NCBI GenBank assembly: GCA_020057885.1
Contig: JAGVEX010000009.1
Location: 36,704-100,703, forward strand
Origin: a bacterium
Lineage (GTDB): Bacteria; Patescibacteriota; Patescibacteriia; Veblenbacterales; UBA10138
Length of the DNA stretch: 64,000 nucleotides
Reading direction: 5' to 3'
Notes under the pieces: generated by a model
The model's input: only the letters and a program-made list of their open reading frames with translations
What the model was told of the DNA's origin: nothing
Databases searched by the model: none
Made by a program: the position numbers and the translations under genes
Shown here: piece after piece, positions 1-64,000 of the stretch
How positions within the stretch are numbered: the stretch's first letter is position 1
How the letters are laid out: every line of letters starts with the position of its first letter

Positions 1-616
1 TAGCCTCTGTATAATAGGTGGAAGACATACCTAAAACCGCCGCCCGTTCATTCATTAAACGCACAAATTCAGTTTGATTTTTTCCAGTAAAACTTGCCAA
101 AGCAGAAGCGGCATTATTAGCTGAGCCGACCAAAGTGGCTCCTAATAAATTACGCAAGGTAACCTGTTCGCCATCTTTCACTTGTAAAAGACTAATTTTA
201 TCTCCCGCCTTAATATAAGGAGATGATAACAAGCTGTTATCTGTAGCAGTGATGGTTACGGGACTATCTAGATTAATTTTACTTTCCAAAGTAATTACCG
301 AAGTCATTAATTTGGTTAAGCTAGCAATAGGCAGTTCTAGTTCAGGCTCTAGGGCGCCAACAATTTCTCCTGAAGGTAATTTAACCACCAAAGCCGACAA
401 ACTGGAAAGTTCAAGCTCATCAAGTGTTGGCACAACTTCCCAATTAGTATAATCGGCAACTACACCTGGCAGTGGTAATTTAGGTAGAGATCCCAAATCA
501 GTAGCCGAAGAAGTTGGCATTTGCGGCCAACTGACTAATGTTATTACCAGGGCAATAATTAGCCAAATATTAGGCCAATGCCCCAGGCGCTCGTAAAAGT
601 TGTTCAAGATTTTCAT
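1..616 (-). CDS. D-alanyl-D-alanine carboxypeptidase (peptidase S11/PBP5-like), N-terminal part; C-terminus lies beyond window start
   Basis: Manual minus-strand translation from ATG at 614-616: MKILNNFYERLGHWPNIWLIIALVITLVSW... (signal/TM), SxxK motif ASLTKLMT, and FVRLMNERAAVLGMSSTYYT typical of DacA-type carboxypeptidases. Not in ORF track because it runs off the window edge. Overlaps scpB 3' end by ~47 nt. Confidence 0.55.
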   Translation of the reverse strand, partial: MKILNNFYERLGHWPNIWLIIALVITLVSWPQMPTSSATDLGSLPKLPLPGVVADYTNWEVVPTLDELELSSLSALVVKLPSGEIVGALEPELELPIASLTKLMTSVITLESKINLDSPVTITATDNSLLSSPYIKAGDKISLLQVKDGEQVTLRNLLGATLVGSANNAASALASFTGKNQTEFVRLMNERAAVLGMSSTYYTEA

Positions 617-1151
617 GGTTAGATAAAGTATCAAAATGAGGAAGCTGTTTAACTGAAGTAATTCCAAGGAAACGCAAAAAATCAACCGTTACCTGATAAA
701 GCGGCAAAGGTGATTCTTCGTTGGTTGCTTCCACCAAACCGCGAATTTGCAAATTGCGTAAAATTAAACTGCAATTTACTCCCCTAATCTGTTCCAACTC
801 GGCTTTGGAAATCGGCCCGCGGTAAGCGATGACCGACAAAGTTTCCAATTGTGGGCGAGTAAGTTCTCCTAACTCTTCCTTTTTTAAAAACTGACGCACC
901 AATTCGCTGTGCGCTGGATGTGTTGCCAAAAGCGCTTCGTTTTGGTGAATAATAATCTCTAAACCGTGTCCGTTATCCACATAACGCTTTTGCAGTTCAG
1001 CCAAAGCAGACTCAATATCCCCCACCGTAACTTCAGTGAGCTCGGCTAATTTTTTTAGTGACAAAGGCTTACCAGCGGCAAATAAAATACTTTCTAACTT
1101 ACTAATAAGCGTACTTTGACTATTTGTGATTTGATTATCTTTTGGTGGCAT
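570..1151 (-). CDS. scpB: segregation and condensation protein B
   Basis: 193 aa with two winged-helix ScpB-like repeats (LESILFAAGKPLSLKKLAE...; ETLSVIAYRGPISKAELEQIRGV); immediately downstream of scpA. Confidence 0.85.
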   Translation of the reverse strand: MPPKDNQITNSQSTLISKLESILFAAGKPLSLKKLAELTEVTVGDIESALAELQKRYVDNGHGLEIIIHQNEALLATHPAHSELVRQFLKKEELGELTRPQLETLSVIAYRGPISKAELEQIRGVNCSLILRNLQIRGLVEATNEESPLPLYQVTVDFLRFLGITSVKQLPHFDTLSNHENLEQLLRAPGALA

Positions 1152-1160
1152 ACTTGATAT

Positions 1161-1325
1161 TTAAGTAATAAATCCTAAATCCGAAATTCTACCTGCCCGC
1201 CAGCAGGCGGGAATCCCAAACAATAGTGGAGATAAAAAATTAAATTATTTTGACATTTGGATTTTGGATTTGTTTAGATATTAGCCTGCCTGCGGTAGGC
1301 AGGAAATTAGATATTAGATTTTTGT
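1161..1325. repeat. AAATCC-type intergenic repeat element, copy 1
   Basis: Contains aatcctaaatccgaaatt ... GC hairpin cctgcccgcc-agc-ggcaggcggg ... ttgacatttggattttggatttgtttagatattag plus a second hairpin cctgcctgcggtaggcagg. About 95% identical core to 26283-26500. Confidence 0.6.
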
Positions 1326-1328
1326 TTT

Positions 1329-2033
1329 TTATTCTGGTTTACTAAGCATAATATCTTGAAATAATTCTGACTGGTGAGCTATTAACTGACGTTGTTTTAC
1401 CAGCTCCAAGAGCGCTAAAAATGAAACAATGACTTCAGTTTTATCTTTTGCTTTAGCAATAAATGTTTCCCAGTTTAAATGTGCTTTGTCTAAAATTAAC
1501 TTTTTAAGTGTAGTTATTTTTTCTTGAATGGAAATTGCGCGCTGTAAAGTGATTTCCGGAAGTTTAATAATTGGCTCTAAGGCCGCTATTACTCGCCTAA
1601 TCCCCTTTTCAATTAACTCTAATACTAATCCTATTGGCGCCGTTGGTTTAGAAGATTCAAGTTTAATAAGTAAAGGTTTTTCACGTACCCAAGCCACATG
1701 GCTCTGTCGCCACATTTTAGCAATTTGCTTGCCAGCTTCCAAATATTCTTTATAAATTTTAAGTTGGCGTTCAAGATCCTGTGCTTCCTCCTGCCCGCCC
1801 AAATTAAGAGAAGGTAATAAATAACGCGATTTAATAAGCAACAACTTAGCGGCTATTACCAAAAAATCCGCCACCTCTTCCGGGTTAAGCTCCTCCACTT
1901 TATCCAGATATTCAAGATACTGATCTGTCACTTGCGCTAAAGCAATCTCGGTTATATCAAGCTCCTCCTGTTCAATTAATTGAAGCAGAAGGTCTAGTGG
2001 TCCTTGAAATTTTTCTAATTTAATTTCGTACAT
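1329..2033 (-). CDS. scpA: segregation and condensation protein A
   Basis: 234 aa; N-terminus FQGPLDLLLQLIEQEELDITEIALAQVTDQYLEYL is canonical ScpA. Confidence 0.85.
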   Translation of the reverse strand: MYEIKLEKFQGPLDLLLQLIEQEELDITEIALAQVTDQYLEYLDKVEELNPEEVADFLVIAAKLLLIKSRYLLPSLNLGGQEEAQDLERQLKIYKEYLEAGKQIAKMWRQSHVAWVREKPLLIKLESSKPTAPIGLVLELIEKGIRRVIAALEPIIKLPEITLQRAISIQEKITTLKKLILDKAHLNWETFIAKAKDKTEVIVSFLALLELVKQRQLIAHQSELFQDIMLSKPE

Positions 2034-2056
2034 GAAAAATTTAAATCTTACAAAAT

Positions 2057-2530
2057 TTACTTTCTCTTCTTGGCAAAGTTCACTAATTTACCCTCTACCA
2101 CTTTTAATAAATCTTTTGTTTTCATATGAAGCGAACTTTCAAAACTACCCGCTTGCACCACTGCTTTTTGCGCTTTCATTACTGCCTTATCTACATACAC
2201 CGGCAATTTATGCAAAGGGCCATGAAATGGTGAAATAGCACCTGGCTTAACTTTAAAAAGTTTTATCATTACATTTTCTCTATCAATATCAACTTTTTTG
2301 GCACCGGTAACTTTTTTGAGCGCCTTAAAATCAACTTGGTGTGAAGCTGGTAAAACTACCAAGGCGTGATCTTTATCAATTTTAACTACCAATGTTTTTA
2401 CCACTTCATTTAGTTTGCGTTTTAATGTTTGGGCTAAATCATAAGCTGTGAATACGGTACGGTGTTCTAACATCTCGTGTTTAATTTTATTTTTCTTTAA
2501 AAAATTTAAAACTTTCGCTGGAATCTTCAT
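2057..2530 (-). CDS. YbaK/ProX-family aminoacyl-tRNA deacylase (Cys-tRNA(Pro)/Ala-tRNA(Pro) editing domain-like)
   Basis: 157 aa; motifs HALVVLPASHQVDFKALKKVTGAKKV and GAISPFHGP resemble the YbaK/ProRS INS-editing fold. Confidence 0.5.
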   Translation of the reverse strand: MKIPAKVLNFLKKNKIKHEMLEHRTVFTAYDLAQTLKRKLNEVVKTLVVKIDKDHALVVLPASHQVDFKALKKVTGAKKVDIDRENVMIKLFKVKPGAISPFHGPLHKLPVYVDKAVMKAQKAVVQAGSFESSLHMKTKDLLKVVEGKLVNFAKKRK

Positions 2531-2542
2531 AGTAATAATAGG

Positions 2543-2851
2543 TTAAAAATTAAAATTAACAATTCCCTGTAACCAAGGCAATACAGGAACGTTGAAATAA
2601 GACAAAATAATTATAACTAAAGCCGCCAAGACCGCCAACATTAAAAGCTTGGTTACAATATGTGTAACAACTTTAAGCACTAACAATAAAACAACTACCA
2701 CTGCCAAACCTAAAGCCCACTGGGGTAAATCTTGGTCTAATTTCCAAGTTTGTCCGCCGCCTAAATTAATCCAAAGTTGCGGTAGGGTTACATAAGAACC
2801 AACAAAAACACCAATAATGGTTAGCCATTTGAGCGCGCGAGTAAAAAACAT
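2543..2851 (-). CDS. small integral membrane protein (3 predicted TM helices), unknown function
   Basis: 102 aa, strongly hydrophobic segments. Confidence 0.4.
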   Translation of the reverse strand: MFFTRALKWLTIIGVFVGSYVTLPQLWINLGGGQTWKLDQDLPQWALGLAVVVVLLLVLKVVTHIVTKLLMLAVLAALVIIILSYFNVPVLPWLQGIVNFNF

Positions 2852-2870
2852 AATATAATAAATCTTAAAA

Positions 2871-3188
2871 TTATTTGCTTACCTTTTTTAATTTAAAAGG
2901 AAAACACTGCTGTTCACCAAGTAATTTACGTGCTACTTTACGCCCTGCCGGCATAAGCTTAACCTCTTTGATATACCACTTTTTAGGAGTGCGTACTCCA
3001 TAACCAACCATTAAACCTTTATCTATTAAACTTTCAAAACTTTTAGTAATGATATTAACTATATCATCAATTTTTGGTTTAGTTTTTTGTTGATCATAAA
3101 ACTTTGCAAAGCCACCTCTCGACACTGCTCTCGGCGGAGTAAAATAACAACTGCGTAATATGTATTTTTGCAAAGGTGAAAGACGCAT
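2871..3188 (-). CDS. hypothetical basic protein
   Basis: 105-aa ORF, Lys/Arg rich; no recognisable motif. Confidence 0.3.
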   Translation of the reverse strand: MRLSPLQKYILRSCYFTPPRAVSRGGFAKFYDQQKTKPKIDDIVNIITKSFESLIDKGLMVGYGVRTPKKWYIKEVKLMPAGRKVARKLLGEQQCFPFKLKKVSK

Positions 3189-3210
3189 AATTAATAACTA
3201 TTAATAAATG

Positions 3211-4260
3211 CTAATTAGGGGCAACAACAGTACAACGCATGTCGTGCCGGTAAAACTGTTCACCCTGTTTGTTTAGCCCTTTCGCTTTCATATCAAAACA
3301 ATAACTACCGGGAAAAGTAGTGGTTTTATCAAATTTAACACCATAGTAACCATCGTTAGTATTGTTATCACCATGCTGACCATCGTCTAATAAAACCAGG
3401 TTGGTTACTACTACATCAACAGGCAGTGAAGTTTGTGTACCTGGACTGGTTCCTGTTTCTGTTTCTTTATTAATATTTCCTTTGTTTCTAAGGCTATCAT
3501 ATGCTTTTACTTCAAGTTCAACTTGTGCACCTTTTGCTGGCTCACCGGCTTGATTTACTATAGCAAGAAAATTTATCGCATCACCAAGGTGATACGTTTG
3601 TTTAGTTAGTTCGGCATCAAAAGAAAAATCTAACACAAGATTGGTGCCCACTAACAAATCAACAAATGGTACTTCACGATCTACTGATCCAGTCACCTGA
3701 ACTGTCCACTCACCCACCAGTGGTTCATAAAGACGATAAAATTCATAATGATCACTTTTTACCCGTTCAGTCACATTCTTGTACTCTGAATAATTATTTT
3801 GGTTAATAACCTTACCATTCGGCTGAATAAGCTCCATTGTAAAATTCAAACCATCAGCCATCCAACTAACAGGAAATTCGGCATAGCCAACGCTTGAATC
3901 AATTACATATTTAGTTATAACACGCTCATTACCAACTTCCTGATTGATTGGTTGCACTAAGGCATTGGGACGATTAAAACTAGGTCTAGATGATGTTGTT
4001 GTATTTATTGGTTCAATATCAGTGTTAGTTGGTGGATTTTCTTCTTCAATCACAACCAACCCCCCTGCCCCTTGTTTTGGTTGAATATAACCCTGTAATC
4101 GTTCAGCTATTCTTTCATCAACAGTTCCACCAAGACCATTATTGGTTTTGAATGGAGATGATGAAAATAACAAATTGTGTGCAAAAGAGTATAAAACAAC
4201 AACTGCAGTTGTAGTAGTTAAAAAAGCCACCGTTATTAAAATTTTTTCTCTAAGTACCAT
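3211..4260 (-). CDS. N-terminally anchored secreted/surface protein, unknown function
   Basis: 349 aa with one N-terminal TM helix (ILITVAFLTTTTAVVVLYSF) followed by a polar extracytoplasmic domain. Confidence 0.45.
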   Translation of the reverse strand: MVLREKILITVAFLTTTTAVVVLYSFAHNLLFSSSPFKTNNGLGGTVDERIAERLQGYIQPKQGAGGLVVIEEENPPTNTDIEPINTTTSSRPSFNRPNALVQPINQEVGNERVITKYVIDSSVGYAEFPVSWMADGLNFTMELIQPNGKVINQNNYSEYKNVTERVKSDHYEFYRLYEPLVGEWTVQVTGSVDREVPFVDLLVGTNLVLDFSFDAELTKQTYHLGDAINFLAIVNQAGEPAKGAQVELEVKAYDSLRNKGNINKETETGTSPGTQTSLPVDVVVTNLVLLDDGQHGDNNTNDGYYGVKFDKTTTFPGSYCFDMKAKGLNKQGEQFYRHDMRCTVVAPN

Positions 4261-4282
4261 AATACGTAAAATTATTAATGGT

Positions 4283-5704
4283 TTATTTGCTCCGATATAC
4301 TAATCCTAATTCCTCTAACTGTTCCTTAGTTACTTCCGATGGCGCGTCCATTAAAGGATCACGAACATCACCCATCAACGGAAAAGCAATGACTTCTCTA
4401 ATATTTTTTTCTCCAGCTAAAATAGAAACCAATCTATCCAACCCAGGCGCAATACCACCGTGTGGTGGTACGCCGTATTTAAAAGCTTCTATTAAATGAG
4501 CAAACTGTTGTTTTTGTTCGATGGTAAAACCAATTAAATCCCAAACTTTTTCTTGCACCTTAGGATCATGAATTCTCAAACTGCCTCCGCCAACCTCTAA
4601 CCCATTCAAAACTAAATCATGTTGGTAAGAATGAACTTTACCGGGATCAGTTTCGAGTAGCGGCAAATCCTCTTCTTTGGGACGTGTAAACATGTGGTGC
4701 GAAGGTGCCCATTGGCTTTTTCCCGAACCATGGAAAAAATCCTCTGCTGTTTGTTTATTAAATAATGGAAAATCAACTACCCAAGCAAAAGCTAACTCGT
4801 TTAAATTCTCTTTATCTTTCCGTAAATCTGGTTTATCGGTGCCGTACTTTTTTACCACATCAGCATGTTTAAGCCGCGGCCACGGCTCAAAAGTCAAATG
4901 TTTTTCCGGAAACAATTTTTTAACCATAGATGTAAACATTTTTTCCGTAAGATCAAGCACCTCGTCTTGCTCCATAAAAGACATTTCCATATCAATTTGA
5001 TAAAACTCACCCGGAGAGCGGTCGGCACGGGCATCCTCGTCCCTAAAACAAGGAGCTATCTGAAAATACCTCTCCACTCCAGCCACCATCAATAACTGTT
5101 TGTATTGCTGCGGCGACTGTGGTAAGGCAAAAAACTTTCCCTGATGCACTCGTGATGGCACTAAATAATCACGTGCTCCTTCGGGGGTGGATTTAGACAA
5201 CATCGGGGTTTGAATATAAGTAAAATTATGATCTACTAAATAGTCAATTACATATCTAATAACATCTGATCGTAATTTTATATTGCGGGCCATTCGCTCA
5301 TGACGCAAATCAAGATAACGATATTTAAGCCGCAATTCTTCACTAGCTTGCCGCTCCTCATTATCAATTTCAAACGGCGGAGTTTCGGCTTCGTTAATAA
5401 TTTCTAGTTTACTAGCCAAAATCTCAATCGTTCCCGATGCTAAATCTTTATTTTCGTTACCTGGCTTACGCGCTTGTACTTTACCGGTCACGGCTAACAC
5501 AAATTCCGGGCGAATTTTAGGCATAGCTTCCCTACTGACTTCATCTAATTCTGCCGGCACCAACACTACTTGGACTAAACCCGTCTTATCCCGCAAATCA
5601 ATAAAGGCAATTTTACCCATATTGCGGCGAGAGTTAACCCAACCTTTAAGTAAAACTTCTTCGCCTACTTTATTTATAGCTTCGGTAATAAAAATACGTT
5701 TCAT
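4283..5704 (-). CDS. aspS: aspartyl-tRNA synthetase (bacterial-type core, no GAD insertion)
   Basis: 473 aa; OB-fold N-terminus (VLLKGWVNSRRNMGKIAFIDLRD); class-II motifs QSPQQYKQLLMVAGVERYFQIAPCFRDEDARADRSPGEFYQIDMEMSF and GGIAPGLDRLVSILAG. Confidence 0.85.
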   Translation of the reverse strand: MKRIFITEAINKVGEEVLLKGWVNSRRNMGKIAFIDLRDKTGLVQVVLVPAELDEVSREAMPKIRPEFVLAVTGKVQARKPGNENKDLASGTIEILASKLEIINEAETPPFEIDNEERQASEELRLKYRYLDLRHERMARNIKLRSDVIRYVIDYLVDHNFTYIQTPMLSKSTPEGARDYLVPSRVHQGKFFALPQSPQQYKQLLMVAGVERYFQIAPCFRDEDARADRSPGEFYQIDMEMSFMEQDEVLDLTEKMFTSMVKKLFPEKHLTFEPWPRLKHADVVKKYGTDKPDLRKDKENLNELAFAWVVDFPLFNKQTAEDFFHGSGKSQWAPSHHMFTRPKEEDLPLLETDPGKVHSYQHDLVLNGLEVGGGSLRIHDPKVQEKVWDLIGFTIEQKQQFAHLIEAFKYGVPPHGGIAPGLDRLVSILAGEKNIREVIAFPLMGDVRDPLMDAPSEVTKEQLEELGLVYRSK

Positions 5705-5718
5705 AATATATAATATTA

Positions 5719-6492
5719 CTAATTACTTTCTACGCACGCCGCCTTAACACAGGCACACTTAATACCTTCCCGATATGGTGCTCGACCTAAATCTATACCA
5801 AGACGTTTATTATCTGCTTCCACTCGAGCCACATATTCCGGTGTATGACAACCGCCTGTGAACCAAATGAATTGACAATCGTTGTCTTGTGCACATTGAT
5901 CTTTCACTTTATCAATTAAAGTCGCTTTTGTAGTTAGTTTAAAAGTCGAAAGAATTTGCTGATATATACCCGAATCTATATCAGTAGTATTAGAGAACAT
6001 TATGTCATAAATATATCCACTATTCTCGTCTTTACTCCATACATTAATGAACGGCAATATACATTTTTCTACACCACAACGACCAGGAAATTTTACTTCA
6101 GTTGCCACAATACCACCTAATAAATAAGAATTTTCTGTATTGCCAGGGGGAGATGAAAAATGTTTCTGACCTACTACACTCACACTCACAGATTGCGTTT
6201 CATCAAGTGGATTTTTAACATCTAACACCACTCCGCCGATAGATGGAGTTGCGACTATATATGATTTTTCAATCCAGGAGGAAGGATGTTTTATCTCAAA
6301 CCCATATTGCTCATTACGATAGGTTTTTAAATTTGATGTATCAGTTAAATTGACTGGATTAATTTGGCCGTATTTTTTTAAATCCACTTGCTTTTGTAAA
6401 AGCATTGCACAACCAGCAGCTATAAGCAAAACAAAGACTATAGCTACGGTTGTAATAATTGATGAGGTAAAAAGATGTTTCCTTAGATTCAT
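5719..6492 (-). CDS. secreted Cys-rich protein, paralog family with 6568..7917
   Basis: 257 aa, N-terminal TM/signal; shares the KTYRNEQYGFE(I/L)xxPSxW module with the neighbour; C-terminal Cys cluster. Confidence 0.45.
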   Translation of the reverse strand: MNLRKHLFTSSIITTVAIVFVLLIAAGCAMLLQKQVDLKKYGQINPVNLTDTSNLKTYRNEQYGFEIKHPSSWIEKSYIVATPSIGGVVLDVKNPLDETQSVSVSVVGQKHFSSPPGNTENSYLLGGIVATEVKFPGRCGVEKCILPFINVWSKDENSGYIYDIMFSNTTDIDSGIYQQILSTFKLTTKATLIDKVKDQCAQDNDCQFIWFTGGCHTPEYVARVEADNKRLGIDLGRAPYREGIKCACVKAACVESN

Positions 6493-6567
6493 AAATTAAA
6501 TAGTTATTTATTTATAGCTTAGGTAATAAAAATACGGTTCATAATTTAATATTTTCTTATTTAAACT

Positions 6568-7917
6568 TTAATCATTCAAAGGAAAAATAACCTGCCCGTT
6601 TCTCCACGATACATTCTGATAACTATCATAGGGTTGAGAATCACCGGGAGTCTTAGTAGAATTCAGGGGAAAAATATCAAAGTTAAAGAAATAACCAGAC
6701 AATTGATTAGTTAATTTAGTCGCGATAATTCCTACAAAGTTCTCAATTTGTGCATTAGTAGGCTTTTCTTTTACGTATAGCCAAATAGTATAAGTTTTTG
6801 CCTTGTCAAATTCAATAAAGTATTTGTTTACCAAGTCTGTTGATTGGACAAGTCGTGTAAGCTCGTTATCTAAAATATTAGCGATGACTATATTAGATGA
6901 ATTTGAAGAAATAAATTTGAAGGTGGAAAGAATTTTATTTAATAACTCCTTTGACTCTATATTATCTGCTTCTAAAAAAACTGAAAGGTATGGCTGCTCA
7001 ACTATATTAATAAACTTAATAAAACGACTGTCTAATCCAGGCTCTTCCCATTCTCCTACCTTAGCTTTTTTCCCTGCAAACAAAGTTTCAGAACCATTAA
7101 TGAGTGGACTATATTGGCTGATGTCTATTGTGTTTACGGGCATGCTTGTTTCAGCTTGTTGCATATCAAATTCTGCAACCCTTACAATCGTGCCCTTAGC
7201 ACCATTAAGAATCAACCATTTAGATGGGTATTGTAATTCAAACCCATATTGCTCATTACGATAAGTTTTCCAGCCTGCAGTGAGCGAAGTCGAACTGGTT
7301 GACAACTCTTCTCCCTGCTTTAAAAACACATTCTCTGACACTTTGGTCCAGTCATTAAAATTAACAACTTCCGTGCCGCGGGTAATTTGTTTTACATAAG
7401 TTGCCACCTCATATTGTTCACTGCCATAGGTTTTAACAATTTCCTGCCACTTCGCACTAGTAAAAGGATAATCATCCTTAAAAGTATTAATATAATTAAA
7501 ATTATTATCTGCGCCGTAGCCAAATACTGCGGCGGACATTATATGGCCATCTTCAAAAGCAATTAACAATTTATTATTTCCAATAAATTGAAGATAATCC
7601 ACCTGCCAAGTTGTGGAGCCTAACACCGGAGAAATAGGAATTGATTTTTGTAGCACGTTCCACTGCGCCAGAAAATTATTAATAACCTCAACCTCAGTAG
7701 ACTGAGTGGTTGCTTCAGGGCAAGCTGTAAACTCGCAGGCTGGGCCAGTTCTCCCCACATAACTACCATCGGGACACTGTTTGGCTTCCATTGTACAAGC
7801 TCGAGCCACTGGCTGTTTTACTCCCTTATTCAAAACCAAATAAGTAAACCCAATGGCTGAAAAAACCACTATGACTGCTACAATTATTATCAAATTTGCA
7901 AAACCGCGTTGGTTCAT
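6568..7917 (-). CDS. secreted Cys-rich protein, paralog family with 5719..6492
   Basis: 449 aa, N-terminal TM; CxxC-rich segment after the anchor; WKTYRNEQYGFELQYPSKW module. Confidence 0.45.
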   Translation of the reverse strand: MNQRGFANLIIIVAVIVVFSAIGFTYLVLNKGVKQPVARACTMEAKQCPDGSYVGRTGPACEFTACPEATTQSTEVEVINNFLAQWNVLQKSIPISPVLGSTTWQVDYLQFIGNNKLLIAFEDGHIMSAAVFGYGADNNFNYINTFKDDYPFTSAKWQEIVKTYGSEQYEVATYVKQITRGTEVVNFNDWTKVSENVFLKQGEELSTSSTSLTAGWKTYRNEQYGFELQYPSKWLILNGAKGTIVRVAEFDMQQAETSMPVNTIDISQYSPLINGSETLFAGKKAKVGEWEEPGLDSRFIKFINIVEQPYLSVFLEADNIESKELLNKILSTFKFISSNSSNIVIANILDNELTRLVQSTDLVNKYFIEFDKAKTYTIWLYVKEKPTNAQIENFVGIIATKLTNQLSGYFFNFDIFPLNSTKTPGDSQPYDSYQNVSWRNGQVIFPLND

Positions 7918-7960
7918 AAAATTAATACCTATGGTCTCAAATAATTATACCTATGAAATT

Positions 7961-8659
7961 TCATTGAACCGGCGATAATACTATCTTATGGAGTTCAGCA
8001 CTTGCAATGATATTGAGCGATTTGTTTGATAGTGTAAGGGATCTAAGCTGACAAACCCAATATAATTCCTTACCCTTAGGGACTTCTATCTGACCCGAAG
8101 GTAATAAATAACCAGAAAACTTATCTTCATAATTGACAAGTTTTAAACCGGCTTCCTCAAGAACCCACTGTGCTTGCTCCTGTTTCACTCCTGTTTTAAA
8201 AAAAACATCAATCCTACCTATACTATAACTTCCTGGTTGAGTAAATTGACTCAAACTTCCTAAACAGGAAGTAAAACTCCTCTGGATGCCCTCATCTGTC
8301 TGCCCAATTTTTCTTTGATGACGATCGTATATAGCTGCGGCGGTAAAAAAAGACGCAACGTAATAATATAATAGAATAGCTATACCAAGAGCAATAAAAC
8401 TAACTAGTAAACGTCCTTTTGACACATCCAAATTTGTTTTCTTAGAAACAGAGGTCCCAGGCGTTGGTTCACCAACGCCTAAATGAGAGATGCTTAAATA
8501 AAAAACCACAACAAATAACAACAAAATAACCGCGAAATGTAGGTAAGGTAAAACTAACAAATAATATACGAGCCCAGATTTACTTAAAAACCATTCTACC
8601 AGGAAAATTAAAACCAATGTTAAACCAAAACTGATAGCTAACTTAATAAAAGTACGCAT
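7961..8659 (-). CDS. integral membrane protein, unknown function (likely co-transcribed with asnS)
   Basis: 232 aa, 4-5 hydrophobic helices; 2-nt gap to asnS. Confidence 0.4.
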   Translation of the reverse strand: MRTFIKLAISFGLTLVLIFLVEWFLSKSGLVYYLLVLPYLHFAVILLLFVVVFYLSISHLGVGEPTPGTSVSKKTNLDVSKGRLLVSFIALGIAILLYYYVASFFTAAAIYDRHQRKIGQTDEGIQRSFTSCLGSLSQFTQPGSYSIGRIDVFFKTGVKQEQAQWVLEEAGLKLVNYEDKFSGYLLPSGQIEVPKGKELYWVCQLRSLTLSNKSLNIIASAELHKIVLSPVQ

Positions 8660-8661
8660 AA

Positions 8662-9951
8662 TTATGGTCTCAATCTATTAATTAATCTCGGAAAAGGAAT
8701 ACTTTCGCGAATATGTTTAAGTCCACAAATCCACGCCACAATGCGTTCCAAACCATAACCAAATCCGGAATGTGGCACACTGCCAAATTTACGCGTATCC
8801 AAATACCACTGGAACGGCTCAATAGGTAATTTATGTTCTTTCATACGTGCGAGTAGCTCATTATAATTATCCTCACGCTGACTCCCGCCAATAATCTCCC
8901 CATAACCCTCATGGGCTAACAAATCCGCGTTTAATACTCGCGTAGGATCGCTGGGATCACGCTTCATATAAAAAGCTTTTACAGCCGCCGGATATTTTTC
9001 CACAAAAATCGGCTTATCGTACATTTGTGTTAAAACAGTTTCATCATCCGCGCCTAAATCATCCATTTCGCCAATATCACTCCCCTGCTCGCGTAACTTT
9101 TTTACAGCTTCAGCGTGAGTAATGCGATAAAAAGGCGGTTTTACATTTTCTAAAGGCTTGGTGTCGCGCTCTAAAATTTCCAATTCTTTCTTGTTTATCT
9201 CCAGTGTACGAGCCACAATAAAAGAAATCAACTCTTCCTGAATTTTTAAATTTTCCTCGTGCTCCACAAAAGCGGCCTCGGCGTCCATCATCCAAAATTC
9301 TGTTAAGTGGCGACGGGTTTTGGATTTCTCAGCGCGGAACACCGGACCAAAATCAAATACGCGCCCCAAAGAAGCAATGGCGGCTTCCAAATAAAGCTGG
9401 CCCGACTGTGTGAGGTAGGCCGGTTCGCCAAAATAATCTATCTCAAACAAAGTGGTTGTGCCTTCGCAAGAAGTCGGGGTTAAAATCGGCGAGTCAAATT
9501 TTATAAACCCTTGGGAATTCAAAAATTCGTAAGTGGCGTTGATAATAGTATTGCGCACTCGCTGAATAGCCCATTGTTTAGGCGACCTAAGCCATAAATG
9601 GCGGTTATCCAGTAAAAAATCTGGCCCGTGCTCTTTTTTGCCAATGGGATATTCCTCGGCCTTACCAACTAAAGTCAAAATTTTAGTCTGCAGTTCGTAC
9701 TCCTCTTTTTTAGGATGTTTGGAAACAACACCCTCAGCAATAATAGACGACTCAATAGTCACCTGCTGTACTGCCTGCCAAGAGGATTCTTCTACTTCTT
9801 TTTGATTTACTACTACTTGGGTAAATCCAGCGCCGTCACGAAATTCTAAAAAGTAGATTTTGCCAGAAGAACGCAAATTAGCTACCCAGCCTTTTAGGGT
9901 AACTTCTTTGCCTATATAGTCTTTGAGTTGGCTGGTAAATACTTGTTCCAT
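8662..9951 (-). CDS. asnS: asparaginyl-tRNA synthetase
   Basis: 429 aa; OB N-terminus; class-IIb motifs FDFGPVFRAEKSKTRRHLTEFWMMDAEAAF and GFGYGLERIVAWICGLKHIRESIPFPR. The EFWM..E signature favours AsnRS over archaeal-type AspRS. Confidence 0.7.
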   Translation of the reverse strand: MEQVFTSQLKDYIGKEVTLKGWVANLRSSGKIYFLEFRDGAGFTQVVVNQKEVEESSWQAVQQVTIESSIIAEGVVSKHPKKEEYELQTKILTLVGKAEEYPIGKKEHGPDFLLDNRHLWLRSPKQWAIQRVRNTIINATYEFLNSQGFIKFDSPILTPTSCEGTTTLFEIDYFGEPAYLTQSGQLYLEAAIASLGRVFDFGPVFRAEKSKTRRHLTEFWMMDAEAAFVEHEENLKIQEELISFIVARTLEINKKELEILERDTKPLENVKPPFYRITHAEAVKKLREQGSDIGEMDDLGADDETVLTQMYDKPIFVEKYPAAVKAFYMKRDPSDPTRVLNADLLAHEGYGEIIGGSQREDNYNELLARMKEHKLPIEPFQWYLDTRKFGSVPHSGFGYGLERIVAWICGLKHIRESIPFPRLINRLRP

Positions 9952-10039
9952 AATGAATATACTTTAACATTTTTTGCTAACTTTGGCAAAAAATAACCTA
10001 CTAACATAAATCACGGCTATCTTACCATCACACACCTCT

Positions 10040-10075
10040 GTATCAACGTGTTAACACATTGATACAGAGGATGTA
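10040..10075. promoter_or_regulatory. 36-bp near-perfect palindrome in divergent promoter region (candidate operator)
   Basis: cctctgtatcaacgtgttaacacattgatacagagg: 12-bp perfect arms around a tgttaaca core; lies between divergent asnS and the 10215 ORF. Confidence 0.35.
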
Positions 10076-10214
10076 ATTAAAATAATCACAAACTATGTGA
10101 CAAATTAGCCAATAAATGATAATCTCTAATTCGTCGGATTGATTTAAAATTATAAACACCAATTACTGTTTATCGCCAACAAAATGACATTGGGATTATT
10201 CATCCAAAACCTGA

Positions 10215-10676
10215 ATGTTTTATAGATTAAAAAAAATATTTTGGAGACTATTTGAACCTATTTTCCCCACCATGCGGGATACTTGGATATTTTTAGGCTT
10301 TATTAAACATAATGAACGCCAACGCCATCTCCTGGGCCATCTTAAAGCAAGTGCCAGCCGCCACGACCTGCGCACAATTTTAATAAAAGCTGGTTTTGAA
10401 GATGATTATTTGGGCTGGATTGATCCGGATGAAATTTTGAATATGAGAAAATTAATAAACTTTGTTTATCAGTATCATGTCCGCTTATTTCCCGACGGAG
10501 AAATACGCGGCCATTATGAATTTTCCACCGAAAGCCACCCATTTAAACATTTACGCGAGGTGGGAATGACTGATGGTTTTGATTATTTAAAACCACTTTT
10601 GGCTGAAGTAATGACTAATGATCCACATTTGTCTCCGGCCAAATTAAATCCCAAATTGCGCCCGCGGCGTTCCTAG
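10215..10676 (+). CDS. hypothetical protein
   Basis: 153-aa ORF; 3' end overlaps the convergent ATP-grasp gene by ~62 nt. Confidence 0.4.
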   Translation: MFYRLKKIFWRLFEPIFPTMRDTWIFLGFIKHNERQRHLLGHLKASASRHDLRTILIKAGFEDDYLGWIDPDEILNMRKLINFVYQYHVRLFPDGEIRGHYEFSTESHPFKHLREVGMTDGFDYLKPLLAEVMTNDPHLSPAKLNPKLRPRRS

Positions 10677-11832
10677 GCGTACCCGCAATTGGATAATGGT
10701 GTAAATCAATAAAAGGCAAACTATTGCATTCAATCACGCCGCAAGCTTGTTGCTGATGCCACGGATCACTGATTGAAGAAATAATAAAATCAATTCCAAT
10801 AATAGGATCTCCCACAAAATTCGCCACGCGCCTAAATAAATCGGCGTTGTGTTCGTGTACCTCTTGAGTAACGTCTGTTGTCACACCGCCAATACCACGG
10901 TTTACTTTATTACCCAAAGTAACTTGCTGCCCTTTTACCGGAACAGTCTGCCAAGTTAAACCTTGTCGCGCTAATTCCTCGCGAGCTTCTTGTTCGCTGG
11001 GCAAACTATGAAAAATATCTTCATCACGGCCCGGATGCTCGTTAGATGCACTTGCTAATTCTCCTATGGAATGCACTCCGTCACCAATGATTTGGGGAAT
11101 ATCACGCCTAGCCACACCAATTAACTTTCCACCCACCACTGTGGCACGGAAAACTGGGCCTTGTAATTCCTCCTCCACCACCACCCAAGGGCAAAGTTTT
11201 TGCGCTGAATAAAAAGCCTGTACCAATTGGCTACGCGTATTAATGTGTATAAAAGTATGGCGCGAGCGCGAACCAATACGCGGTTTTACAATTACGGGCG
11301 GGCCCATTTCGTCAAACATGACTAAGGCTTTTTTTACTAAAGTAAACATACCACCGCGCGCAATGGGAATTTTTGCCTCACTAAATTTTTTGCGCATTAT
11401 AGCTTTATCGTCCATCCATTCCGAGCCGTCACCCGTGTTGCCGCGTGGTCGGGGCAATCCATCAAAAGCATAAAGTCGGCCCTGGTGCCGCGCTACCATT
11501 AAATCCACTGAGCGACCAAAAGGTCTAAATTCAAAAAGCTCAATACCACGGCGCTTGGCCTCTTCCCATAGCACTCTTAAACGCAAATTATGATCTGGTT
11601 TAATATCGGTTACCACCTTACCCAAGCCTAAACGCTTGGCCCAAAACATAGAATGGTAAGCAATTTTATCAAGCGGCAGTTTTAATACTAAGGGTCGAAA
11701 CTTTTGCCAAATTTTATCCATAAATTTGGTATAAGGAGAAAAAAACCAATCAACCATAACTATAGTTCGCGCTAAAAAGTGCGAAGTTGGCGTGGGGCCA
11801 CAATCAGGACAAACTTTTTTAGATTTAAACAT
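10615..11832 (-). CDS. ATP-grasp ligase, cyanophycin-synthetase (CphA N-terminal domain)-like
   Basis: 405 aa; IPQIIGDGVHSIGELASASNEHPGRD...EVHEHNADLFRRVANFVGDPIIGIDFI matches the CphA/RimK-type ATP-grasp core; N-terminal CPDCGP. Confidence 0.6.
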   Translation of the reverse strand: MFKSKKVCPDCGPTPTSHFLARTIVMVDWFFSPYTKFMDKIWQKFRPLVLKLPLDKIAYHSMFWAKRLGLGKVVTDIKPDHNLRLRVLWEEAKRRGIELFEFRPFGRSVDLMVARHQGRLYAFDGLPRPRGNTGDGSEWMDDKAIMRKKFSEAKIPIARGGMFTLVKKALVMFDEMGPPVIVKPRIGSRSRHTFIHINTRSQLVQAFYSAQKLCPWVVVEEELQGPVFRATVVGGKLIGVARRDIPQIIGDGVHSIGELASASNEHPGRDEDIFHSLPSEQEAREELARQGLTWQTVPVKGQQVTLGNKVNRGIGGVTTDVTQEVHEHNADLFRRVANFVGDPIIGIDFIISSISDPWHQQQACGVIECNSLPFIDLHHYPIAGTPRNAAGAIWDLIWPETNVDH

Positions 11833-11882
11833 AAAGTGTTTAATATTTTAACAGTGGGTATAAAAAAGGTAAAGTCAACATT

Positions 11883-12521
11883 TTATTTATGCCAAAGTTT
11901 GCGCCAAAATTGTGAACCCGCGCTAAGTAATCGCTGACGTTGTTCAATATCTTTCCAAACTTGGATAAAAGGTGGCAAAAAAGAAACTATAATAATTAAA
12001 AAAATTATTGGCAAAAGATAACGATCGACTCCTGGAATAATACTGCCTAGCGAATAACCCAAGCCGGTTAAGCCAACGGCCCATAAAAATCCGCCCAACA
12101 AATTATAAGCTAAAAAAGTAGGGTAATGCATATCACCTACTCCGGCTAAGATAGGTGCCAACGTACGAACACCCGGCACAAAACGCGCCAAGATGATTGT
12201 TTTGCCGCCATGCTTAGCATAAAAAGCACGGGCTTTCTCTAAATTACCCTGATTAAAAAATAATGAATTAGGGCGAGTGAAAAATTTTTTACCTACCCGC
12301 CGGCCAAAAGTATAACCAACATTATCACCTAACACGGCTGCCAAAAAACACCCTATTATTAAAGTCGCGATGCTAAAAATGCCCTGTGAAGCCAAAAAAC
12401 CGGCGGTAAAAAGCAAGCTATCGCCTGGAAAAAACATACCAATTAATAAGCCCGACTCGGAGAAAATAACAGCGAGTAAGCCAAAATAGCCAATGGTAAT
12501 AATAATCTGTTCTAAATTCAC
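11883..12521 (-). CDS. DedA/VTT-domain membrane protein
   Basis: 212 aa; FFPGDSLLFTAGFLASQG DedA signature. Confidence 0.75.
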   Translation of the reverse strand: MNLEQIIITIGYFGLLAVIFSESGLLIGMFFPGDSLLFTAGFLASQGIFSIATLIIGCFLAAVLGDNVGYTFGRRVGKKFFTRPNSLFFNQGNLEKARAFYAKHGGKTIILARFVPGVRTLAPILAGVGDMHYPTFLAYNLLGGFLWAVGLTGLGYSLGSIIPGVDRYLLPIIFLIIIVSFLPPFIQVWKDIEQRQRLLSAGSQFWRKLWHK

Positions 12522-12618
12522 CTTATTATCTTAACATAAAAGCACAAAAACACTCAGGTATATAAAAAGCAAGGTCTATAAAAGCACCTTGCTTGTTCTA
12601 AAAATTTATTAGTTAATT

Positions 12619-13239
12619 TTAGGGAACTTCTGTAGACGGGGTTGCGCCATTAAACTGCCACTCCAAAAAACTAGCTATCGTGGCGTCATAATGAGCAGTA
12701 TGTTGAAACGCCTTAAGAGCTAATTGCTCACGAGTTGATGGTGTAATACCGCCATTTTGTATCTCAGAGATTATTAATTTATAATCATTTGGATCGCATA
12801 CTACCGCGACCCTTTCGTAATTTTTAGCAGCCGCCCGCAGTAGAGATGGTCCACCGATATCAATTTGCTCAATTGCTTCTGCTAAAGCAACATCAGGTTT
12901 GGATATTGTTTGTGCAAACGGATAAAGATTAACCACCACCAGATCAATGAGCCCGGCTTTGATCATTTGTATTTGCTCTAAATGTTCTGGTGTTTGTTTG
13001 GCCAAAATACCGGCAAACACCTTGGGGTGCAATGTCTTTACTCGCCCACCAAGAATTTCTGGCGAACCAGTGTACTCTGAAACTTGAATAACGGGAATCT
13101 TCCATTGTTGAAACAAACTAGCTGTACTGCTAGTCGAAATAATCTCATAACCAATGCTGGAAAAAAACCGGCCTAATAAAACTAAACAATCTTTATTAGA
13201 CACTGAAATTAAAGCGCGCTTAACTAATTGGTTTATCAT
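12619..13239 (-). CDS. purH: standalone IMP cyclohydrolase domain (PurH N-terminal MGS-like domain only)
   Basis: 206 aa; ALISVSNK...GGRVKTLHPKVFAGILA...DLVVVNLYPF...IDIGGPSLLRAAAKNYERVAVVCDP is collinear with E. coli PurH residues ~1-200. No AICAR transformylase domain follows. Confidence 0.75.
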   Translation of the reverse strand: MINQLVKRALISVSNKDCLVLLGRFFSSIGYEIISTSSTASLFQQWKIPVIQVSEYTGSPEILGGRVKTLHPKVFAGILAKQTPEHLEQIQMIKAGLIDLVVVNLYPFAQTISKPDVALAEAIEQIDIGGPSLLRAAAKNYERVAVVCDPNDYKLIISEIQNGGITPSTREQLALKAFQHTAHYDATIASFLEWQFNGATPSTEVP

Positions 13240-13398
13240 AAGCTATTACTCCTTTTTTATAATTATTATTAATCTGTTAAGGTGCGGATTTTGCCCACCT
13301 ATTTATTATTAGTTTTATTTTGTGCCATCACCTTAATACAAATCAAATAAAAAAGCAAGGGCAGAAATAATCCCATTAAAAAACAATTAATGCTCTGT

Positions 13399-13435
13399 CT
13401 TGACAAAAATATTTTAAAAGTTTAAGGTATAGAGC
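13399..13435 (+). promoter_or_regulatory. sigma70-like promoter (TTGACA-N17-TAAGGT) for the GC-rich micro-operon
   Basis: ttgacaaaaatattttaaaagtttaaggtataga read directly. Confidence 0.3.
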
Positions 13436-13482
13436 TCTTTAAAAACCAATACCTTTCGGTACCTGCTGGCCTCAAATATTTG

Positions 13483-13587
13483 ATGCCAAAAGCTACTGGA
13501 AGGGCAACGCGCAAAAAACGCGTTGGCAGACTGGGAGTTCGTCGCCCCAGCGTCACCAAGCTCTTCTGTTTAATATTAATGCTCTAA
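13483..13587 (+). CDS. small highly basic peptide (34 aa)
   Basis: MPKATGRATRKKRVGRLGVRRPSVTKLFCLILML; GC-rich relative to flanks; 4 nt before the next ORF. Confidence 0.25.
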   Translation: MPKATGRATRKKRVGRLGVRRPSVTKLFCLILML

Positions 13588-13591
13588 ACCT

Positions 13592-13756
13592 ATGTATAGA
13601 GCATTCACAGGGGCTTTAGCGCTGGCTCTGGCATTCCTAGTGCTGAATTGGACCCTTCCCGAGTTGGCAACAGCGTTTGTAGAAGTAGCGTTAAAAACGT
13701 TACATCTCTTAAGCGCGGCGCTAGATTTAGTGCTACAAAAAATGCCAACTCAATAA
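13592..13756 (+). CDS. small hydrophobic/amphipathic peptide (54 aa, one predicted TM helix)
   Basis: MYRAFTGALALALAFLVLNWTLPELATAFVEVALKTLHLLSAALDLVLQKMPTQ; stop abuts an intrinsic terminator. Confidence 0.3.
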   Translation: MYRAFTGALALALAFLVLNWTLPELATAFVEVALKTLHLLSAALDLVLQKMPTQ

Positions 13757-13761
13757 AAACT

Positions 13762-13799
13762 AGAGGCTATGAAAATTTCATAGCCTCTTCTCTTTTTTG
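13762..13799 (+). terminator. rho-independent terminator
   Basis: agaggctatga-aaatt-tcatagcctct followed by tctcttttttg. Confidence 0.6.
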
Positions 13800-13824
13800 T
13801 AAAAACGAATAAATTTACAACCAA

Positions 13825-14622
13825 CTATTCAATACGGTAATTTAAATTTATCTCAATAATAACTTCTTGAGTACCAGTAGGCAAAACAGGTGAAGATACC
13901 GCGCCAGCACCGCCGCCTTTACCATCTCCACTATAACTGCCATAAGATTGAATACCCGGGGCCTGCACAATATTTTCCCACCAACCCATAATATCTCCAA
14001 GCTCTACTCCTACTGCTTGCGCCAAAGCGCCGGCTTTGGATTTGGCATCGGCAATAGCCTTAAGCCTTGCCTCTTGTTTAAGATCATTCAAATTGGCCAC
14101 ATCAAAAGTAATTCCCATAACTTGATTGGCGCCGGCTTTGGTAGCCGCCGCTACTACTTTTGAAACACTTTCCTTGTTATCGTTTAACTTGCGTACTTTA
14201 ACTGTAAGCTGCTGGTTGGCGCTATAGCCAGCTGGAATAGATATGCCGTCTTTATAATCATACTGAGGATAAAGTGTATAATTTTGCGTTTCAATATCAG
14301 CTTCTGTAATTCCTAGCAATTTAATAGCCGTTACTACTTTATTCATTTTATCATTCAACTGTTGTAAAGCGTTTTCTGCAGAAAATTGTTTATCAACCTG
14401 CACACCCAGATTAACATTAGCTATATCGGGCTGATAAGAAACTTTGCCCAAGCCAGTTACCGATACCTGATATTGCGGCTGATTGACAATGCGATCACGC
14501 AAAATAGAAACTGTAATAATACCAGTGAGCAACAACATGCCTAAAATCGGCAAAATAATCTTTGGTTTTAACCACTCGCCGCAGCAATGGCAACTAGATT
14601 CATTGTTTTGATTGTTTTCCAT
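13825..14622 (-). CDS. SIMPL/DUF541 (YggE-like) periplasmic protein
   Basis: 265 aa; N-terminal anchor; ...QNYTLYPQYDY...ARLKAIADAKSKAGALAQAVGVELG...EVIIEINLNYRIE pattern typical of DUF541. Confidence 0.65.
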   Translation of the reverse strand: MENNQNNESSCHCCGEWLKPKIILPILGMLLLTGIITVSILRDRIVNQPQYQVSVTGLGKVSYQPDIANVNLGVQVDKQFSAENALQQLNDKMNKVVTAIKLLGITEADIETQNYTLYPQYDYKDGISIPAGYSANQQLTVKVRKLNDNKESVSKVVAAATKAGANQVMGITFDVANLNDLKQEARLKAIADAKSKAGALAQAVGVELGDIMGWWENIVQAPGIQSYGSYSGDGKGGGAGAVSSPVLPTGTQEVIIEINLNYRIE

Positions 14623-14812
14623 AAAATATTACCTTGTGTGGACCTTATTTGTAAGATAATAAAAGCCCAAACGTTAATTATAAGTAAGTGATAATGAGAT
14701 AATTATAAATCAATTCATCGGTGCGGTCAATAATATATAAAATTATAAACATTACAAAGTGGTGAATTTTTGCTACACTAATTAAGCAACTAAACATTAA
14801 CTTATTAATATT

Positions 14813-15625
14813 ATGGATGCAGAAAACACATCTCCCAAAAAACCGTGTCTGGAACAAATTCCAGCAGCTATTAAAATTTTAATATCAATGTTCCTGCTAA
14901 TTTGGCTGGGCGCGCTGGGCCTTGACCGTGCTATGCAAGCTGGCATTAATTGGAAAAACCTCGCTCACTGGCAAAATCCGCGCAGTACCAACGACACTAT
15001 CTCGGTAACGGCACAAGGCAAAGTAACCGCCATTCCCGATGTCGGACTTATTTCACTATCTGTGGAAAGCCGAAATAAGACAGTGACCGAAGTGCAAACT
15101 GATAACACTAAAAAAATGAACCAAGTGGTCGATTATTTAAAAGGACTTAAGATTGAAGACAAAGATATTAGCACCACTCAATACAATTTATATCCTATTT
15201 ATTCCTACGAACAAAGGACTGGCAAACAAAGTTTAGATGGCTATCAACTTACCCAAACAGTAGAAGTAAAAATTAGAAATCTTGATAAGGTGGGTGAAGT
15301 GTTAAGTGGCAGTATTGAACGCGGCGCTAACCAAGTTGGCCAACTGACTTTCTCTATAGATGATCCGGAAAAATTACAACAAGAGGCACGTGTTAAAGCC
15401 ATAGCTAAAGCACGGGCCAAGGCTGAAACTTTGGCTCAAGCCGCCGGAGTAGATTTGGGCAAAGTAAGATCCTTCTCGGAAAATGTTAATAACCCAACGC
15501 CATACCCAATGTACTACGCGCGCGATATGGCGGTGGGTATGGAAAGCAAGGCAGTAGCACCTCAAATAGAGGCCGGCAGTCAAGAAGTAATTGTGAACGT
15601 AACTTTGAGTTACGAAATTGAATAA
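14813..15625 (+). CDS. SIMPL/DUF541 (YggE-like) protein, divergent paralog
   Basis: 270 aa; same architecture (TQYNLYPIYSYE...ARVKAIAKARAKAETLAQAAGVDLG...EVIVNVTLSYEIE). Confidence 0.65.
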   Translation: MDAENTSPKKPCLEQIPAAIKILISMFLLIWLGALGLDRAMQAGINWKNLAHWQNPRSTNDTISVTAQGKVTAIPDVGLISLSVESRNKTVTEVQTDNTKKMNQVVDYLKGLKIEDKDISTTQYNLYPIYSYEQRTGKQSLDGYQLTQTVEVKIRNLDKVGEVLSGSIERGANQVGQLTFSIDDPEKLQQEARVKAIAKARAKAETLAQAAGVDLGKVRSFSENVNNPTPYPMYYARDMAVGMESKAVAPQIEAGSQEVIVNVTLSYEIE

Positions 15626-15647
15626 ACTAATTTCTGCCCAATTAACC

Positions 15648-15696
15648 ATCGGGGAAAAATAAGCGATCGCTTATTTTTCCCCGATGTTATTTTAAT
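15648..15696 (+). terminator. perfect 39-bp palindrome / intrinsic terminator
   Basis: catcggggaaaaataagcgatcgcttatttttccccgatg followed by ttattttaatt. Confidence 0.55.
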
Positions 15697-15720
15697 TGTA
15701 AATTAGTTTTATCATCAAAC

Positions 15721-15760
15721 ACAAAACTACTTTCTTATTCGCGCGAATAAGAAAGTAGTT
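15721..15760. repeat. perfect 40-bp palindrome
   Basis: aaaactactttcttattcgcgcgaataagaaagtagtttt. Confidence 0.5.
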
Positions 15761-15997
15761 TTAAATTGCTATAATTAATGGCCAATGGTAGTAGTACGGC
15801 CTCGACCTGGCGGATGATAAGGTGGGGATAGCTTGGCGCGTTTGGCCCCCTCGGCCTGGCGTACTTTAAAGGATGAAGGTGTGCGAAACCGCACTACTCG
15901 TTTATTGCTTTTTGATGAATAGTTACGCATATTGTTATTATATCACACAACTAAAGTAACTTTGAAAAGTTACGAAATGTAATACGGGGTGTTAAAA

Positions 15998-16486
15998 CTA
16001 ATAATTTCTTAAAAATGTAAGATCTCTCTCACGAATGAACTTACCTTCATATTCGTCTGGGTTGTCTATTTCAAAAGTCCTGATGGCATCTTCTAACTTT
16101 ACCCACTCAATTTTAAAGTCGTTACTTTTTTCACTTTCAGTAAATGAAGGTTCTCCTTTTATACCTACCGCTTTAGCTCTATAGCAGTATGAAATTTGTT
16201 TCAGTTTGAACTCGCCTCGGTATTCAACAATTTCTCCAATATCTGAGCCAATTTCTATTTGACAACCAATTTCTTCCATACACTCACGTTGTAGTGCAGT
16301 AGAAATATCTTCAGATATCTCAACCCCGCCACCTGGTATTTTGTGGTATTTATACTTTTGAACGTGAAGTAAGGCGACTTTGCCTTCGACATCAAAAACA
16401 ACAGCTCGAACAGCATGCCTCACATCAAATTCACTTACCTGTTTTTCTGTAATATTCTCTGGGTTTATTTTTGCAAGAAGTTTCAT
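15998..16486 (-). CDS. NUDIX hydrolase
   Basis: 162 aa; Nudix box GGGVEISEDISTALQRECMEEIGCQ. Confidence 0.75.
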   Translation of the reverse strand: MKLLAKINPENITEKQVSEFDVRHAVRAVVFDVEGKVALLHVQKYKYHKIPGGGVEISEDISTALQRECMEEIGCQIEIGSDIGEIVEYRGEFKLKQISYCYRAKAVGIKGEPSFTESEKSNDFKIEWVKLEDAIRTFEIDNPDEYEGKFIRERDLTFLRNY

Positions 16487-16521
16487 AGTTTAAGTATAAC
16501 AAAAACCGTCTAAAAATGAAC

Positions 16522-16567
16522 AGCTTTGTTTCCATCATTTAATTTGGTGGGTCCAGTGGGGATCGAA
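16522..16567. repeat. attL: 46-bp direct repeat duplicating the tRNA-Lys 3' end plus 23 nt of flank
   Basis: agctttgtttccatcatttaatttggtgggtccagtggggatcgaa, identical to 24023-24068. Confidence 0.65.
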
Positions 16568-16769
16568 ACACCTACTCCAATTATTCCAAAATTCAATTAA
16601 TATGGTATTAAGCTCTGAACATTGCCAAAATTCCATTTCTCAGTAGTACGCAACTATGGTCAACTTTTACTCACTTTCATCACTTCGTGGGCACCAGATG
16701 GGCACCAGCCTAAAGCAACTTTGGGAAGTGATGAAATGTGGTAGCTCAAATGGAAACGTATATGTAAAT

Positions 16770-17549
16770 TTATTCCAGTGCTACCTGGGTAATAAATTCT
16801 GGGAAAATCTCGACTTTTCGTACATCTGCCGGATTGAACAGAAACGATTGTACGTCTTGCCCTAACTCTTTGAAATCAAGGTTAGTAATAGACTCTAATA
16901 GCCGTTGGCGTAGTGCCGCCGCATCTCCAACGCCAAGCTTAACTTGAAGATAACCATAGTTTGGCTTGGTAAACGAGAGTAAAAAAACAATGTCGAAAAA
17001 ATCACGCCCCTTAGCTCGCTTGCGGTTGACGGCGGCGTAGATTTTCTGGGAGAGCAAGATATCTGGTGGGGTCACAAAAGCCTCTGAGAAAATATCGAAC
17101 TTGTTCAAAATTTTCTTATCGGGCTGGTACGGAAAATCATGCGCAAGACTGTCAATTTGTATCAGAATCTTCTCCTCCTGGAGAGGTGAGAGTTCGTTCA
17201 CAAACAAAATATCTGGTAAACGCACCCGACACCGGTAAGCATCTTTGCCCATAGTATCAACTTCAGCCTTTAGTCCCTGTCCTTCAAGCTTTACCTGTAC
17301 ATATTGAGCAAGCGCAGCAAACTCCCCCTCCTGAAGGCTAAAATTATCGAAATCCAAATCTTCTGAAAATCTAGTATTACCATATACAATACGGAGAGCG
17401 GTGCCTCCCAAAAATGAGAGTTTGCTCGCGTATTCAGAAGCAAATATAATTTCTAAAATTTTATATTGCAAATACTCCCGTAGTAGTCCGCGCTTGAATG
17501 GACGCAGCGATTCAGGGTATTGCTGTTCAATCTGCTCTAGGGAAAGCAT
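16770..17549 (-). CDS. AbiEii/DUF1814-family nucleotidyltransferase (type IV TA / abortive-infection toxin)
   Basis: 259 aa; FLGGTALRIVYGNTRFSEDLDFD matches the AbiEii GGTAL...R.SEDxD motif. Confidence 0.65.
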   Translation of the reverse strand: MLSLEQIEQQYPESLRPFKRGLLREYLQYKILEIIFASEYASKLSFLGGTALRIVYGNTRFSEDLDFDNFSLQEGEFAALAQYVQVKLEGQGLKAEVDTMGKDAYRCRVRLPDILFVNELSPLQEEKILIQIDSLAHDFPYQPDKKILNKFDIFSEAFVTPPDILLSQKIYAAVNRKRAKGRDFFDIVFLLSFTKPNYGYLQVKLGVGDAAALRQRLLESITNLDFKELGQDVQSFLFNPADVRKVEIFPEFITQVALE

Positions 17550-17550
17550 A

Positions 17551-18171
17551 CTATTTAGCTTGCTTTATTAATTCAATTAGCTCTTCTAGCCGAACTAAAA
17601 ACGTCTTGTTCTTAAATGCAACGGCATATTGGCGAAGCTTGGTCAGACTTGCCTTTTCCAAGAATTCCCTACTATTAAAGCGCCATTCATAAAAATCCGC
17701 TCGTTCAATAATTTTTGGATTTAGATATAAGTAATCCAGCACTGCCTTCTCAATTTCGGCAATTTTATACTTCTGTCCCTTATGCTTCTCAAGTTGATAG
17801 CCGAATAAAAGCCCTGGCTTAATTTTTCGATACGAGAATTGCGCGATCGGTGTCTTGAAGCTAGCTGTCTTCTTGCCAGCAGCTGACGTTACCGAATAGA
17901 CTCCCTCGGGAATGAGCCCATAATGTGAAAGCGCCATTTCAAACGAAACATAAGACGGAGCATACAACCTATTTGCAATCAAAAAGAGCGTCTCTTCGTT
18001 TAGGGTAATATCAGAAAACATATAGTACCCCCTACGAAGCTTTTTGATATAACCATTTTTCTGCCAATCCACAAGCTGATGAAGATAAAACTCCGGTGCA
18101 ACCTTTCGGATGTCAGCCAAAGAAAAAACCGTAAAATCCCCTAATTGCTCCTTTAGTTGCTGGTATCTCAT
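17551..18171 (-). CDS. AbiEi-like antitoxin/transcriptional regulator
   Basis: 206 aa; N-terminal wHTH-like FSLADIRKVAPEFYLHQLVDWQKNGYIKKLRRGYYMF; 1-nt spacing to AbiEii. Confidence 0.55.
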   Translation of the reverse strand: MRYQQLKEQLGDFTVFSLADIRKVAPEFYLHQLVDWQKNGYIKKLRRGYYMFSDITLNEETLFLIANRLYAPSYVSFEMALSHYGLIPEGVYSVTSAAGKKTASFKTPIAQFSYRKIKPGLLFGYQLEKHKGQKYKIAEIEKAVLDYLYLNPKIIERADFYEWRFNSREFLEKASLTKLRQYAVAFKNKTFLVRLEELIELIKQAK

Positions 18172-18476
18172 AATAGTTCCAAAAAGTACTGTTTTTAGTA
18201 CTCTTCGGAACCATTATAGCATAGATATACAATAAAATCAAGGCATCCAGCATTTGTAGCCATTTAAGCGAGGGTGGTGCGAGCTCTGGCCACACTAAGA
18301 TACAATTTAGCAAGGCTGTCTAAGTATTCCTCTGCCTTAGCTTTGGAAATTACAAGATTATACTTCGAGAGTGTATGGTCTTGGTATCTAACGACTAATT
18401 GTTTTGAATAAATCATTAGTCGAGCCCCAAGTCGTGGAGAATATTAGAATCAGAATTATAATTTTTTATAATATTT

Positions 18477-18986
18477 CTACTTCTGTATTTCTCTCGAGGG
18501 GTCAGTCTTGGCCAGTTGACTATAAGGTTGCATAGGTATTAAGCCAAGATCTTCCTGCATTTTTCTTTCTGAAGACTTTTTGATTTCGTCTATGACTTCC
18601 TCTACACTCATAGCTTTTCCGGATTTATATACTTCACGTATCAACCAAATAAGACACAGTGCCCCAGTAATAATAAAAATGGCTTGCCATACGTAGTGGG
18701 AAAATAACCAATCCTTAAAGTTTGAAGTTAGGATTGTTAATACTATTGATGCTAATAACCCAGCTGGAGCAATCCATGAACTTTTTCGTTCAACCGATGT
18801 CATATATTTAATTAGACATAAGTGGATTTTATCTTCAGTTGTAACAATAAAGCCCTCCCCTACATTCAAATGAACAGAAGACTTATTAATGAGTTCTTGG
18901 TGTACAGCTCCTTGAATAATCGTTGAGTTCCTTTTTTTAGATTTTCTCGCCATAGAGCTAGTTCCCTTGTGGGGGCAATAACCCAA
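18477..18986 (-). CDS. membrane protein (2 TM), unknown function; true start probably the internal Met (MARKSKKRN...)
   Basis: Hydrophobic helices IAPAGLLASIVLTILT and AIFIITGALCLIWLI. Confidence 0.4.
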   Translation of the reverse strand: MGYCPHKGTSSMARKSKKRNSTIIQGAVHQELINKSSVHLNVGEGFIVTTEDKIHLCLIKYMTSVERKSSWIAPAGLLASIVLTILTSNFKDWLFSHYVWQAIFIITGALCLIWLIREVYKSGKAMSVEEVIDEIKKSSERKMQEDLGLIPMQPYSQLAKTDPSREIQK

Positions 18987-19212
18987 GTGCCCCCAATGCG
19001 TGTTGACTAATAAATCCGCATCTTGTACAAACGACAGTCACTGATGGAAGGGCGGGCCCACCTAAGACTATCCCACCAATTTGTTCTTGTATTGGTTGGC
19101 TTAAATAGCCATCAACTAGAGAAAACTCCTGATTGCCACACCTTGGACATGGGTGACGGGCAAGCCTTTCGTTCAATCTATTTATTACTTCTTGTCGCTG
19201 TTCAGGTGTCAT
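18958..19212 (-). CDS. small zinc-ribbon protein
   Basis: 84 aa with CPRCG...CTRCG; overlaps the downstream membrane-protein ORF. Confidence 0.45.
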   Translation of the reverse strand: MTPEQRQEVINRLNERLARHPCPRCGNQEFSLVDGYLSQPIQEQIGGIVLGGPALPSVTVVCTRCGFISQHALGALGLLPPQGN

Positions 19213-19450
19213 ATTTAGACTTAGTTAAGTATATTTATATTACCATAAATCTTAAAACCATTCAGCCCAAGTAGGAGCTGGGTGAAACCAACTCGTAGCC
19301 GAACTTTGGGAAATGGTAAAAGTTGAAGAAAATTGTAAGGACTGATCAGATTGAGGCTATAAACACCGCACAGGACCTATATTAGTATACTACTTAAGGG
19401 GAGTAGAATTTATTTATTTAAGATTGCTTTATTTGTTACGGAATTTTTTA

Positions 19451-20149
19451 TTATTCCTCTGACCTAAAAAAACAAATGTCCTCAGACGGTGGTTGAGATG
19501 AAGCTTCTGTTGTTCCATCTGGTTCACAGTAAATACAATCTTTTTCTCCAAATATTACACATAGGCGCGACGACTTGCTACTAATCGCTATACGGCTCAC
19601 CGTCGCAACTAGAGTCTCGCGGGCAAGCGAGGTTAATTTACCATCTACTAAAGACTTAGGGTCAACTATTGTGAAAATATTCCCAAAGAGTTTTTCCTGT
19701 TCACTTGCTACATACTCAACAGGGTACTGTTTGCAGACGCGCCGCACAATGTAAGGGTAATTGAGTGACACGGAAAATTTATCTATGTCAATCCCAGAAT
19801 TTTTATCAATAACTTCTTTCAAGTTCTCATCAAATACTTTCAGCCTTTCCAAATGCCCGTTACTAACCGCAAAACCATAGTAATGACTTTCCCCTATAAT
19901 CTGTAAGATGACGCAATCTAAAGCTGGTAATAATAAATAGCTGGCTGTTGAAATGATTTTATCTGCCTTCGGTCCGTATTTTTCCATTACAAAATTAATT
20001 AGCATTTGCCTAACTTGTTCTACAGATTTGGTAGAGTCTTCTAAAGATAAGGGGGTGAATTTTTGTATCCCCAATTCTTTAAGTACTTTTACTTGGGGCT
20101 TGAATAACCAGGCGTAAAATTTTTTTAGAAAGTAAATCATAACTACCAC
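19451..20149 (-). CDS. hypothetical cytoplasmic protein, island cargo
   Basis: 232-aa ORF; 7-nt overlap with the upstream membrane-protein gene, implying an operon. Confidence 0.45.
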   Translation of the reverse strand: MVVMIYFLKKFYAWLFKPQVKVLKELGIQKFTPLSLEDSTKSVEQVRQMLINFVMEKYGPKADKIISTASYLLLPALDCVILQIIGESHYYGFAVSNGHLERLKVFDENLKEVIDKNSGIDIDKFSVSLNYPYIVRRVCKQYPVEYVASEQEKLFGNIFTIVDPKSLVDGKLTSLARETLVATVSRIAISSKSSRLCVIFGEKDCIYCEPDGTTEASSQPPSEDICFFRSEE

Positions 20150-20586
20150 CTAAAAAGAAAGAAATTAGCTATCATAGTGAGTAAATTAAGTGTAGGATCG
20201 CCATATTCATCAAAAAAATTATTAATTATGACGAATAAAATGATGGCGGGTACCCATAGTGCCCACAGAGGATAGACGTAGCTTTTTACTTTTTTTGAAA
20301 ACAGGTTGTGTAATAGAAAGAATGCCAGCACAAAGAATCCCACCCCCAACCAACGATCAGAATTTACAAAAGAAAAAAAGTTTACATCGCACGTTAAATA
20401 CTTAAATGACATGAAGAGCAACAAAACAATCATGTAACTTCTAAATATAAATCCTAAGAGATATAAAAGCCATCCCCATTTGTATCGCAACAAATCCTTC
20501 TCCCATTGTCTCCATTTTAACTCTTTACTTAATTTACTAGCGTTTTGATCAGTGGACTGAATGGAATTAGAAGTTTCGTCTACCAT
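20143..20586 (-). CDS. small membrane protein (4 TM), island cargo; likely ATG start at 20584-20586 (MVDETS...)
   Basis: Track ORF 20143..20616 begins at GTG. The first in-frame ATG gives MVDETSNSIQ...; hydrophobic helices follow. Confidence 0.45.
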   Translation of the reverse strand: MVDETSNSIQSTDQNASKLSKELKWRQWEKDLLRYKWGWLLYLLGFIFRSYMIVLLLFMSFKYLTCDVNFFSFVNSDRWLGVGFFVLAFFLLHNLFSKKVKSYVYPLWALWVPAIILFVIINNFFDEYGDPTLNLLTMIANFFLFRW

Positions 20587-20616
20587 AGAAATATATATTA
20601 GTAAAATTAGTAACAC

Positions 20617-20760
20617 AAAGCCCCGTGTTAGCTAGGCCTTGCGACCCCATACCGGTTTCCCGGTATGGCCCAATGACGAGTTGCTGAACACGGGGTTCAG
20701 TATCGTCATTGGGTCTTATGCTGCCATGCCCACAGCAGAGTCGTGGGTTTAGGCAATTAA
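20617..20760 (-). ncRNA. GC-rich highly structured 5' leader / ncRNA candidate (riboswitch-like)
   Basis: Nested perfect hairpins: CCAUACCGG-GAAA-CCGGUAUGG (GNRA loop), CCCAAUGACGA...UCGUCAUUGGG enclosing CUGAAC-CCCGUG-UUCAG, CUGC...GCAG, plus a possible pseudoknot CCCCGUG/CACGGGG. Lies directly upstream of the 20586 start. Confidence 0.3.
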
Positions 20761-20871
20761 ATTGTGATTATATATTAACAAAATTGTACACTATTATCAA
20801 TAAAACAAATTTGAATTTATATCCATAAGTGTCTATAGTTAATATTATAGTAGAGTCAATAATTTAATCGT

Positions 20872-21543
20872 ATGGTGTTGCTTGATGACATAATTAAGAT
20901 TATCGATGTTTTGCTTTTTCATTCGGAAGTTCGCAACGCTTCCGACAGTCTTCCATCTATCCCCATCATCATGTGCATAGGAGACCTTTCTTCGCCAGGT
21001 ATTTCTAAAAATAATACGGTGAATATTTTGAAGAAGTTGTACAATAACCACTGTATCTCCTCCATCCTTCCACTTGATGAGCCAGATGGTACTTTTGGAT
21101 ATGCTTTTTATAACAAGGACGATAGCGCAAGAATATTGTTAACAATATATAATTCGGCACTTATAAATTACAAACAGGAGTTGCTAGATAAATACCTAAA
21201 TAAAAAGACTACAATAGACCAATCCCATTCTTTGCAAAAAGATGGTATTTCATTTAATGACAATACAGGAGTTATAAAAGTAAAAGATAAACAATTTACT
21301 ATTGCGCCAGACACTAATGAGTTTGGGTTATGTAAGTTCATGTTCGATAGTAAAGTACTGGTACCTATAGATTGGTCAGAAGTATATAAATATGTACAAG
21401 GCGAGGAGCCAAAAGATAAGGTTAAAGATAGAAAGGTAATCTATGATGCAATGAAAAGGGTTAATAGACAAATACGAGAGAAAATTGGTGTTTCTGAAGA
21501 TTTTTTCACAGCTCAAAGAAAGACCATCAGACGAAATTACTAA
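20872..21543 (+). CDS. hypothetical protein, island cargo (AT-rich)
   Basis: 223-aa ORF. Confidence 0.4.
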   Translation: MVLLDDIIKIIDVLLFHSEVRNASDSLPSIPIIMCIGDLSSPGISKNNTVNILKKLYNNHCISSILPLDEPDGTFGYAFYNKDDSARILLTIYNSALINYKQELLDKYLNKKTTIDQSHSLQKDGISFNDNTGVIKVKDKQFTIAPDTNEFGLCKFMFDSKVLVPIDWSEVYKYVQGEEPKDKVKDRKVIYDAMKRVNRQIREKIGVSEDFFTAQRKTIRRNY

Positions 21544-21981
21544 AAGTGATCAAAAGTGGCCAAAAGTGGCTCACTGGGCCATTTGCTATGGTTAAGGTAT
21601 AAACAACCTTAACTTTTTTAATTGAACGATAATCATAGAGTTGTATAGAATCGTATACCATAGTATTCAAGATGACTCTGGCACACAAGGTGAATCCATA
21701 AGATGTAATTTACGTTCCTACCTCACCCCCACTACCTTAATGCTAGTCTAACGAATGTAAAAATGGCGTGTCGCAGAGAGAATAACACCCAGGTGAGATT
21801 GTAACTGATTGTTGTGATGAATATATATCACAAGTGTATGAAAATTTTCACTTTGACAAGCATTACAAAACATCAATAATTGGCTTAGTTGAGGTTAAAA
21901 TCATTGTTATAGGAGCATATTAAGTTGTTAAGTTTGTTAACATACTAACTGGGCAATAAATATGGAATATAAATTCAAATT

Positions 21982-22680
21982 ATGGAACAAATTGATGAAA
22001 TACTAAAAAAGAACCCCCCAGTTCAAGCGGAGTCTATAGCGACTTTTGCTACTCTACCCATTAGGCCGAAACTAAAAGAGACGAGGTTATTTTTAGATAA
22101 TGAATATTTTAGTGAAGGGTATGCGGCCAAATTCCCTAATTGGGTGACAGTGGTGTATGGCATATTAGCTAAGTATGCTAACGCAAAGGAACAAACGTGC
22201 TTTCCATCATATGAGACCATAATGAAAGGGTGTGGCGTAAGTAGGAATAAAGTTAATCCCGCCATAAAGGTACTTGAAATTCATAATATCATTGCTGTCC
22301 AACGCTCTAGGGGAGGTAAAAAGAAGCCGAATCAATATATTTTACTTAGTACAACAGTTTGGGAGTCATTTAACAATACCTATTTGAATACGGTTTTAAG
22401 AAACAAAAAGAACCATCAAACAGTACCTGATTTGTATGCCAAACAGTATCTAAATGAGTATCCAAACAGTACCCCCGTTGATACTGTAAATCAACTAACT
22501 AAATCAACTAATGAAATCAATGACGAACCAATAAAAAAACTAGATCAATTAAGACAACAACTAAAAAATGGGGGTATTCTTAAAAGGTCGACAGCCAATG
22601 AGGAGGAAACTCCACTATTAGGTGGTAAAATAGAAGAGTCCACTAGCGGCATTAAGGCTGCTATCAAAGTTGTACCTTAA
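21982..22680 (+). CDS. phage/plasmid replication-type helix-turn-helix protein (HTH_36-like)
   Basis: 232 aa; CFPSYETIMKGCGVSRNKVNPAIKVLEIHNIIAVQR resembles the PF13730-type wHTH of replication initiators. Confidence 0.45.
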   Translation: MEQIDEILKKNPPVQAESIATFATLPIRPKLKETRLFLDNEYFSEGYAAKFPNWVTVVYGILAKYANAKEQTCFPSYETIMKGCGVSRNKVNPAIKVLEIHNIIAVQRSRGGKKKPNQYILLSTTVWESFNNTYLNTVLRNKKNHQTVPDLYAKQYLNEYPNSTPVDTVNQLTKSTNEINDEPIKKLDQLRQQLKNGGILKRSTANEEETPLLGGKIEESTSGIKAAIKVVP

Positions 22681-22686
22681 CAATTT

Positions 22687-22902
22687 ATGAGTATTGATTC
22701 ACACATTACTTCTAGATTGCCCATGCTCCTAACACCTACGGAGGTAGCCAAGGCTTTACGTATTTCTATGGCGGGCATTTATCGTTTAGTTGATAAACGA
22801 GAGCTTCCGTTCCATAAAGTAGGTCGTGGCTTACGATTTACAGAACAGGATATAGTAGACTACTTATCTAGTGGCCGTGTTGAATCAATAAGGAGAATGT
22901 AA
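22687..22902 (+). CDS. xis: excisionase-family DNA-binding protein
   Basis: 71 aa; LLTPTEVAKALRISMAGIYRLVDKRELPFHKVGRGLRF is the MerR-like excisionase HTH; immediately upstream of int. Confidence 0.6.
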   Translation: MSIDSHITSRLPMLLTPTEVAKALRISMAGIYRLVDKRELPFHKVGRGLRFTEQDIVDYLSSGRVESIRRM

Positions 22903-22907
22903 ATGCT

Positions 22908-24110
22908 ATGTGTGTTCGTAAAATAGGTACATCTTGGAGAATAGATATTAGGTATCAACACATGCGGTACCGCCTTAAAAGCCCTGAAAACTCTAAAGCT
23001 GGAGCAGAGGCCTATGAAGCTACTTTGCGACAGAAATTAGCCCGTGGTGAGTCTATAGAGCCTGACAAACAAACACAGGTAACGACTATGCCTACGTTCA
23101 AAGAGTTTGCTGAAAAATGGTATCGCATCTATGTTCAAAATAATAATAAACCCTCGGAACAAAATACTAAGTCGTTAACTTTAGGTGCACACCTTTACCC
23201 GTGGTTTGGAAGTACTACGATTGATAAAATTACAGCATTACAGATTGAAGAATATAAAGCGTCAAAGCTTAAAACTGGTTTATCAGAGAAGACGGTTAAT
23301 AATCACTTGATAATTTTGAGTAAGTGTTTACGTACAGCTCAAGATTGGGCCGTGATAAGTGTTATGCCAAAAGTTCAACTACTTAAAGTTCCACCGTCAC
23401 GCTTTGATTTTCTGACACAAGAAGAAAGCGAGAGGCTACTTAAGTCAGTAAACCATCCCTTATGGCACGACATGATTCTATTGGCTTTAAGGACCGGCTT
23501 ACGCTTTGGTGAGATTATTGGTTTAGAGTGGAGTGATATAGATTTTGGGGCACAGGTATTAAATGTGAGGAGGTCTATTGTTGGGGGCGTGATTGGTAGC
23601 CCTAAGAGTAACAAAACACGCTGTATACCACTGACTAATGACATCATTGAGATGTTAAGAAAAAGGCAACATGCTAAAGGATTGGTGTTTGACGATAGTA
23701 TCAGCCAGGTAGTGAACTATTTCACTGCCAGAGATAACCTGACTAAACTTTGCAAGTCTGCTGGTTTGAGAGCTATAGGATGGCACACACTTCGTCATAG
23801 CTTCGCATCACAATTGGTAGCTAAAGGAGTTCCAATAATTACAGTACAAACATTACTAGGTCATTCAGATATAAGGATGACTACACGTTATGCGCACTTA
23901 GCTCCATCAACTTTACGTGAAGCGGTCATACTTTTAGAGAGCAATCCGAGAAATTTTGGGCACCAGATGGGCACTGAGTTTGCAACCCTATTTGACTCAC
24001 CAACGAAAAAAGCTCTTAATAGAGCTTTGTTTCCATCATTTAATTTGGTGGGTCCAGTGGGGATCGAACCCACGACACACGGCTTAAAAGGCCGCTGCTC
24101 TACCAACTGA
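22908..24110 (+). CDS. int: tyrosine-type site-specific integrase
   Basis: 400 aa; catalytic region LRTGLRFGEI...WHTLRHSFASQLVAKGVPIITVQTLLGHSDIRMTTRYAHL (R...HxxR...Y); reading frame runs into attR/tRNA. Confidence 0.85.
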   Translation: MCVRKIGTSWRIDIRYQHMRYRLKSPENSKAGAEAYEATLRQKLARGESIEPDKQTQVTTMPTFKEFAEKWYRIYVQNNNKPSEQNTKSLTLGAHLYPWFGSTTIDKITALQIEEYKASKLKTGLSEKTVNNHLIILSKCLRTAQDWAVISVMPKVQLLKVPPSRFDFLTQEESERLLKSVNHPLWHDMILLALRTGLRFGEIIGLEWSDIDFGAQVLNVRRSIVGGVIGSPKSNKTRCIPLTNDIIEMLRKRQHAKGLVFDDSISQVVNYFTARDNLTKLCKSAGLRAIGWHTLRHSFASQLVAKGVPIITVQTLLGHSDIRMTTRYAHLAPSTLREAVILLESNPRNFGHQMGTEFATLFDSPTKKALNRALFPSFNLVGPVGIEPTTHGLKGRCSTN

Positions 24111-24121
24111 GCTATGGACCC
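24046..24121 (-). tRNA. tRNA-Lys (anticodon UUU), CCA encoded
   Basis: Minus strand GGGTCCATAGCTCAGTTGGTAGAGCAGCGGCCTTTTAAGCCGTGTGTCGTGGGTTCGATCCCCACTGGACCCACCA folds as a cloverleaf with anticodon loop CUUUUAA. Confidence 0.85.
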
Positions 24122-24221
24122 AAATTAACCACAGCAAAAGAATTATAAGCGTAACTATATATTATTTCAAGTCCCCCACCCTAATAAGCCGCCCCAGATA
24201 GATTTATCACTCGTTCTTTAT

Positions 24222-24743
24222 TTATTTTTTAATATCCAACAATTTAAATAGCAACTCCCGCGTAACTTCCACATCTGCTAGTGCACGGTGAGCTTTAGGC
24301 TGGGGAATGGCAAAATGTTTAGCCAAATAACCAAGCGCATAACTTGCTACCAAAACCTTACTGCGCGCTAGTTCCAAAGTATCAAGCAAGGGGTTAGCAA
24401 GTGGTGGCAAACCCAAATCACGCAAATGTTTATTTATAAAAGACAAATCAAATTTAATATTGTGCGCTACTAATGTGGCATTCTCGCTAAAAAGCATAAA
24501 AGCCGGTATCACCTCAATTAAAGGTTTACCTTCGCGCTTAATAATATCATTAGTAATACCGTGAATAGCAACTACTTCAGCGTCTACTAATTTATCCGGA
24601 TTCACAATAGTATCAAAAGTATCAACCACTTCTCTACCCCGCACACGCTGAGCAGCCAGCTCAACAATGGCGTGGCCATCCTCTGGTTTCATGCCCGTAG
24701 TTTCCACATCAAAAATTACGTAATCTAAATCTGCCATAAGCAA
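24222..24743 (-). CDS. DnaQ-like 3'-5' exonuclease (DEDDh, Pol III epsilon family)
   Basis: 173 aa; Exo I FDVETTG, Exo II HNIKFDLSF, Exo III HRALADV. Confidence 0.75.
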   Translation of the reverse strand: MLMADLDYVIFDVETTGMKPEDGHAIVELAAQRVRGREVVDTFDTIVNPDKLVDAEVVAIHGITNDIIKREGKPLIEVIPAFMLFSENATLVAHNIKFDLSFINKHLRDLGLPPLANPLLDTLELARSKVLVASYALGYLAKHFAIPQPKAHRALADVEVTRELLFKLLDIKK

Positions 24744-24899
24744 TAGTTAATAACAAACTAAGTATAATTGATTAAAAACAGCCAGTCGAGGCGCAGATTA
24801 TGGTGGAAAACTCGTGTGAACAAACTGTGTACGGAAATGGGCTTGATTTAGCGCTCCCGCCGCCGTACAATAACCCTACCTATCATACATTGATTTTAT

Positions 24900-26288
24900 A
24901 TGGCACAAGCTAATAATCCGCAATTAGTGGGTAAATTACCCCCACAAAACCTAGATGCTGAAATATCTACCCTGGGCTCACTTTTGATAGATAAAGACGC
25001 CATTATTAAAATAGCCGATATTCTAGACTCTAGTGATTTTTACCTTGACTCGCACGGACAAATTTTTGCGGCCATGCTTGAACTTTATGAAAACCGTATA
25101 CCAATAGATATTTTATCGCTCGCCAGCCGTTTGCAGGAAAAAAATCAGTTGGAAGCAGTGGGTGGACATAGTTATCTTTCTGAATTGGCGAACGAAGTGC
25201 CTACCTCCAGTCACATAGTTTCCTATGCTAAAATTGTGCAACGCAAAAGCACTTTACGAAAACTGTTACGCGCCTCGGCTGATATTACTGAATTAGCCTA
25301 CAAAGAAACAGAAGACGTAGAAAATTTACTGGACGAATCGGAGCGCAGATTATATTCTGTTTCACAAAAATATTACAAACAAAATTTTATTCCCATTAAG
25401 TCAGTACTGAACGAGGCTTTTGACCGTATAGATGAGTTGCACCGTGAATCTGGTAAATTAAGAGGTTTGCCTACTGGTTTTGCTGATCTGGACAATTTGC
25501 TAGCCGGCCTGCAACGTTCTGATTTGGTTGTTTTGGCTGCCCGCCCGAGCGTTGGTAAGACAACTTTAGCGCTCGACATTGCGCGCAATGTGGCCACTAA
25601 ACAAAAAACTCCGGTGGGAATATTTTCGCTAGAAATGTCCAAAGAACAATTGGTGGACAGATTGCTTTGTTCTGAGGCAGGAGTGGATTTGTGGCGTATG
25701 CGCACAGGCAAACTTTCGGAAAAAGAAGATGACTTTCCTCGCATTGGTCACGCCATGGGTGTACTTTCCGAAGCACCAATTTTTATTGACGACTCTGCCA
25801 CTGCTAATGTAATGGAAATTCGCACCAAAGCGCGCCGACTACAAGCGGAACATGGTTTAAGTCTTATAATGGTGGATTATTTACAGTTGATGGAAGGGCG
25901 TAGTACTGAAAACAGAGTGCAGGAAGTAGCTGAGATAACACGCGGACTTAAAGCCCTGGCGCGCGAATTAAATGTTCCAGTGCTGGCACTTTCTCAGCTT
26001 TCACGCGCTGTGGAAATGAGCAAGCCGGCCATTCCCAAACTCGCCCATTTGCGCGAATCTGGTTCTATTGAGCAAGACGCTGACGTAGTAATGTTTATTT
26101 ACCGCAAGGCTGCTGATAAAAATTATCATCCTGATGATATTACTCCCGAAGAAAGGCATATAGCGGAAGTACATATTGCTAAACACCGCAACGGCCCCAC
26201 TGGTTTGGTACGACTATTCTTCGATGAGAACCGTGTTACTTTCCGCAGTATGGAAAGACAAGGCGCCGTTCCACCTCCCACAGAGTAA
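24900..26288 (+). CDS. dnaB: replicative DNA helicase
   Basis: 462 aa; N-terminus PPQNLDAEISTLGSLLIDKDA; Walker A GKTTLALD; RecA-like core. Confidence 0.9.
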   Translation: MAQANNPQLVGKLPPQNLDAEISTLGSLLIDKDAIIKIADILDSSDFYLDSHGQIFAAMLELYENRIPIDILSLASRLQEKNQLEAVGGHSYLSELANEVPTSSHIVSYAKIVQRKSTLRKLLRASADITELAYKETEDVENLLDESERRLYSVSQKYYKQNFIPIKSVLNEAFDRIDELHRESGKLRGLPTGFADLDNLLAGLQRSDLVVLAARPSVGKTTLALDIARNVATKQKTPVGIFSLEMSKEQLVDRLLCSEAGVDLWRMRTGKLSEKEDDFPRIGHAMGVLSEAPIFIDDSATANVMEIRTKARRLQAEHGLSLIMVDYLQLMEGRSTENRVQEVAEITRGLKALARELNVPVLALSQLSRAVEMSKPAIPKLAHLRESGSIEQDADVVMFIYRKAADKNYHPDDITPEERHIAEVHIAKHRNGPTGLVRLFFDENRVTFRSMERQGAVPPPTE

Positions 26289-26500
26289 AATCCTAAATCC
26301 AAAACTCTACCTGCCCGCCGCTAGCCTTCAACAATCAACGAATATTACTAGATTAAGCTGCGACTATTTATCGCGAGATAATATCTGTAATGTCAGCTTT
26401 GGCAGGCGGGAATCCTAAACAATAGCGGAGATAAAAAAATTAAAACATTTTGACATTTGGATTTTGGATTTATTTAGATATTAGTAATTAGATATTAAAA
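26283..26500. repeat. AAATCC-type intergenic repeat element, copy 2 (85-nt insertion in the hairpin loop; TTGACA promoter-like core upstream of ybaB)
   Basis: aatcctaaatccaaaac...cctgcccgcc[85 nt]ggcaggcggg aatcctaaacaatagcggagataaaaaaattaaaacattttgacatttggattttggatttatttagatattag. Confidence 0.6.
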
Positions 26501-26518
26501 AATTAATTTATACATTTT

Positions 26519-26824
26519 ATGTCAATGTTTTCAAAGCTCAAAGAAATTAAAGACCTGCGCAGTCAGGCTAAAACGATTCAGAACATGTTGGCGCAAGAAA
26601 GCGTGGAAACCAATGCCAATTGGGGCAAAGTAAAAATTAAGATGAATGGCAATCAAGAAATTCAGGCTGTGGAAATTGATGTAGAAATGATGCAACCAAG
26701 TAAAAAATCTGATCTGGAAAAAGCTGTTAAAGAAGCGGTGAATGATGCGAATAAAAAAGTTCAGCGGCTAATGGCAGAAAAAGTAAGACAGCAAGGTGGC
26801 CTTAATATCCCTGGTATAAAATAA
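26519..26824 (+). CDS. ybaB: YbaB/EbfC nucleoid-associated protein
   Basis: 101 aa; typical YbaB family sequence; precedes recR. Confidence 0.8.
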   Translation: MSMFSKLKEIKDLRSQAKTIQNMLAQESVETNANWGKVKIKMNGNQEIQAVEIDVEMMQPSKKSDLEKAVKEAVNDANKKVQRLMAEKVRQQGGLNIPGIK

Positions 26825-26848
26825 ATTTGTATTTTTTCATCTACTTTT

Positions 26849-27088
26849 ATGTCTATTGAATTAGCTGGGCCAGTAAGAGAATTCACCCCAAAAGAACTAG
26901 AAATAGAAGAAAAGGAATGGCAGAAAAAGAAATCAAAAACAACACCAGTAGAAAAACCATTGGCTCAGATGGAAATGCCACAGTATTGTCCTTCGTGCGG
27001 CACATTTAGTGCTGGGGCAGATGTGTGTCCGAACTGCGAACAAATTATAGAAATTGGGAGTAAAAATAATACGGAGCCATCTAGCTAA
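26849..27088 (+). CDS. small zinc-ribbon protein
   Basis: 79 aa; CPSCG...CPNCE. Confidence 0.4.
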   Translation: MSIELAGPVREFTPKELEIEEKEWQKKKSKTTPVEKPLAQMEMPQYCPSCGTFSAGADVCPNCEQIIEIGSKNNTEPSS

Positions 27089-27138
27089 AATTTTCTATTT
27101 TTAATTTAACCAAAAAGAGCTTCCATAAAAAGCTCTTT

Positions 27139-27759
27139 TTGGTTATAGTAAATAGCGTTATGTCCCCTACACCACGCGCCCTGGAAAGGCTGCTACAAGA
27201 ATTCACCAAACTACCCGGCATTGGTCCCAAGACCGCTGAACGGCTGGTTTATTATCTTTTAAAACAACCAAAAAGCGAACTGGAAGCTATGGCCGCCTCG
27301 CTGGCCCAGGTTAAAGACGAAGTTTTAACTTGCACCTCTTGTTTTAGGTTCACTGACCAAAATCCCTGCCCCATTTGCACTGATTCACGCCGCGACAAAA
27401 CTTTGCTGTGCGTGGTGGCAGAAAGCCAAAATATACCAGTCTTAGAGAAAACCAACGCCTTCCACGGCCTTTATCACGTGCTAGGAGGCGTGGTAAGCCC
27501 ACTTAATGGTGTAACACCTGATAAGCTTAAAATTAAGGAGCTGGAAGCACGCCTTAAGGCGGGTGGGGTAAAAGAGGTTATTTTGGCGCTCAACCCTGAT
27601 TTAGACGGCGAAACCACAGCTCTTTACCTGGCTAAAATAATTAAACCGTTAAATATAAAAGTTACGCGACTGGCACGCGGATTGCCGGTAGGAGCGGACT
27701 TGGAATATGCCGATGAAGTAACATTGGAAAATGCCATTACCGGCCGCAGAGAAGTATAA
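27139..27759 (+). CDS. recR: recombination protein RecR
   Basis: 206 aa; HhH LPGIGPKTAERL, C4 zinc finger CTSC...CPIC, Toprim domain. Confidence 0.9.
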   Translation: MVIVNSVMSPTPRALERLLQEFTKLPGIGPKTAERLVYYLLKQPKSELEAMAASLAQVKDEVLTCTSCFRFTDQNPCPICTDSRRDKTLLCVVAESQNIPVLEKTNAFHGLYHVLGGVVSPLNGVTPDKLKIKELEARLKAGGVKEVILALNPDLDGETTALYLAKIIKPLNIKVTRLARGLPVGADLEYADEVTLENAITGRREV

Positions 27760-27763
27760 ATAC

Positions 27764-27797
27764 AAAAACGCTCTGATATTAATCAGAGCGTTTTGTT
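27764..27797. terminator. bidirectional intrinsic terminator between recR and rplU
   Basis: aaaacgctctgat-atta-atcagagcgtttt. Confidence 0.6.
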
Positions 27798-27940
27798 AAG
27801 TATATTTAACTTAAGCTGCTGGAGTTGCTGGGGGACAAGTACAAGGATCGTTTTGGCATGTTGGACATGTATCCATAATATTTTTCTCCTTTTTCAACAA
27901 CTATAAGAGCTGCCAAAAAATTAAGAATAAGTAAATTAAA

Positions 27941-28255
27941 TTAATTTATTTTTTCCATTTTGATTTCAGTAAAGGGCTGGCGGTGTCCGTACTTTTTGTG
28001 ATGACGCACTTTGGCTTTGTAATGCACTACTAAAACTTTTTTAGCGCGGCCTTGTTTAACAACTTTAGCATCTACCGTGGTTTTAACCTGCGGCTGACCA
28101 AAATTTACTGAACTGCCGTCGGCTTCTGCTGTCATTAACACATCATCAAAAACTAAATCGTCTTTAAGGGTAAGTAATTTTTCTACTTTAAGCACATCGC
28201 CCTCTTTTACTATGTACTGCTTGCCTCCTGTTCTTATAACTGCGATTTTTGACAT
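27941..28255 (-). CDS. rplU: 50S ribosomal protein L21
   Basis: 104 aa; MSKIAVIRTGGKQYIVKEGD. Confidence 0.9.
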   Translation of the reverse strand: MSKIAVIRTGGKQYIVKEGDVLKVEKLLTLKDDLVFDDVLMTAEADGSSVNFGQPQVKTTVDAKVVKQGRAKKVLVVHYKAKVRHHKKYGHRQPFTEIKMEKIN

Positions 28256-28336
28256 AAAAATATAAATAAAAAACAGCCGATAAACTGCTCTTTTTATAAT
28301 AGACGATAACTCATATTATGTCAACCCTAACCCGCT

Positions 28337-28801
28337 TTAGGGTAACATGGTTACTGCCATACCATTTTGGATGTTATTTTGTGTCGCCCAGCCAGCTGGA
28401 ACTTCTATAACTCCATCAACTTCACTATTTGGCCGCAAGGTAACAGGTTGAGGCGATTGGGGCGTTGGCGCTGGTACATTGGTAGTAACTTGCGCAACCG
28501 CGCCATTTTTTATCCAAATAAAATCAAGCGAAAACTTCATGCCCTTCATCCAAAAACCATAAACACCTGGTTTGGGAAACGTAAAAAGCATACCCCGCCC
28601 AGCTGGTAAACTTTCACGACCAGATAAGCCTTGCTGACGTGCGCTATCGGTGTCCGCCACTTCTACAGTTAAATTTGCCTCCCCCACCTTAATCTCACGA
28701 ATAGGAAGAGTAGAAACAGAAGAAGTAATTGGAGTTTGGGACACAGCACAGCCCCAAAGCGCAAAGCTTAAAATAATTGCTGACAATACACGACTTGACA
28801 T
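28337..28801 (-). CDS. DUF192 (COG1430) secreted protein
   Basis: 154 aa; signal peptide; LTVEVADTDSARQQGL...MLFTF...MKGMKFSLDFIWI resembles DUF192. Confidence 0.55.
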   Translation of the reverse strand: MSSRVLSAIILSFALWGCAVSQTPITSSVSTLPIREIKVGEANLTVEVADTDSARQQGLSGRESLPAGRGMLFTFPKPGVYGFWMKGMKFSLDFIWIKNGAVAQVTTNVPAPTPQSPQPVTLRPNSEVDGVIEVPAGWATQNNIQNGMAVTMLP

Positions 28802-28933
28802 AATTACTTACTTATATTACACTAATCTATTAAATTAGTGTATCTTTTATATTAAAGAATGTTGCAAAAATAGAAAATAAACACAATAAAATAAATCATA
28901 AAAACAAATATAACAATTTAAAAAGGAGTAAAT

Positions 28934-29512
28934 ATGCCAACCAGAGCAATTAACCTACGAGAAGGAGAAATGAGTGGCACAACTATATGTGATGCTACAT
29001 GTTGTGTGGGCCTGCACCATATGGGGCAATGTTTTACTTTCAGCGAAGGGTTTGAATTGAACTTCTTCGTACAAGAGGCGAAACACAAAAGAATGGGTAT
29101 AGCTACTATCCAAAAAACGAAGGATAACACTACCCAATTATGCAATACCCTGTTCAAACTCAGTAAGATGGTCGATAATGACCAAACGACAGTCAAAAAT
29201 ATTTACAAACAAATCAAACATATTGTTAACAAATTTGGCGGCAACGATCCTAAGTTAAGAGCTGACTATTATAAAGGTTGCGTGGAAATTTTAAGACACC
29301 GCCGCGGTTTCAGGCAAATTAAGAAACATCGCATACCAGAAATTAATTCACTAAATGATATACTTTCAGCTATAGCAAACTGGAAACTTAACCCCTGGAT
29401 AGCAATGAATCTTGAATTTCTTTGCCGAAAAGCCAGTACCGTTTATGGGGCCACCAAACAACATATTAAATTCGCTCTGGAATTAGCCTCGCAAACAATC
29501 CTAATACACTAA
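28934..29512 (+). CDS. hypothetical protein in AT-rich insert
   Basis: 192-aa ORF; Cys-rich N-terminus. Confidence 0.35.
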   Translation: MPTRAINLREGEMSGTTICDATCCVGLHHMGQCFTFSEGFELNFFVQEAKHKRMGIATIQKTKDNTTQLCNTLFKLSKMVDNDQTTVKNIYKQIKHIVNKFGGNDPKLRADYYKGCVEILRHRRGFRQIKKHRIPEINSLNDILSAIANWKLNPWIAMNLEFLCRKASTVYGATKQHIKFALELASQTILIH

Positions 29513-29527
29513 TCTAAGTGTAAGTAT

Positions 29528-29565
29528 AAAGAAGGGAATTTTTATATATTCCCTTCTTTTTTATT
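29528..29565. terminator. bidirectional intrinsic terminator
   Basis: aagaagggaat-ttttatata-ttcccttctt followed by T-run. Confidence 0.55.
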
Positions 29566-30636
29566 TTTTTTATGATAAAACCAAACTAATCCCCCAGCCA
29601 CTAATGCCATGACTACTAATAAAATAAATAGAGCAATTACTTTGCCCTGTGTGCGTAAAAATAAAGAAGTAACACCAAAAGTAGCAGTTAAAAAATAAAG
29701 TAATACCACAGCCTGTTTTTGGCTCAATCCTACATCCAGCAAACGATAATGTAAATGTTTACGGTCGGCATGAGCAATACTTTTTTTATCCAAAAAAATC
29801 CTGCGGCCAACAACCCAAACCACATCCAAAATCGGAATACCCATTACTAAAAGAGCGGTGGCAATTTTAGCGCCTGAAATAATTGCTAGCACACCTAAGA
29901 TAAATCCCAAATAAAGACTGCCACCTTCACCTAAAAATATTCTAGCTGGATGCCAATTCCATACTAAAAACCCTAAACAAGCGCCAGCAAAAATAATAGC
30001 CAACATGCCAACCGAGGGCTGATAAAAAGGCGTGAATTGGGTAAGGCCAAAAATAATCAAACCGCCTACAGCGCCTATTCCGGTAGCCAAACCGTCTAAA
30101 CCATCCAACAATTTAGTGGTATACATCATGCCCAAAAGCCAAAGAAATGTAAAAATATCAGCCGCTACTGTGAAGTAATAAGGCATACCGCCCAGCTTTA
30201 TAATTTCGATTTTCCAAATATCTAAATGCAACAATCCACCCATTGGACTAGAAATTGCCTTTGCTCCAATACCAGAAATAATCACCACTAAAATTGCCAA
30301 AATCGGCCAAATAATTTGTTTACCTGGAGACAATTTGTATTTATCATCAAAATAACCGCCGAGCATAATAATTGCTCCGGCCAGGGTTAATCCAATAATC
30401 GCTTTAATAGTTATATCTTTACCTATTATAGAATTTGTAAAAAAAGCCAAAGTCAAAAGCGCTATGGTAAAAGACAAATAAATTGCCAAGCCACCCAAAA
30501 GTGGTTTAGGAGAAGAGTGTATTTTTCTATCACTATCTGGAATATCAACTACCTGCGCACGCACGGCGTAACGGCGAACAAAATAAGTCGCTGTTATGGT
30601 TAAAATAAATGATGATGCCAGAGCTAAAAAAAACAT
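29542..30636 (-). CDS. polyprenyl-phosphate N-acetylhexosamine-1-phosphate transferase (WecA/MraY family, GT4)
   Basis: 364 aa, ~10 TM helices; DDKYKLSPGKQ and LLDGLDGLATG motifs. Confidence 0.7.
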   Translation of the reverse strand: MFFLALASSFILTITATYFVRRYAVRAQVVDIPDSDRKIHSSPKPLLGGLAIYLSFTIALLTLAFFTNSIIGKDITIKAIIGLTLAGAIIMLGGYFDDKYKLSPGKQIIWPILAILVVIISGIGAKAISSPMGGLLHLDIWKIEIIKLGGMPYYFTVAADIFTFLWLLGMMYTTKLLDGLDGLATGIGAVGGLIIFGLTQFTPFYQPSVGMLAIIFAGACLGFLVWNWHPARIFLGEGGSLYLGFILGVLAIISGAKIATALLVMGIPILDVVWVVGRRIFLDKKSIAHADRKHLHYRLLDVGLSQKQAVVLLYFLTATFGVTSLFLRTQGKVIALFILLVVMALVAGGLVWFYHKKNKKEGNI

Positions 30637-30640
30637 AAAT

Positions 30641-30725
30641 AGAGAAAATCCGAAATCCTAAATTCTAAATCATAAATAAATTCAAAGTCCAAAATCCAAA
30701 TCTAAAAATAATTTATTCCACTATT
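30641..30725. repeat. AAATCC-type intergenic repeat element, copy 3 (degenerate)
   Basis: aaatccgaaatcctaaattctaaatc...gtccaaaatccaaatctaaa upstream of the WecA-like gene. Confidence 0.45.
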
Positions 30726-30734
30726 ATTTAGAGT

Positions 30735-31127
30735 TTAAATATTACGATCTAAATAATCTTGTAATAAAAACATCGCGGCCATTTCATCGCGCGAACGTGT
30801 TTTGAGATCGCGCGGCGCCGCATCAGCACGCTGGCTGGTAAAACGCTCGTCAAATAATTCCACTGAAATATTTAAGTTAGTTTTTAAAAAATTGGCAAAT
30901 TTCCTGCTGGCTTCTGTTTGCTTAGATGCGGCCCCCGAAGTGGACAAAGGCTCCCCTACTAAAACCACGTTAACATCTTCTTCTAAAATAATTTTTTGTA
31001 ACTGCTCTAAAACTAATTCATCTGATTCATTGTTTATTAAACCATAAGGCAGAGCCAATTTAGTTTCGGCATCACCAATAGCTAAACCTATTCTTTTTTC
31101 GCCGTGATCAAGCGCTAATACTTTCAT
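30735..31127 (-). CDS. ruvX: Holliday-junction resolvase-like protein YqgF/RuvX
   Basis: 130 aa; MKVLALDHGEKRIGLAIGD. Confidence 0.8.
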   Translation of the reverse strand: MKVLALDHGEKRIGLAIGDAETKLALPYGLINNESDELVLEQLQKIILEEDVNVVLVGEPLSTSGAASKQTEASRKFANFLKTNLNISVELFDERFTSQRADAAPRDLKTRSRDEMAAMFLLQDYLDRNI

Positions 31128-31159
31128 AATTAAATAAAAAATAACATGGTAAGGTTTTG

Positions 31160-31921
31160 TTACTGGGTCAAAATTTCATAACCATTATCCGTCACCAACA
31201 CGGTATGCTCAAAATGTGCTGACAAACTTTTATCAGCTGTTACTACTGTCCAACCGTCGGTTAAAACTTTAATTTTATAACTGCCTTCATTTACCATTGG
31301 TTCAATAGCAATAGTCATACCGGCCTCTAGTTTAATACCAGTGTTTTTTTTGCCAAAATTTGGTACCGCCGGCTCCTCATGCACGGCTTTCCCCACACCG
31401 TGCCCGGTAAGCTGACGCACTACAGAAAAACCATTTGCTTCCACAAAGTTTTGCACAGCCGACCCTATATCACCTATATATGTCCCAGCACGCACCTGCC
31501 GTAAACCTTCTGCGAGCGACAGCTTTGTTATCTTAATCAATTTAAGGGCTTTGGCTGAAACCTTGCCCACTGGTACAGTTACAGCCATGTCTGTACACAA
31601 ACCTTCATACCAACAACCAATGTCTAAACCAATAATCTCACCCTCTTGCAAAATATGATCAGCCGAAGGTATGGCATGCACCACTGCTTCGTTCACCGAA
31701 GTGCACAAACTGGCTGGATAAGGGGTACCACGTTCGCGCCCATAACCTAAAAAAGAGGGCGTGGCACCTTGTTGTTTTAATAAAGTTTCTGCCAAATTAT
31801 TTAACTCTCCCGTGCTAACTCCCGGCTTTACCGCTACTGCTACTTTTTCCAAAACAGCTGCCAAAATACGCCCCCCGGCGCGCATTTTTTCTATCTCCGC
31901 CTTGGTTTTTATAAGAATCAT
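31160..31921 (-). CDS. map: methionine aminopeptidase type I
   Basis: 253 aa; pita-bread fold metal ligands. Confidence 0.9.
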   Translation of the reverse strand: MILIKTKAEIEKMRAGGRILAAVLEKVAVAVKPGVSTGELNNLAETLLKQQGATPSFLGYGRERGTPYPASLCTSVNEAVVHAIPSADHILQEGEIIGLDIGCWYEGLCTDMAVTVPVGKVSAKALKLIKITKLSLAEGLRQVRAGTYIGDIGSAVQNFVEANGFSVVRQLTGHGVGKAVHEEPAVPNFGKKNTGIKLEAGMTIAIEPMVNEGSYKIKVLTDGWTVVTADKSLSAHFEHTVLVTDNGYEILTQ

Positions 31922-32559
31922 ATTTGCAATACCTTATTTATATTTTCAGTTACCTGGGGAATAGGCGGCGTGCCATCAATAACAATTAATCTACCCTCAC
32001 GCTTATAATAAGCGAGTAATGGTTCGGTTTGTTTATGATATATAACTAAACGATCACGAACTATGTTTTCTGCTTGGTCGCTACGCTGTGATAGTGGAGT
32101 GTTATCAATATCACAAATTCCTGAATTCTGAGGTGGCTTAAAATCAAGATGATAAATAGCGCCACACACTGAACAAGTCCAGCGGCGTGAGATGCGTTTT
32201 ACGGCTTCATCATCTGATAGTTCTAAATCTAGAGCTTGCACATTCATAGTTGATTCATTCAAAAAAGCGGCTTGTACCAAATTACGAGGATAACCATCTA
32301 GCACAAAACCTGGCACGGCATCAGCTTGGTTTAATCTATCGGCCACTATTTTATTAGTAATATCGTCCGACACCAACAAGCCTTGTTTTAAAATATTATC
32401 CACTTCTTTGCCTAGATCTGTTTGGCGCGAAATATGGTCACGAAAAATCTCCCCCGTAGAAATATGTGGAACTCTTAATTTAGCGGCCAAAAACTTAGCT
32501 TGTGTGCCCTTGCCCGAGCCGGGAGGGCCTAATAAAATGAATTGTTTATTGGGTGACAT
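31918..32559 (-). CDS. adk: adenylate kinase (zinc-lid type)
   Basis: 213 aa; P-loop GPPGSGKGTQ; LID CSVCG...C..D. Confidence 0.9.
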   Translation of the reverse strand: MSPNKQFILLGPPGSGKGTQAKFLAAKLRVPHISTGEIFRDHISRQTDLGKEVDNILKQGLLVSDDITNKIVADRLNQADAVPGFVLDGYPRNLVQAAFLNESTMNVQALDLELSDDEAVKRISRRWTCSVCGAIYHLDFKPPQNSGICDIDNTPLSQRSDQAENIVRDRLVIYHKQTEPLLAYYKREGRLIVIDGTPPIPQVTENINKVLQI

Positions 32560-32650
32560 AGTAATATTATTGTAGCTTATAAATAGATCTTTGAAAAATA
32601 AAAAACCGCCCCTAAAAAAGAGCGGTTTTGAATAATAATCAATCTATTAT

Positions 32651-33928
32651 TTATAATTCATCATAATCTCTCATTACGAGTTGGGCGTTGACTTGACGCA
32701 CAGTTTCAATAACCACTGATACTACGATCAAAAGTGAAGTGCCTCCAATTACCAAAAGTTGTGAACCAGTAACAAAACGTAAAATAAGTGGTAATACTGC
32801 TACCACACCCAAAAACAAAGCGCCTGGCAAAAGAACATGATTCATAACATGACCCAAATATTCTTCAGTGTTACGCCCCGGACGAATGCCTGGCACAAAG
32901 CCACCCTGTTTTTGCAAATTCTCAGCAATTTGATCAGGTTTAAAAATAACCGCTGTATAAAAATAAGTAAAACCAAAAACTAATACAAAATAAGCAATGG
33001 CATAAAAAAGCTGGTTTTGAAACAAATCAATAGTAAACTGAGCAGCCGATACCAACCAAGCTGATTGCGACTTCACCAAAAACTGCGCCACCATGGGAGG
33101 GAATATGATTACCGAAATAGCAAATATAATAGGGATCACGCCTGCTTGTAAAAGACGCAAAGGTAAAAAAGTTGTAGCGCCGCCATATGTTTTACTACCG
33201 CGAACCATACGTGCATAAGTAACTGGAATATTGCGTTGCGCCTCTGTTACCAATACCACAGCCACAATGGTTAAAATCGCCACAGCCACAAAAACTATTA
33301 TGTTAAAAATTTGGGATTGATCGAAAACAGCAAAAGCCTGCTGAATTTGCTGTGGAATGCCTGCCACAATACCGGCAAAAATTAAAAGCGAAATACCATT
33401 ACCCACCTTGCGTTCAGAAATAAGTTCACCAATCCACATTAAAAAAACAGTACCGGCTGTAATAGTAACAATACTAATAGTTAATTGCCAAGGATCCAGC
33501 GCGCCGACAATTTTACCTCCGCCTTGCCCACGTAAAATTGCTATAAAACCATAGGCTTGTAAAGCGGCCATTGGCACTGTCAGCCAGCGGGTATATTGAT
33601 TAATGCGATGGTATCCAGCTTCACCGTCTTTAGAAATTTCCTCTAAGCGCGGCACTATCATGGTCAAAAGCTGCATAATAATAGAAGCCGTAATGTAAGG
33701 GCCAACACCAAGCATTACCACGGAAAAATTCTCTAAACCGCCGCCGGAAAACAGATTAAGCAAACCCAACAACTGATTAGAGGAAAAAAAGTTACGCAAG
33801 GCTGCTGCATCAACACCTGGAATTGGTAAATGTGCGGCAATACGAAAAATCACCAAACAACCCAAAACAAACAAAATGTTTTTTCTAAGATCCGGAGTTT
33901 TCCAAATCTGTCCTAATTTTTGCCACAT
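32651..33928 (-). CDS. secY: preprotein translocase subunit SecY
   Basis: 425 aa, 10 TM. Confidence 0.9.
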   Translation of the reverse strand: MWQKLGQIWKTPDLRKNILFVLGCLVIFRIAAHLPIPGVDAAALRNFFSSNQLLGLLNLFSGGGLENFSVVMLGVGPYITASIIMQLLTMIVPRLEEISKDGEAGYHRINQYTRWLTVPMAALQAYGFIAILRGQGGGKIVGALDPWQLTISIVTITAGTVFLMWIGELISERKVGNGISLLIFAGIVAGIPQQIQQAFAVFDQSQIFNIIVFVAVAILTIVAVVLVTEAQRNIPVTYARMVRGSKTYGGATTFLPLRLLQAGVIPIIFAISVIIFPPMVAQFLVKSQSAWLVSAAQFTIDLFQNQLFYAIAYFVLVFGFTYFYTAVIFKPDQIAENLQKQGGFVPGIRPGRNTEEYLGHVMNHVLLPGALFLGVVAVLPLILRFVTGSQLLVIGGTSLLIVVSVVIETVRQVNAQLVMRDYDEL

Positions 33929-33940
33929 AAAAGCAAAAGT

Positions 33941-34399
33941 TTAAACCTTATTCTTTATAATCAATTCTACTTTGCCACCGGCTTTTTCTATAGAAGCTCT
34001 CGCTCCGGCCGAAATACTATTAACCATTACTGTAAGAGTTGGTTTAATTTTACCACCACCAATTAATTTAACCAATCCTTTGGCGTTCGTTATCAAACCT
34101 TTTTTCGCTAACATTAGTGGAGTTACTTGGGCGCCGTTTTCAAAAACATTCAATTCTGCCACGTTAATTACCTGAGGGCGTATTTTAAAACTACGAAAAC
34201 CGCGTACTTTTGGTAAACGAGTAATAAAATGTTTAACTCCGAATTGCACCAACCCTTTGCGCCCACCTTGGCGCGCACGCTGTCCTTTAACGCCACGGGT
34301 AGAATAAGCGCCATGCCCCGAACCCAACCCTCTGCCCAAACGTTTACGGCGGTGTCGTGAACCACTAGCTGACTTTAGTGAATGAAGTGTAAGTGTCAT
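33941..34399 (-). CDS. rplO: 50S ribosomal protein L15
   Basis: 152 aa. Confidence 0.9.
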   Translation of the reverse strand: MTLTLHSLKSASGSRHRRKRLGRGLGSGHGAYSTRGVKGQRARQGGRKGLVQFGVKHFITRLPKVRGFRSFKIRPQVINVAELNVFENGAQVTPLMLAKKGLITNAKGLVKLIGGGKIKPTLTVMVNSISAGARASIEKAGGKVELIIKNKV

Positions 34400-34418
34400 A
34401 AATAACTTATTTAAAACC

Positions 34419-34931
34419 TTAACGAGTTAATTTAAACTGACCAAAGGCTTTAATAACTGCTCTAACATTATTGATTTTATTAGGAGAACCTAAAATTTTA
34501 CTAACAACATTAGGTACGCCTGCCATCTCTAACACTACCCGCACCGGACCACCAGCAATAATACCTGTACCGGTAGGGGCTGGCCTTAAAATTACTTTAG
34601 CACTCTTATACTTAACTGTAATTTCATGTGGCAAAGTATCACCTTTTAGAGGCACTTGAATTAATGATTTTCGAGCTTTAGTAGCGGCCTTTTCCACAGC
34701 TAAACTAACATCGGCGCCTTTGGCCAAACCAACTCCCACTTTACCTTTTTTATTACCAACTACTATAAGTGCTCGAAAACGCATACGCTTACCACCAGCC
34801 ATTACACGAGTAACGCGAGCTAATTCTACTACGCGTTGATCAAACTCATCTTCCACCCTATCTCGTCTGGGGCCTCTGCCCATACCGCGTCCACCGCGAC
34901 CGCCTCTTTGTTGTTGCATACCCATTACCAT
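34419..34931 (-). CDS. rpsE: 30S ribosomal protein S5 (no L30 gene between rpsE and rplO)
   Basis: 170 aa. Confidence 0.9.
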   Translation of the reverse strand: MVMGMQQQRGGRGGRGMGRGPRRDRVEDEFDQRVVELARVTRVMAGGKRMRFRALIVVGNKKGKVGVGLAKGADVSLAVEKAATKARKSLIQVPLKGDTLPHEITVKYKSAKVILRPAPTGTGIIAGGPVRVVLEMAGVPNVVSKILGSPNKINNVRAVIKAFGQFKLTR

Positions 34932-34943
34932 AAAATAATTTAC

Positions 34944-35300
34944 TTAAAAAATTAATCCCCCAGCCCTAGCTCCTTCAGCCAAAGCTTTAATTCGGCCATG
35001 GTAAGCATAACCACCTCTATCAAATACTACTGTTTTAATTCCCTTGGCTACTGCTTTCTCAGCTACTAATTTACCAACCGCTTTAGCTAATTCTATTGGT
35101 TTACCAGCAGATTTTTTATTTTCTAACTCATGATCTGAAGCCGCACAAATAGTATGCGCTTTAATATCATCAATTAGCTGCACGGAAATGTGTTTTAAAC
35201 TACGATAAACGGCCAAACGCGGACACTCTGTTGTACCAGCTAAACGTGCACGTGTTCGACGATGTCGTGTAATTCTTGGATTTTTAAAAAAATTAGACAT
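34944..35300 (-). CDS. rplR: 50S ribosomal protein L18
   Basis: 118 aa. Confidence 0.9.
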
Positions 35301-35308
35301 AAATAAAA

Positions 35309-35863
35309 TTATTTAGCGCCAGCTGCTTTTACAACCTTGCCGGCCTTACGGCGAATTATTTCACCAGCATATTTTATTCCCTTACCCTTGTAAGGTTCTG
35401 GTTTTTTAAGAGATCTAATTTCGGCTGCTACTTGGCCTACTTGCTGACGAGAAGCGCCGCTTACGCTAATCACATTATTTTTTTCTACCGCCACAATAAC
35501 ACCGGCCGACACTATATATTTTACTGGATGAGAAAAACCAATATTCAAAACTAAATCTTTACCTTCCATTTGAGCTTTGAATCCAATACCTGACATTTCT
35601 AGTTTTTTAACAAAACCCTGAGATGTACCAATAACAGCGTTGTTGACTAATTGGCGTGCCAATCCCCACAGTGCTTTATCACTGCCGACTTCTGGCTGAC
35701 GCACTGTAACATGGAGTGTATTACCATCTTGAGTAACTGTAACGTGGGGGTGTAAAGGCTGTGCCACCTCTCCTTTGGGCCCTTTAACATGAACCATTTC
35801 GGGTTTAATTTCTACCTGAACGCCTGCTGGTATTATAATTGGAAGTTTGCCTAAACGTGACAT
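35309..35863 (-). CDS. rplF: 50S ribosomal protein L6
   Basis: 184 aa. Confidence 0.9.
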
Positions 35864-35869
35864 AAAAAA

Positions 35870-36256
35870 TTAATAAATTTCACAAATAACTTCTCCGCCC
35901 AAGCTTTTAGCACGTGCCTCACGATTAGTCATAAGGCCTTGGGAAGTTGAAATAATAGCAATACCTAAACCAGAAAGTACCTTGGGCAATTCGGAAGATT
36001 TAACATAAAAACGTCTACCTGGCTTGCTAATACGTTTTAAACTGCGAATAGGAACCTGTCCTTTGTCATAACTAAGCTGCAAACGCAAACTTCGATAAGG
36101 CGCTGCGACTTCATCAAACGACTTAAGGTACCCTTCGTGTACTAAAATATCAGCTAGGTTTGCCTTTAGCCTAGAGTACGGCACCATTACCTCAGTCTTG
36201 CGGACCATGATAATGTTGCGAATTCTTGTAAGCATGTCACTGATTGGATCTGTCAT
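35870..36256 (-). CDS. rpsH: 30S ribosomal protein S8
   Basis: 128 aa. Confidence 0.9.
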   Translation of the reverse strand: MTDPISDMLTRIRNIIMVRKTEVMVPYSRLKANLADILVHEGYLKSFDEVAAPYRSLRLQLSYDKGQVPIRSLKRISKPGRRFYVKSSELPKVLSGLGIAIISTSQGLMTNREARAKSLGGEVICEIY

Positions 36257-36299
36257 AAGATTAATTTAATTTCACTTTCTCAACTGATTTAATTAATAA

Positions 36300-36494
36300 T
36301 TACCAACTGGCCTTTTTAATTCCAGGAATTTCACCATTATTAGCTAGTTCCCTAAAACAAATACGGCAAAGGTTAAATTTACGCATATAACCATGTTTAC
36401 GACCACAACGCCAGCATCGGCGCACTATACGCGTAGAGTATTTAGGATTGGTTAACGAACGTCGTGATTTATTTTCTTGTGCTGTAGTAGACAT
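36300..36494 (-). CDS. rpsZ: 30S ribosomal protein S14 type Z (zinc-binding)
   Basis: C-terminal [23 protein letters not shown]; real start MSTTAQEN (track ORF is extended upstream in frame). Confidence 0.85.
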
Positions 36495-36498
36495 AAAA

Positions 36499-37053
36499 TT
36501 AATTCTTACTAAAAGGGAAGCCCAAAAGTTCAAATAAACGTTTTCCCTCTTTTTGTGTAGCAGCTGTAGTAACAATAGCCATTTCCAAACCGTGAATATT
36601 TTCTAATTCGTCTGAACGAATTTCTGGAAAAACCATGTGTTCGTGAAAACCGATTGATAAATTTCCCTTTGCGTCAACTGATTTTGTTGGCAAACCACGA
36701 AAATCACGCACGCGAGGCAAGGTGATATTTACTAACTTACCAATAAAATCATACATTCTTTTGCCACGCAATGTTACCATTGCGCCCACCACCATACCCT
36801 GACGAATTTTAAAATTAGAAATAGATTTACGAGCCTTAGTGGTTACCGGTTTTTGCCCAGCTATACGAGTTAAAGTTTTTACAGCCACCTCTTGCAGCTT
36901 AGCATCTTTGGAACTCTGGCTTAATCCAACATTAAGCACTACCTTAACTAAACGTGGTACGGCCAAATTATTGGTATAGCCAAACTCTTGTTTTAGCTTA
37001 GGCACTATTTCACGACTGTATAAATTATTTAAATTGATTTCGCTAATACTCAT
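36499..37053 (-). CDS. rplE: 50S ribosomal protein L5
   Basis: 184 aa. Confidence 0.9.
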
Positions 37054-37057
37054 AAAT

Positions 37058-37378
37058 TTATATATTTAAAGGTTGCGTGCAACGATGGCAAGTACGAATT
37101 TTTTTTCCATCGGGCGCCTGTGTTATACGGACACGCGTAGTTTTACCACATTGCGGACATACTACTGCCAATTTAGCTATAATTAAAGGAGCGGCGTACT
37201 GCACTTTACTACCTGTTTTACTACCCTTTTGCGCTCGTAAATGCTTAACGCGCAAATTAATTCCTTCCGCCACCACCAAGCCTTGGGTAGGAAAAACTTG
37301 GGTAACCTTGCCCTGCTTGCCTTTATCACGGCCAGATATTACACGAACTGTATCATTTTTTTTAATTCTGAGTCTCAT
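37058..37378 (-). CDS. rplX: 50S ribosomal protein L24
   Basis: 106 aa; KOW motif. Confidence 0.9.
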   Translation of the reverse strand: MRLRIKKNDTVRVISGRDKGKQGKVTQVFPTQGLVVAEGINLRVKHLRAQKGSKTGSKVQYAAPLIIAKLAVVCPQCGKTTRVRITQAPDGKKIRTCHRCTQPLNI

Positions 37379-37387
37379 AAAATATAA

Positions 37388-37759
37388 TTATAATACTTCG
37401 GGAGCGAGGGAAATAATTTTTTGAAAACCTTTAGCTCTTAATTCACGAGCCACGGGACCAAAAATGCGAGTGCCTTTTGGTTCTTTTGTTTTTTTATCAA
37501 TTATTACAACTGCATTGTCGTCAAAACGGATATAAGAACCGTCCGATCGGCGATATTCTTTATGCGTACGTACCAACACAGCGTGAACTACATCGCTCTT
37601 TTTTACCATACCATGTGGTTGCGCGTCTTTTACTACTACAGTAATAATATCGCTCAACATACCATAACGCTTGCGATGTCCGCCAAGAACTCTAATACAC
37701 TGGACTTTTTTGGCCCCAGTATTATCGGCTACATTAATCATTGAACGAAGTTGTACCAT
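37388..37759 (-). CDS. rplN: 50S ribosomal protein L14
   Basis: 123 aa. Confidence 0.9.
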
Positions 37760-37767
37760 AAATAATT

Positions 37768-38016
37768 TTAGCTAACTTTTTTTATAATACGCCAACGCTT
37801 AGTGCGTGACAGTGGTCTAGTTTCTTCAATCACTACCTTATCATTTAATTTATAAACATTATTCTCATCGTGAGATGGATAACGTCGGCTAGTTTGAAAC
37901 CTCTTGCCGTATTTAGGATGTACTTGAGTACGCTCCACTAGCACTATCCTAGTTTTAGGAGTACCAGCGGACACTACCACACCTTCGAGTTGTCTTTTAA
38001 TTACTGTACTGGACAT
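37768..38016 (-). CDS. rpsQ: 30S ribosomal protein S17
   Basis: 82 aa. Confidence 0.9.
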
Positions 38017-38022
38017 AAAATA

Positions 38023-38232
38023 TTAATTAACTTTTGATGAAATTTCTTTAATTCTACTAACCAAACGTGCTATTTCTAACCTAATAGTTCTAATAGCGCG
38101 TACATTTTTAAGGTCGTGAGCGGCCACCCGAACACGTAAATTCCTCAACTCGGCCAACCTCTCGCTCAAATGCTTTTGTAGCTCTGGCTTGTCCCAACCA
38201 CGTATCTCTTTCATACCTAATGATTTAGCCAT
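38023..38232 (-). CDS. rpmC: 50S ribosomal protein L29
   Basis: 69 aa. Confidence 0.85.
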   Translation of the reverse strand: MAKSLGMKEIRGWDKPELQKHLSERLAELRNLRVRVAAHDLKNVRAIRTIRLEIARLVSRIKEISSKVN

Positions 38233-38236
38233 AAAA

Positions 38237-38653
38237 TTATAAGTTAGGCTTAACTACAATAATAGTCTTAACTGGCATTTTGTGCGCCGCCAACTTTAAA
38301 GCCTCACGGGCTAACTCTAAAGTAACACCATCCATTTCAAACATTACTGTACCTGGTTTAATTGGCGCCACATAATGATCCACCGAACCCTTGCCACCAC
38401 CCATACGAATTTCATTGCCTTTTACCGAAATAGATTTATCTGGAAAAATGCGAATCCAAACCTTACCTCGACGCTGTAAATGACCAGTAATAGCCCGTCT
38501 AGCCGCTTCAATTTGACGCGAGGTTATCCAACCAGCTTCCAAAGATTTCAAGCCAAAGTTACCAAAACTCAAAGTGGCTTTTTGGGTAGCCTTGCCTTTA
38601 ATTTGGTCACCCCGATGCGTCTTGCGATATTTAACTTTTTTCGGCATTAACAT
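38237..38653 (-). CDS. rplP: 50S ribosomal protein L16
   Basis: 138 aa. Confidence 0.9.
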
Positions 38654-38673
38654 AAAAAGAATCCTGCAAAAAA

Positions 38674-39360
38674 TTAACGTTTGTGTGCGGATTGACGCAC
38701 CTCATTCATGGTAACTTGACGTGCTGGAGTAAAGACTTCGCCACGATTAATCCAAACTTTTATTCCTAAAACACCATAAGTCATATGAGCAGTAGTGCGA
38801 GCATAATCTATCTCAGCGCGAATAGTATGAAGAGGAACCTTGCCCACACTTAATTTTTCACTGCGCGCTATCTCCGAACCATTCAAACGACCACCAACCA
38901 TTACTTTTACCCCCAAAGAACCGGCTTTCATTGCCTGATCAATGGCCTGTTTCATCACCCGACGAAAAGGTAAACGTTTTTCAAGTTCCAATGCCATGTT
39001 TTCAGCTACGATTTCAGCCGACATCATAGGATTGGGCACCTCTTGAATATTAAGTTGAAAACTCTGACCTGGTTTTACGAAACGAGTTTTGAGCTCTTTT
39101 TTTAATTCTTCTACTTGTGCTCCGCCACGACCGATCACCAAACCTGGTTTAGCTGTACTGATAATAACAGTCAAGCTGGAAGCGCCGCGTTCTACTTCAA
39201 TTTGAGAAACAGCCGCACCACGCAATTTTTTCTTAAGCCAACGCCTAAGTCTAATATCAGCCTCTAATAACCCACGATAATCACGACGAGTAATCCACTT
39301 GGATTTCCAAGAGTAAAGTGTGCCAATTCGGAAAATTCTAGGATGAACTTTGTGTCCCAT
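38674..39360 (-). CDS. rpsC: 30S ribosomal protein S3 (start at MGHKVHP)
   Basis: KH domain; track ORF extends 45 nt upstream into rplV. Confidence 0.9.
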
Positions 39361-39364
39361 ATAA

Positions 39365-39727
39365 TTATACCTTTTTATTAAAACGACTTGGCCTATCCTC
39401 GTCACTCACGACTACAATAATATGACAAGTTGGTTTATGTATAGGGGTAGCTCGCCCCATAGCGCGTGGTCGCCATCTTTTCAAACGCGGTCCTTGGCCA
39501 ACTACAATACTCTTAATCCACAATTTTTTCTTGTCTAATTTATTATTGTTAACAGCATTAGCGGCCGCCGAATTTATTAGCTTAATAACTGGCCGAGCAG
39601 CTGCTTGCGGCAAAACCGCCAGCTGTTCCAAAGCGCGGGCTAATGGCAACCTACGCACCATATCAATCACCAATTTTACTTTACGAGGTGAGGCGCGGAG
39701 AAATCTGAGTTTAGCTTGAACTTCCAT
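39365..39727 (-). CDS. rplV: 50S ribosomal protein L22
   Basis: 120 aa. Confidence 0.9.
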   Translation of the reverse strand: MEVQAKLRFLRASPRKVKLVIDMVRRLPLARALEQLAVLPQAAARPVIKLINSAAANAVNNNKLDKKKLWIKSIVVGQGPRLKRWRPRAMGRATPIHKPTCHIIVVVSDEDRPSRFNKKV

Positions 39728-39736
39728 AAATCAAAA

Positions 39737-40075
39737 TTATTTCTTAGTTTCAGGCTCTTTAACTGCAGCCACTTGGGCGGCAACGGCTTGAGCCGCGGCG
39801 GCGGCCTGCTCACGAGCCATGCGACCACCATGGCCAGTAAATTTGCGTGTCGGAGAAAATTCACCCAATTTATGTCCCACCATATTTTCAATAATCAAAA
39901 CTGATATATGATTTTTGCCATTATGAACCGCAATAGTAAAACCAACCATCTCTGGAGTAATAGTGGAATCGCGCGACCAGGTTTTAATCACAGCTTTATC
40001 GCCAATCTTAAGCTTAGCTATCTTGGCTAAGAGCTTGGCATCAACAAAGGGACCTTTTTTAAGACTACGTGACAT
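39737..40075 (-). CDS. rpsS: 30S ribosomal protein S19 (with Ala-rich C-terminal extension)
   Basis: 112 aa; [12 protein letters not shown]. Confidence 0.9.
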
Positions 40076-40087
40076 AATAAATTTATT

Positions 40088-40924
40088 TTAAACTCTCTTA
40101 GGACGACGTGAAATAATAAAACGATTAGAAGCTTTAGTGCGTCTGCGTGTAGGTACGCCCAAAGCATGCTTACCCCAAGGTGTTTTAGGAAACTTTAAAC
40201 CAATTGGATTATGTCCCTCACCGCCACCATGTGGGTGATCAACGGGATTCATAGCTTTACCACGTACGCTCGGACGAAAACCAAGATGGCGTCTGCGCCC
40301 GGCTTTACCTAGACGCACATTACTGTGATCAATATTACCCACCTGACCTATTGTTGCTAAACAATTCTCTGATACGCTACGGATTTCGCCAGATGGTAAT
40401 TTCAAGCGAGCCATCCCCTCTTCAATTGACATTAAAGTAGCCCAAGCGCCTGCTGAACGTACCATAGCACCACCATGCCCAGGAGTTAATTCTATATTAT
40501 GAACCTGTAAACCTGCGGGGATAAATTTTAAAGGTAAATGGTTGCCCACTTTTATATCTACTAATTGACGTGAAGAAATTACTTCTTGACCAACTGTTAA
40601 GCCTTCAGAGGCTAAAATATAACGCTTTTCTCCGTCACTGTAAAAAAGTAAAGCCAAATTAGCCGTACGTCCAGGATCATATTCTAAAGCGGTTACGCGT
40701 GCTAATATATCAAATTTATCTCGTTTCCAATCAACCAAACGCAATAATCGTTTAGCTCCACCGCCACGATGACGCGTGGTAATTTTGCCTTGGAAATTAC
40801 GCCCGGCTTTAGAACGCTTACCAAAAACCAAACTCTTCTCTGGCTCTTTACGAGTGAGATTAGCGACTAATACGCCGGCATGCCGGCGACCAGGAGTTGT
40901 AGGACGGTAAAATTTAACTTGCAT
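40088..40924 (-). CDS. rplB: 50S ribosomal protein L2
   Basis: 278 aa. Confidence 0.9.
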
Positions 40925-40929
40925 AAAAA

Positions 40930-41295
40930 TTAAACTGCTTTAGTTGATTGTAAGGTTTGGCCCTTAGCCAAACGAACTATCATGTGGTGACGAATTTTGG
41001 TTGTGCCGTGAACGCGGCCACGTGTTACATTTTTGCGAGGCAAACGTACGCTATTTACTCCCACTACTCTTACTCCATAAGCTCGCTCGATGGCTTTTTT
41101 AACTTCAATTTTTGAAACTTTGGCATTAACTATAAAAGTATATTGCCCTAACCCATTCAACCGAGTACTCTTTTCGGACATTAGAGGAATAAGACCAACT
41201 GAGGTGGATTTAAAATCAACTACTCCAGCCTGACTTGGTTTATCAGTATTATTATTATTTATAATAGTAGCTTTTTTCCTGCTTAAAAATGACAT
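40930..41295 (-). CDS. rplW: 50S ribosomal protein L23 (N-terminal extension)
   Basis: 121 aa. Confidence 0.85.
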
Positions 41296-41299
41296 AAGA

Positions 41300-41938
41300 T
41301 TAAACCACTAATTTTATTAATTGTGCTAACCCCGCTTCCGATACTAACCATTGTTGTACAGATAAACCGTCATAAGCATTGAGTTGTTTTACTCCCATAA
41401 TCTCCACCCCTGGTAAATTAGCCAAGCCTCGACGCAGATTTTTCTCTTTATCCATCAATAACACCAAAACCCGCTTGCCAGTTTTAATTTTAAGAGAACG
41501 GAAAAGGGTAGCAAAAACTTTTGTCTTATCAGCTTGGGGAAATTCATTTACTACTATCACTTTTCCAGATAACAGATAATCGGCCACTACCATAGACAAA
41601 GCCTTCTTTTTAAGTTGTTGCGGTGTGCGCTTAGTATAATTGCGTTCATTACGCGGGCCAAACGTCACTCCACCACCAATCCACAATGGTGAACGAATGG
41701 AACCGTGTCTAGCACGCCCAGTACCTTTTTGTTTCCATGGTTTTTTACCACCACCAGAAACTTCAGCGCGATTTTTAGTATGTGCCGTACCTGCTCTTTT
41801 ATTAGAAGCATAGCCAACAACCACTTGGTGTACCATTGCCGGTTTTACTTTAAGCAAGGCAACTTCTGCTGGCAATGCAAACTCACGCACTGGCTGGCCT
41901 GCGGAATCAACAATAGAAATGTTAACTGACTTCGACAT
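41300..41938 (-). CDS. rplD: 50S ribosomal protein L4
   Basis: 212 aa. Confidence 0.9.
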   Translation of the reverse strand: MSKSVNISIVDSAGQPVREFALPAEVALLKVKPAMVHQVVVGYASNKRAGTAHTKNRAEVSGGGKKPWKQKGTGRARHGSIRSPLWIGGGVTFGPRNERNYTKRTPQQLKKKALSMVVADYLLSGKVIVVNEFPQADKTKVFATLFRSLKIKTGKRVLVLLMDKEKNLRRGLANLPGVEIMGVKQLNAYDGLSVQQWLVSEAGLAQLIKLVV

Positions 41939-41947
41939 AAAAATAAA

Positions 41948-42556
41948 TTAATTGGCGCTTATTAACAATAAACTATTCCGTCCACCTGGTACTGCGCCTT
42001 TTACTAAAAGTTCATTTTTTTCAATATCTACTGCCACCACCTTTAAATTAGGCACTGTTATTCTGTCTCCACCCATACGACCAGCCATGCGCATACCTTT
42101 ACGCACATGCTGAACTCCGCCTGCCCCAATTGAACCAGGCATACGCTCTTGATCCTTATGACCATGTGTGGATGGGTGGCCATGAAAACCATGTCGCCTA
42201 ACCACACCTTGGAATCCTTTGCCTTTTGATATACCTATCACCTTAACTAAATCACCTGGCGTAAATTGGCTTATATCTATAGTCTGACCAATTTTATATT
42301 CGCCACCATTAATATAAAATTCTCTCAAAAAGCGGGATTCTGCGCCACTGGTCTTAAGATGACCTAGCAATGGTTTTTTTAAGTTTCTCTTTTTTCCGGA
42401 AGATAATTGAACAGCCTCATAACCATCTTTATCCTTGGTTTTTACTTGCGTCACTACACATGGTCCAGCTTTTAATTTAGTAACAGAAACCACCACGCCA
42501 TCTTCACGGAAGATACGAGACATGCCGATTTTATTAGCTATTAAAAACTTAGACAT
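41948..42556 (-). CDS. rplC: 50S ribosomal protein L3
   Basis: 202 aa. Confidence 0.9.
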   Translation of the reverse strand: MSKFLIANKIGMSRIFREDGVVVSVTKLKAGPCVVTQVKTKDKDGYEAVQLSSGKKRNLKKPLLGHLKTSGAESRFLREFYINGGEYKIGQTIDISQFTPGDLVKVIGISKGKGFQGVVRRHGFHGHPSTHGHKDQERMPGSIGAGGVQHVRKGMRMAGRMGGDRITVPNLKVVAVDIEKNELLVKGAVPGGRNSLLLISAN

Positions 42557-42667
42557 AAAAACTTAAAACAAAAACCGCTTAGCTTAAACCACACTAACCC
42601 TATTTGCTAAACGGTAAAACATAAATAGTCTCGGATTAAAGTGTAAGAGTTAGTTGAATTAATAATT

Positions 42668-42770
42668 CCTGTGGGCTTTAACTAAATCTGCCAAATCGGA
42701 CCCTGGGTAACTGCTGGTTTGCTCCGCTTCTCGCGGAACACCTTAACAGTGCTCGGGTAAGCCACAAATA
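42668..42770 (-). ncRNA. ffs: candidate small SRP RNA (4.5S/ffs-like) embedded between rpsJ and rplC
   Basis: About 100-nt GC-rich segment in an unusually long 245-nt rpsJ-rplC spacer. On the minus strand the ends pair (UGUGGCUU/AAGCCCACA) and the apex is UCCGC-GAGA-GCGGA followed by AGCA...CCAGCAG. This resembles SRP domain IV (GNRA-capped helix followed by AGCAGCC). Confidence 0.4.
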
Positions 42771-42801
42771 ATAAATGATTTAAATGAATGTTAATACGTT
42801 A

Positions 42802-43173
42802 CTACATTTTAATTTCCACGTCAACCCCTGCTGGTAAATTCAAATTGGTTAAGGCGTCAATCGTTTTGGGGGTTGGCTCTAAGATATCAAGCAGTCTTTT
42901 ATGCACTCTCATTTCATACTGTTCACGGGCGTTCTTATCAATAAAGGAGGAGCTGTTAACTATATAACGCGTCTTTTCGGTGGGCAATGGTATAGGTCCT
43001 ACCACTTTAGCGCCAGTGCGCAAAACCGTGTCCAAGATAGTACGCACCGCCTGATCAATAATTTTATGATCATAGGCGCGAATGCGAATCCTCAGCCGCG
43101 AGCGTGATTCCTCTTCAGCCGCGACCTTCGTTTCGTTCTTAACTTTAAGATTATCAGTCTTTAATGCCGTCAT
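42802..43173 (-). CDS. rpsJ: 30S ribosomal protein S10 (N-terminal extension)
   Basis: 123 aa; [16 protein letters not shown]. Confidence 0.9.
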
Positions 43174-43242
43174 GGAACAGTTTATAAGTTGGTGAAAGAA
43201 CTACTTTTTGCCCTCCTATAAAGAACAATTTATATAATAAGA

Positions 43243-44445
43243 TTACTTAATGATCTTAGTTACTACGCCTGCGCCGACCGTACGACCACCTTCACGTATA
43301 GCAAAACGTAATTTTTCTTCCAAAGCAACTGGGGCAATTAACTTAACTGTAATGTTTACTTTATCACCAGGCATAACCATTTCTGCGCCAGCTGGCAAGC
43401 CAACTTCACCAGTTACATCGGTAGTACGAATATAGAATTGCGGTTTATAACCTTTAAGGAATGGGGTGTGGCGACCTCCTTCATCTTTAGTAAGGACGTA
43501 ACAGGAAGCCTCAAATTCTGTGTGTGGAGTTACTGAACCTGGTTTAGCTATTACCTGACCACGCTCAACATCTTCTTTTTTCAAACCACGCATTAAAAGA
43601 CCAGCATTATCACCAGCGCGACCTTCGTCAAGTTGCTTATTAAACATTTCAATACCAGTAATAACTGTTTTTTGGGTGTCGCGTAAACCAATTACTTCCA
43701 CTTCATCATTAAGTTTTACAATACCGCGCTCAATACGTCCTGTAACCACTGTGCCACGGCCTTCGATTGAGAAAATATCTTCAATTGGCATTAAGAAAGG
43801 CTTTTCGATATCACGAACTGGTTCGGGAATATATTCATCTAAAGCTTTTATTAATTCCATTATAGGTTGAAGTGCTGGATCATCTTTTTTACCGGCTTGA
43901 GCCGCCTCTAAAGCTTTAAGAGCACTACCACGAATAATCGGTGTTTTGTCTCCTGGGAATTCATATTTCTTCAAAAGATCCCTAACTTCCTCTTCTACCA
44001 AGTCAACCAAATCCTTGTCATCAACCATATCAACTTTGTTTAAGAAAACCACAATATAAGGCACGCCTACCTGCCTCGCCAATAGAATATGTTCGCGAGT
44101 TTGGGGCATTGGACCATCAGCCGCAGAAACAACCAAAATAGCGCCATCCATTTGAGCGGCACCGGTAATCATGTTTTTAATATAATCAGCGTGGCCTGGG
44201 CAGTCTACGTGGGCATAGTGGCGCTTATCAGACTCATACTCAACGTGTGCGGTATTAATGGTAATACCACGAGCTTTTTCCTCAGGTGCATTGTCAATAT
44301 TATCAACTCCTTTATCTTGAGCATTGTGTCCAGAAGCTCTCAAGGCCTGCAAAATTGCGGCTGTCAGAGTGGTCTTGCCGTGGTCAACGTGGCCAATAGT
44401 ACCAACGTTAATGTGCGGCTTGGAACGGTCAAATTTTTCTGCCAT
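43243..44445 (-). CDS. tuf: elongation factor Tu
   Basis: 400 aa; [10 protein letters not shown]. Confidence 0.95.
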
Positions 44446-44600
44446 TGTTGTATTCTCCTATTTACGACTAGTGATGTTTTGGGGCTTTAAAAGTAATGCC
44501 CAAACGTCAACTTAGCCAAAATTAGTATTAAAAGTTTAAAGTATGCTCGTTCACTTTAGCATGGTTTATTTGGTTTGGCAAGGGCTCCCCTACCGAAGCC

Positions 44601-44900
44601 TTAAATGGGTTCAGGAAAATACTGATCATCATCCATTAAGGCGCCTTGGGGCGGATCAATAGCTTCCAATCCGTCCTGGTTCGTTGGCTGACTGTTTTTA
44701 AAAACTTGTGCTTGTTTTGGTTGGTTTTTAATATCTTTATTAGGTATTTTGGCAACTAAACTATCAGATTTACGCGATTGCTCATATTCAGTCAATGGTA
44801 CCAATACCATTGGTTCACCCTCCGGCATAACCAAAACAACTTTTTCTCCGCGGCGGGAAAAAATCCGGTTAAGTTGTTCCAGATCAAGATTCACTTTCAT
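44601..44900 (-). CDS. small Phd/YefM-like (antitoxin-fold) protein inserted between fusA and tuf
   Basis: 99 aa; RRGEKVVLVMPEGEPMVLVPLTEYEQ resembles the Phd/YefM N-terminal fold; acidic C-terminal tail. Confidence 0.4.
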   Translation of the reverse strand: MKVNLDLEQLNRIFSRRGEKVVLVMPEGEPMVLVPLTEYEQSRKSDSLVAKIPNKDIKNQPKQAQVFKNSQPTNQDGLEAIDPPQGALMDDDQYFPEPI

Positions 44901-44902
44901 AA

Positions 44903-46981
44903 TTATTTTTTACCTTGGCCAATAATTTCTTCGGCCACGTGGCGAGGCACTTCGGTATAATGATCAAATTCCATATTGTAACTACCACGGCCTTGGGTCA
45001 TAGAACGCAAATTAGTAGCGTAGCCAAACATTTCTGCTAAGGGCACTTCGGCGTCAATTATTTTAACACCACCGCGATCGCGCATTTCTAAAATGTGTCC
45101 ACGCTTGGAATTCAAATCGCCAATCACGTCACCCATATTATTTTCCGGAGTAATAACTTCTACTTTCATAATCGGTTCCAAAATTACCGGACCAGCCAGC
45201 TTAAAAGCGGCTTGGAAAGCTATGGAACCAGCAATTTTAAAAGCTGCTTCAGATGAGTCTACATCATGATAAGAGCCGTCGTAAACAGCCACTTTAACAT
45301 CCACAATTGGATAGCCTGCGAGCACACCATTTTCCAAAGCCTCTTTGATGCCTTTGTGAATAGGCTGAATAAACTCGCGTGGAATAACACCACCCTTAAT
45401 TTCATCAACAAATTCAAAACCCTTGCCTTTTTCAGTTTGCGGCTCCACGCGTAACCAGCAATGACCATATTGACCATGACCGCCAGTCTGACGAATGTAT
45501 TTTCCTTCAGCTTGCGCCGTGCGAGTAACTGTTTCTTTATAAGCCACTTGCGGTTTACCAACGTTGGCTTCTACTTTAAATTCGCGCTTCATGCGATCCA
45601 CAATAATATCAAGATGTAACTCACCCATACCCCAAATAATAAGTTGGCCTGTTTCCTCATTGGAACGAATACGGAAAGTTGGGTCTTCTTCAGCCAGTTT
45701 TTGCAAAGCAAATCCCATTTTCTCTTGATCAACTTTAGTTTTGGGTTCAATGGCAAGTGAAATAACTGGCTCCGGAAAGACAATTGATTCCAATAGTACT
45801 GGGTTATTAATATCGCACAAGGTATTACCGGTTGTGGTAACTTTTAAACCCACGGCCGCAGCAATATCACCAGCATAAACTTCATCCACATCTTCGCGTG
45901 AATTAGCGTGCAAACGCACAATACGGCTAATACGTTCTTTTTCTCCGTTAGATGAATTCAAAACATAAGAACCAGCTTTAAGTGTGCCTGAATAAACTCT
46001 GAAGAAGGCTAATTTACCAACAAAAGGATCGGTGGCAATCTTAAAAGCCAGCGCCGTAAACGGTTCGCTATCCGCCGGTTTTCGCTCAACTGTAGCGCCG
46101 GTTTTGGGATCAGTAGCTTTAGTTGGTGGAACTTCCAAAGGTGACGGCAAATAATCTGCCACGCCATCTAACAAATACTGAACTCCTTTATTTTTTAAAG
46201 CCGAACCACAAAAAATTGGTACAATTTTATTGGCGATACAAGCCTTACGCAACACGCGTTTTAAATCTGCTATTGGAATTTCTTTACCATCTAAATACAA
46301 CTGCATTAATGCATCATCTTGCTCGGCAATTGCCTCAACTAAACTATGGCGGTACTCCTCTACTTTATCTTTCATGTCAGCCGGCACATCGGTTTCTTCC
46401 CATTCTTTGCCCAACTCATCTTTATAAATAACTGCCTGACGGCTAAAAAGATCAATAATTCCCGTAAATGTTTCGGCGGCGCCGATTGGTAATTGCACTG
46501 GATGAGCATTTTTAGTAAGCCGCTCGTGAATAGAGGCTATGTCCGCATAAAAATCAGCCCCCATACGATCCATTTTGTTAATAAAACAAATACGCGGCGT
46601 ACCATAATCATCCGCATAATGCCAGTTGGTTTCCGATTGCGGCTCCACGCCAGCCACACCGTCAAATACCACCACGCCACCGTCTAACACGCGTAAACTA
46701 CGCTTTACCTCAACTGTAAAATCAATATGGCCTGGCGTATCAATTAAGTTGATGCGAATATCTTTCCAAAAACATGTGGTAGCCGCCGCAGTAATTGTAA
46801 TACCGCGTTCTTTTTCTTGTTCCATCCAATCCATGGTAGCCTCGCCCTCATGCACCTCGCCAATTTTGTGTTTTTTTCCAGTATAAAATAAAACGCGCTC
46901 TGAAACTGTGGTTTTTCCAGCGTCGATGTGAGCGATTATCCCTATATTGCGTGTCTTTTCCAAACTATACTCGCGTGGCAT
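44903..46981 (-). CDS. fusA: elongation factor G
   Basis: 692 aa; AHIDAGKTT. Confidence 0.95.
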
Positions 46982-47118
46982 AAACTGAGCTTGCTATTAT
47001 AATACCTACTTGCCCCGTACCGAATCGCAGATTCTGGTGCGGGGTGTTACGAGTTCTTTCTAGAGAATATTCGCGGGGCACGGTTGAAAAATTAAAATTA
47101 AAAATTAATTTTAAATAT

Positions 47119-47586
47119 TTAAGCAAAATGTGCGAAGGCCCGGTTGGCTTCGGCCATACGATGGACGTCTAACTTTTTCTTAATAGCTTCGCCCTCATTT
47201 TTAGAAGCCAAAATAAGCTCATCTGCTAATTTTTCTGCCATCGGTCGGCCCTTTTTAGCTCTGGCCGCTCCAATAATCCAGCGTATTGCGAGCATCTGCT
47301 TGCGTTCTCCACGTACTTCCACTGGAACCTGATAATTAGCACCTCCTACCCGCCTACCGCGTACTTCTACTTGAGGTGTTACATTCTTTAATGCTAAATC
47401 AAACACGTCGCGCGGGTCTTGCTTGGTTTTTTGAGCCATCAAATCAAAAGCGCCATAAACAACCTTACGTGCCACGGTTTTCTTGCCGCGCTCCATAATA
47501 TTATTAATAAATTTAGCCACCACCGCGCTTTGATAACGCGGATCGGGTAAAATTATATGTTTGGGGGTTTGTTTTTTACCACGCAT
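47119..47586 (-). CDS. rpsG: 30S ribosomal protein S7
   Basis: 155 aa. Confidence 0.9.
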
Positions 47587-47587
47587 A

Positions 47588-47727
47588 CCCAGTAGAGCAA
47601 CCTTGACACGACACGCTTACGCGAGCCGTGAGGCAGAATTAATGATAAGGTTTAAAGTCTCTAGTCGAGTCATAAAATATAATTGATTAAAGATTGAAGC
47701 GAGCGTAGTCAAGGTTGTCATACTGGG
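47588..47727 (-). promoter_or_regulatory. structured rpsL-rpsG intercistronic element bounded by 20-bp inverted repeats
   Basis: cccagtagagcaaccttgac ... gtcaaggttgtcatactggg (18/20 complementary) enclosing ~100 nt. Confidence 0.4.
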
Positions 47728-47734
47728 CATAAAA

Positions 47735-48151
47735 TTAACTTGGTTTCTTAACACCGTAAAGTGAACGGCCTTGCTTACGATTTTCCATACCAGCTGTATC
47801 ATAAACGCCGCGTACAATATGATAACGCACACCAGGCAAATCTTTCACCCTACCGCCGCGAATAAGTACAATGGAGTGTTCTTGTAAATTATGGCCAATG
47901 CCAGGAATATAAGCCGTTACTTCCATGCCATTAGAAAGCCTCACACGGGCAATTTTACGAAGAGCTGAGTTCGGTTTTTTAGGAGTAGTGGTAGTAACCT
48001 TAACGCACACGCCACGCTTAAAAGGGCTTCCTTTCGGAAGATCGGTGCGCTTGCGCTTAAGTGCGTTAAATACTGGCTCCAAAGCCGGTGTTTTTGACTT
48101 ACGCTTTAAGCTGCTGCGGGAATGTCGCACTAGCTGATTAATAGTCGGCAT
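47735..48151 (-). CDS. rpsL: 30S ribosomal protein S12
   Basis: 138 aa; MPTINQLVR. Confidence 0.95.
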
Positions 48152-48274
48152 ACTTATTAGTTATTTTGCCATTTTAGAGTAAAAAAATAAAAGGTTTGGT
48201 ATAAACCATTTCCTCACGGGAGCATAACAGAACTTAAGATAGCCGTCAAGTCCTAAGGGCTTTAAGTAAAAGCA

Positions 48275-48880
48275 TCAAACAGTCTGACCGGCTAATAAAT
48301 TTGTAAGAAAACGTACTAATGGCGAAAGCAACCAATCAAATAAATAAAACATAAAAAACAGCAAAATAAAAAAACCATACTTTTCTAGCCACAATTTAAA
48401 CTTGTAATAACGATCTGGTAACAAGGCATAAAGCACTTTGGAACCATCCAGTGGCGCAATGGGCACTAAATTAAATACCGCCAACAAAATATTGGCGTAA
48501 ACTATAATTGTCAAAAGCAAACTAAAATTACTAAGCGGTAAAAAGCGAACCAATAATCCAAAAACCAAAGCGACTATTAAATTAGCCGCCGGTCCGGCTG
48601 CGCCTACTATAGCCGAGCCCCATCTTTGCCAGCGCAAAGCTAAGGGATTAAAAGGAACAGGTTTGGCATAAGCAAACAAAAAATGAGCTTGTGTTACTAA
48701 TAAAAGAATTGGTAAAAGTATTGATCCTATAGGATCAATATGCGGCAGAGGATTTATAGTAAGCCTACCAGCAAGTCGCGGTGTAGGATCACCTAATCTA
48801 TCCGCCATCCAGCCGTGCGCGTATTCATGTAACACAGCTGAGAAAATTATTACTAAAAAGAAAAATATTGTAAATTCCAT
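48275..48880 (-). CDS. site-2 protease family (peptidase M50) membrane metalloprotease
   Basis: 201 aa; HEYAHGWMA (HExxH) and NLVPIAPLDGSKV (LDG motif). Confidence 0.8.
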   Translation of the reverse strand: MEFTIFFFLVIIFSAVLHEYAHGWMADRLGDPTPRLAGRLTINPLPHIDPIGSILLPILLLVTQAHFLFAYAKPVPFNPLALRWQRWGSAIVGAAGPAANLIVALVFGLLVRFLPLSNFSLLLTIIVYANILLAVFNLVPIAPLDGSKVLYALLPDRYYKFKLWLEKYGFFILLFFMFYLFDWLLSPLVRFLTNLLAGQTV

Positions 48881-49019
48881 ATTATGAGTCTAATAATTTA
48901 TTATGAGTTAGCTCACTTAACTTGACAGATGTTAACTATATGTTAAGCTGATGTAGTTCTACATACAATAATACTACGTATTTTAGAATTTAGGAATTAA
49001 TTTAAAACTTTAAACTTTT

Positions 49020-49196
49020 ATGGCTCGAACTTGCCCTACCTGCAATCGCGGATATAACAAATCCGCTTCACGCAGTCACTCCAATATTAAAACCATTAAA
49101 CGTCAGCACTTAAACTTGCAATACAAGGTGGTTGGCGGTAAGCGTGTTAGAATTTGTACCCGCTGTATCAAAACTTTAGCCAAGCCTGTTAAATAG
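49020..49196 (+). CDS. rpmB: 50S ribosomal protein L28 (58 aa; below ORF-track threshold)
   Basis: Manual translation MARTCPTCNRGYNKSASRSHSNIKTIKRQHLNLQYKVVGGKRVRICTRCIKTLAKPVK; pattern matches bL28 (C..TGK...SHS...TKR...NL...KR). Followed by a terminator. Confidence 0.7.
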   Translation: MARTCPTCNRGYNKSASRSHSNIKTIKRQHLNLQYKVVGGKRVRICTRCIKTLAKPVK

Positions 49197-49222
49197 ACAA
49201 TTGTCATTTTTTAAAGCAATCA

Positions 49223-49255
49223 AAAACCCTGTTTCAAACAGGGTTTTTAGTTAAT
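49223..49255 (+). terminator. intrinsic terminator after rpmB
   Basis: aaaaccctgtttc-aaa-cagggttttt + tagtt. Confidence 0.6.
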
Positions 49256-49300
49256 ATTTTTAATATATAGAACGGTTGATAATCTATAGCCTACTGATAT

Positions 49301-50560
49301 TCATGCCGCACGTACTGCGCCATGACTTCGCACTAGCCACTTATATGTGGTAAGTTCTTGCAACGCCATTGGGCCACGAGCATGAAGCTTTTGAGTGCTT
49401 ATACCAATTTCTCCACCGAGGCCAAATTCATATCCATCAGTAAACGCGATAGAGGTGTTAATGTAGACTACTGCCGCGTCGATTACCTGCTGAAATTGCT
49501 TTGCAATTTTTGAGTTCGATGTAATAATACTTTCAGAATGCTTGGAAGTATAACGCTGGATATGGTTAACTCCCTCATGCCAATTTTTAACAACTTTCAC
49601 ACTCATAGTAAGGCTAAGAAATTCCTTGCCATAGTGTGATGGTTGAGCATGATGAAGTAAGACGCGAGGATAAACGCTATGTAATATACTATAGCTGGTG
49701 CGATCTGCATAAATTTTTACACCAGCTTGGGCTAATTTTGGTCCCAATATCTTAAAAAGTTTACTAGCAACAATGCGATCAACAACCAGTGTATCCAATG
49801 CGTTGCAAACGCTCACACGCCTCGTTTTAGCATTAAATACCGTTTGCACTGCCCAATTAAGATTTGCTGAACGTTCCACATAAATATGACACACGCCAGC
49901 ACCTGTTTCAATTAATGGAACTGTTGAATTACGTCTGGCATATTCAATTAATCTGCTACTTCCTCGTGGAATAATGACATCCAAATATTGATTCGCTTGT
50001 AAAAGACGATCAACGGAAGAACTATTAAAAGAATCAAGAAGAACCACGGCTTGGGGATTTATACCATTCATAAGCAACACTCTATGAATCAAACCTACGA
50101 GTACTTTATTGGTCTCATAAGCGTCGCGCCCCCCTTTGAGCACGAGTGCATTACCAGATTTTATTGCTAGACTAAATACTTCAATTGTAACATTTGGTCG
50201 TGCTTCGTAAATAATTCCAACAACGCCAAATGGAACGGTGCAACGTTCAATAGTAAGCCCGTTCTTTAAAACTCGATGATCGATCCTATGACCAACTGGA
50301 TCGGGGAGGTGCTCAACTGCCTTAAGACTCTCGGCTATTCCCTTAATACGTTCAGATGTTAATCGCAACCTATCTGCATGAGGATATGAAACTGTTAGGC
50401 GCAAAAAATCACGAGCATTAGCTGCTAAAATTTTTCTTGTTGAGGCAATGAGTAATAAACGGAGATCGCGAAGTACCGCGTTCTTCGTTTTAGTCTTTAG
50501 TAATTGAATATCACTAGAGGCTTGTTTGACCTTTTTAAGGGTTGAATCAAAATTTTTCAT
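49301..50560 (-). CDS. proA: gamma-glutamyl phosphate reductase
   Basis: 419 aa; ...PLIETGAGVCHIYVERSAN...AKTRRVSVCNALDTLVVDR matches ProA catalytic region. Confidence 0.8.
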   Translation of the reverse strand: MKNFDSTLKKVKQASSDIQLLKTKTKNAVLRDLRLLLIASTRKILAANARDFLRLTVSYPHADRLRLTSERIKGIAESLKAVEHLPDPVGHRIDHRVLKNGLTIERCTVPFGVVGIIYEARPNVTIEVFSLAIKSGNALVLKGGRDAYETNKVLVGLIHRVLLMNGINPQAVVLLDSFNSSSVDRLLQANQYLDVIIPRGSSRLIEYARRNSTVPLIETGAGVCHIYVERSANLNWAVQTVFNAKTRRVSVCNALDTLVVDRIVASKLFKILGPKLAQAGVKIYADRTSYSILHSVYPRVLLHHAQPSHYGKEFLSLTMSVKVVKNWHEGVNHIQRYTSKHSESIITSNSKIAKQFQQVIDAAVVYINTSIAFTDGYEFGLGGEIGISTQKLHARGPMALQELTTYKWLVRSHGAVRAA

Positions 50561-50694
50561 AGATGAATGTTCAATTATTATCCCACATATACAAATAAAG
50601 AATACACTATATCAAAATAAAAAGTAAGGCCAAATCGACGTAATTAAATACAAATCGATTTGGCCTTAATAGTATCCACTGATAGTGGTTTGTG

Positions 50695-52023
50695 TTAAAT
50701 AACCAAATGCTCTTTTTTATCCAGATTAATTGGACGATTGGGAGCAAATGTACGCAAGGACAGTGTATGTTGTTCGAACGGCACTGGAAGAGACACCGCA
50801 GCTTCTGTATCTACTCCGCGAATAATCTCTCGCACTAACAGCGCCGTAATTGGCGCATGCATAAGGCCATGTCCAGAAAAACCCGCAGCATGCACTAAGT
50901 TTGCAACCCTATCATCAAAACCAATCATGGGATTGTGATCTGGTGTTGTTTCATAGTACCCACATGTGATAGACGTTACAGCGCCACACTCTGCCAGCAC
51001 TGGAGAAAAATCAGCGACTTGGCTCATGAGTGCAACTGCACGATCTCCCATCGGAATATCGGCAAACATGGGTTCTACCAAATCTTGATCTGCATCGACG
51101 AAATTTGGCTCTGGTGGAGTTTCATGTGCCCATCCTAACATCAGACTACTACTTTCCGGACGAGAGTATACACCACGACCAGCGCCCATTCCATAAATGG
51201 TCATAGGCAGCTCATTCCACTTATTGGGCGCCACGACTTCATGATTACGGGTTGATAGAAACCACAGATACCGCTTAAGTGGCGAAATCCGTAAATCCAT
51301 ACCGCCCAGTGAACGACTCACGCGTGGTGACCAAGCACCGGCAGCATTTACTACCCAATCGCACTCAATTTCACCATGTGTAGTATTAAGAGCCACAATG
51401 TGATCATCAGAAATATGCGCGCCGATCACTTCAGTATTCTGGTGGAGAATAGCGCCAAGTTCCTGTGCCCGCCGAAAACCGAGTTAATAAATTTGATCGT
51501 GATTGAGAAATCCATCACTAGGACAATAGGTCGCGCCAATAAGACGACTACTGTCTATATGCGGCCAACGAACATGCACCTCAGATGGTGTCAAAACTTC
51601 AACCGGTAGTTTGATATCACGGTGCATCGCCGCTTGTGATTGGGCATGTATCCATGCCAATTCCACTTCCTTATGTTTTGATTGATCACCCTCATAGAAA
51701 ATCGGATCCTCATACAGAAAAAGGTATCCGTTATGCCGAATCATCCAGCATTGCTGATCTGATGGCGTGTGCATCAACTCATGAAAATGCTCATAGAAGT
51801 GCCCACTGAATGCCATACCGAGTGCTGTTTCCCGCACCCCAAACTGAGCACGGATGCACGCGGCTGAACGACTGGAAGACCCATTACCAATTGCTTTTTT
51901 CTCCAAGGCAATCACTTGGAATCCCGCTTCCGCGAGAAGAACAGAGCACAAAGCTCCAGTTGCGCCGCCACCAATAATGGCAACGCGGTCACCACTTTGT
52001 GGTGAATTCGATTGGTTTTTCAT
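50695..52023 (-). pseudogene. FAD-dependent oxidoreductase (DAO/glycine-oxidase-like) interrupted by an in-frame TAA stop at 51484-51486
   Basis: N-terminal ORF 51484..52023 carries the dinucleotide-binding motif VAIIGGGATGALCSVLLAEAG. C-terminal ORF 50695..51429 is in the same frame 54 nt later. Confidence 0.55.
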
Positions 52024-52033
52024 GTTTCACCTT

Positions 52034-53818
52034 TCAAGTTGTTTTTGCCAGAGTAAGCTGGCTGGTTGTATTGTTATGAGTGCGTGTTTGTTGAAACTCA
52101 ACACAGCGCTCTGTTATTTCATCTATATTGAGAATCTGACTTGCGCCAGTTTCCCGTACTCGTAGCTCTACCTTTCGTTCTGTTGCAAGACGCCCGACGG
52201 TAATTCTATATGGGCATCCAATGAGATCAGCGTCGTTAAATTTTACGCCGGCGCGTTCAGTGCGATCATCAAAGAGAACATCAACACCTTGCGCGGAAAG
52301 ATTCTCATAGAGCTCATTAGCCAAGCTTGATTGCTGTTGATTCGTGTAATCAACCGGCACAATATGCACTAAAAATGGTGCAACTGTAATCGGCCAGATA
52401 ATACCGTGATCATCATGATTCTGTTCAATAATGGCATGTAGCAATCTCGTTGTACCAATACCGTAGCAACCCATCCAAATTGCCTTGGCTTGCCCAGCAC
52501 TATCAAGAAATGTCGCACCCATAGCCTCAGCGTAAGCTTGCTGTAACATGAACACGTGTCCAACCTCAATTCCCTTGCTTTCCTCAAGCCCATCACCACA
52601 TTCCGGACAACCGTGACCTACCGTAGCCGTATGAAGCTCATAGAACTCTTTTGGTGTTTCGAGATCGCGACCAAAGTTTACATCCAGAGCATGGTGATCA
52701 GTCGTGTTGAACCCACAAAGGAAATTAGTCATCCCTTGTGTAGAATGGTCAAACAGAATGCGCTTCACTTTAGTGAGTCCAAGTGGACCCGCAAATCCCA
52801 CGGCGGCACCAGTAACCTCTTCAACCACTCGATCAATTGCTGGCACAACACTATCAACTGTCAAAAAATTTGTTAATTTCACCGTATTGACAGCAAGGTC
52901 GCCACGAATACAGACTGCGACTTCATATGGATTATTTGATTCTGGATTTACGGTAAATATGATCGTCTTGATCATATCGTGCGCTTTGATATCAGGGAAG
53001 AATCTTTCTAATTCCTCAACTGTTTTCGCATTTGGTGTTAACTCGTGTCGCAACGGACGCTGTGCAGAATTGTACTGATAGATCGGATAGCTACTATTAG
53101 CCTTTTCGGTATTAGCGCCGTAGTCACAGCGGGTGCAGGTGAGAAGTGTATCCTCCCCTACATCACATACTGCCATAAACTCGGCCGAACCTTGACCACC
53201 AATTGCACCAGAGTCTGCTTGGACGGAAACACAGTTCGTCAGCCCAAGTCGTAGAAAAATACGCGAATAAACATCACGCATCAACATAAAGGACTTATGC
53301 ATTCCTTCTTCATCGATATCAAATGAGTATGCATCTGACATAACAAACTCACGCGACCGAACCATTCCATACCGAGGACGCATCTCATCACGAAATTTTC
53401 TGCCGATTTGGTGAAGTATAACTGGCAGTTGCCGCCAAGATTTAATATCGTTCGCAACGAGCATTGTAATCACCTCTTCGGCTGTAGGAGACAAGCCAAA
53501 CATTTCACTAGAGTAACGCTCTTGGGTAGTGAACATTGTTTTTGATTTGAGATATTTTTCCCATCTTCCAGTTTGCTCCCACAAAGAGCTTGACTGTAAA
53601 ATGGGCAGATCAACATGTTGAATACCGACTTTGGTCATCTCATTAAAAACGATGCCACAAATTCGATCATGCACTAGCTTTCCTAGGGGAAGCAGGGCAA
53701 AAATACCAGCCGACCCGACGGATCTAATGAACCCCGCTTTTTCCAACAAGAGATGCGAAATGATCATATTTGATCGCATCCCTCGAAGGGTAGGTGGGAA
53801 TAGTTTTGAGAGTTTCAT
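52034..53818 (-). CDS. proS: prolyl-tRNA synthetase (bacterial-type)
   Basis: 594 aa; class-II motifs ...FRDEMRPRYGMVRSREFVMSDAYSFD... Confidence 0.85.
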   Translation of the reverse strand: MKLSKLFPPTLRGMRSNMIISHLLLEKAGFIRSVGSAGIFALLPLGKLVHDRICGIVFNEMTKVGIQHVDLPILQSSSLWEQTGRWEKYLKSKTMFTTQERYSSEMFGLSPTAEEVITMLVANDIKSWRQLPVILHQIGRKFRDEMRPRYGMVRSREFVMSDAYSFDIDEEGMHKSFMLMRDVYSRIFLRLGLTNCVSVQADSGAIGGQGSAEFMAVCDVGEDTLLTCTRCDYGANTEKANSSYPIYQYNSAQRPLRHELTPNAKTVEELERFFPDIKAHDMIKTIIFTVNPESNNPYEVAVCIRGDLAVNTVKLTNFLTVDSVVPAIDRVVEEVTGAAVGFAGPLGLTKVKRILFDHSTQGMTNFLCGFNTTDHHALDVNFGRDLETPKEFYELHTATVGHGCPECGDGLEESKGIEVGHVFMLQQAYAEAMGATFLDSAGQAKAIWMGCYGIGTTRLLHAIIEQNHDDHGIIWPITVAPFLVHIVPVDYTNQQQSSLANELYENLSAQGVDVLFDDRTERAGVKFNDADLIGCPYRITVGRLATERKVELRVRETGASQILNIDEITERCVEFQQTRTHNNTTSQLTLAKTT

Positions 53819-53894
53819 AAAAACACACTCCTTTCATAGAGGGTTTGGTTGTGAATGTTCAATTTTACTTGCATTTTATTTTCATACTACTTTA

Positions 53895-54731
53895 TCACTT
53901 ACGGAACGACCCGTCAAGAAAAGTAGAAATCGAACGAGAGCGTCGCGCGGCAGCACGAATTGCGTGAAGCCAAAGCTTATCAAGATGAGCTTTATGCAAA
54001 ATGTGAAAAGCCGCTTCAGTAGTACCACCTTTCGAAGCCACACGCTCACGCCAAATTTCGGGGGAATCAGTAGAATCCTCAAGGAGAGCAATGCTACCTT
54101 TTAGGGTTTGAAGCACTAATTTCTTAGCAACATCTGCTGATATTTTTAAATACTTCGCGGCACTAATAAGATCGGCGGCAAACGAAAAAAGATAAGCTGG
54201 CCCCGAGCCACTAACAGCCGTAATTGCATCAAACATATTTTCGTTATGAATTTCAATTTGCTCTCCTCCGGCACTGAAAAGCGATTGCGCAAAAAATTTT
54301 TGTTTCTTTGTTGTGGTACGAGTTGCATGCCAGGCAGAAAAACCTTTACCAATTATCATGGGAAGATTTGGCATCGCTCGCACAACACGAGAACACCCTG
54401 TGGCAGATCGAAGAGTTGCCACACTCACTCCAGCCATAATGGATATAATTAAGCCATTTTTGGAGAAGTGTTTATTAATTTGGTTGGCAACAGCAAAAAA
54501 ATCTTGTGGTTTAACAGCCACCAAAACGACTGTTGAGCTAGCCAAAACCGATGGTGAAAGATCGCTGATTGTATGAACTAAAAATTTAGACTTCAGTGTT
54601 CTCTGTTTTTGTATACTTCGTTCAATAACAGTAATTTGTCTAAAGGAAATACTAGACACGCGTAATAACGCCTGCAACACAGCAGTGCCCATATTCCCGC
54701 CGCCAATAATAGTAATATGATAATGTGTCAT
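53895..54731 (-). CDS. proC: pyrroline-5-carboxylate reductase
   Basis: 278 aa; Rossmann ITIIGGGNMGTAVLQAL. Confidence 0.8.
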   Translation of the reverse strand: MTHYHITIIGGGNMGTAVLQALLRVSSISFRQITVIERSIQKQRTLKSKFLVHTISDLSPSVLASSTVVLVAVKPQDFFAVANQINKHFSKNGLIISIMAGVSVATLRSATGCSRVVRAMPNLPMIIGKGFSAWHATRTTTKKQKFFAQSLFSAGGEQIEIHNENMFDAITAVSGSGPAYLFSFAADLISAAKYLKISADVAKKLVLQTLKGSIALLEDSTDSPEIWRERVASKGGTTEAAFHILHKAHLDKLWLHAIRAAARRSRSISTFLDGSFRK

Positions 54732-55807
54732 AAGGGAAAAAGAATTAAATTATCAGCATGCACGACCTCAATGTTAAATGGTCGCTCCTTGGTGACAATT
54801 ATTTTACCGAGATCAGTACTGGAGAGAGCTGACACGCCAAGAGCCACCGGACGATTTTCGTGATCGATAATTTCAACTGAATCGTCCGACTCGAATGTTC
54901 CATAAACATGTGTCACGCCAACGGCTAATAAACTCTTTCGTTGGCGAAGTGCGCCCATTGCGCCAACATCAATTTTAATACTGGCACTAGAAGTATGTGA
55001 AACAATTAGTCTTCGACTCCTGTCAGTTAATGAAATCGGCTGTGGCCAAGGTAAACAAACCGTGCCTCGGCACTTCTCACCGTCAATAATTTCAAGTGCA
55101 TGCTCAAGTATCCTACCATTGAGAATATATGTCGTGATACCAACAAAGCTAGCAAGACGGGCGGAACGCAACTTTGACTCCATACCCCCTCGCCCAGCCA
55201 AGCTCTTTTTGCCAAGATGCAAACTCATAAGCTCTTTGTTAACGTCGGTGATACAAGTAATAGGAGTCTGGTCGTGGTTGGTATTATTATCTGGTGCAGT
55301 ACGAAAAACGCCAGCTACATTAGTAAAAAGAAATATACTTTCTGCACCAATCACCACCCCGACGATTGTCGCAAGCTGATCGTTGTCTATAAAATCATGT
55401 GTCTCCGAAGATGATGTGGCATCATTTTCATTAATAAGTGGCGTAATACCTGCAGTGAGACATTCATGAAAAGTCTTTTGTAAGGTCATGTAGCGATTGC
55501 GCTCAATAATATCCTGACGGGAAAGAAGAAATTGCCCAAACTTAACACCAGTCGCAAGACCAAGTTGATACATAAATGCACTAATAATCAATTGCCCACG
55601 ACCAGCACGAGCTCCATATGAAGTAAGGGTAGGTGCATCTGATGTACCAACGGCTACGGCACCAGATAGTACTAATAATGGTAACTTGCCTCGGTTTTGA
55701 AAACCGCGTACTACATCAACAACCCTTTGGAGAAACGTTTGGCTAATATTGCCACGTTCATCTAACAAAGAGTTACTGCCAATCTTTATAACAACTGTAT
55801 TTTTCAT
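54728..55807 (-). CDS. proB: glutamate 5-kinase (with C-terminal PUA domain)
   Basis: 359 aa; VIKIGSNSL...PLINENDA...; 4-nt overlap with proC. Confidence 0.8.
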   Translation of the reverse strand: MKNTVVIKIGSNSLLDERGNISQTFLQRVVDVVRGFQNRGKLPLLVLSGAVAVGTSDAPTLTSYGARAGRGQLIISAFMYQLGLATGVKFGQFLLSRQDIIERNRYMTLQKTFHECLTAGITPLINENDATSSSETHDFIDNDQLATIVGVVIGAESIFLFTNVAGVFRTAPDNNTNHDQTPITCITDVNKELMSLHLGKKSLAGRGGMESKLRSARLASFVGITTYILNGRILEHALEIIDGEKCRGTVCLPWPQPISLTDRSRRLIVSHTSSASIKIDVGAMGALRQRKSLLAVGVTHVYGTFESDDSVEIIDHENRPVALGVSALSSTDLGKIIVTKERPFNIEVVHADNLILFPL

Positions 55808-56030
55808 AACATATCACTAAATCTAAAATATATATTAATTTTAGCCTATTTTTATACCTAAGTAAAGACTAAAAGTGGTGCACTGATAATCTGAATTGTT
55901 TGGTATTAATAATTCAATATATTTAATAAAAAACAATAGATAATCGGCATAATTTTTCACAAAAGCCGTTTGATATTCAAACGGCTTTTTTATATCTTTA
56001 TCTACTATATTTAAATTTAGAAAAATAAAA

Positions 56031-56083
56031 AAGCAAGTACGTTTAAAATACCACACGTACTTGCTTCAAGGTATATATTATTA
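56031..56083 (-). terminator. intrinsic terminator after the radical-SAM gene
   Basis: Minus strand agcaagtacgtgtggtattttaaacgtacttgct followed by ttttttatttttc. Confidence 0.55.
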
Positions 56084-56085
56084 TT

Positions 56086-57564
56086 TTATTTTTCACAGAC
56101 CGCTCGGGCTCGACGCGCAAAATCAAAAAAGATTATTGCATGCTCAATAGCTTCTGGTAAAGCCTTGGTTTTAGTAACGGCTGTTTTAATAATCAGCCAC
56201 CAGTACAACCAGCGCTCTTGAGAAAGCATTCCAATTTTCCAGTGAGCCAGTAAAACGGCTTTAACGTCTTGCAGTGACAAACGACCCTTTACTGTAGGAT
56301 TATAATGTTTCAAAAAAGTATGAATCCTTTGGTAATAAGGCTTGGGTGAGTAGATTTGTTCTATTAGCCAACGATAACCGTTACATAATATATCAGCCGG
56401 CATTTTAGGAACAAAATCAAGTTGAACATTAGTTTGTTCTCCTCCAGTGGTCTTAACTAAACGACCTTCTTTACGCAGACGAAAATACAGTTCGGTATTC
56501 TTAACAACATTCAACAAGCCAACCATGGCTGTAACAATACCGGAATTCTGTATAAAATTTTTCTGTAAAGAAAAAATATTTTCTGGGTCATTATCAAAAC
56601 CTACTATAAATCCACCCAATACTTGTAAGCCTTTTGTGTTTATTTTCTTCACCGCCGCCATTAAATCTGTGTGTGTATTTTGACGCTTATTGCATTCCTT
56701 TAAACTTTCCAAATGCGGGGTCTCAATACCAACAAATACCTTATAAAAGTTGGCCTTAACCATCAGGTCAAGTAGTTCGTCGTCATCAGCTAAGGTAATA
56801 TCGGCTTCTGTGGAAAATTTAAAAGGAAAACCATGCGCCTTCTGCCAGATAATAATGTCAAGTAAGAGTTTTCTCACTTTAATTTTATTGCCGATAAAAT
56901 TATCATCAACAATAAAAACTCCGCCGCGCCAACCAGCCCCATAAAGAGATTGCAACTCATTAATGAATTGCTGGTTTGTTTTGGTGCGGGGTACTTGACC
57001 AAACATTTTTCTGACATCGCAGAAATCGCACTTACGAGGACATCCGCGTGAAAACTGCAACATCATGGTTGAATAGTCTTTGAAATTAATCAGCGACCAA
57101 TCTGGTATGGGTGTTAAATTTAAATCTGGGTATGTATTGGAGATGTATTCACGTTGTAAATTTCCCAGCTCTAAATCTTTCAAAAACAGCGGCAATGTAA
57201 TTTCAGCTTCATTCAACACGTAATGGCTCACGCCCTTAAAAATATCAGGCTCGGTTGTAAATAGCGGTCCGCCTGCCACTACCGGCTTACTAAAACTATT
57301 GCAACGATCAATAATTTCTTGGGAGCTTTTAGTTTGCACTGTCATAGCGCTGATAAATACATAATCAGCCCATTGTATATCTGCGTCTGTTAAAGGTCTC
57401 ACGTTTTCATCTATCAATCGTCTTTCCCATTCTTTGGGTAACATAGTTGATACCGTTAGTAACCCTAGTGGTGGCGAGGCTGCTTTGCGGTTGATAAATT
57501 TAAGTGCTTTCCTGAATGTCCAAAAACTGTCGGGGAACCTTGGGTATACGAATAATATTCGCAT
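56086..57564 (-). CDS. B12-binding radical SAM enzyme (class B rSAM methyltransferase-like, DUF4070-type C-terminus)
   Basis: 492 aa; N-terminal cobalamin-binding-like domain (MRILFVYPRF...); CPRKCDFCD radical-SAM CxxxCxxC. Confidence 0.65.
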   Translation of the reverse strand: MRILFVYPRFPDSFWTFRKALKFINRKAASPPLGLLTVSTMLPKEWERRLIDENVRPLTDADIQWADYVFISAMTVQTKSSQEIIDRCNSFSKPVVAGGPLFTTEPDIFKGVSHYVLNEAEITLPLFLKDLELGNLQREYISNTYPDLNLTPIPDWSLINFKDYSTMMLQFSRGCPRKCDFCDVRKMFGQVPRTKTNQQFINELQSLYGAGWRGGVFIVDDNFIGNKIKVRKLLLDIIIWQKAHGFPFKFSTEADITLADDDELLDLMVKANFYKVFVGIETPHLESLKECNKRQNTHTDLMAAVKKINTKGLQVLGGFIVGFDNDPENIFSLQKNFIQNSGIVTAMVGLLNVVKNTELYFRLRKEGRLVKTTGGEQTNVQLDFVPKMPADILCNGYRWLIEQIYSPKPYYQRIHTFLKHYNPTVKGRLSLQDVKAVLLAHWKIGMLSQERWLYWWLIIKTAVTKTKALPEAIEHAIIFFDFARRARAVCEK

Positions 57565-57740
57565 AATCTTTCACCTGCCTTTCATGCGGTAATGTATTGA
57601 TTGTTAATGAATTATTTTTGTTTTAATAATAAAGTTTTAGCATAAAACTAATAATAATTCAAATATCTAAATATGCCTTTTAAACAAAACTCCACGGGCT
57701 TATGCCCGTGGTTTAAGTAAAGTATTATGGTATATAAAAA

Positions 57741-58150
57741 CATACCAATGGTCGGGGTGGAGGCCTGCCTGCGACTCGATTGAGCTCGTCGAAATCCGGC
57801 AGGCAGGGAGTCGCCCATAAACCACAATGGTTCAGGGCGCCCTGAACCGCGTTCCGCTCCGCGGAACTCTGGTTCTAGGGCGAACCCTCTGTCACACCCT
57901 CCGGGGTGAAATTATTTATTCTGAATCATCTCATCAGAGTCGGGGTGGAGGGAGTCGAACCCTCTGTCACACCCACCCCAAGGGTGCATGTTACCGGTAC
58001 ACCACACCCCGACCCTGATGAGATTTTTAAAAAATGTACACCCGTGAAAGCTGCAAGTTTTCGCTTTCACCCCCGCGGATGCTTAAAGTTGCCGGCTTGC
58101 CCTGTACCTCCGCCAAAGGCGGATGGTGCAGGGTACACCACACCCCGACC
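57741..58150. repeat. tRNA-Pro fragments and GC-rich perfect palindromes flanking the intact tRNA-Pro
   Basis: 3'-end fragment gtcggggtggag at 57741-57752; anticodon-to-T-arm fragment at 57883-57905; 5' acceptor/D-arm fragment at 58128-58150; perfect hairpins ggaacgcggttcagggcgccctgaaccgcgttcc. Confidence 0.5.
57940..58011 (-). tRNA. tRNA-Pro (anticodon GGG), no encoded CCA
   Basis: Minus strand CGGGGTG-TG-GTGT-ACCGGTAAC-ACAT-G-CACCC-TTGGGGT-GGGTG-TGACA-GAGGG-TTCGACT-CCCTC-CACCCCG-A; anticodon loop UUGGGGU. Confidence 0.7.
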
Positions 58151-58164
58151 ACTAGTATGTTTAT

Positions 58165-58192
58165 AAGCAAAAAAGCCCAACGGGCTTCAATG
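58165..58192 (-). terminator. strong intrinsic terminator (minus strand)
   Basis: agcccgttgggct followed by ttttttgc on the minus strand. Confidence 0.6.
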
Positions 58193-58608
58193 TAACATTA
58201 TTTCCCTAAAATTAAAAGCCCTACCATCGGTTTGATACAATTGGAGTTCCTGTGAATCAAGTTGGGTTGGTTCTAAAGGCCGCTGGGGCCAATGAGGGTG
58301 TGTTCCTTACTCCCACTGTTCCATACTGCCTCTACCCCTTTACCGCTTGGTGTTCTCGAACTTATGCCCAAGGGCATAAATTATACTGAACCCCTATATA
58401 TTGAGATTGTAGAGCTCAATAAATATCAAACCATGTTGGATAGAGCTATTATTAATGATAGCGCAGATTAAGCAAGTTGTCAAGGCAATAAAATGAAGTT
58501 TTTGGCTAAGATTAGCCTTTTTTAAGTAAGTTAGCCAAAAATAAAAGGGGCGAATTTTTCGTCCCTTTTTTAAGCAAAATTTTATTGTTTTTTATGAATA
58601 TTTTTTCA

Positions 58609-58932
58609 CTATGACGGCCCCCACGAAAACCCGCCACTAATACCTAAGCTAGCCTTGATCATATCATAAATAAATCCCCTTAATACGCCTTTATAATTAT
58701 AATAAAGATCATTTTTGGTTTCGCGAGGAATAACATCTATTAATTGATTCAAATTAGTTTTAGAATTTTGAAATTTCTTCTCCGCTTCCGACACTGCGTC
58801 ATAATAACTCTGCAATTCACATATTGCTGCGGGTGTACCGCCTTCTTTTAAAATTTTCTCTATACGAGCCTTTAGTCCCTCTCTAGCGCTTAACAAAAGA
58901 ATCAACTCATTATTTGGCTTTTCCATAATCAA
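58609..58932 (-). CDS. hypothetical protein
   Basis: 107-aa ORF. Confidence 0.35.
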   Translation of the reverse strand: MIMEKPNNELILLLSAREGLKARIEKILKEGGTPAAICELQSYYDAVSEAEKKFQNSKTNLNQLIDVIPRETKNDLYYNYKGVLRGFIYDMIKASLGISGGFSWGPS

Positions 58933-58952
58933 CTCCTTTCTTTTTTTTTGTT

Positions 58953-59279
58953 TTAAATAAACCCTTTCCCGACCACTGCCTGATCTGAGTTGGCTGAAAA
59001 ACTATTATCACAATCAATGTCTAAAACATATGGCAACGGCAAGGAAATACTTTTTTTACATTTTGATTTACTTGAAGTATGTTTTTTACCGCTGAGTTTT
59101 TCAAAGTTAAGTTGGCTGTTTAAACACATCTGACGAATTAATTCTCTGCCTTTTGCCATAGCCGGCGTAACTAAATCCTTATGTTCTGCAAAATGCGCAT
59201 TTACATCGGCGCAAAGAAACATAAAAGATTTAAGCATAAACTTAGCTACTTCAACTTCCTGTTTTTTGGGTTTTGACAT
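58953..59279 (-). CDS. hypothetical protein
   Basis: 108-aa ORF, Lys/Cys rich. Confidence 0.35.
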   Translation of the reverse strand: MSKPKKQEVEVAKFMLKSFMFLCADVNAHFAEHKDLVTPAMAKGRELIRQMCLNSQLNFEKLSGKKHTSSKSKCKKSISLPLPYVLDIDCDNSFSANSDQAVVGKGFI

Positions 59280-59461
59280 ACGTTACTCCTTTTATTTTTA
59301 TTTTTTAATTTATTTAATTTTCAAAGAACCATATAACAAAAATGCCTTCTAAAATAATCCAGAAGGTATTGAAACTTTAAATCTAATTTTGTATCTACAA
59401 CAACTCAGCTCCAAGCCTTCTAATCAGAGTCCGCCACCAATAAAAGTTGCTATGATTTATA

Positions 59462-59773
59462 TTAAGCATATTTTCTAAGTAATTCATTAAACCCATTATT
59501 CTTACTATATTTAAGTTCGCGTGAACCGCGTTCTACTGTGGCTATCGCCACACCCAAACGATAAGCAACTTCGCGAATAGATAAACCCTTGCTAAGCAAC
59601 TTAACTATCTGCCAACGCAAAGCCAACTCATTATACTCGCCTGGTGTTAATAAATCACCTAAAAATCTGCTAATCTGTCCGGCTGACTTTAGGTGAGCAA
59701 ATAAGCCAACCAACTCCTGTTGAAAAGCACGCTGAGCCTGGGGCTGTTTTTTAACTAATTTATCTCGCGCCAT
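59462..59773 (-). CDS. TrpR-family (YerC/YecD-like) DNA-binding protein
   Basis: 103 aa; LLTPGEYNELALRWQIVKLLSKGLSIREVAYRLGVAIATVERGSREL matches the TrpR/YerC HTH. Confidence 0.7.
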   Translation of the reverse strand: MARDKLVKKQPQAQRAFQQELVGLFAHLKSAGQISRFLGDLLTPGEYNELALRWQIVKLLSKGLSIREVAYRLGVAIATVERGSRELKYSKNNGFNELLRKYA

Positions 59774-59801
59774 AATCCAATAATCATTATATATTAGCTA
59801 C

Positions 59802-59838
59802 TCCTATACTATTGTACTAGTACAATAGTATAGGAGTC
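59802..59838. promoter_or_regulatory. perfect 37-bp palindrome with TrpR-operator-like ACTAGT core, 29 bp upstream of the TrpR-family gene
   Basis: ctcctatactattgtactagtacaatagtataggag. Confidence 0.5.
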
Positions 59839-59971
59839 AAATAAAGTCAAGCATCCCAAGCTAAACTGAATAAATAATTCCCCTACTCAAAATAAAAAGG
59901 TTCCTTGTTATGGAACCTTTAAAAAGATGGTTATTTTGAAATTATTTTTGTTTTAATTAAACATCTCTACT

Positions 59972-60148
59972 CTGCCTAAGCAGTCCAATTTGTCCACCAA
60001 TCCAATTCTGGCCTGTCTATTAACAATAAGCGACTGGATATTATGCAACCACGGCAGGAACAAAATTCATCTCGCATAAAATATGATAGTGAATAATGTT
60101 CACCGCTATGTTGACAATAATATAACATCTCAGCATTATTACTGATCA
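59972..60148 (-). CDS. small Cys-rich peptide (58 aa), translationally coupled
   Basis: MISNNAEMLYYCQHSGEHYSLSYFMRDEFCSCRGCIISSRLLLIDRPELDWWTNWTA; strong SD AAAGGAGGT lies 7 nt upstream inside the stop region of the preceding gene. Confidence 0.4.
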
Positions 60149-60151
60149 TAA

Positions 60152-60499
60152 TTAACCTCCTTTAATTGGTAACTTAACTGGTAACATAGAATCTAGGGCG
60201 TGAACTGACATTGAATGGGAGTCTTTGGCGTCTGGAAGAACAGCACTAAATTTATCACTAAATGGATCATGTTCTTGATGTAAACGGCTTTTTTCAACTC
60301 TCAAATCACCACTGGGTGATACACAATAGTTCTTAAAAGGAAGCAGGGTGCAATCTGGTGAAACAATAGCACAATCAACCTGTAAGCATTCTAGTGCGCA
60401 TGTGATATTATTTATTGCCAAAAAATGTCCATGGAAAGCAGTTATCACTTGGTATGTAGGCTCAGGTGCCTGTTGTTCTGTTTTTATTTCGTCAGACAT
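60152..60499 (-). CDS. Cys-rich small protein (115 aa)
   Basis: CALECLQVDCAIVSPDCTLLPFKNYC cluster; overlaps upstream gene by 8 nt. Confidence 0.45.
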   Translation of the reverse strand: MSDEIKTEQQAPEPTYQVITAFHGHFLAINNITCALECLQVDCAIVSPDCTLLPFKNYCVSPSGDLRVEKSRLHQEHDPFSDKFSAVLPDAKDSHSMSVHALDSMLPVKLPIKGG

Positions 60500-60731
60500 G
60501 AAAGTCCGTCCTCTCTTTTTCTTCTTTAGTGATTGATGAGTTATCTAGTTGTTCATTTTGCGTTTGTGATATGGGTAACATACAAGGAATGTTATCTGTG
60601 CTAATGTTTTCTGCAAAAATACCAGTTTGGCTGGCTCCGCACTTAGTACAATATAGTGCGGTTTTATCCAAAAAATATCCACAATTGCCACATTTCTTAA
60701 TATTATTAGTACTAGTCATGACAAACCTCAA
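60492..60731 (-). CDS. double zinc-ribbon small protein (79 aa)
   Basis: CGNCG...CTKCG. Confidence 0.45.
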   Translation of the reverse strand: MRFVMTSTNNIKKCGNCGYFLDKTALYCTKCGASQTGIFAENISTDNIPCMLPISQTQNEQLDNSSITKEEKERTDFHV

Positions 60732-61024
60732 AATAGTTTATTGAATTGGTAATTTATTAATTTGTTAAAAGGCTATGTTGTAACGAAACAACCGCTCTTT
60801 TTTGAGAGCGGTTGTGGAATTTACGAAATTTATCTGAAACTAGTGTATTATTTCATTATCCTCGCCGCTCTTGCGTTAATAATAGTAATAAGACCAAGTA
60901 TAATATCTTGGTTCTTACACACGAGCGACTTGTAGCTTAAATTGAACATAAATTTAGGATGTTACAATGCATATTAACATAGCTAAAAATTGTGTCAACG
61001 GGTAAACTTATCCACAAAAACAAA

Positions 61025-61056
61025 ATAGCGACAACATTTTTACTGTCGCTATTATT
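61025..61056 (-). terminator. intrinsic terminator
   Basis: aatagcgaca-gtaaaaatgt-tgtcgctatt then ttgtttttgtgg on the minus strand. Confidence 0.5.
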
Positions 61057-61067
61057 TCAACTATAAA

Positions 61068-61187
61068 TCACAATTTATTCGCACCAGGGCGTGGCCTTAT
61101 ACCCTGAGCTGCTGGGAGATTATATGTGATTCTTTTTTTGCGGCGTATTTTTTTACTCCGCGGCACCTTTTTCTTTGTGTTTTTCAT
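61068..61187 (-). CDS. tiny highly basic peptide (39 aa) with canonical SD
   Basis: MKNTKKKVPRSKKIRRKKRITYNLPAAQGIRPRPGANKL; AAGGAG 8 nt upstream; terminator immediately downstream. Confidence 0.35.
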   Translation of the reverse strand: MKNTKKKVPRSKKIRRKKRITYNLPAAQGIRPRPGANKL

Positions 61188-61215
61188 AACTACTCTCCTT
61201 TGATTATTTGTTTAA

Positions 61216-61464
61216 TTATTTATTTTTTGGTTTTAAGGAAACATATTTCTCTTCAATTTGGCGGTGCTGCTTTCGCAGATAACACTGTTTTATTTTTAAT
61301 TGACGCCATTCTCGCGCCGCTAACATTAAATCATGCTTGGCTTTCAATTCTTGTTTTATATTTTGACAAGCAATCTTAATCTCTATAAGTTGCTTATGTA
61401 AATCTTGAATGGTTGTTTCTTCTTTAATAGTTGTTCCTGCTGCACCATTGTTCCATAAAGACAT
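61216..61464 (-). CDS. hypothetical coiled-coil protein
   Basis: 82-aa ORF. Confidence 0.35.
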   Translation of the reverse strand: MSLWNNGAAGTTIKEETTIQDLHKQLIEIKIACQNIKQELKAKHDLMLAAREWRQLKIKQCYLRKQHRQIEEKYVSLKPKNK

Positions 61465-61939
61465 GGCTAACTCCTTTTAAAAGTGACTGATAATCAATTG
61501 TTAATTTACATTTTAATTTTATTTAAAACAAAAAGCGCTTTTCGCCCTAAAGCATCCGAGAGAGAAGAAACTTCTCTAACAGAAAATCTTAAGGACGAAA
61601 AGCGCTTTTCAAATTGTAAAACACTTTCCGCGGTACCACCCTGATTGGCTAATAACTAATGGCAACCTGCCTATAGCATTAACCCTCTTTATGCACTCCC
61701 AAATTTATGAGATATACACTTATTCTATAACGGGAACTCCCGTCCTTATCTAATATTCAAAAAATGAAATTCAATAAGGCAACTCCAGAGGGAACTTCCA
61801 CTAAAATACCCCGGAAAATGCTCACAATCAAGGCATTTTCTCCCTGTACAGGATAAATAAAGTGTACTTTCCTCTTTCACTGTTTTTAACTAATTTCTAA
61901 AAGAACAACCTGTAAAAACTATTATACACCCAGTTAAAA

Positions 61940-63013
61940 TTATGTCAATTCCAACACTTCCACCATCTGCTTAACAAGAGATACAACTATTGGAGGCGGT
62001 AGTAAACTATAACTATCGCGGCCCTCGTCATCCTTTATAACCCACTCCGATTCTTTGATATTCACCGTGCCGTCGGCTTTAAGCTCATAATCATAGCCTG
62101 GCGTAATTTCATAATCATCCACTTTGTCTTTAGCGCCCTCAACAGGAATTGCGTTGCGTAAATAAACCTTAGGTATGCCATGAAGGCCAAGTAGTTGTTT
62201 CATTATTTTATCATCCATCTCAAGCCGTTCTCTAATTGGATCAATACCAAGGTTATCACCTTCTTTGGGAACCATTCTAGTGCTATTGCAACCAGGGTTA
62301 TCACACTTTAAATAAAACTGCTTGGTCGCCTGATCATAACCAGCCTCTTTGGTAACCATTAATTTTAAATTTCGTGGTGTTTTGCAAATAGGACAAATTA
62401 CCCGGTATTTAATACGCTCGTTAATAACCGTGTTGGGTAAGCTGATAAAAGTTAAAAAATCAGGATCTTCGCGATAGCCAATAATCTCTTTAAGAAATAA
62501 AGAATATCCCACCTGATCCAAAGCCCGCGGAAAGCCATCAATAAAAATAGCTTGCCTGGGGCGCTTGGAAATTTCGTACTTAATAAGCGTGAGAATAAGT
62601 TCAGAGGAGATTAGAGTAGACTGGCTGCGTCCTAAAATAAGATCAACAATCTCGCTAGGCGAATGAAAGCCGCGATAATTTTTTTCAACAAAAGAAATAA
62701 ATTCTTTTTGTCCATCTTCTGTTTCCACTAATTTATGTGCATCGCGCACAATATCCCCTATGGAAAGATGTCCAATTTTGTCGCTTCCTACCGCCTCCAT
62801 AAATAATTTAGAATACGTTCCCTTGCCTGAATTCTTTTTACCCAATAAAAAAGCAACAAAAGTATTGCCTTTATCTAAATAATTCTTGATTATTTTAAGC
62901 TCCGCGCCCATTTTAGCGTCAAAATATTTCCGCCGTTCAGCTGGATCGTTTAAATTAAAACGTGCCGAACCTTCAACCTTTGTTTTGAACACTGGAAAAT
63001 TATTTAACTCCAT
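61940..63013 (-). CDS. adenylate-kinase-like P-loop NMP kinase with zinc-lid and ~150-aa C-terminal extension
   Basis: 357 aa; FLLGKKNSGKGTYSKLFMEAVGSDKIGHLSIGDIVRD parallels Adk (ILLGxPGxGKGTQ...ISTGDMLR); lid CPICKTPRNL...CDNPGC. Confidence 0.45.
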   Translation of the reverse strand: MELNNFPVFKTKVEGSARFNLNDPAERRKYFDAKMGAELKIIKNYLDKGNTFVAFLLGKKNSGKGTYSKLFMEAVGSDKIGHLSIGDIVRDAHKLVETEDGQKEFISFVEKNYRGFHSPSEIVDLILGRSQSTLISSELILTLIKYEISKRPRQAIFIDGFPRALDQVGYSLFLKEIIGYREDPDFLTFISLPNTVINERIKYRVICPICKTPRNLKLMVTKEAGYDQATKQFYLKCDNPGCNSTRMVPKEGDNLGIDPIRERLEMDDKIMKQLLGLHGIPKVYLRNAIPVEGAKDKVDDYEITPGYDYELKADGTVNIKESEWVIKDDEGRDSYSLLPPPIVVSLVKQMVEVLELT

Positions 63014-63094
63014 AAAAATAATATCTTTAAAAAAATTAACTATAAGTACTGCTCAGCATAGCACAACAATTGTGAAAGTCAACTAAAAGTAATT

Positions 63095-63931
63095 TTATTT
63101 TTTAGCCCACCTTTTTCCGTCACTTACAAAACTTATATCACCATCTATATCGGTGCGGAAAATCTTTATAGACAAATTTTTTAACCTTTCTAAAACTTCC
63201 TGATGGGGATGACCAAAACGGTTGTCTTTGCCCACTGAAATCACGGCGAATTCCGGCGCCACGGCACGTAAAAATTCCTCACTAGAAGAAGTACGACTAC
63301 CCTGATGCGCTACTTTTAAAATTTGAGAGCGCAAATTGGTACTAGTGGTTATAAGTGCCTGCTCGTTCACAATAGGCGTATCGCCTGTAAATAATACACT
63401 TGTTTCGCCAAAATTAATTTTATTTACTATTGAAGTTGAATTTAAATCATCTACTTGCTGTCCGGCATACGATATTGGCGGCCATAAAATATCCACGCTT
63501 ACGCCACTGGCTAATTTTATATTCTGGCCAGTTCGCGCTATGGCCAAAGGAATTTTTTTATCTTTTATTAATTTTAAAAAGGCAATGTATTCTGGTGTAG
63601 TATGCAAAACATCAGTGGTCAAAACCTGACGCACTTTATATCTTTCCAATACTTTAATAACACCAGTAATATGATCCGCGTGCGGGTGCGACAAAATAAT
63701 TAAATCAATATTACGCTTGGTCCACGGTAAGGCACCACCTAATTTTTGTAATACTGCCGCGCTAGGACCACCATCAATTAAAATATTTTGCCCACTTGGT
63801 GTTTGTACTAAAGCGGATTCTCCTTCACCCACGTCAAAAAAAGTAACTGTAAAAGGAGTTGGTTTATTAAGCCACCACCAAGCTACTCCGATAATCAAAA
63901 AAATGAATAAAAATATCCACCAACGTTTCAT
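63095..63931 (-). CDS. metallo-beta-lactamase-fold protein, ComEC/Rec2 C-terminal-domain-like, N-terminal TM anchor
   Basis: 278 aa; DVGEGESALVQTPSGQNILIDGG and ILSHPHADHITG. Confidence 0.6.
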   Translation of the reverse strand: MKRWWIFLFIFLIIGVAWWWLNKPTPFTVTFFDVGEGESALVQTPSGQNILIDGGPSAAVLQKLGGALPWTKRNIDLIILSHPHADHITGVIKVLERYKVRQVLTTDVLHTTPEYIAFLKLIKDKKIPLAIARTGQNIKLASGVSVDILWPPISYAGQQVDDLNSTSIVNKINFGETSVLFTGDTPIVNEQALITTSTNLRSQILKVAHQGSRTSSSEEFLRAVAPEFAVISVGKDNRFGHPHQEVLERLKNLSIKIFRTDIDGDISFVSDGKRWAKK

Positions 63932-64000
63932 AAAATTTTTAATTTATTTTTTAGAAACCATCCTGCACCGATGCCATACAAAATAATTAACGCCAACCAT

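Follow-up and report, generated by a model that had tools for sequence, protein, structure and literature searches.

The region that we analysed quite probably holds two independent units on the minus strand: a tryptophan-sensing cassette, made up of a TrpR-family repressor gene and an attenuator, and a cysteine-rich operon of three small genes, A, B and C, with a leader of its own. Both lie in a 64,000-nucleotide (64-kb) stretch of DNA from an uncultured CPR bacterium, hereafter the window. What we describe is known mechanisms in a new setting and with unusual cargo. Repression by TrpR and attenuation at Trp codons are textbook mechanisms, known mainly from Proteobacteria, and among the papers that we searched none dealt with regulation by TrpR in CPR bacteria. 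The cargo of the cassette in the window is two small lineage-specific proteins instead of tryptophan genes.

A TrpR-family repressor and its predicted operator

The first part of the cassette comprises the following features.

59462–59773, minus strand: trpR, encoding a TrpR-family repressor of 103 aa (Pfam Trp_repressor, PF01371)
59800–59837, either strand: predicted TrpR operator, a perfect 38-bp palindrome with the core GTACTAGTAC at 59814–59823
59811–59850, minus strand: trpR promoter, predicted by a consensus scan

An earlier account of this DNA, drawn up from its letters (the sequence-only reading), had called the 103-residue protein YerC/TrpR-like. Membership of the TrpR family is borne out by a score of 66.7 bits against PF01371 (cut-off 27), with residues 19–101 covered, and of the two names TrpR is the better one, the NCBIfam model for TrpR scoring 47.5 bits and that for YerC/YecD 30.2 bits. 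Neither model reaches its cut-off, which is 67.25 for TIGR01321 (trp operon repressor equivalog, still the best-scoring model) and 42.2 bits for TIGR02531 (YerC/YecD). The YerC/YecD proteins (TIGR02531; PDB entries 3kor, 3frw and 3g1c) share the Pfam family and size of the window protein, and in a PDB profile search it scores about the same with their structures as with those of E. coli TrpR (E of about 3e-8 for the latter). Unlike YerC/YecD, however, it has relatives that are embedded in trp gene contexts.

In E. coli TrpR, residues Thr44, Arg54, Arg69, Ile79, Ala80, Thr81, Arg84 and Gly85 hold L-tryptophan and contact the operator. The stretches LTPGE, LRWQIV, SIREV and IATVERGS of the window protein align with LTPDE, TRVRIV, SQREL and IATITRGS of the E. 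coli protein, so that these key corepressor and DNA-contact residues are kept as T43, R53, R67, I77, A78, T79, R82 and G83, respectively. Across nine CPR homologues, R53, T79, R82 and G83 do not vary, and R67 and A78 are each found in at least 70%. The gene is under purifying selection, with a dN/dS of 0.07–0.23 against its orthologues.

The palindrome had been reported as 37 bp long and 29 bp from trpR. It is indeed perfect and upstream of the gene, but it measures 38 bp, its arms (59800–59818 and 59819–59837) being 100% complementary with no spacer, and it ends 26 nt from the trpR ATG (59773). Read from the sequence, it consists of five ACTAGT-like units at 8-bp spacing (ACTCCT, ACTATT, ACTAGT, AATAGT and AGGAGT). 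The predicted promoter has a −35 box TTGACT (59850–59845), a 17-nt spacer and a −10 box TATTGT (59827–59822); an alternative has its −35 box at 59840–59835, an 18-nt spacer and TACAAT at 59816–59811. The spacer, the −10 box and the predicted start site are overlapped by the palindrome.

The layout TTGACW-17-TAYYGT recurs in the related loci L001, L002, L005 and L006, and five independent orthologous loci (the same four and L039) keep the core GTACTAGTAC upstream of trpR. The palindrome flanks diverge among the close orthologous loci while the core stays: the exact core with CTAY-N4-CTAG-N4-RTAG flanks is found in the window and in all five, and in these six close loci it lies 10–54 nt before the trpR ATG, overlapping the promoter motif. 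Distant CPR trpR loci (26 loci, 263.5 kb) hold 22 exact copies of the core in 20 loci, where by our estimate about 0.25 would be expected. Each of these copies lies no more than about 150 nt beyond the trpR stop codon and, in the loci with a short ORF carrying tandem Trp codons (WW ORF, see below), just upstream of that ORF.

It is scarcely conceivable that the palindrome is instead a dispersed repeat, a terminator hairpin or a site for some other factor. A perfect symmetry of 38 bp is unusually long for an operator (22–24 bp in L001 and L006), and in relatives the trpR promoter comes with a DnaA-box-like 9-mer, so that other factors may act there. Against this, the palindrome is single-copy in the 64-kb window, even with up to three mismatches allowed (0 matches in 100 shuffles), it is not followed by a U-tract, and its core recurs at the orthologous promoters as well as in distant relatives, in every case beside trpR and the leader ORF. 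It also matches the E. coli TrpR half-site, which is CTAG-centred. Because the conserved core overlaps the promoter, the palindrome is very probably the TrpR operator, a predicted autoregulatory site; the sequence-only reading had already proposed as much, and the copies at close trpR promoters and in 20 of the 26 distant loci support it.

A Trp-codon leader and predicted attenuator downstream of trpR

The second part of the cassette, a leader with Trp codons and an attenuator 3′ of trpR, had been missed by the sequence-only reading.

59395–59469, minus strand: trpL-like leader ORF of 24 aa, MLNINHSNFYWWRTLIRRLGAELL followed by a stop codon; a WW ORF in a conserved position
59401–59423, minus strand: 5′ strand of the antiterminator (segment X), inside the leader ORF (RNAduplex)
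59359–59384, minus strand: 3′ strand of the antiterminator (segment Y′), containing the 5′ arm of the terminator
59335–59366, minus strand: intrinsic terminator of the attenuator, a 9-bp stem CCTTCTGGA/TTTAGAAGG at 59366–59345 followed by CATTTTTGTT

The ATG of the leader ORF overlaps the last codons and the stop codon of trpR (ATGCTTAA), and its tandem Trp codons are codons 11–12 (59439–59434). It has no clear ribosome-binding site of its own, so that its translation would depend on coupling to trpR. A WW, WWW or WYW leader ORF is present in all six close loci (the window, L001, L002, L005, L006 and L039); it overlaps the trpR stop codon in four of them, and in L039 its ATG lies 21 nt after that stop codon. 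WW ORFs also occur in 20 of the 26 distant loci.

Segment X begins 10 nt downstream of the Trp codons and extends to 3 nt short of the leader stop codon. Its pairing with Y′ amounts to −17.0 kcal/mol (RNAduplex; 19 of 1000 shuffles as good), and the five other close loci give −17 to −24 kcal/mol (0–4 of 1000 shuffles as good). Across the six loci the antiterminator starts 1–11 nt after the last Trp codon (6–11 nt in five of them) and ends within 8 nt of the leader stop codon, a geometry in which the position of the ribosome would mask or release it. Since Y′ includes the 5′ arm of the terminator, antiterminator and terminator are mutually exclusive. L005, L002, L006 and L039 have a terminator at the equivalent place, and the differences in its sequence leave the base pairing intact. 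When the full leader of the window is folded thermodynamically, the terminator prevails even with a stalled ribosome masked, so that switching would have to be kinetic, which is how classical attenuators work.

The Rfam tryptophan operon leader, a model built from proteobacterial leaders, has no match in the window at its gathering score and none at E up to 1 in L004, L005, L007 and L039. Two other readings of the region after trpR were rejected on the grounds of the in-frame Trp codons in a conserved ORF, namely UGGUGGUACC in L002 as a T-box antiterminator bulge and the UAG/GAG triplets as TRAP sites.

From these features of the sequence and their conservation, together with pairing energies and gene contexts, we infer how DNA binding, a tryptophan response and ribosome stalling might work together. 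Tryptophan-loaded TrpR would bind the operator over its own promoter, probably as two or more tandem dimers, and repress trpR. The trpR message would continue into the 24-codon leader ORF through the overlapping start codon. When charged tRNA-Trp is scarce, a ribosome would stall at Trp codons 11–12 so that the RNA just downstream could base-pair with the terminator's 5′ arm, allowing read-through into the next genes. When tryptophan is plentiful, a ribosome at the leader stop codon would cover that RNA, the terminator would form and transcription would end.

Cargo of the cassette

In this genome, the output of such a switch would be two genes, orf108 and orf107; relatives place the cassette before trpB (indole salvage) or trpE.

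58953–59279, minus strand: orf108, the first gene after the attenuator, with the Shine–Dalgarno sequence AAAGGAG
58609–58926, minus strand: orf107, the second cargo gene, 105 aa from its ATG, ending in LGISGGFSWGPS

The orf108 gene occupies the position that is held by trpB in relatives, and its product has no match in Pfam, NCBIfam, PADLOC or PHROGs. A homologue with 52% identity follows the same attenuator in L039, where the homologue of orf107 is 61% identical; the orf107 family has three members only among 5.8 billion proteins.

Elsewhere, trpR is followed by trpB in L002 and L005 (TIGR00263, 568 bits) and also in L019 and L027, and by trpE in L009; L032 carries trpE and trpB, with ORFs between them that read as trpG, D, C and F. 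In L019, trpR has a gene for a class I Trp/Tyr-type tRNA synthetase on its upstream side, and ORFs similar to such a synthetase precede trpR in L009, L024 and L029. A tblastn search of the 64-kb window found none of TrpS, E, G, D, C, F and B, so that a tryptophan-related output of the cassette is a putative one here.

These absences, together with the lack of trpB after trpR in the window, L001, L006 and L039, are what one would expect of a decaying remnant in which trpR, operator and leader have been idle since trpB was lost. We consider this unlikely in view of the purifying selection on trpR noted above and of the operator core, Trp codons, antiterminator and terminator, all of which remain intact in each of the four lineages without trpB, the sequence having changed in ways that preserve the pairing.

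A cysteine-rich operon, very probably a unit of its own

Upstream of the trpR promoter lies the A-B-C operon, and further downstream of the cassette a gene that had been connected with it.

60492–60719, minus strand: gene A, 75 aa from the ATG at 60719, with an N-terminal CxxC-x10-CxxC motif resembling a zinc ribbon
60152–60499, minus strand: gene B, an ORF of 115 aa from an orphan family, with five Cys
59976–60149, minus strand: gene C, 57 aa, with the invariant pattern C-x2-SG-x2-Y ... C-x-C-x(0,2)-C
59896–59920, minus strand: intrinsic terminator of A-B-C, a 9-bp stem AAAGGTTCC/GGAACCTTT followed by TTATTTT, upstream of the trpR promoter
56086–57564, same strand as A-B-C: B12-binding/radical SAM/DUF4070 gene, 2.4 kb from gene C

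The three small ORFs are coupled and on one strand, as the sequence-only reading had noted, with one length to be amended: gene C encodes 57 rather than 58 aa. Gene A encodes 75 aa from its ATG, or the 79 aa given earlier from the TTG at 60731. Gene B overlaps gene A by 8 nt (ATGTCTGA). It ends in AAAGGAGGT TAA tt ATG, which places the Shine–Dalgarno sequence of gene C in the last codons of gene B, just as had been described. The five Cys of gene B were also correctly counted. The "double zinc ribbon" attributed to gene A was an overstatement: there is one CxxC-x10-CxxC ribbon, kept in L001, L006, L039 and P0013, and the Pfam zinc-ribbon models stay below their cut-offs (Zn_Ribbon_1, 22.4 versus 25; DZR, 18 versus 27.3).

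Conservation of the small ORFs in relatives holds at the protein level, with purifying selection on gene B (dN/dS 0.24) and gene C (0.22, L001 versus L006); gene A gives 0.79 (L001 versus L006). Seven sequences of gene B share the invariant residues Y16, I19, G24, H25, A28, C38, L39, C43, F55 and C59. Genes A and B are fused in one relative (P0013/L037), and in the L001 group the position of gene C is held by a longer protein. Profile searches of Pfam and the PDB gave no match for gene B, and its AlphaFold2 model, predicted alone, is unusable (mean pLDDT 39.6). The small proteins have no PADLOC match, and their sole match in PHROGs is a weak one of gene A to a family of unknown function. We suppose that A, B and C are small proteins that probably bind zinc and that A and B probably form a complex.

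The sequence-only reading had suggested that A-B-C could be RiPP precursors or a metal/redox module, under the control of the repressor and with the B12 radical-SAM enzyme nearby. Shared strand, adjacency and synteny in the closest relatives fit this model; the enzyme gene does lie 2.4 kb away, is also present in L001 and L039, and, with small proteins and a B12/radical-SAM/DUF4070 gene within 4 kb on one strand, the window resembles B12 radical-SAM RiPP clusters. An 8-mer, GTACTAGT, moreover sits on the start codon of gene A; we rejected it as a second operator on finding it absent in L001, L006 and L002. Several further observations make the model highly improbable. Between gene C and the trpR promoter stands the terminator at 59920–59896; A-B-C has the operator on its downstream side, and upstream of the operon no conserved copy of it was found. 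Nor do the two units depend on each other for their occurrence, A-B-C being present without an adjacent trpR in L037 and L040 and TrpR without A-B-C in 26 other genomes. The stretch from A-B-C to the radical-SAM gene contains trpR with its attenuator, two further genes, a tRNA gene and a conserved non-coding block that bears a promoter. Unlike in RiPP clusters, the two do not form one operon, and their co-occurrence is inconsistent, the enzyme gene not being found in the 16-kb locus L002, which carries A-B-C. Finally, no precursor architecture is recognisable: B and C (57–115 aa) have invariant Cys/His along their whole length rather than a leader-plus-core layout. Judged by its sequence features, A-B-C is a unit separate from TrpR, with its own predicted promoter and leader.

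A second attenuator-like leader upstream of gene A

The leader of the operon contains the following elements.

60782–60998, minus strand: A-B-C promoter and conserved leader, with the promoter TTGACA-16-TGnTAATAT at 60998–60971
60949–60848, minus strand: short ORF of 33 aa, rich in Ile/Leu and kept open in relatives
60947–60906, minus strand: segment 1 (pairing 1:2)
60872–60859, minus strand: segment 2 (pairings 1:2 and 2:3)
60815–60788, minus strand: terminator (pairing 3:4)

This leader of about 190 nt is more conserved than the genes after it, and a covariance model built from it matches only upstream of gene A, in six of six loci. Segments 1–4 can form the pairings 1:2, 2:3 and 3:4, of which 2:3 amounts to −10 to −22 kcal/mol (0–41 of 1000 shuffles as good). 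Most indels in the short ORF are multiples of three, by reading of the alignment, and its enrichment in Ile/Leu is modest, with 3–6 Ile in 32–34 codons. A search of Rfam returned nothing for this leader, for the leader downstream of trpR or for a GC-rich block. A metagenome scan with a pattern of the gene A leader gave two chance matches only, inside a GC-rich kinase gene; the pattern was too strict for the real copy in L039.

The leader is most likely a second leader-peptide attenuator, in which a 33-codon Ile/Leu-rich ORF and mutually exclusive hairpins ending in a terminator would act outside TrpR control. Doubtful, yet deserving attention, is the alternative that the leader is a ligand-binding riboswitch, a small RNA in its own right or a message for a small hydrophobic (toxin-like) peptide. 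The structure is strong (fold z-score −5.2) and five pairs show compensatory changes, the short ORF is preceded by no Shine–Dalgarno sequence, and its peptide core LGLITII is conserved and hydrophobic, all of which would suit one or other of these. Set against them are the ORF itself, open in three independent lineages despite length differences (32–34 codons), the position of segment 2 at the ORF end and its near-identity to the 3′ arm of the terminator, which together give the classical four-segment layout, and the lack of an Rfam match. The putative attenuator resembles the ilvL/leuL-type leader peptides of branched-chain amino acids in the length and Ile/Leu richness of the ORF, the three pairings and the terminator. 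It differs from them in its cargo of three small Cys-rich proteins instead of biosynthetic enzymes, in the missing Shine–Dalgarno sequence and in a weaker enrichment of regulatory codons.

Further upstream of the gene A leader lies a T-box, which had also gone unnoticed in the sequence-only reading. We rejected the idea that it senses tRNA-Trp: the specifier loop, GAAGUUC, is conserved, but L006 has UAG in place of the UGG next to it. In the register of the model this loop reads UUC (Phe), or else GUU (Val). For calibration of the specifier, T-boxes were sought in twelve distant loci, and none was found.

We may wonder at this stage whether the 3.3 kb from 58609 to 61948 form an "amino-acid starvation island", with three classical amino-acid sensors in series on one strand. 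This is a tentative proposal, to which we would attach well under even confidence. The sensors may be the T-box leader, the Ile/Leu-rich leader-peptide attenuator and TrpR with the Trp-codon attenuator, and each may drive only small, fast-evolving, lineage-specific proteins, with no synthetases, transporters or biosynthetic enzymes among them. If the proposal is true, a host-dependent CPR bacterium re-uses amino-acid sensors as starvation signals, and the proteins that they drive are effectors of an unknown kind, such as factors that arrest growth, associate with ribosomes or are directed at the host.

Comparison with known tryptophan systems

The cassette shares much with the trp system of E. 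coli. The operators have in common ACTAGT/CTAG units at 8-bp spacing and an overlap with the promoter; trpR is autoregulated in E. coli and predicted to be so in the window; adjacent Trp codons occupy positions 10–11 in trpL and 11–12 in the window leader ORF; and antiterminator and terminator are mutually exclusive in both. The complete E. coli order of promoter/operator, leader, terminator and trpE is found in the distant relative L009. There are also clear differences. In the window, trpR belongs to the same transcription unit as the leader, lies directly upstream of it and would be translationally coupled to it. Symmetry is strongest around one CTAG (GTACTAGTAC), unlike GTACT-N8-AGTAC in E. 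coli, the antiterminator strand lies wholly within the leader ORF, no trp gene is among the cargo, and neither the TIGR01321 cut-off nor a match to the Rfam Trp leader model is attained.

A second comparison is offered by the trpRBA operon of Chlamydia trachomatis, in which trpR is followed by an intergenic regulatory region and trpB, and TrpR represses the promoter upstream of trpR (PMC7755916). Its gene order matches that of the relatives L002 and L005, and both Chlamydia trachomatis and these relatives have reduced genomes that keep only the indole-salvage step; the window, unlike Chlamydia trachomatis, lacks trpB and trpA. The annotated chlamydial TrpL has 59 aa and non-adjacent Trp codons and is doubted by the authors, who attribute attenuation to YtgR (PMC7755916), whereas the CPR leaders are short and have adjacent Trp codons and clear alternative hairpins.

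Significance

The relatives of the window trpR that were found in CPR bacteria (Patescibacteria) carry a complete pair of TrpR and attenuator, with a sharply defined operator GTACTAGTAC. Leader-peptide attenuation would imply tight coupling of transcription and translation in the tiny CPR cells. In the window and three relatives, trpB is gone after trpR and the sensor has been kept under selection before small unknown proteins. We now read the Cys-rich operon as an orphan module apart from the cassette, preceded by a leader of its own that resembles an attenuator. The cassette would offer a concrete handle on genes that are likely to be switched on under tryptophan starvation of the symbiont.

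The Trp repressor and its setting

The locus lies in a chromosome segment of low GC content, with all its features on the minus strand. Between about 30 and 47 kb the window holds a long series of small, closely packed ORFs, which we read as a ribosomal-protein gene cluster, and in relatives the genes for S12, S7, EF-G and EF-Tu adjoin this locus. A LOOT RNA (RF03000) is found at 20634-20755 on the minus strand (79 bits, exceeding its gathering score). The repressor gene and the palindrome ahead of it are as follows.

59462-59773, minus: trpR, 103 aa (Pfam Trp_repressor, 66.7 bits; cut-off 27)
59800-59837: perfect 38 bp palindrome (19 + 19 nt without spacer), 26 nt upstream of the trpR ATG
59814-59823: palindrome core, GTACTAGTAC

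By family and context the encoded protein is a predicted Trp repressor. Its NCBIfam score is higher for TrpR (47.5 bits) than for YerC/YecD (30.2 bits), each being under its cut-off. A profile of nine CPR homologues matches the E. coli TrpR structures at an E-value of about 3e-8, and E. coli Thr44, Arg54, Arg69, Ile79, Ala80, Thr81, Arg84 and Gly85 are all retained in the alignment; the roles of these eight residues are those described in the literature for the E. coli protein. The gene is under purifying selection (dN/dS 0.07-0.23). A word-indexed search of 5.8 billion proteins returned only eight relatives. Scanning of species-representative genomes yielded 27 loci, of which 26 fall outside the close clade; these are labelled Nomurabacteria, Paceibacterota, Magasanikbacteria or Patescibacteria, or bear generic labels (for example ‘uncultured Saccharibacteria’ or ‘Gammaproteobacteria’). 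From these relatives, the organism appears to be a member of the Candidate Phyla Radiation (CPR).

In relatives the context of the gene is tryptophan-related. trpB directly follows trpR in the close orthologous loci L002 and L005 (568 bits, cut-off 392) and in the distant locus L019, and trpE follows it in L009. L032 has both trpE and trpB, and we interpret the intervening ORFs as trpG, D, C and F. In L019 trpR is preceded by a gene for a class I tRNA synthetase of the Trp/Tyr type, and ORFs similar to such synthetases lie upstream of it in L009, L024 and L029. Closer to the window, the contigs on which the eight relatives lie (L001-L007) are syntenic (adenylate-kinase-like gene, small genes, trpR, tRNA-Pro gene). 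The adenylate-kinase-like protein (61940-63013, minus; 357 aa with a Cys4 lid) is much longer than an ordinary adenylate kinase, falls under every NCBIfam cut-off and, at 78-94% identity among relatives, is the best conserved of the neighbourhood. In several unrelated CPR genomes an unannotated protein family without a Pfam match lies directly 3′ of trpR, mostly behind a WW leader ORF (L006 6391-6918, L023 6506-6997, L010 3369-3779 and L028 2347-2688), and may have an unrecognised tryptophan-related function.

The palindrome is a predicted TrpR operator

The sequence-only reading had placed a 37 bp palindrome 29 nt upstream of a 103-aa TrpR-family gene and taken it for an autoregulatory operator; the lengths are mended here to 38 bp and 26 nt, and the operator reading is supported. 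The exact core GTACTAGTAC stands 10-54 nt ahead of the trpR ATG in the window and in all five close loci (L001, L002, L005, L006 and L039), where its flanks (CTAY-N4 and N4-RTAG) are kept while the surrounding sequence diverges, and it overlaps a conserved promoter layout, TTGACW-17-TAYYGT. The 26 distant loci (263.5 kb in total, for which we estimate about 0.25 chance copies of an exact 10-mer) hold 22 exact copies in 20 loci, all within about 150 nt downstream of the trpR stop; in L009 the core lies at the start site of a promoter, TTTGCA-17-TATCAT. The palindrome could have been one of many copies of a repeat, yet it is single-copy within the 64 kb window with up to three mismatches allowed, and 100 shuffles gave none.

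In E. coli, TrpR dimers occupy ACTAGT units at 8 bp spacing as a tandem array. The window palindrome can be read as five ACTAGT-like units with the same spacing (ACTCCT, ACTATT, ACTAGT, AATAGT and AGGAGT), a spacing also found in L005, and by analogy the array may bind several TrpR dimers.

A 9-mer identical to the DnaA-box consensus, TGTGGATAA/TTATCCACA, was also observed in the window (61008-61016) and in L002 (7903), L005 (448), L006 (5810) and L032 (5901). It precedes the -35 element by exactly 8 nt, in the window at the gene A leader promoter and in several relatives at the trpR promoter; the 64 kb window has only two exact copies.

A predicted Trp-codon attenuator follows trpR

An element overlooked by the sequence-only reading lies directly after the repressor gene.

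59469 (ATG), minus: leader ORF overlapping the end of trpR (final codons plus stop); encodes MLNINHSNFYWWRTLIRRLGAELL, then stop
59366-59345, minus: intrinsic terminator, followed by a T-tract
59279-58953, minus: orf108, the first gene after the attenuator
58926-58609, minus: orf107, the second gene after the attenuator

ORFs with WW, WWW or WYW occur at the equivalent place in all six close loci (the overlap with trpR being ATGA in L002), and 20 of the 26 distant loci have a WW ORF after trpR, for example MKNNFKTNKTGKSWWGARSRAFAPVC ending at its stop. The strand 59423-59401, which begins 10 nt past the Trp codons and ends 3 nt short of the leader stop, pairs with 59384-59359, including the terminator 5′ arm, at -17.0 kcal/mol, compared with -9.2 kcal/mol for the terminator hairpin. 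The five other close loci have an equivalent pairing (-17 to -24 kcal/mol), and 0-19 of 1000 shuffles equal these energies. From the ribosome geometry, a ribosome stalled on UGG would leave this antiterminator strand free, and one at the leader stop codon would cover it. The layout is, by analogy, that of classical trpL logic. Full-length thermodynamic folds prefer the terminator in four of the six loci, the window among them, so that the switch, like those of known attenuators, would need to operate kinetically.

trpB comes after the attenuator in L002 and L005. In the window, tblastn found no match to TrpS, E, G, D, C, F or B; the cargo is the orf108-orf107 pair, shared with L039 (52 and 61% identity, respectively), while L001 and L006 carry other small or unknown genes at this position. 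The orf107 family has only three members in a large protein database. All four lineages without trpB have kept an intact operator, intact Trp codons and intact hairpins. The cassette is therefore probably still functional.

The Cys-rich operon is a separate unit

60998-60971, minus: promoter, TTGACA-16-TGnTAATAT
60949-60848, minus: leader short ORF, MFNLSYKSLVCKNQDIILGLITIINARAARIMK, then stop; 32-34 codons across lineages
60815-60788, minus: leader terminator
60719-60492, minus: gene A, 75 aa from ATG, upstream of trpR
60499-60152, minus: gene B, 115 aa, overlapping A by 8 nt
60149-59976, minus: gene C, 57 aa
59920-59896, minus: intrinsic terminator after gene C

The three coupled ORFs and the Shine-Dalgarno sequence within the last codons of B (AAAGGAGGT) are as first read, except that C has 57 rather than 58 residues and there is a single zinc ribbon instead of two. 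Pfam, NCBIfam, PDB and PADLOC returned no match for the small proteins, and PHROGs a single weak one, between gene A and a family of unknown function. Gene B matched itself only in the word-indexed search and four representatives among 1.84 billion in an exhaustive one. Homologues of A, B and C in relatives are 22-38% identical where alignable, compared with 59-79% for TrpR and 78-94% for the adenylate-kinase-like gene, and in the L001/L006/L039 group the position of C is held by a longer, unalignable protein. The pair L001 and L006, which is not saturated, gives dN/dS values of 0.79 (A), 0.24 (B) and 0.22 (C). In the same pair dS of A and B is about 0.3, against 1.0 for the adenylate-kinase-like gene and 0.7 for trpR, which hints at recent segment exchange or nucleotide-level constraint. 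The invariant residues (His25, Cys38, Cys43 and Cys59 in B; four Cys in C) suggest zinc sites.

Control of these genes by TrpR, as first proposed, is not supported. The genes do co-occur with trpR in close relatives, but this is explained by local synteny, since A-B-C is found without an adjoining trpR in L037 and L040, and TrpR without the three genes in 26 genomes. In L037, A and B are fused in one 163-aa ORF (P0013; 6001-6492), and a terminator and a tRNA gene follow the operon.

The operon has a leader to itself. Conservation over the 290 nt preceding gene A exceeds that of the genes themselves; a 190 nt segment folds stably (z -5.2) with five compensatory pairs, and its covariance model finds it only upstream of gene A, in all six loci in which that region is available. 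The short ORF, with an Ile/Leu-rich run, is open in three independent lineages though lengths differ, and the indels are, in our reading of the alignment, mostly multiples of three. The leader has a four-segment logic: the 1:2 hairpin is worth -23 to -32 kcal/mol, and segment 2, at the end of the short ORF, is a near-copy of the terminator 3′ arm and pairs with the terminator 5′ arm at -10 to -22 kcal/mol (equalled by 0-41 of 1000 shuffles). On balance, and with modest confidence, we take this leader for a second attenuator of the leader-peptide type. The alternatives kept are a riboswitch, a small RNA and a small-peptide gene, because the short ORF lacks a Shine-Dalgarno sequence and the hydrophobic core of its peptide is conserved.

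The sequence-only reading had also seen possible RiPP precursors in A, B and C, on account of a nearby B12/radical-SAM/DUF4070 gene (57564-56086, minus). The RiPP idea is not supported, and nothing links the two: trpR, the attenuator, orf108 and orf107 lie between them, as do tRNA-Pro and a conserved non-coding block that is GC-rich and has a promoter of its own, and the radical-SAM gene, present in L001 and L039, was not found in L002. If any protein here is a radical-SAM substrate, a better candidate than A, B or C would be the last small protein before tRNA-Pro (window 58609-58926, L001 8509-8856, L005 2940-3233, L039 2424-2741), with a conserved C-terminal motif, GFSWGPS (window, L039) or SGCGAMC (L001, L005). 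The radical-SAM gene is the next protein-coding gene in the window and L001; in L039 a methyltransferase gene stands between.

The GC-rich block (about 57700-58480) has 48-57% GC in a region of about 34% and a promoter-like site, TTGACA-17-TATCAT. Over 475 nt it is 89% identical to L001, far above the flanking proteins, and by eye L037 has a similar block after gene C. It has no Rfam match and is a candidate structured RNA. Upstream of the tRNA-Pro gene (58011-57939) its 5′ half is repeated, and downstream its 3′ half recurs as a split copy (57650-58130); these copies lie within a stretch of about 370 nt without counterpart in L001, which looks like an insertion or rearrangement scar.

A T-box unit lies upstream

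61948-61921, minus: promoter of perfect sigma-70 type, TTGACA-16-TATAAT; the unit spans 61948-61068
61889-61588, minus: T-box leader (114 bits); its long terminator ends near 61525
61464-61216, minus: 82-aa coiled-coil protein
61187-61068, minus: 39-aa very basic peptide containing GIRPRPG

This cargo is neither a synthetase nor a transporter. The specifier loop, GAAGUUC, is kept in L001 and L006; it reads UUC (Phe) or GUU (Val), and tryptophan sensing by this T-box was rejected.

Comparison with known systems

The predicted mechanism corresponds to the combination of TrpR repression and trpL attenuation in E. coli. What sets the locus apart is that trpR and the leader share a transcript and are coupled in translation, that the operator has a single CTAG as its centre of symmetry and that the cargo is not a trp gene. 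The order of trpRBA in Chlamydia trachomatis (trpR, regulatory region, trpB) is that of the relatives of the window locus; the chlamydial leader peptide is regarded as doubtful (PMC7755916). Within the literature collection searched, TrpR regulation in CPR bacteria is described in no paper. Known mechanisms occur here in a new form, with small proteins behind three predicted amino-acid sensors.
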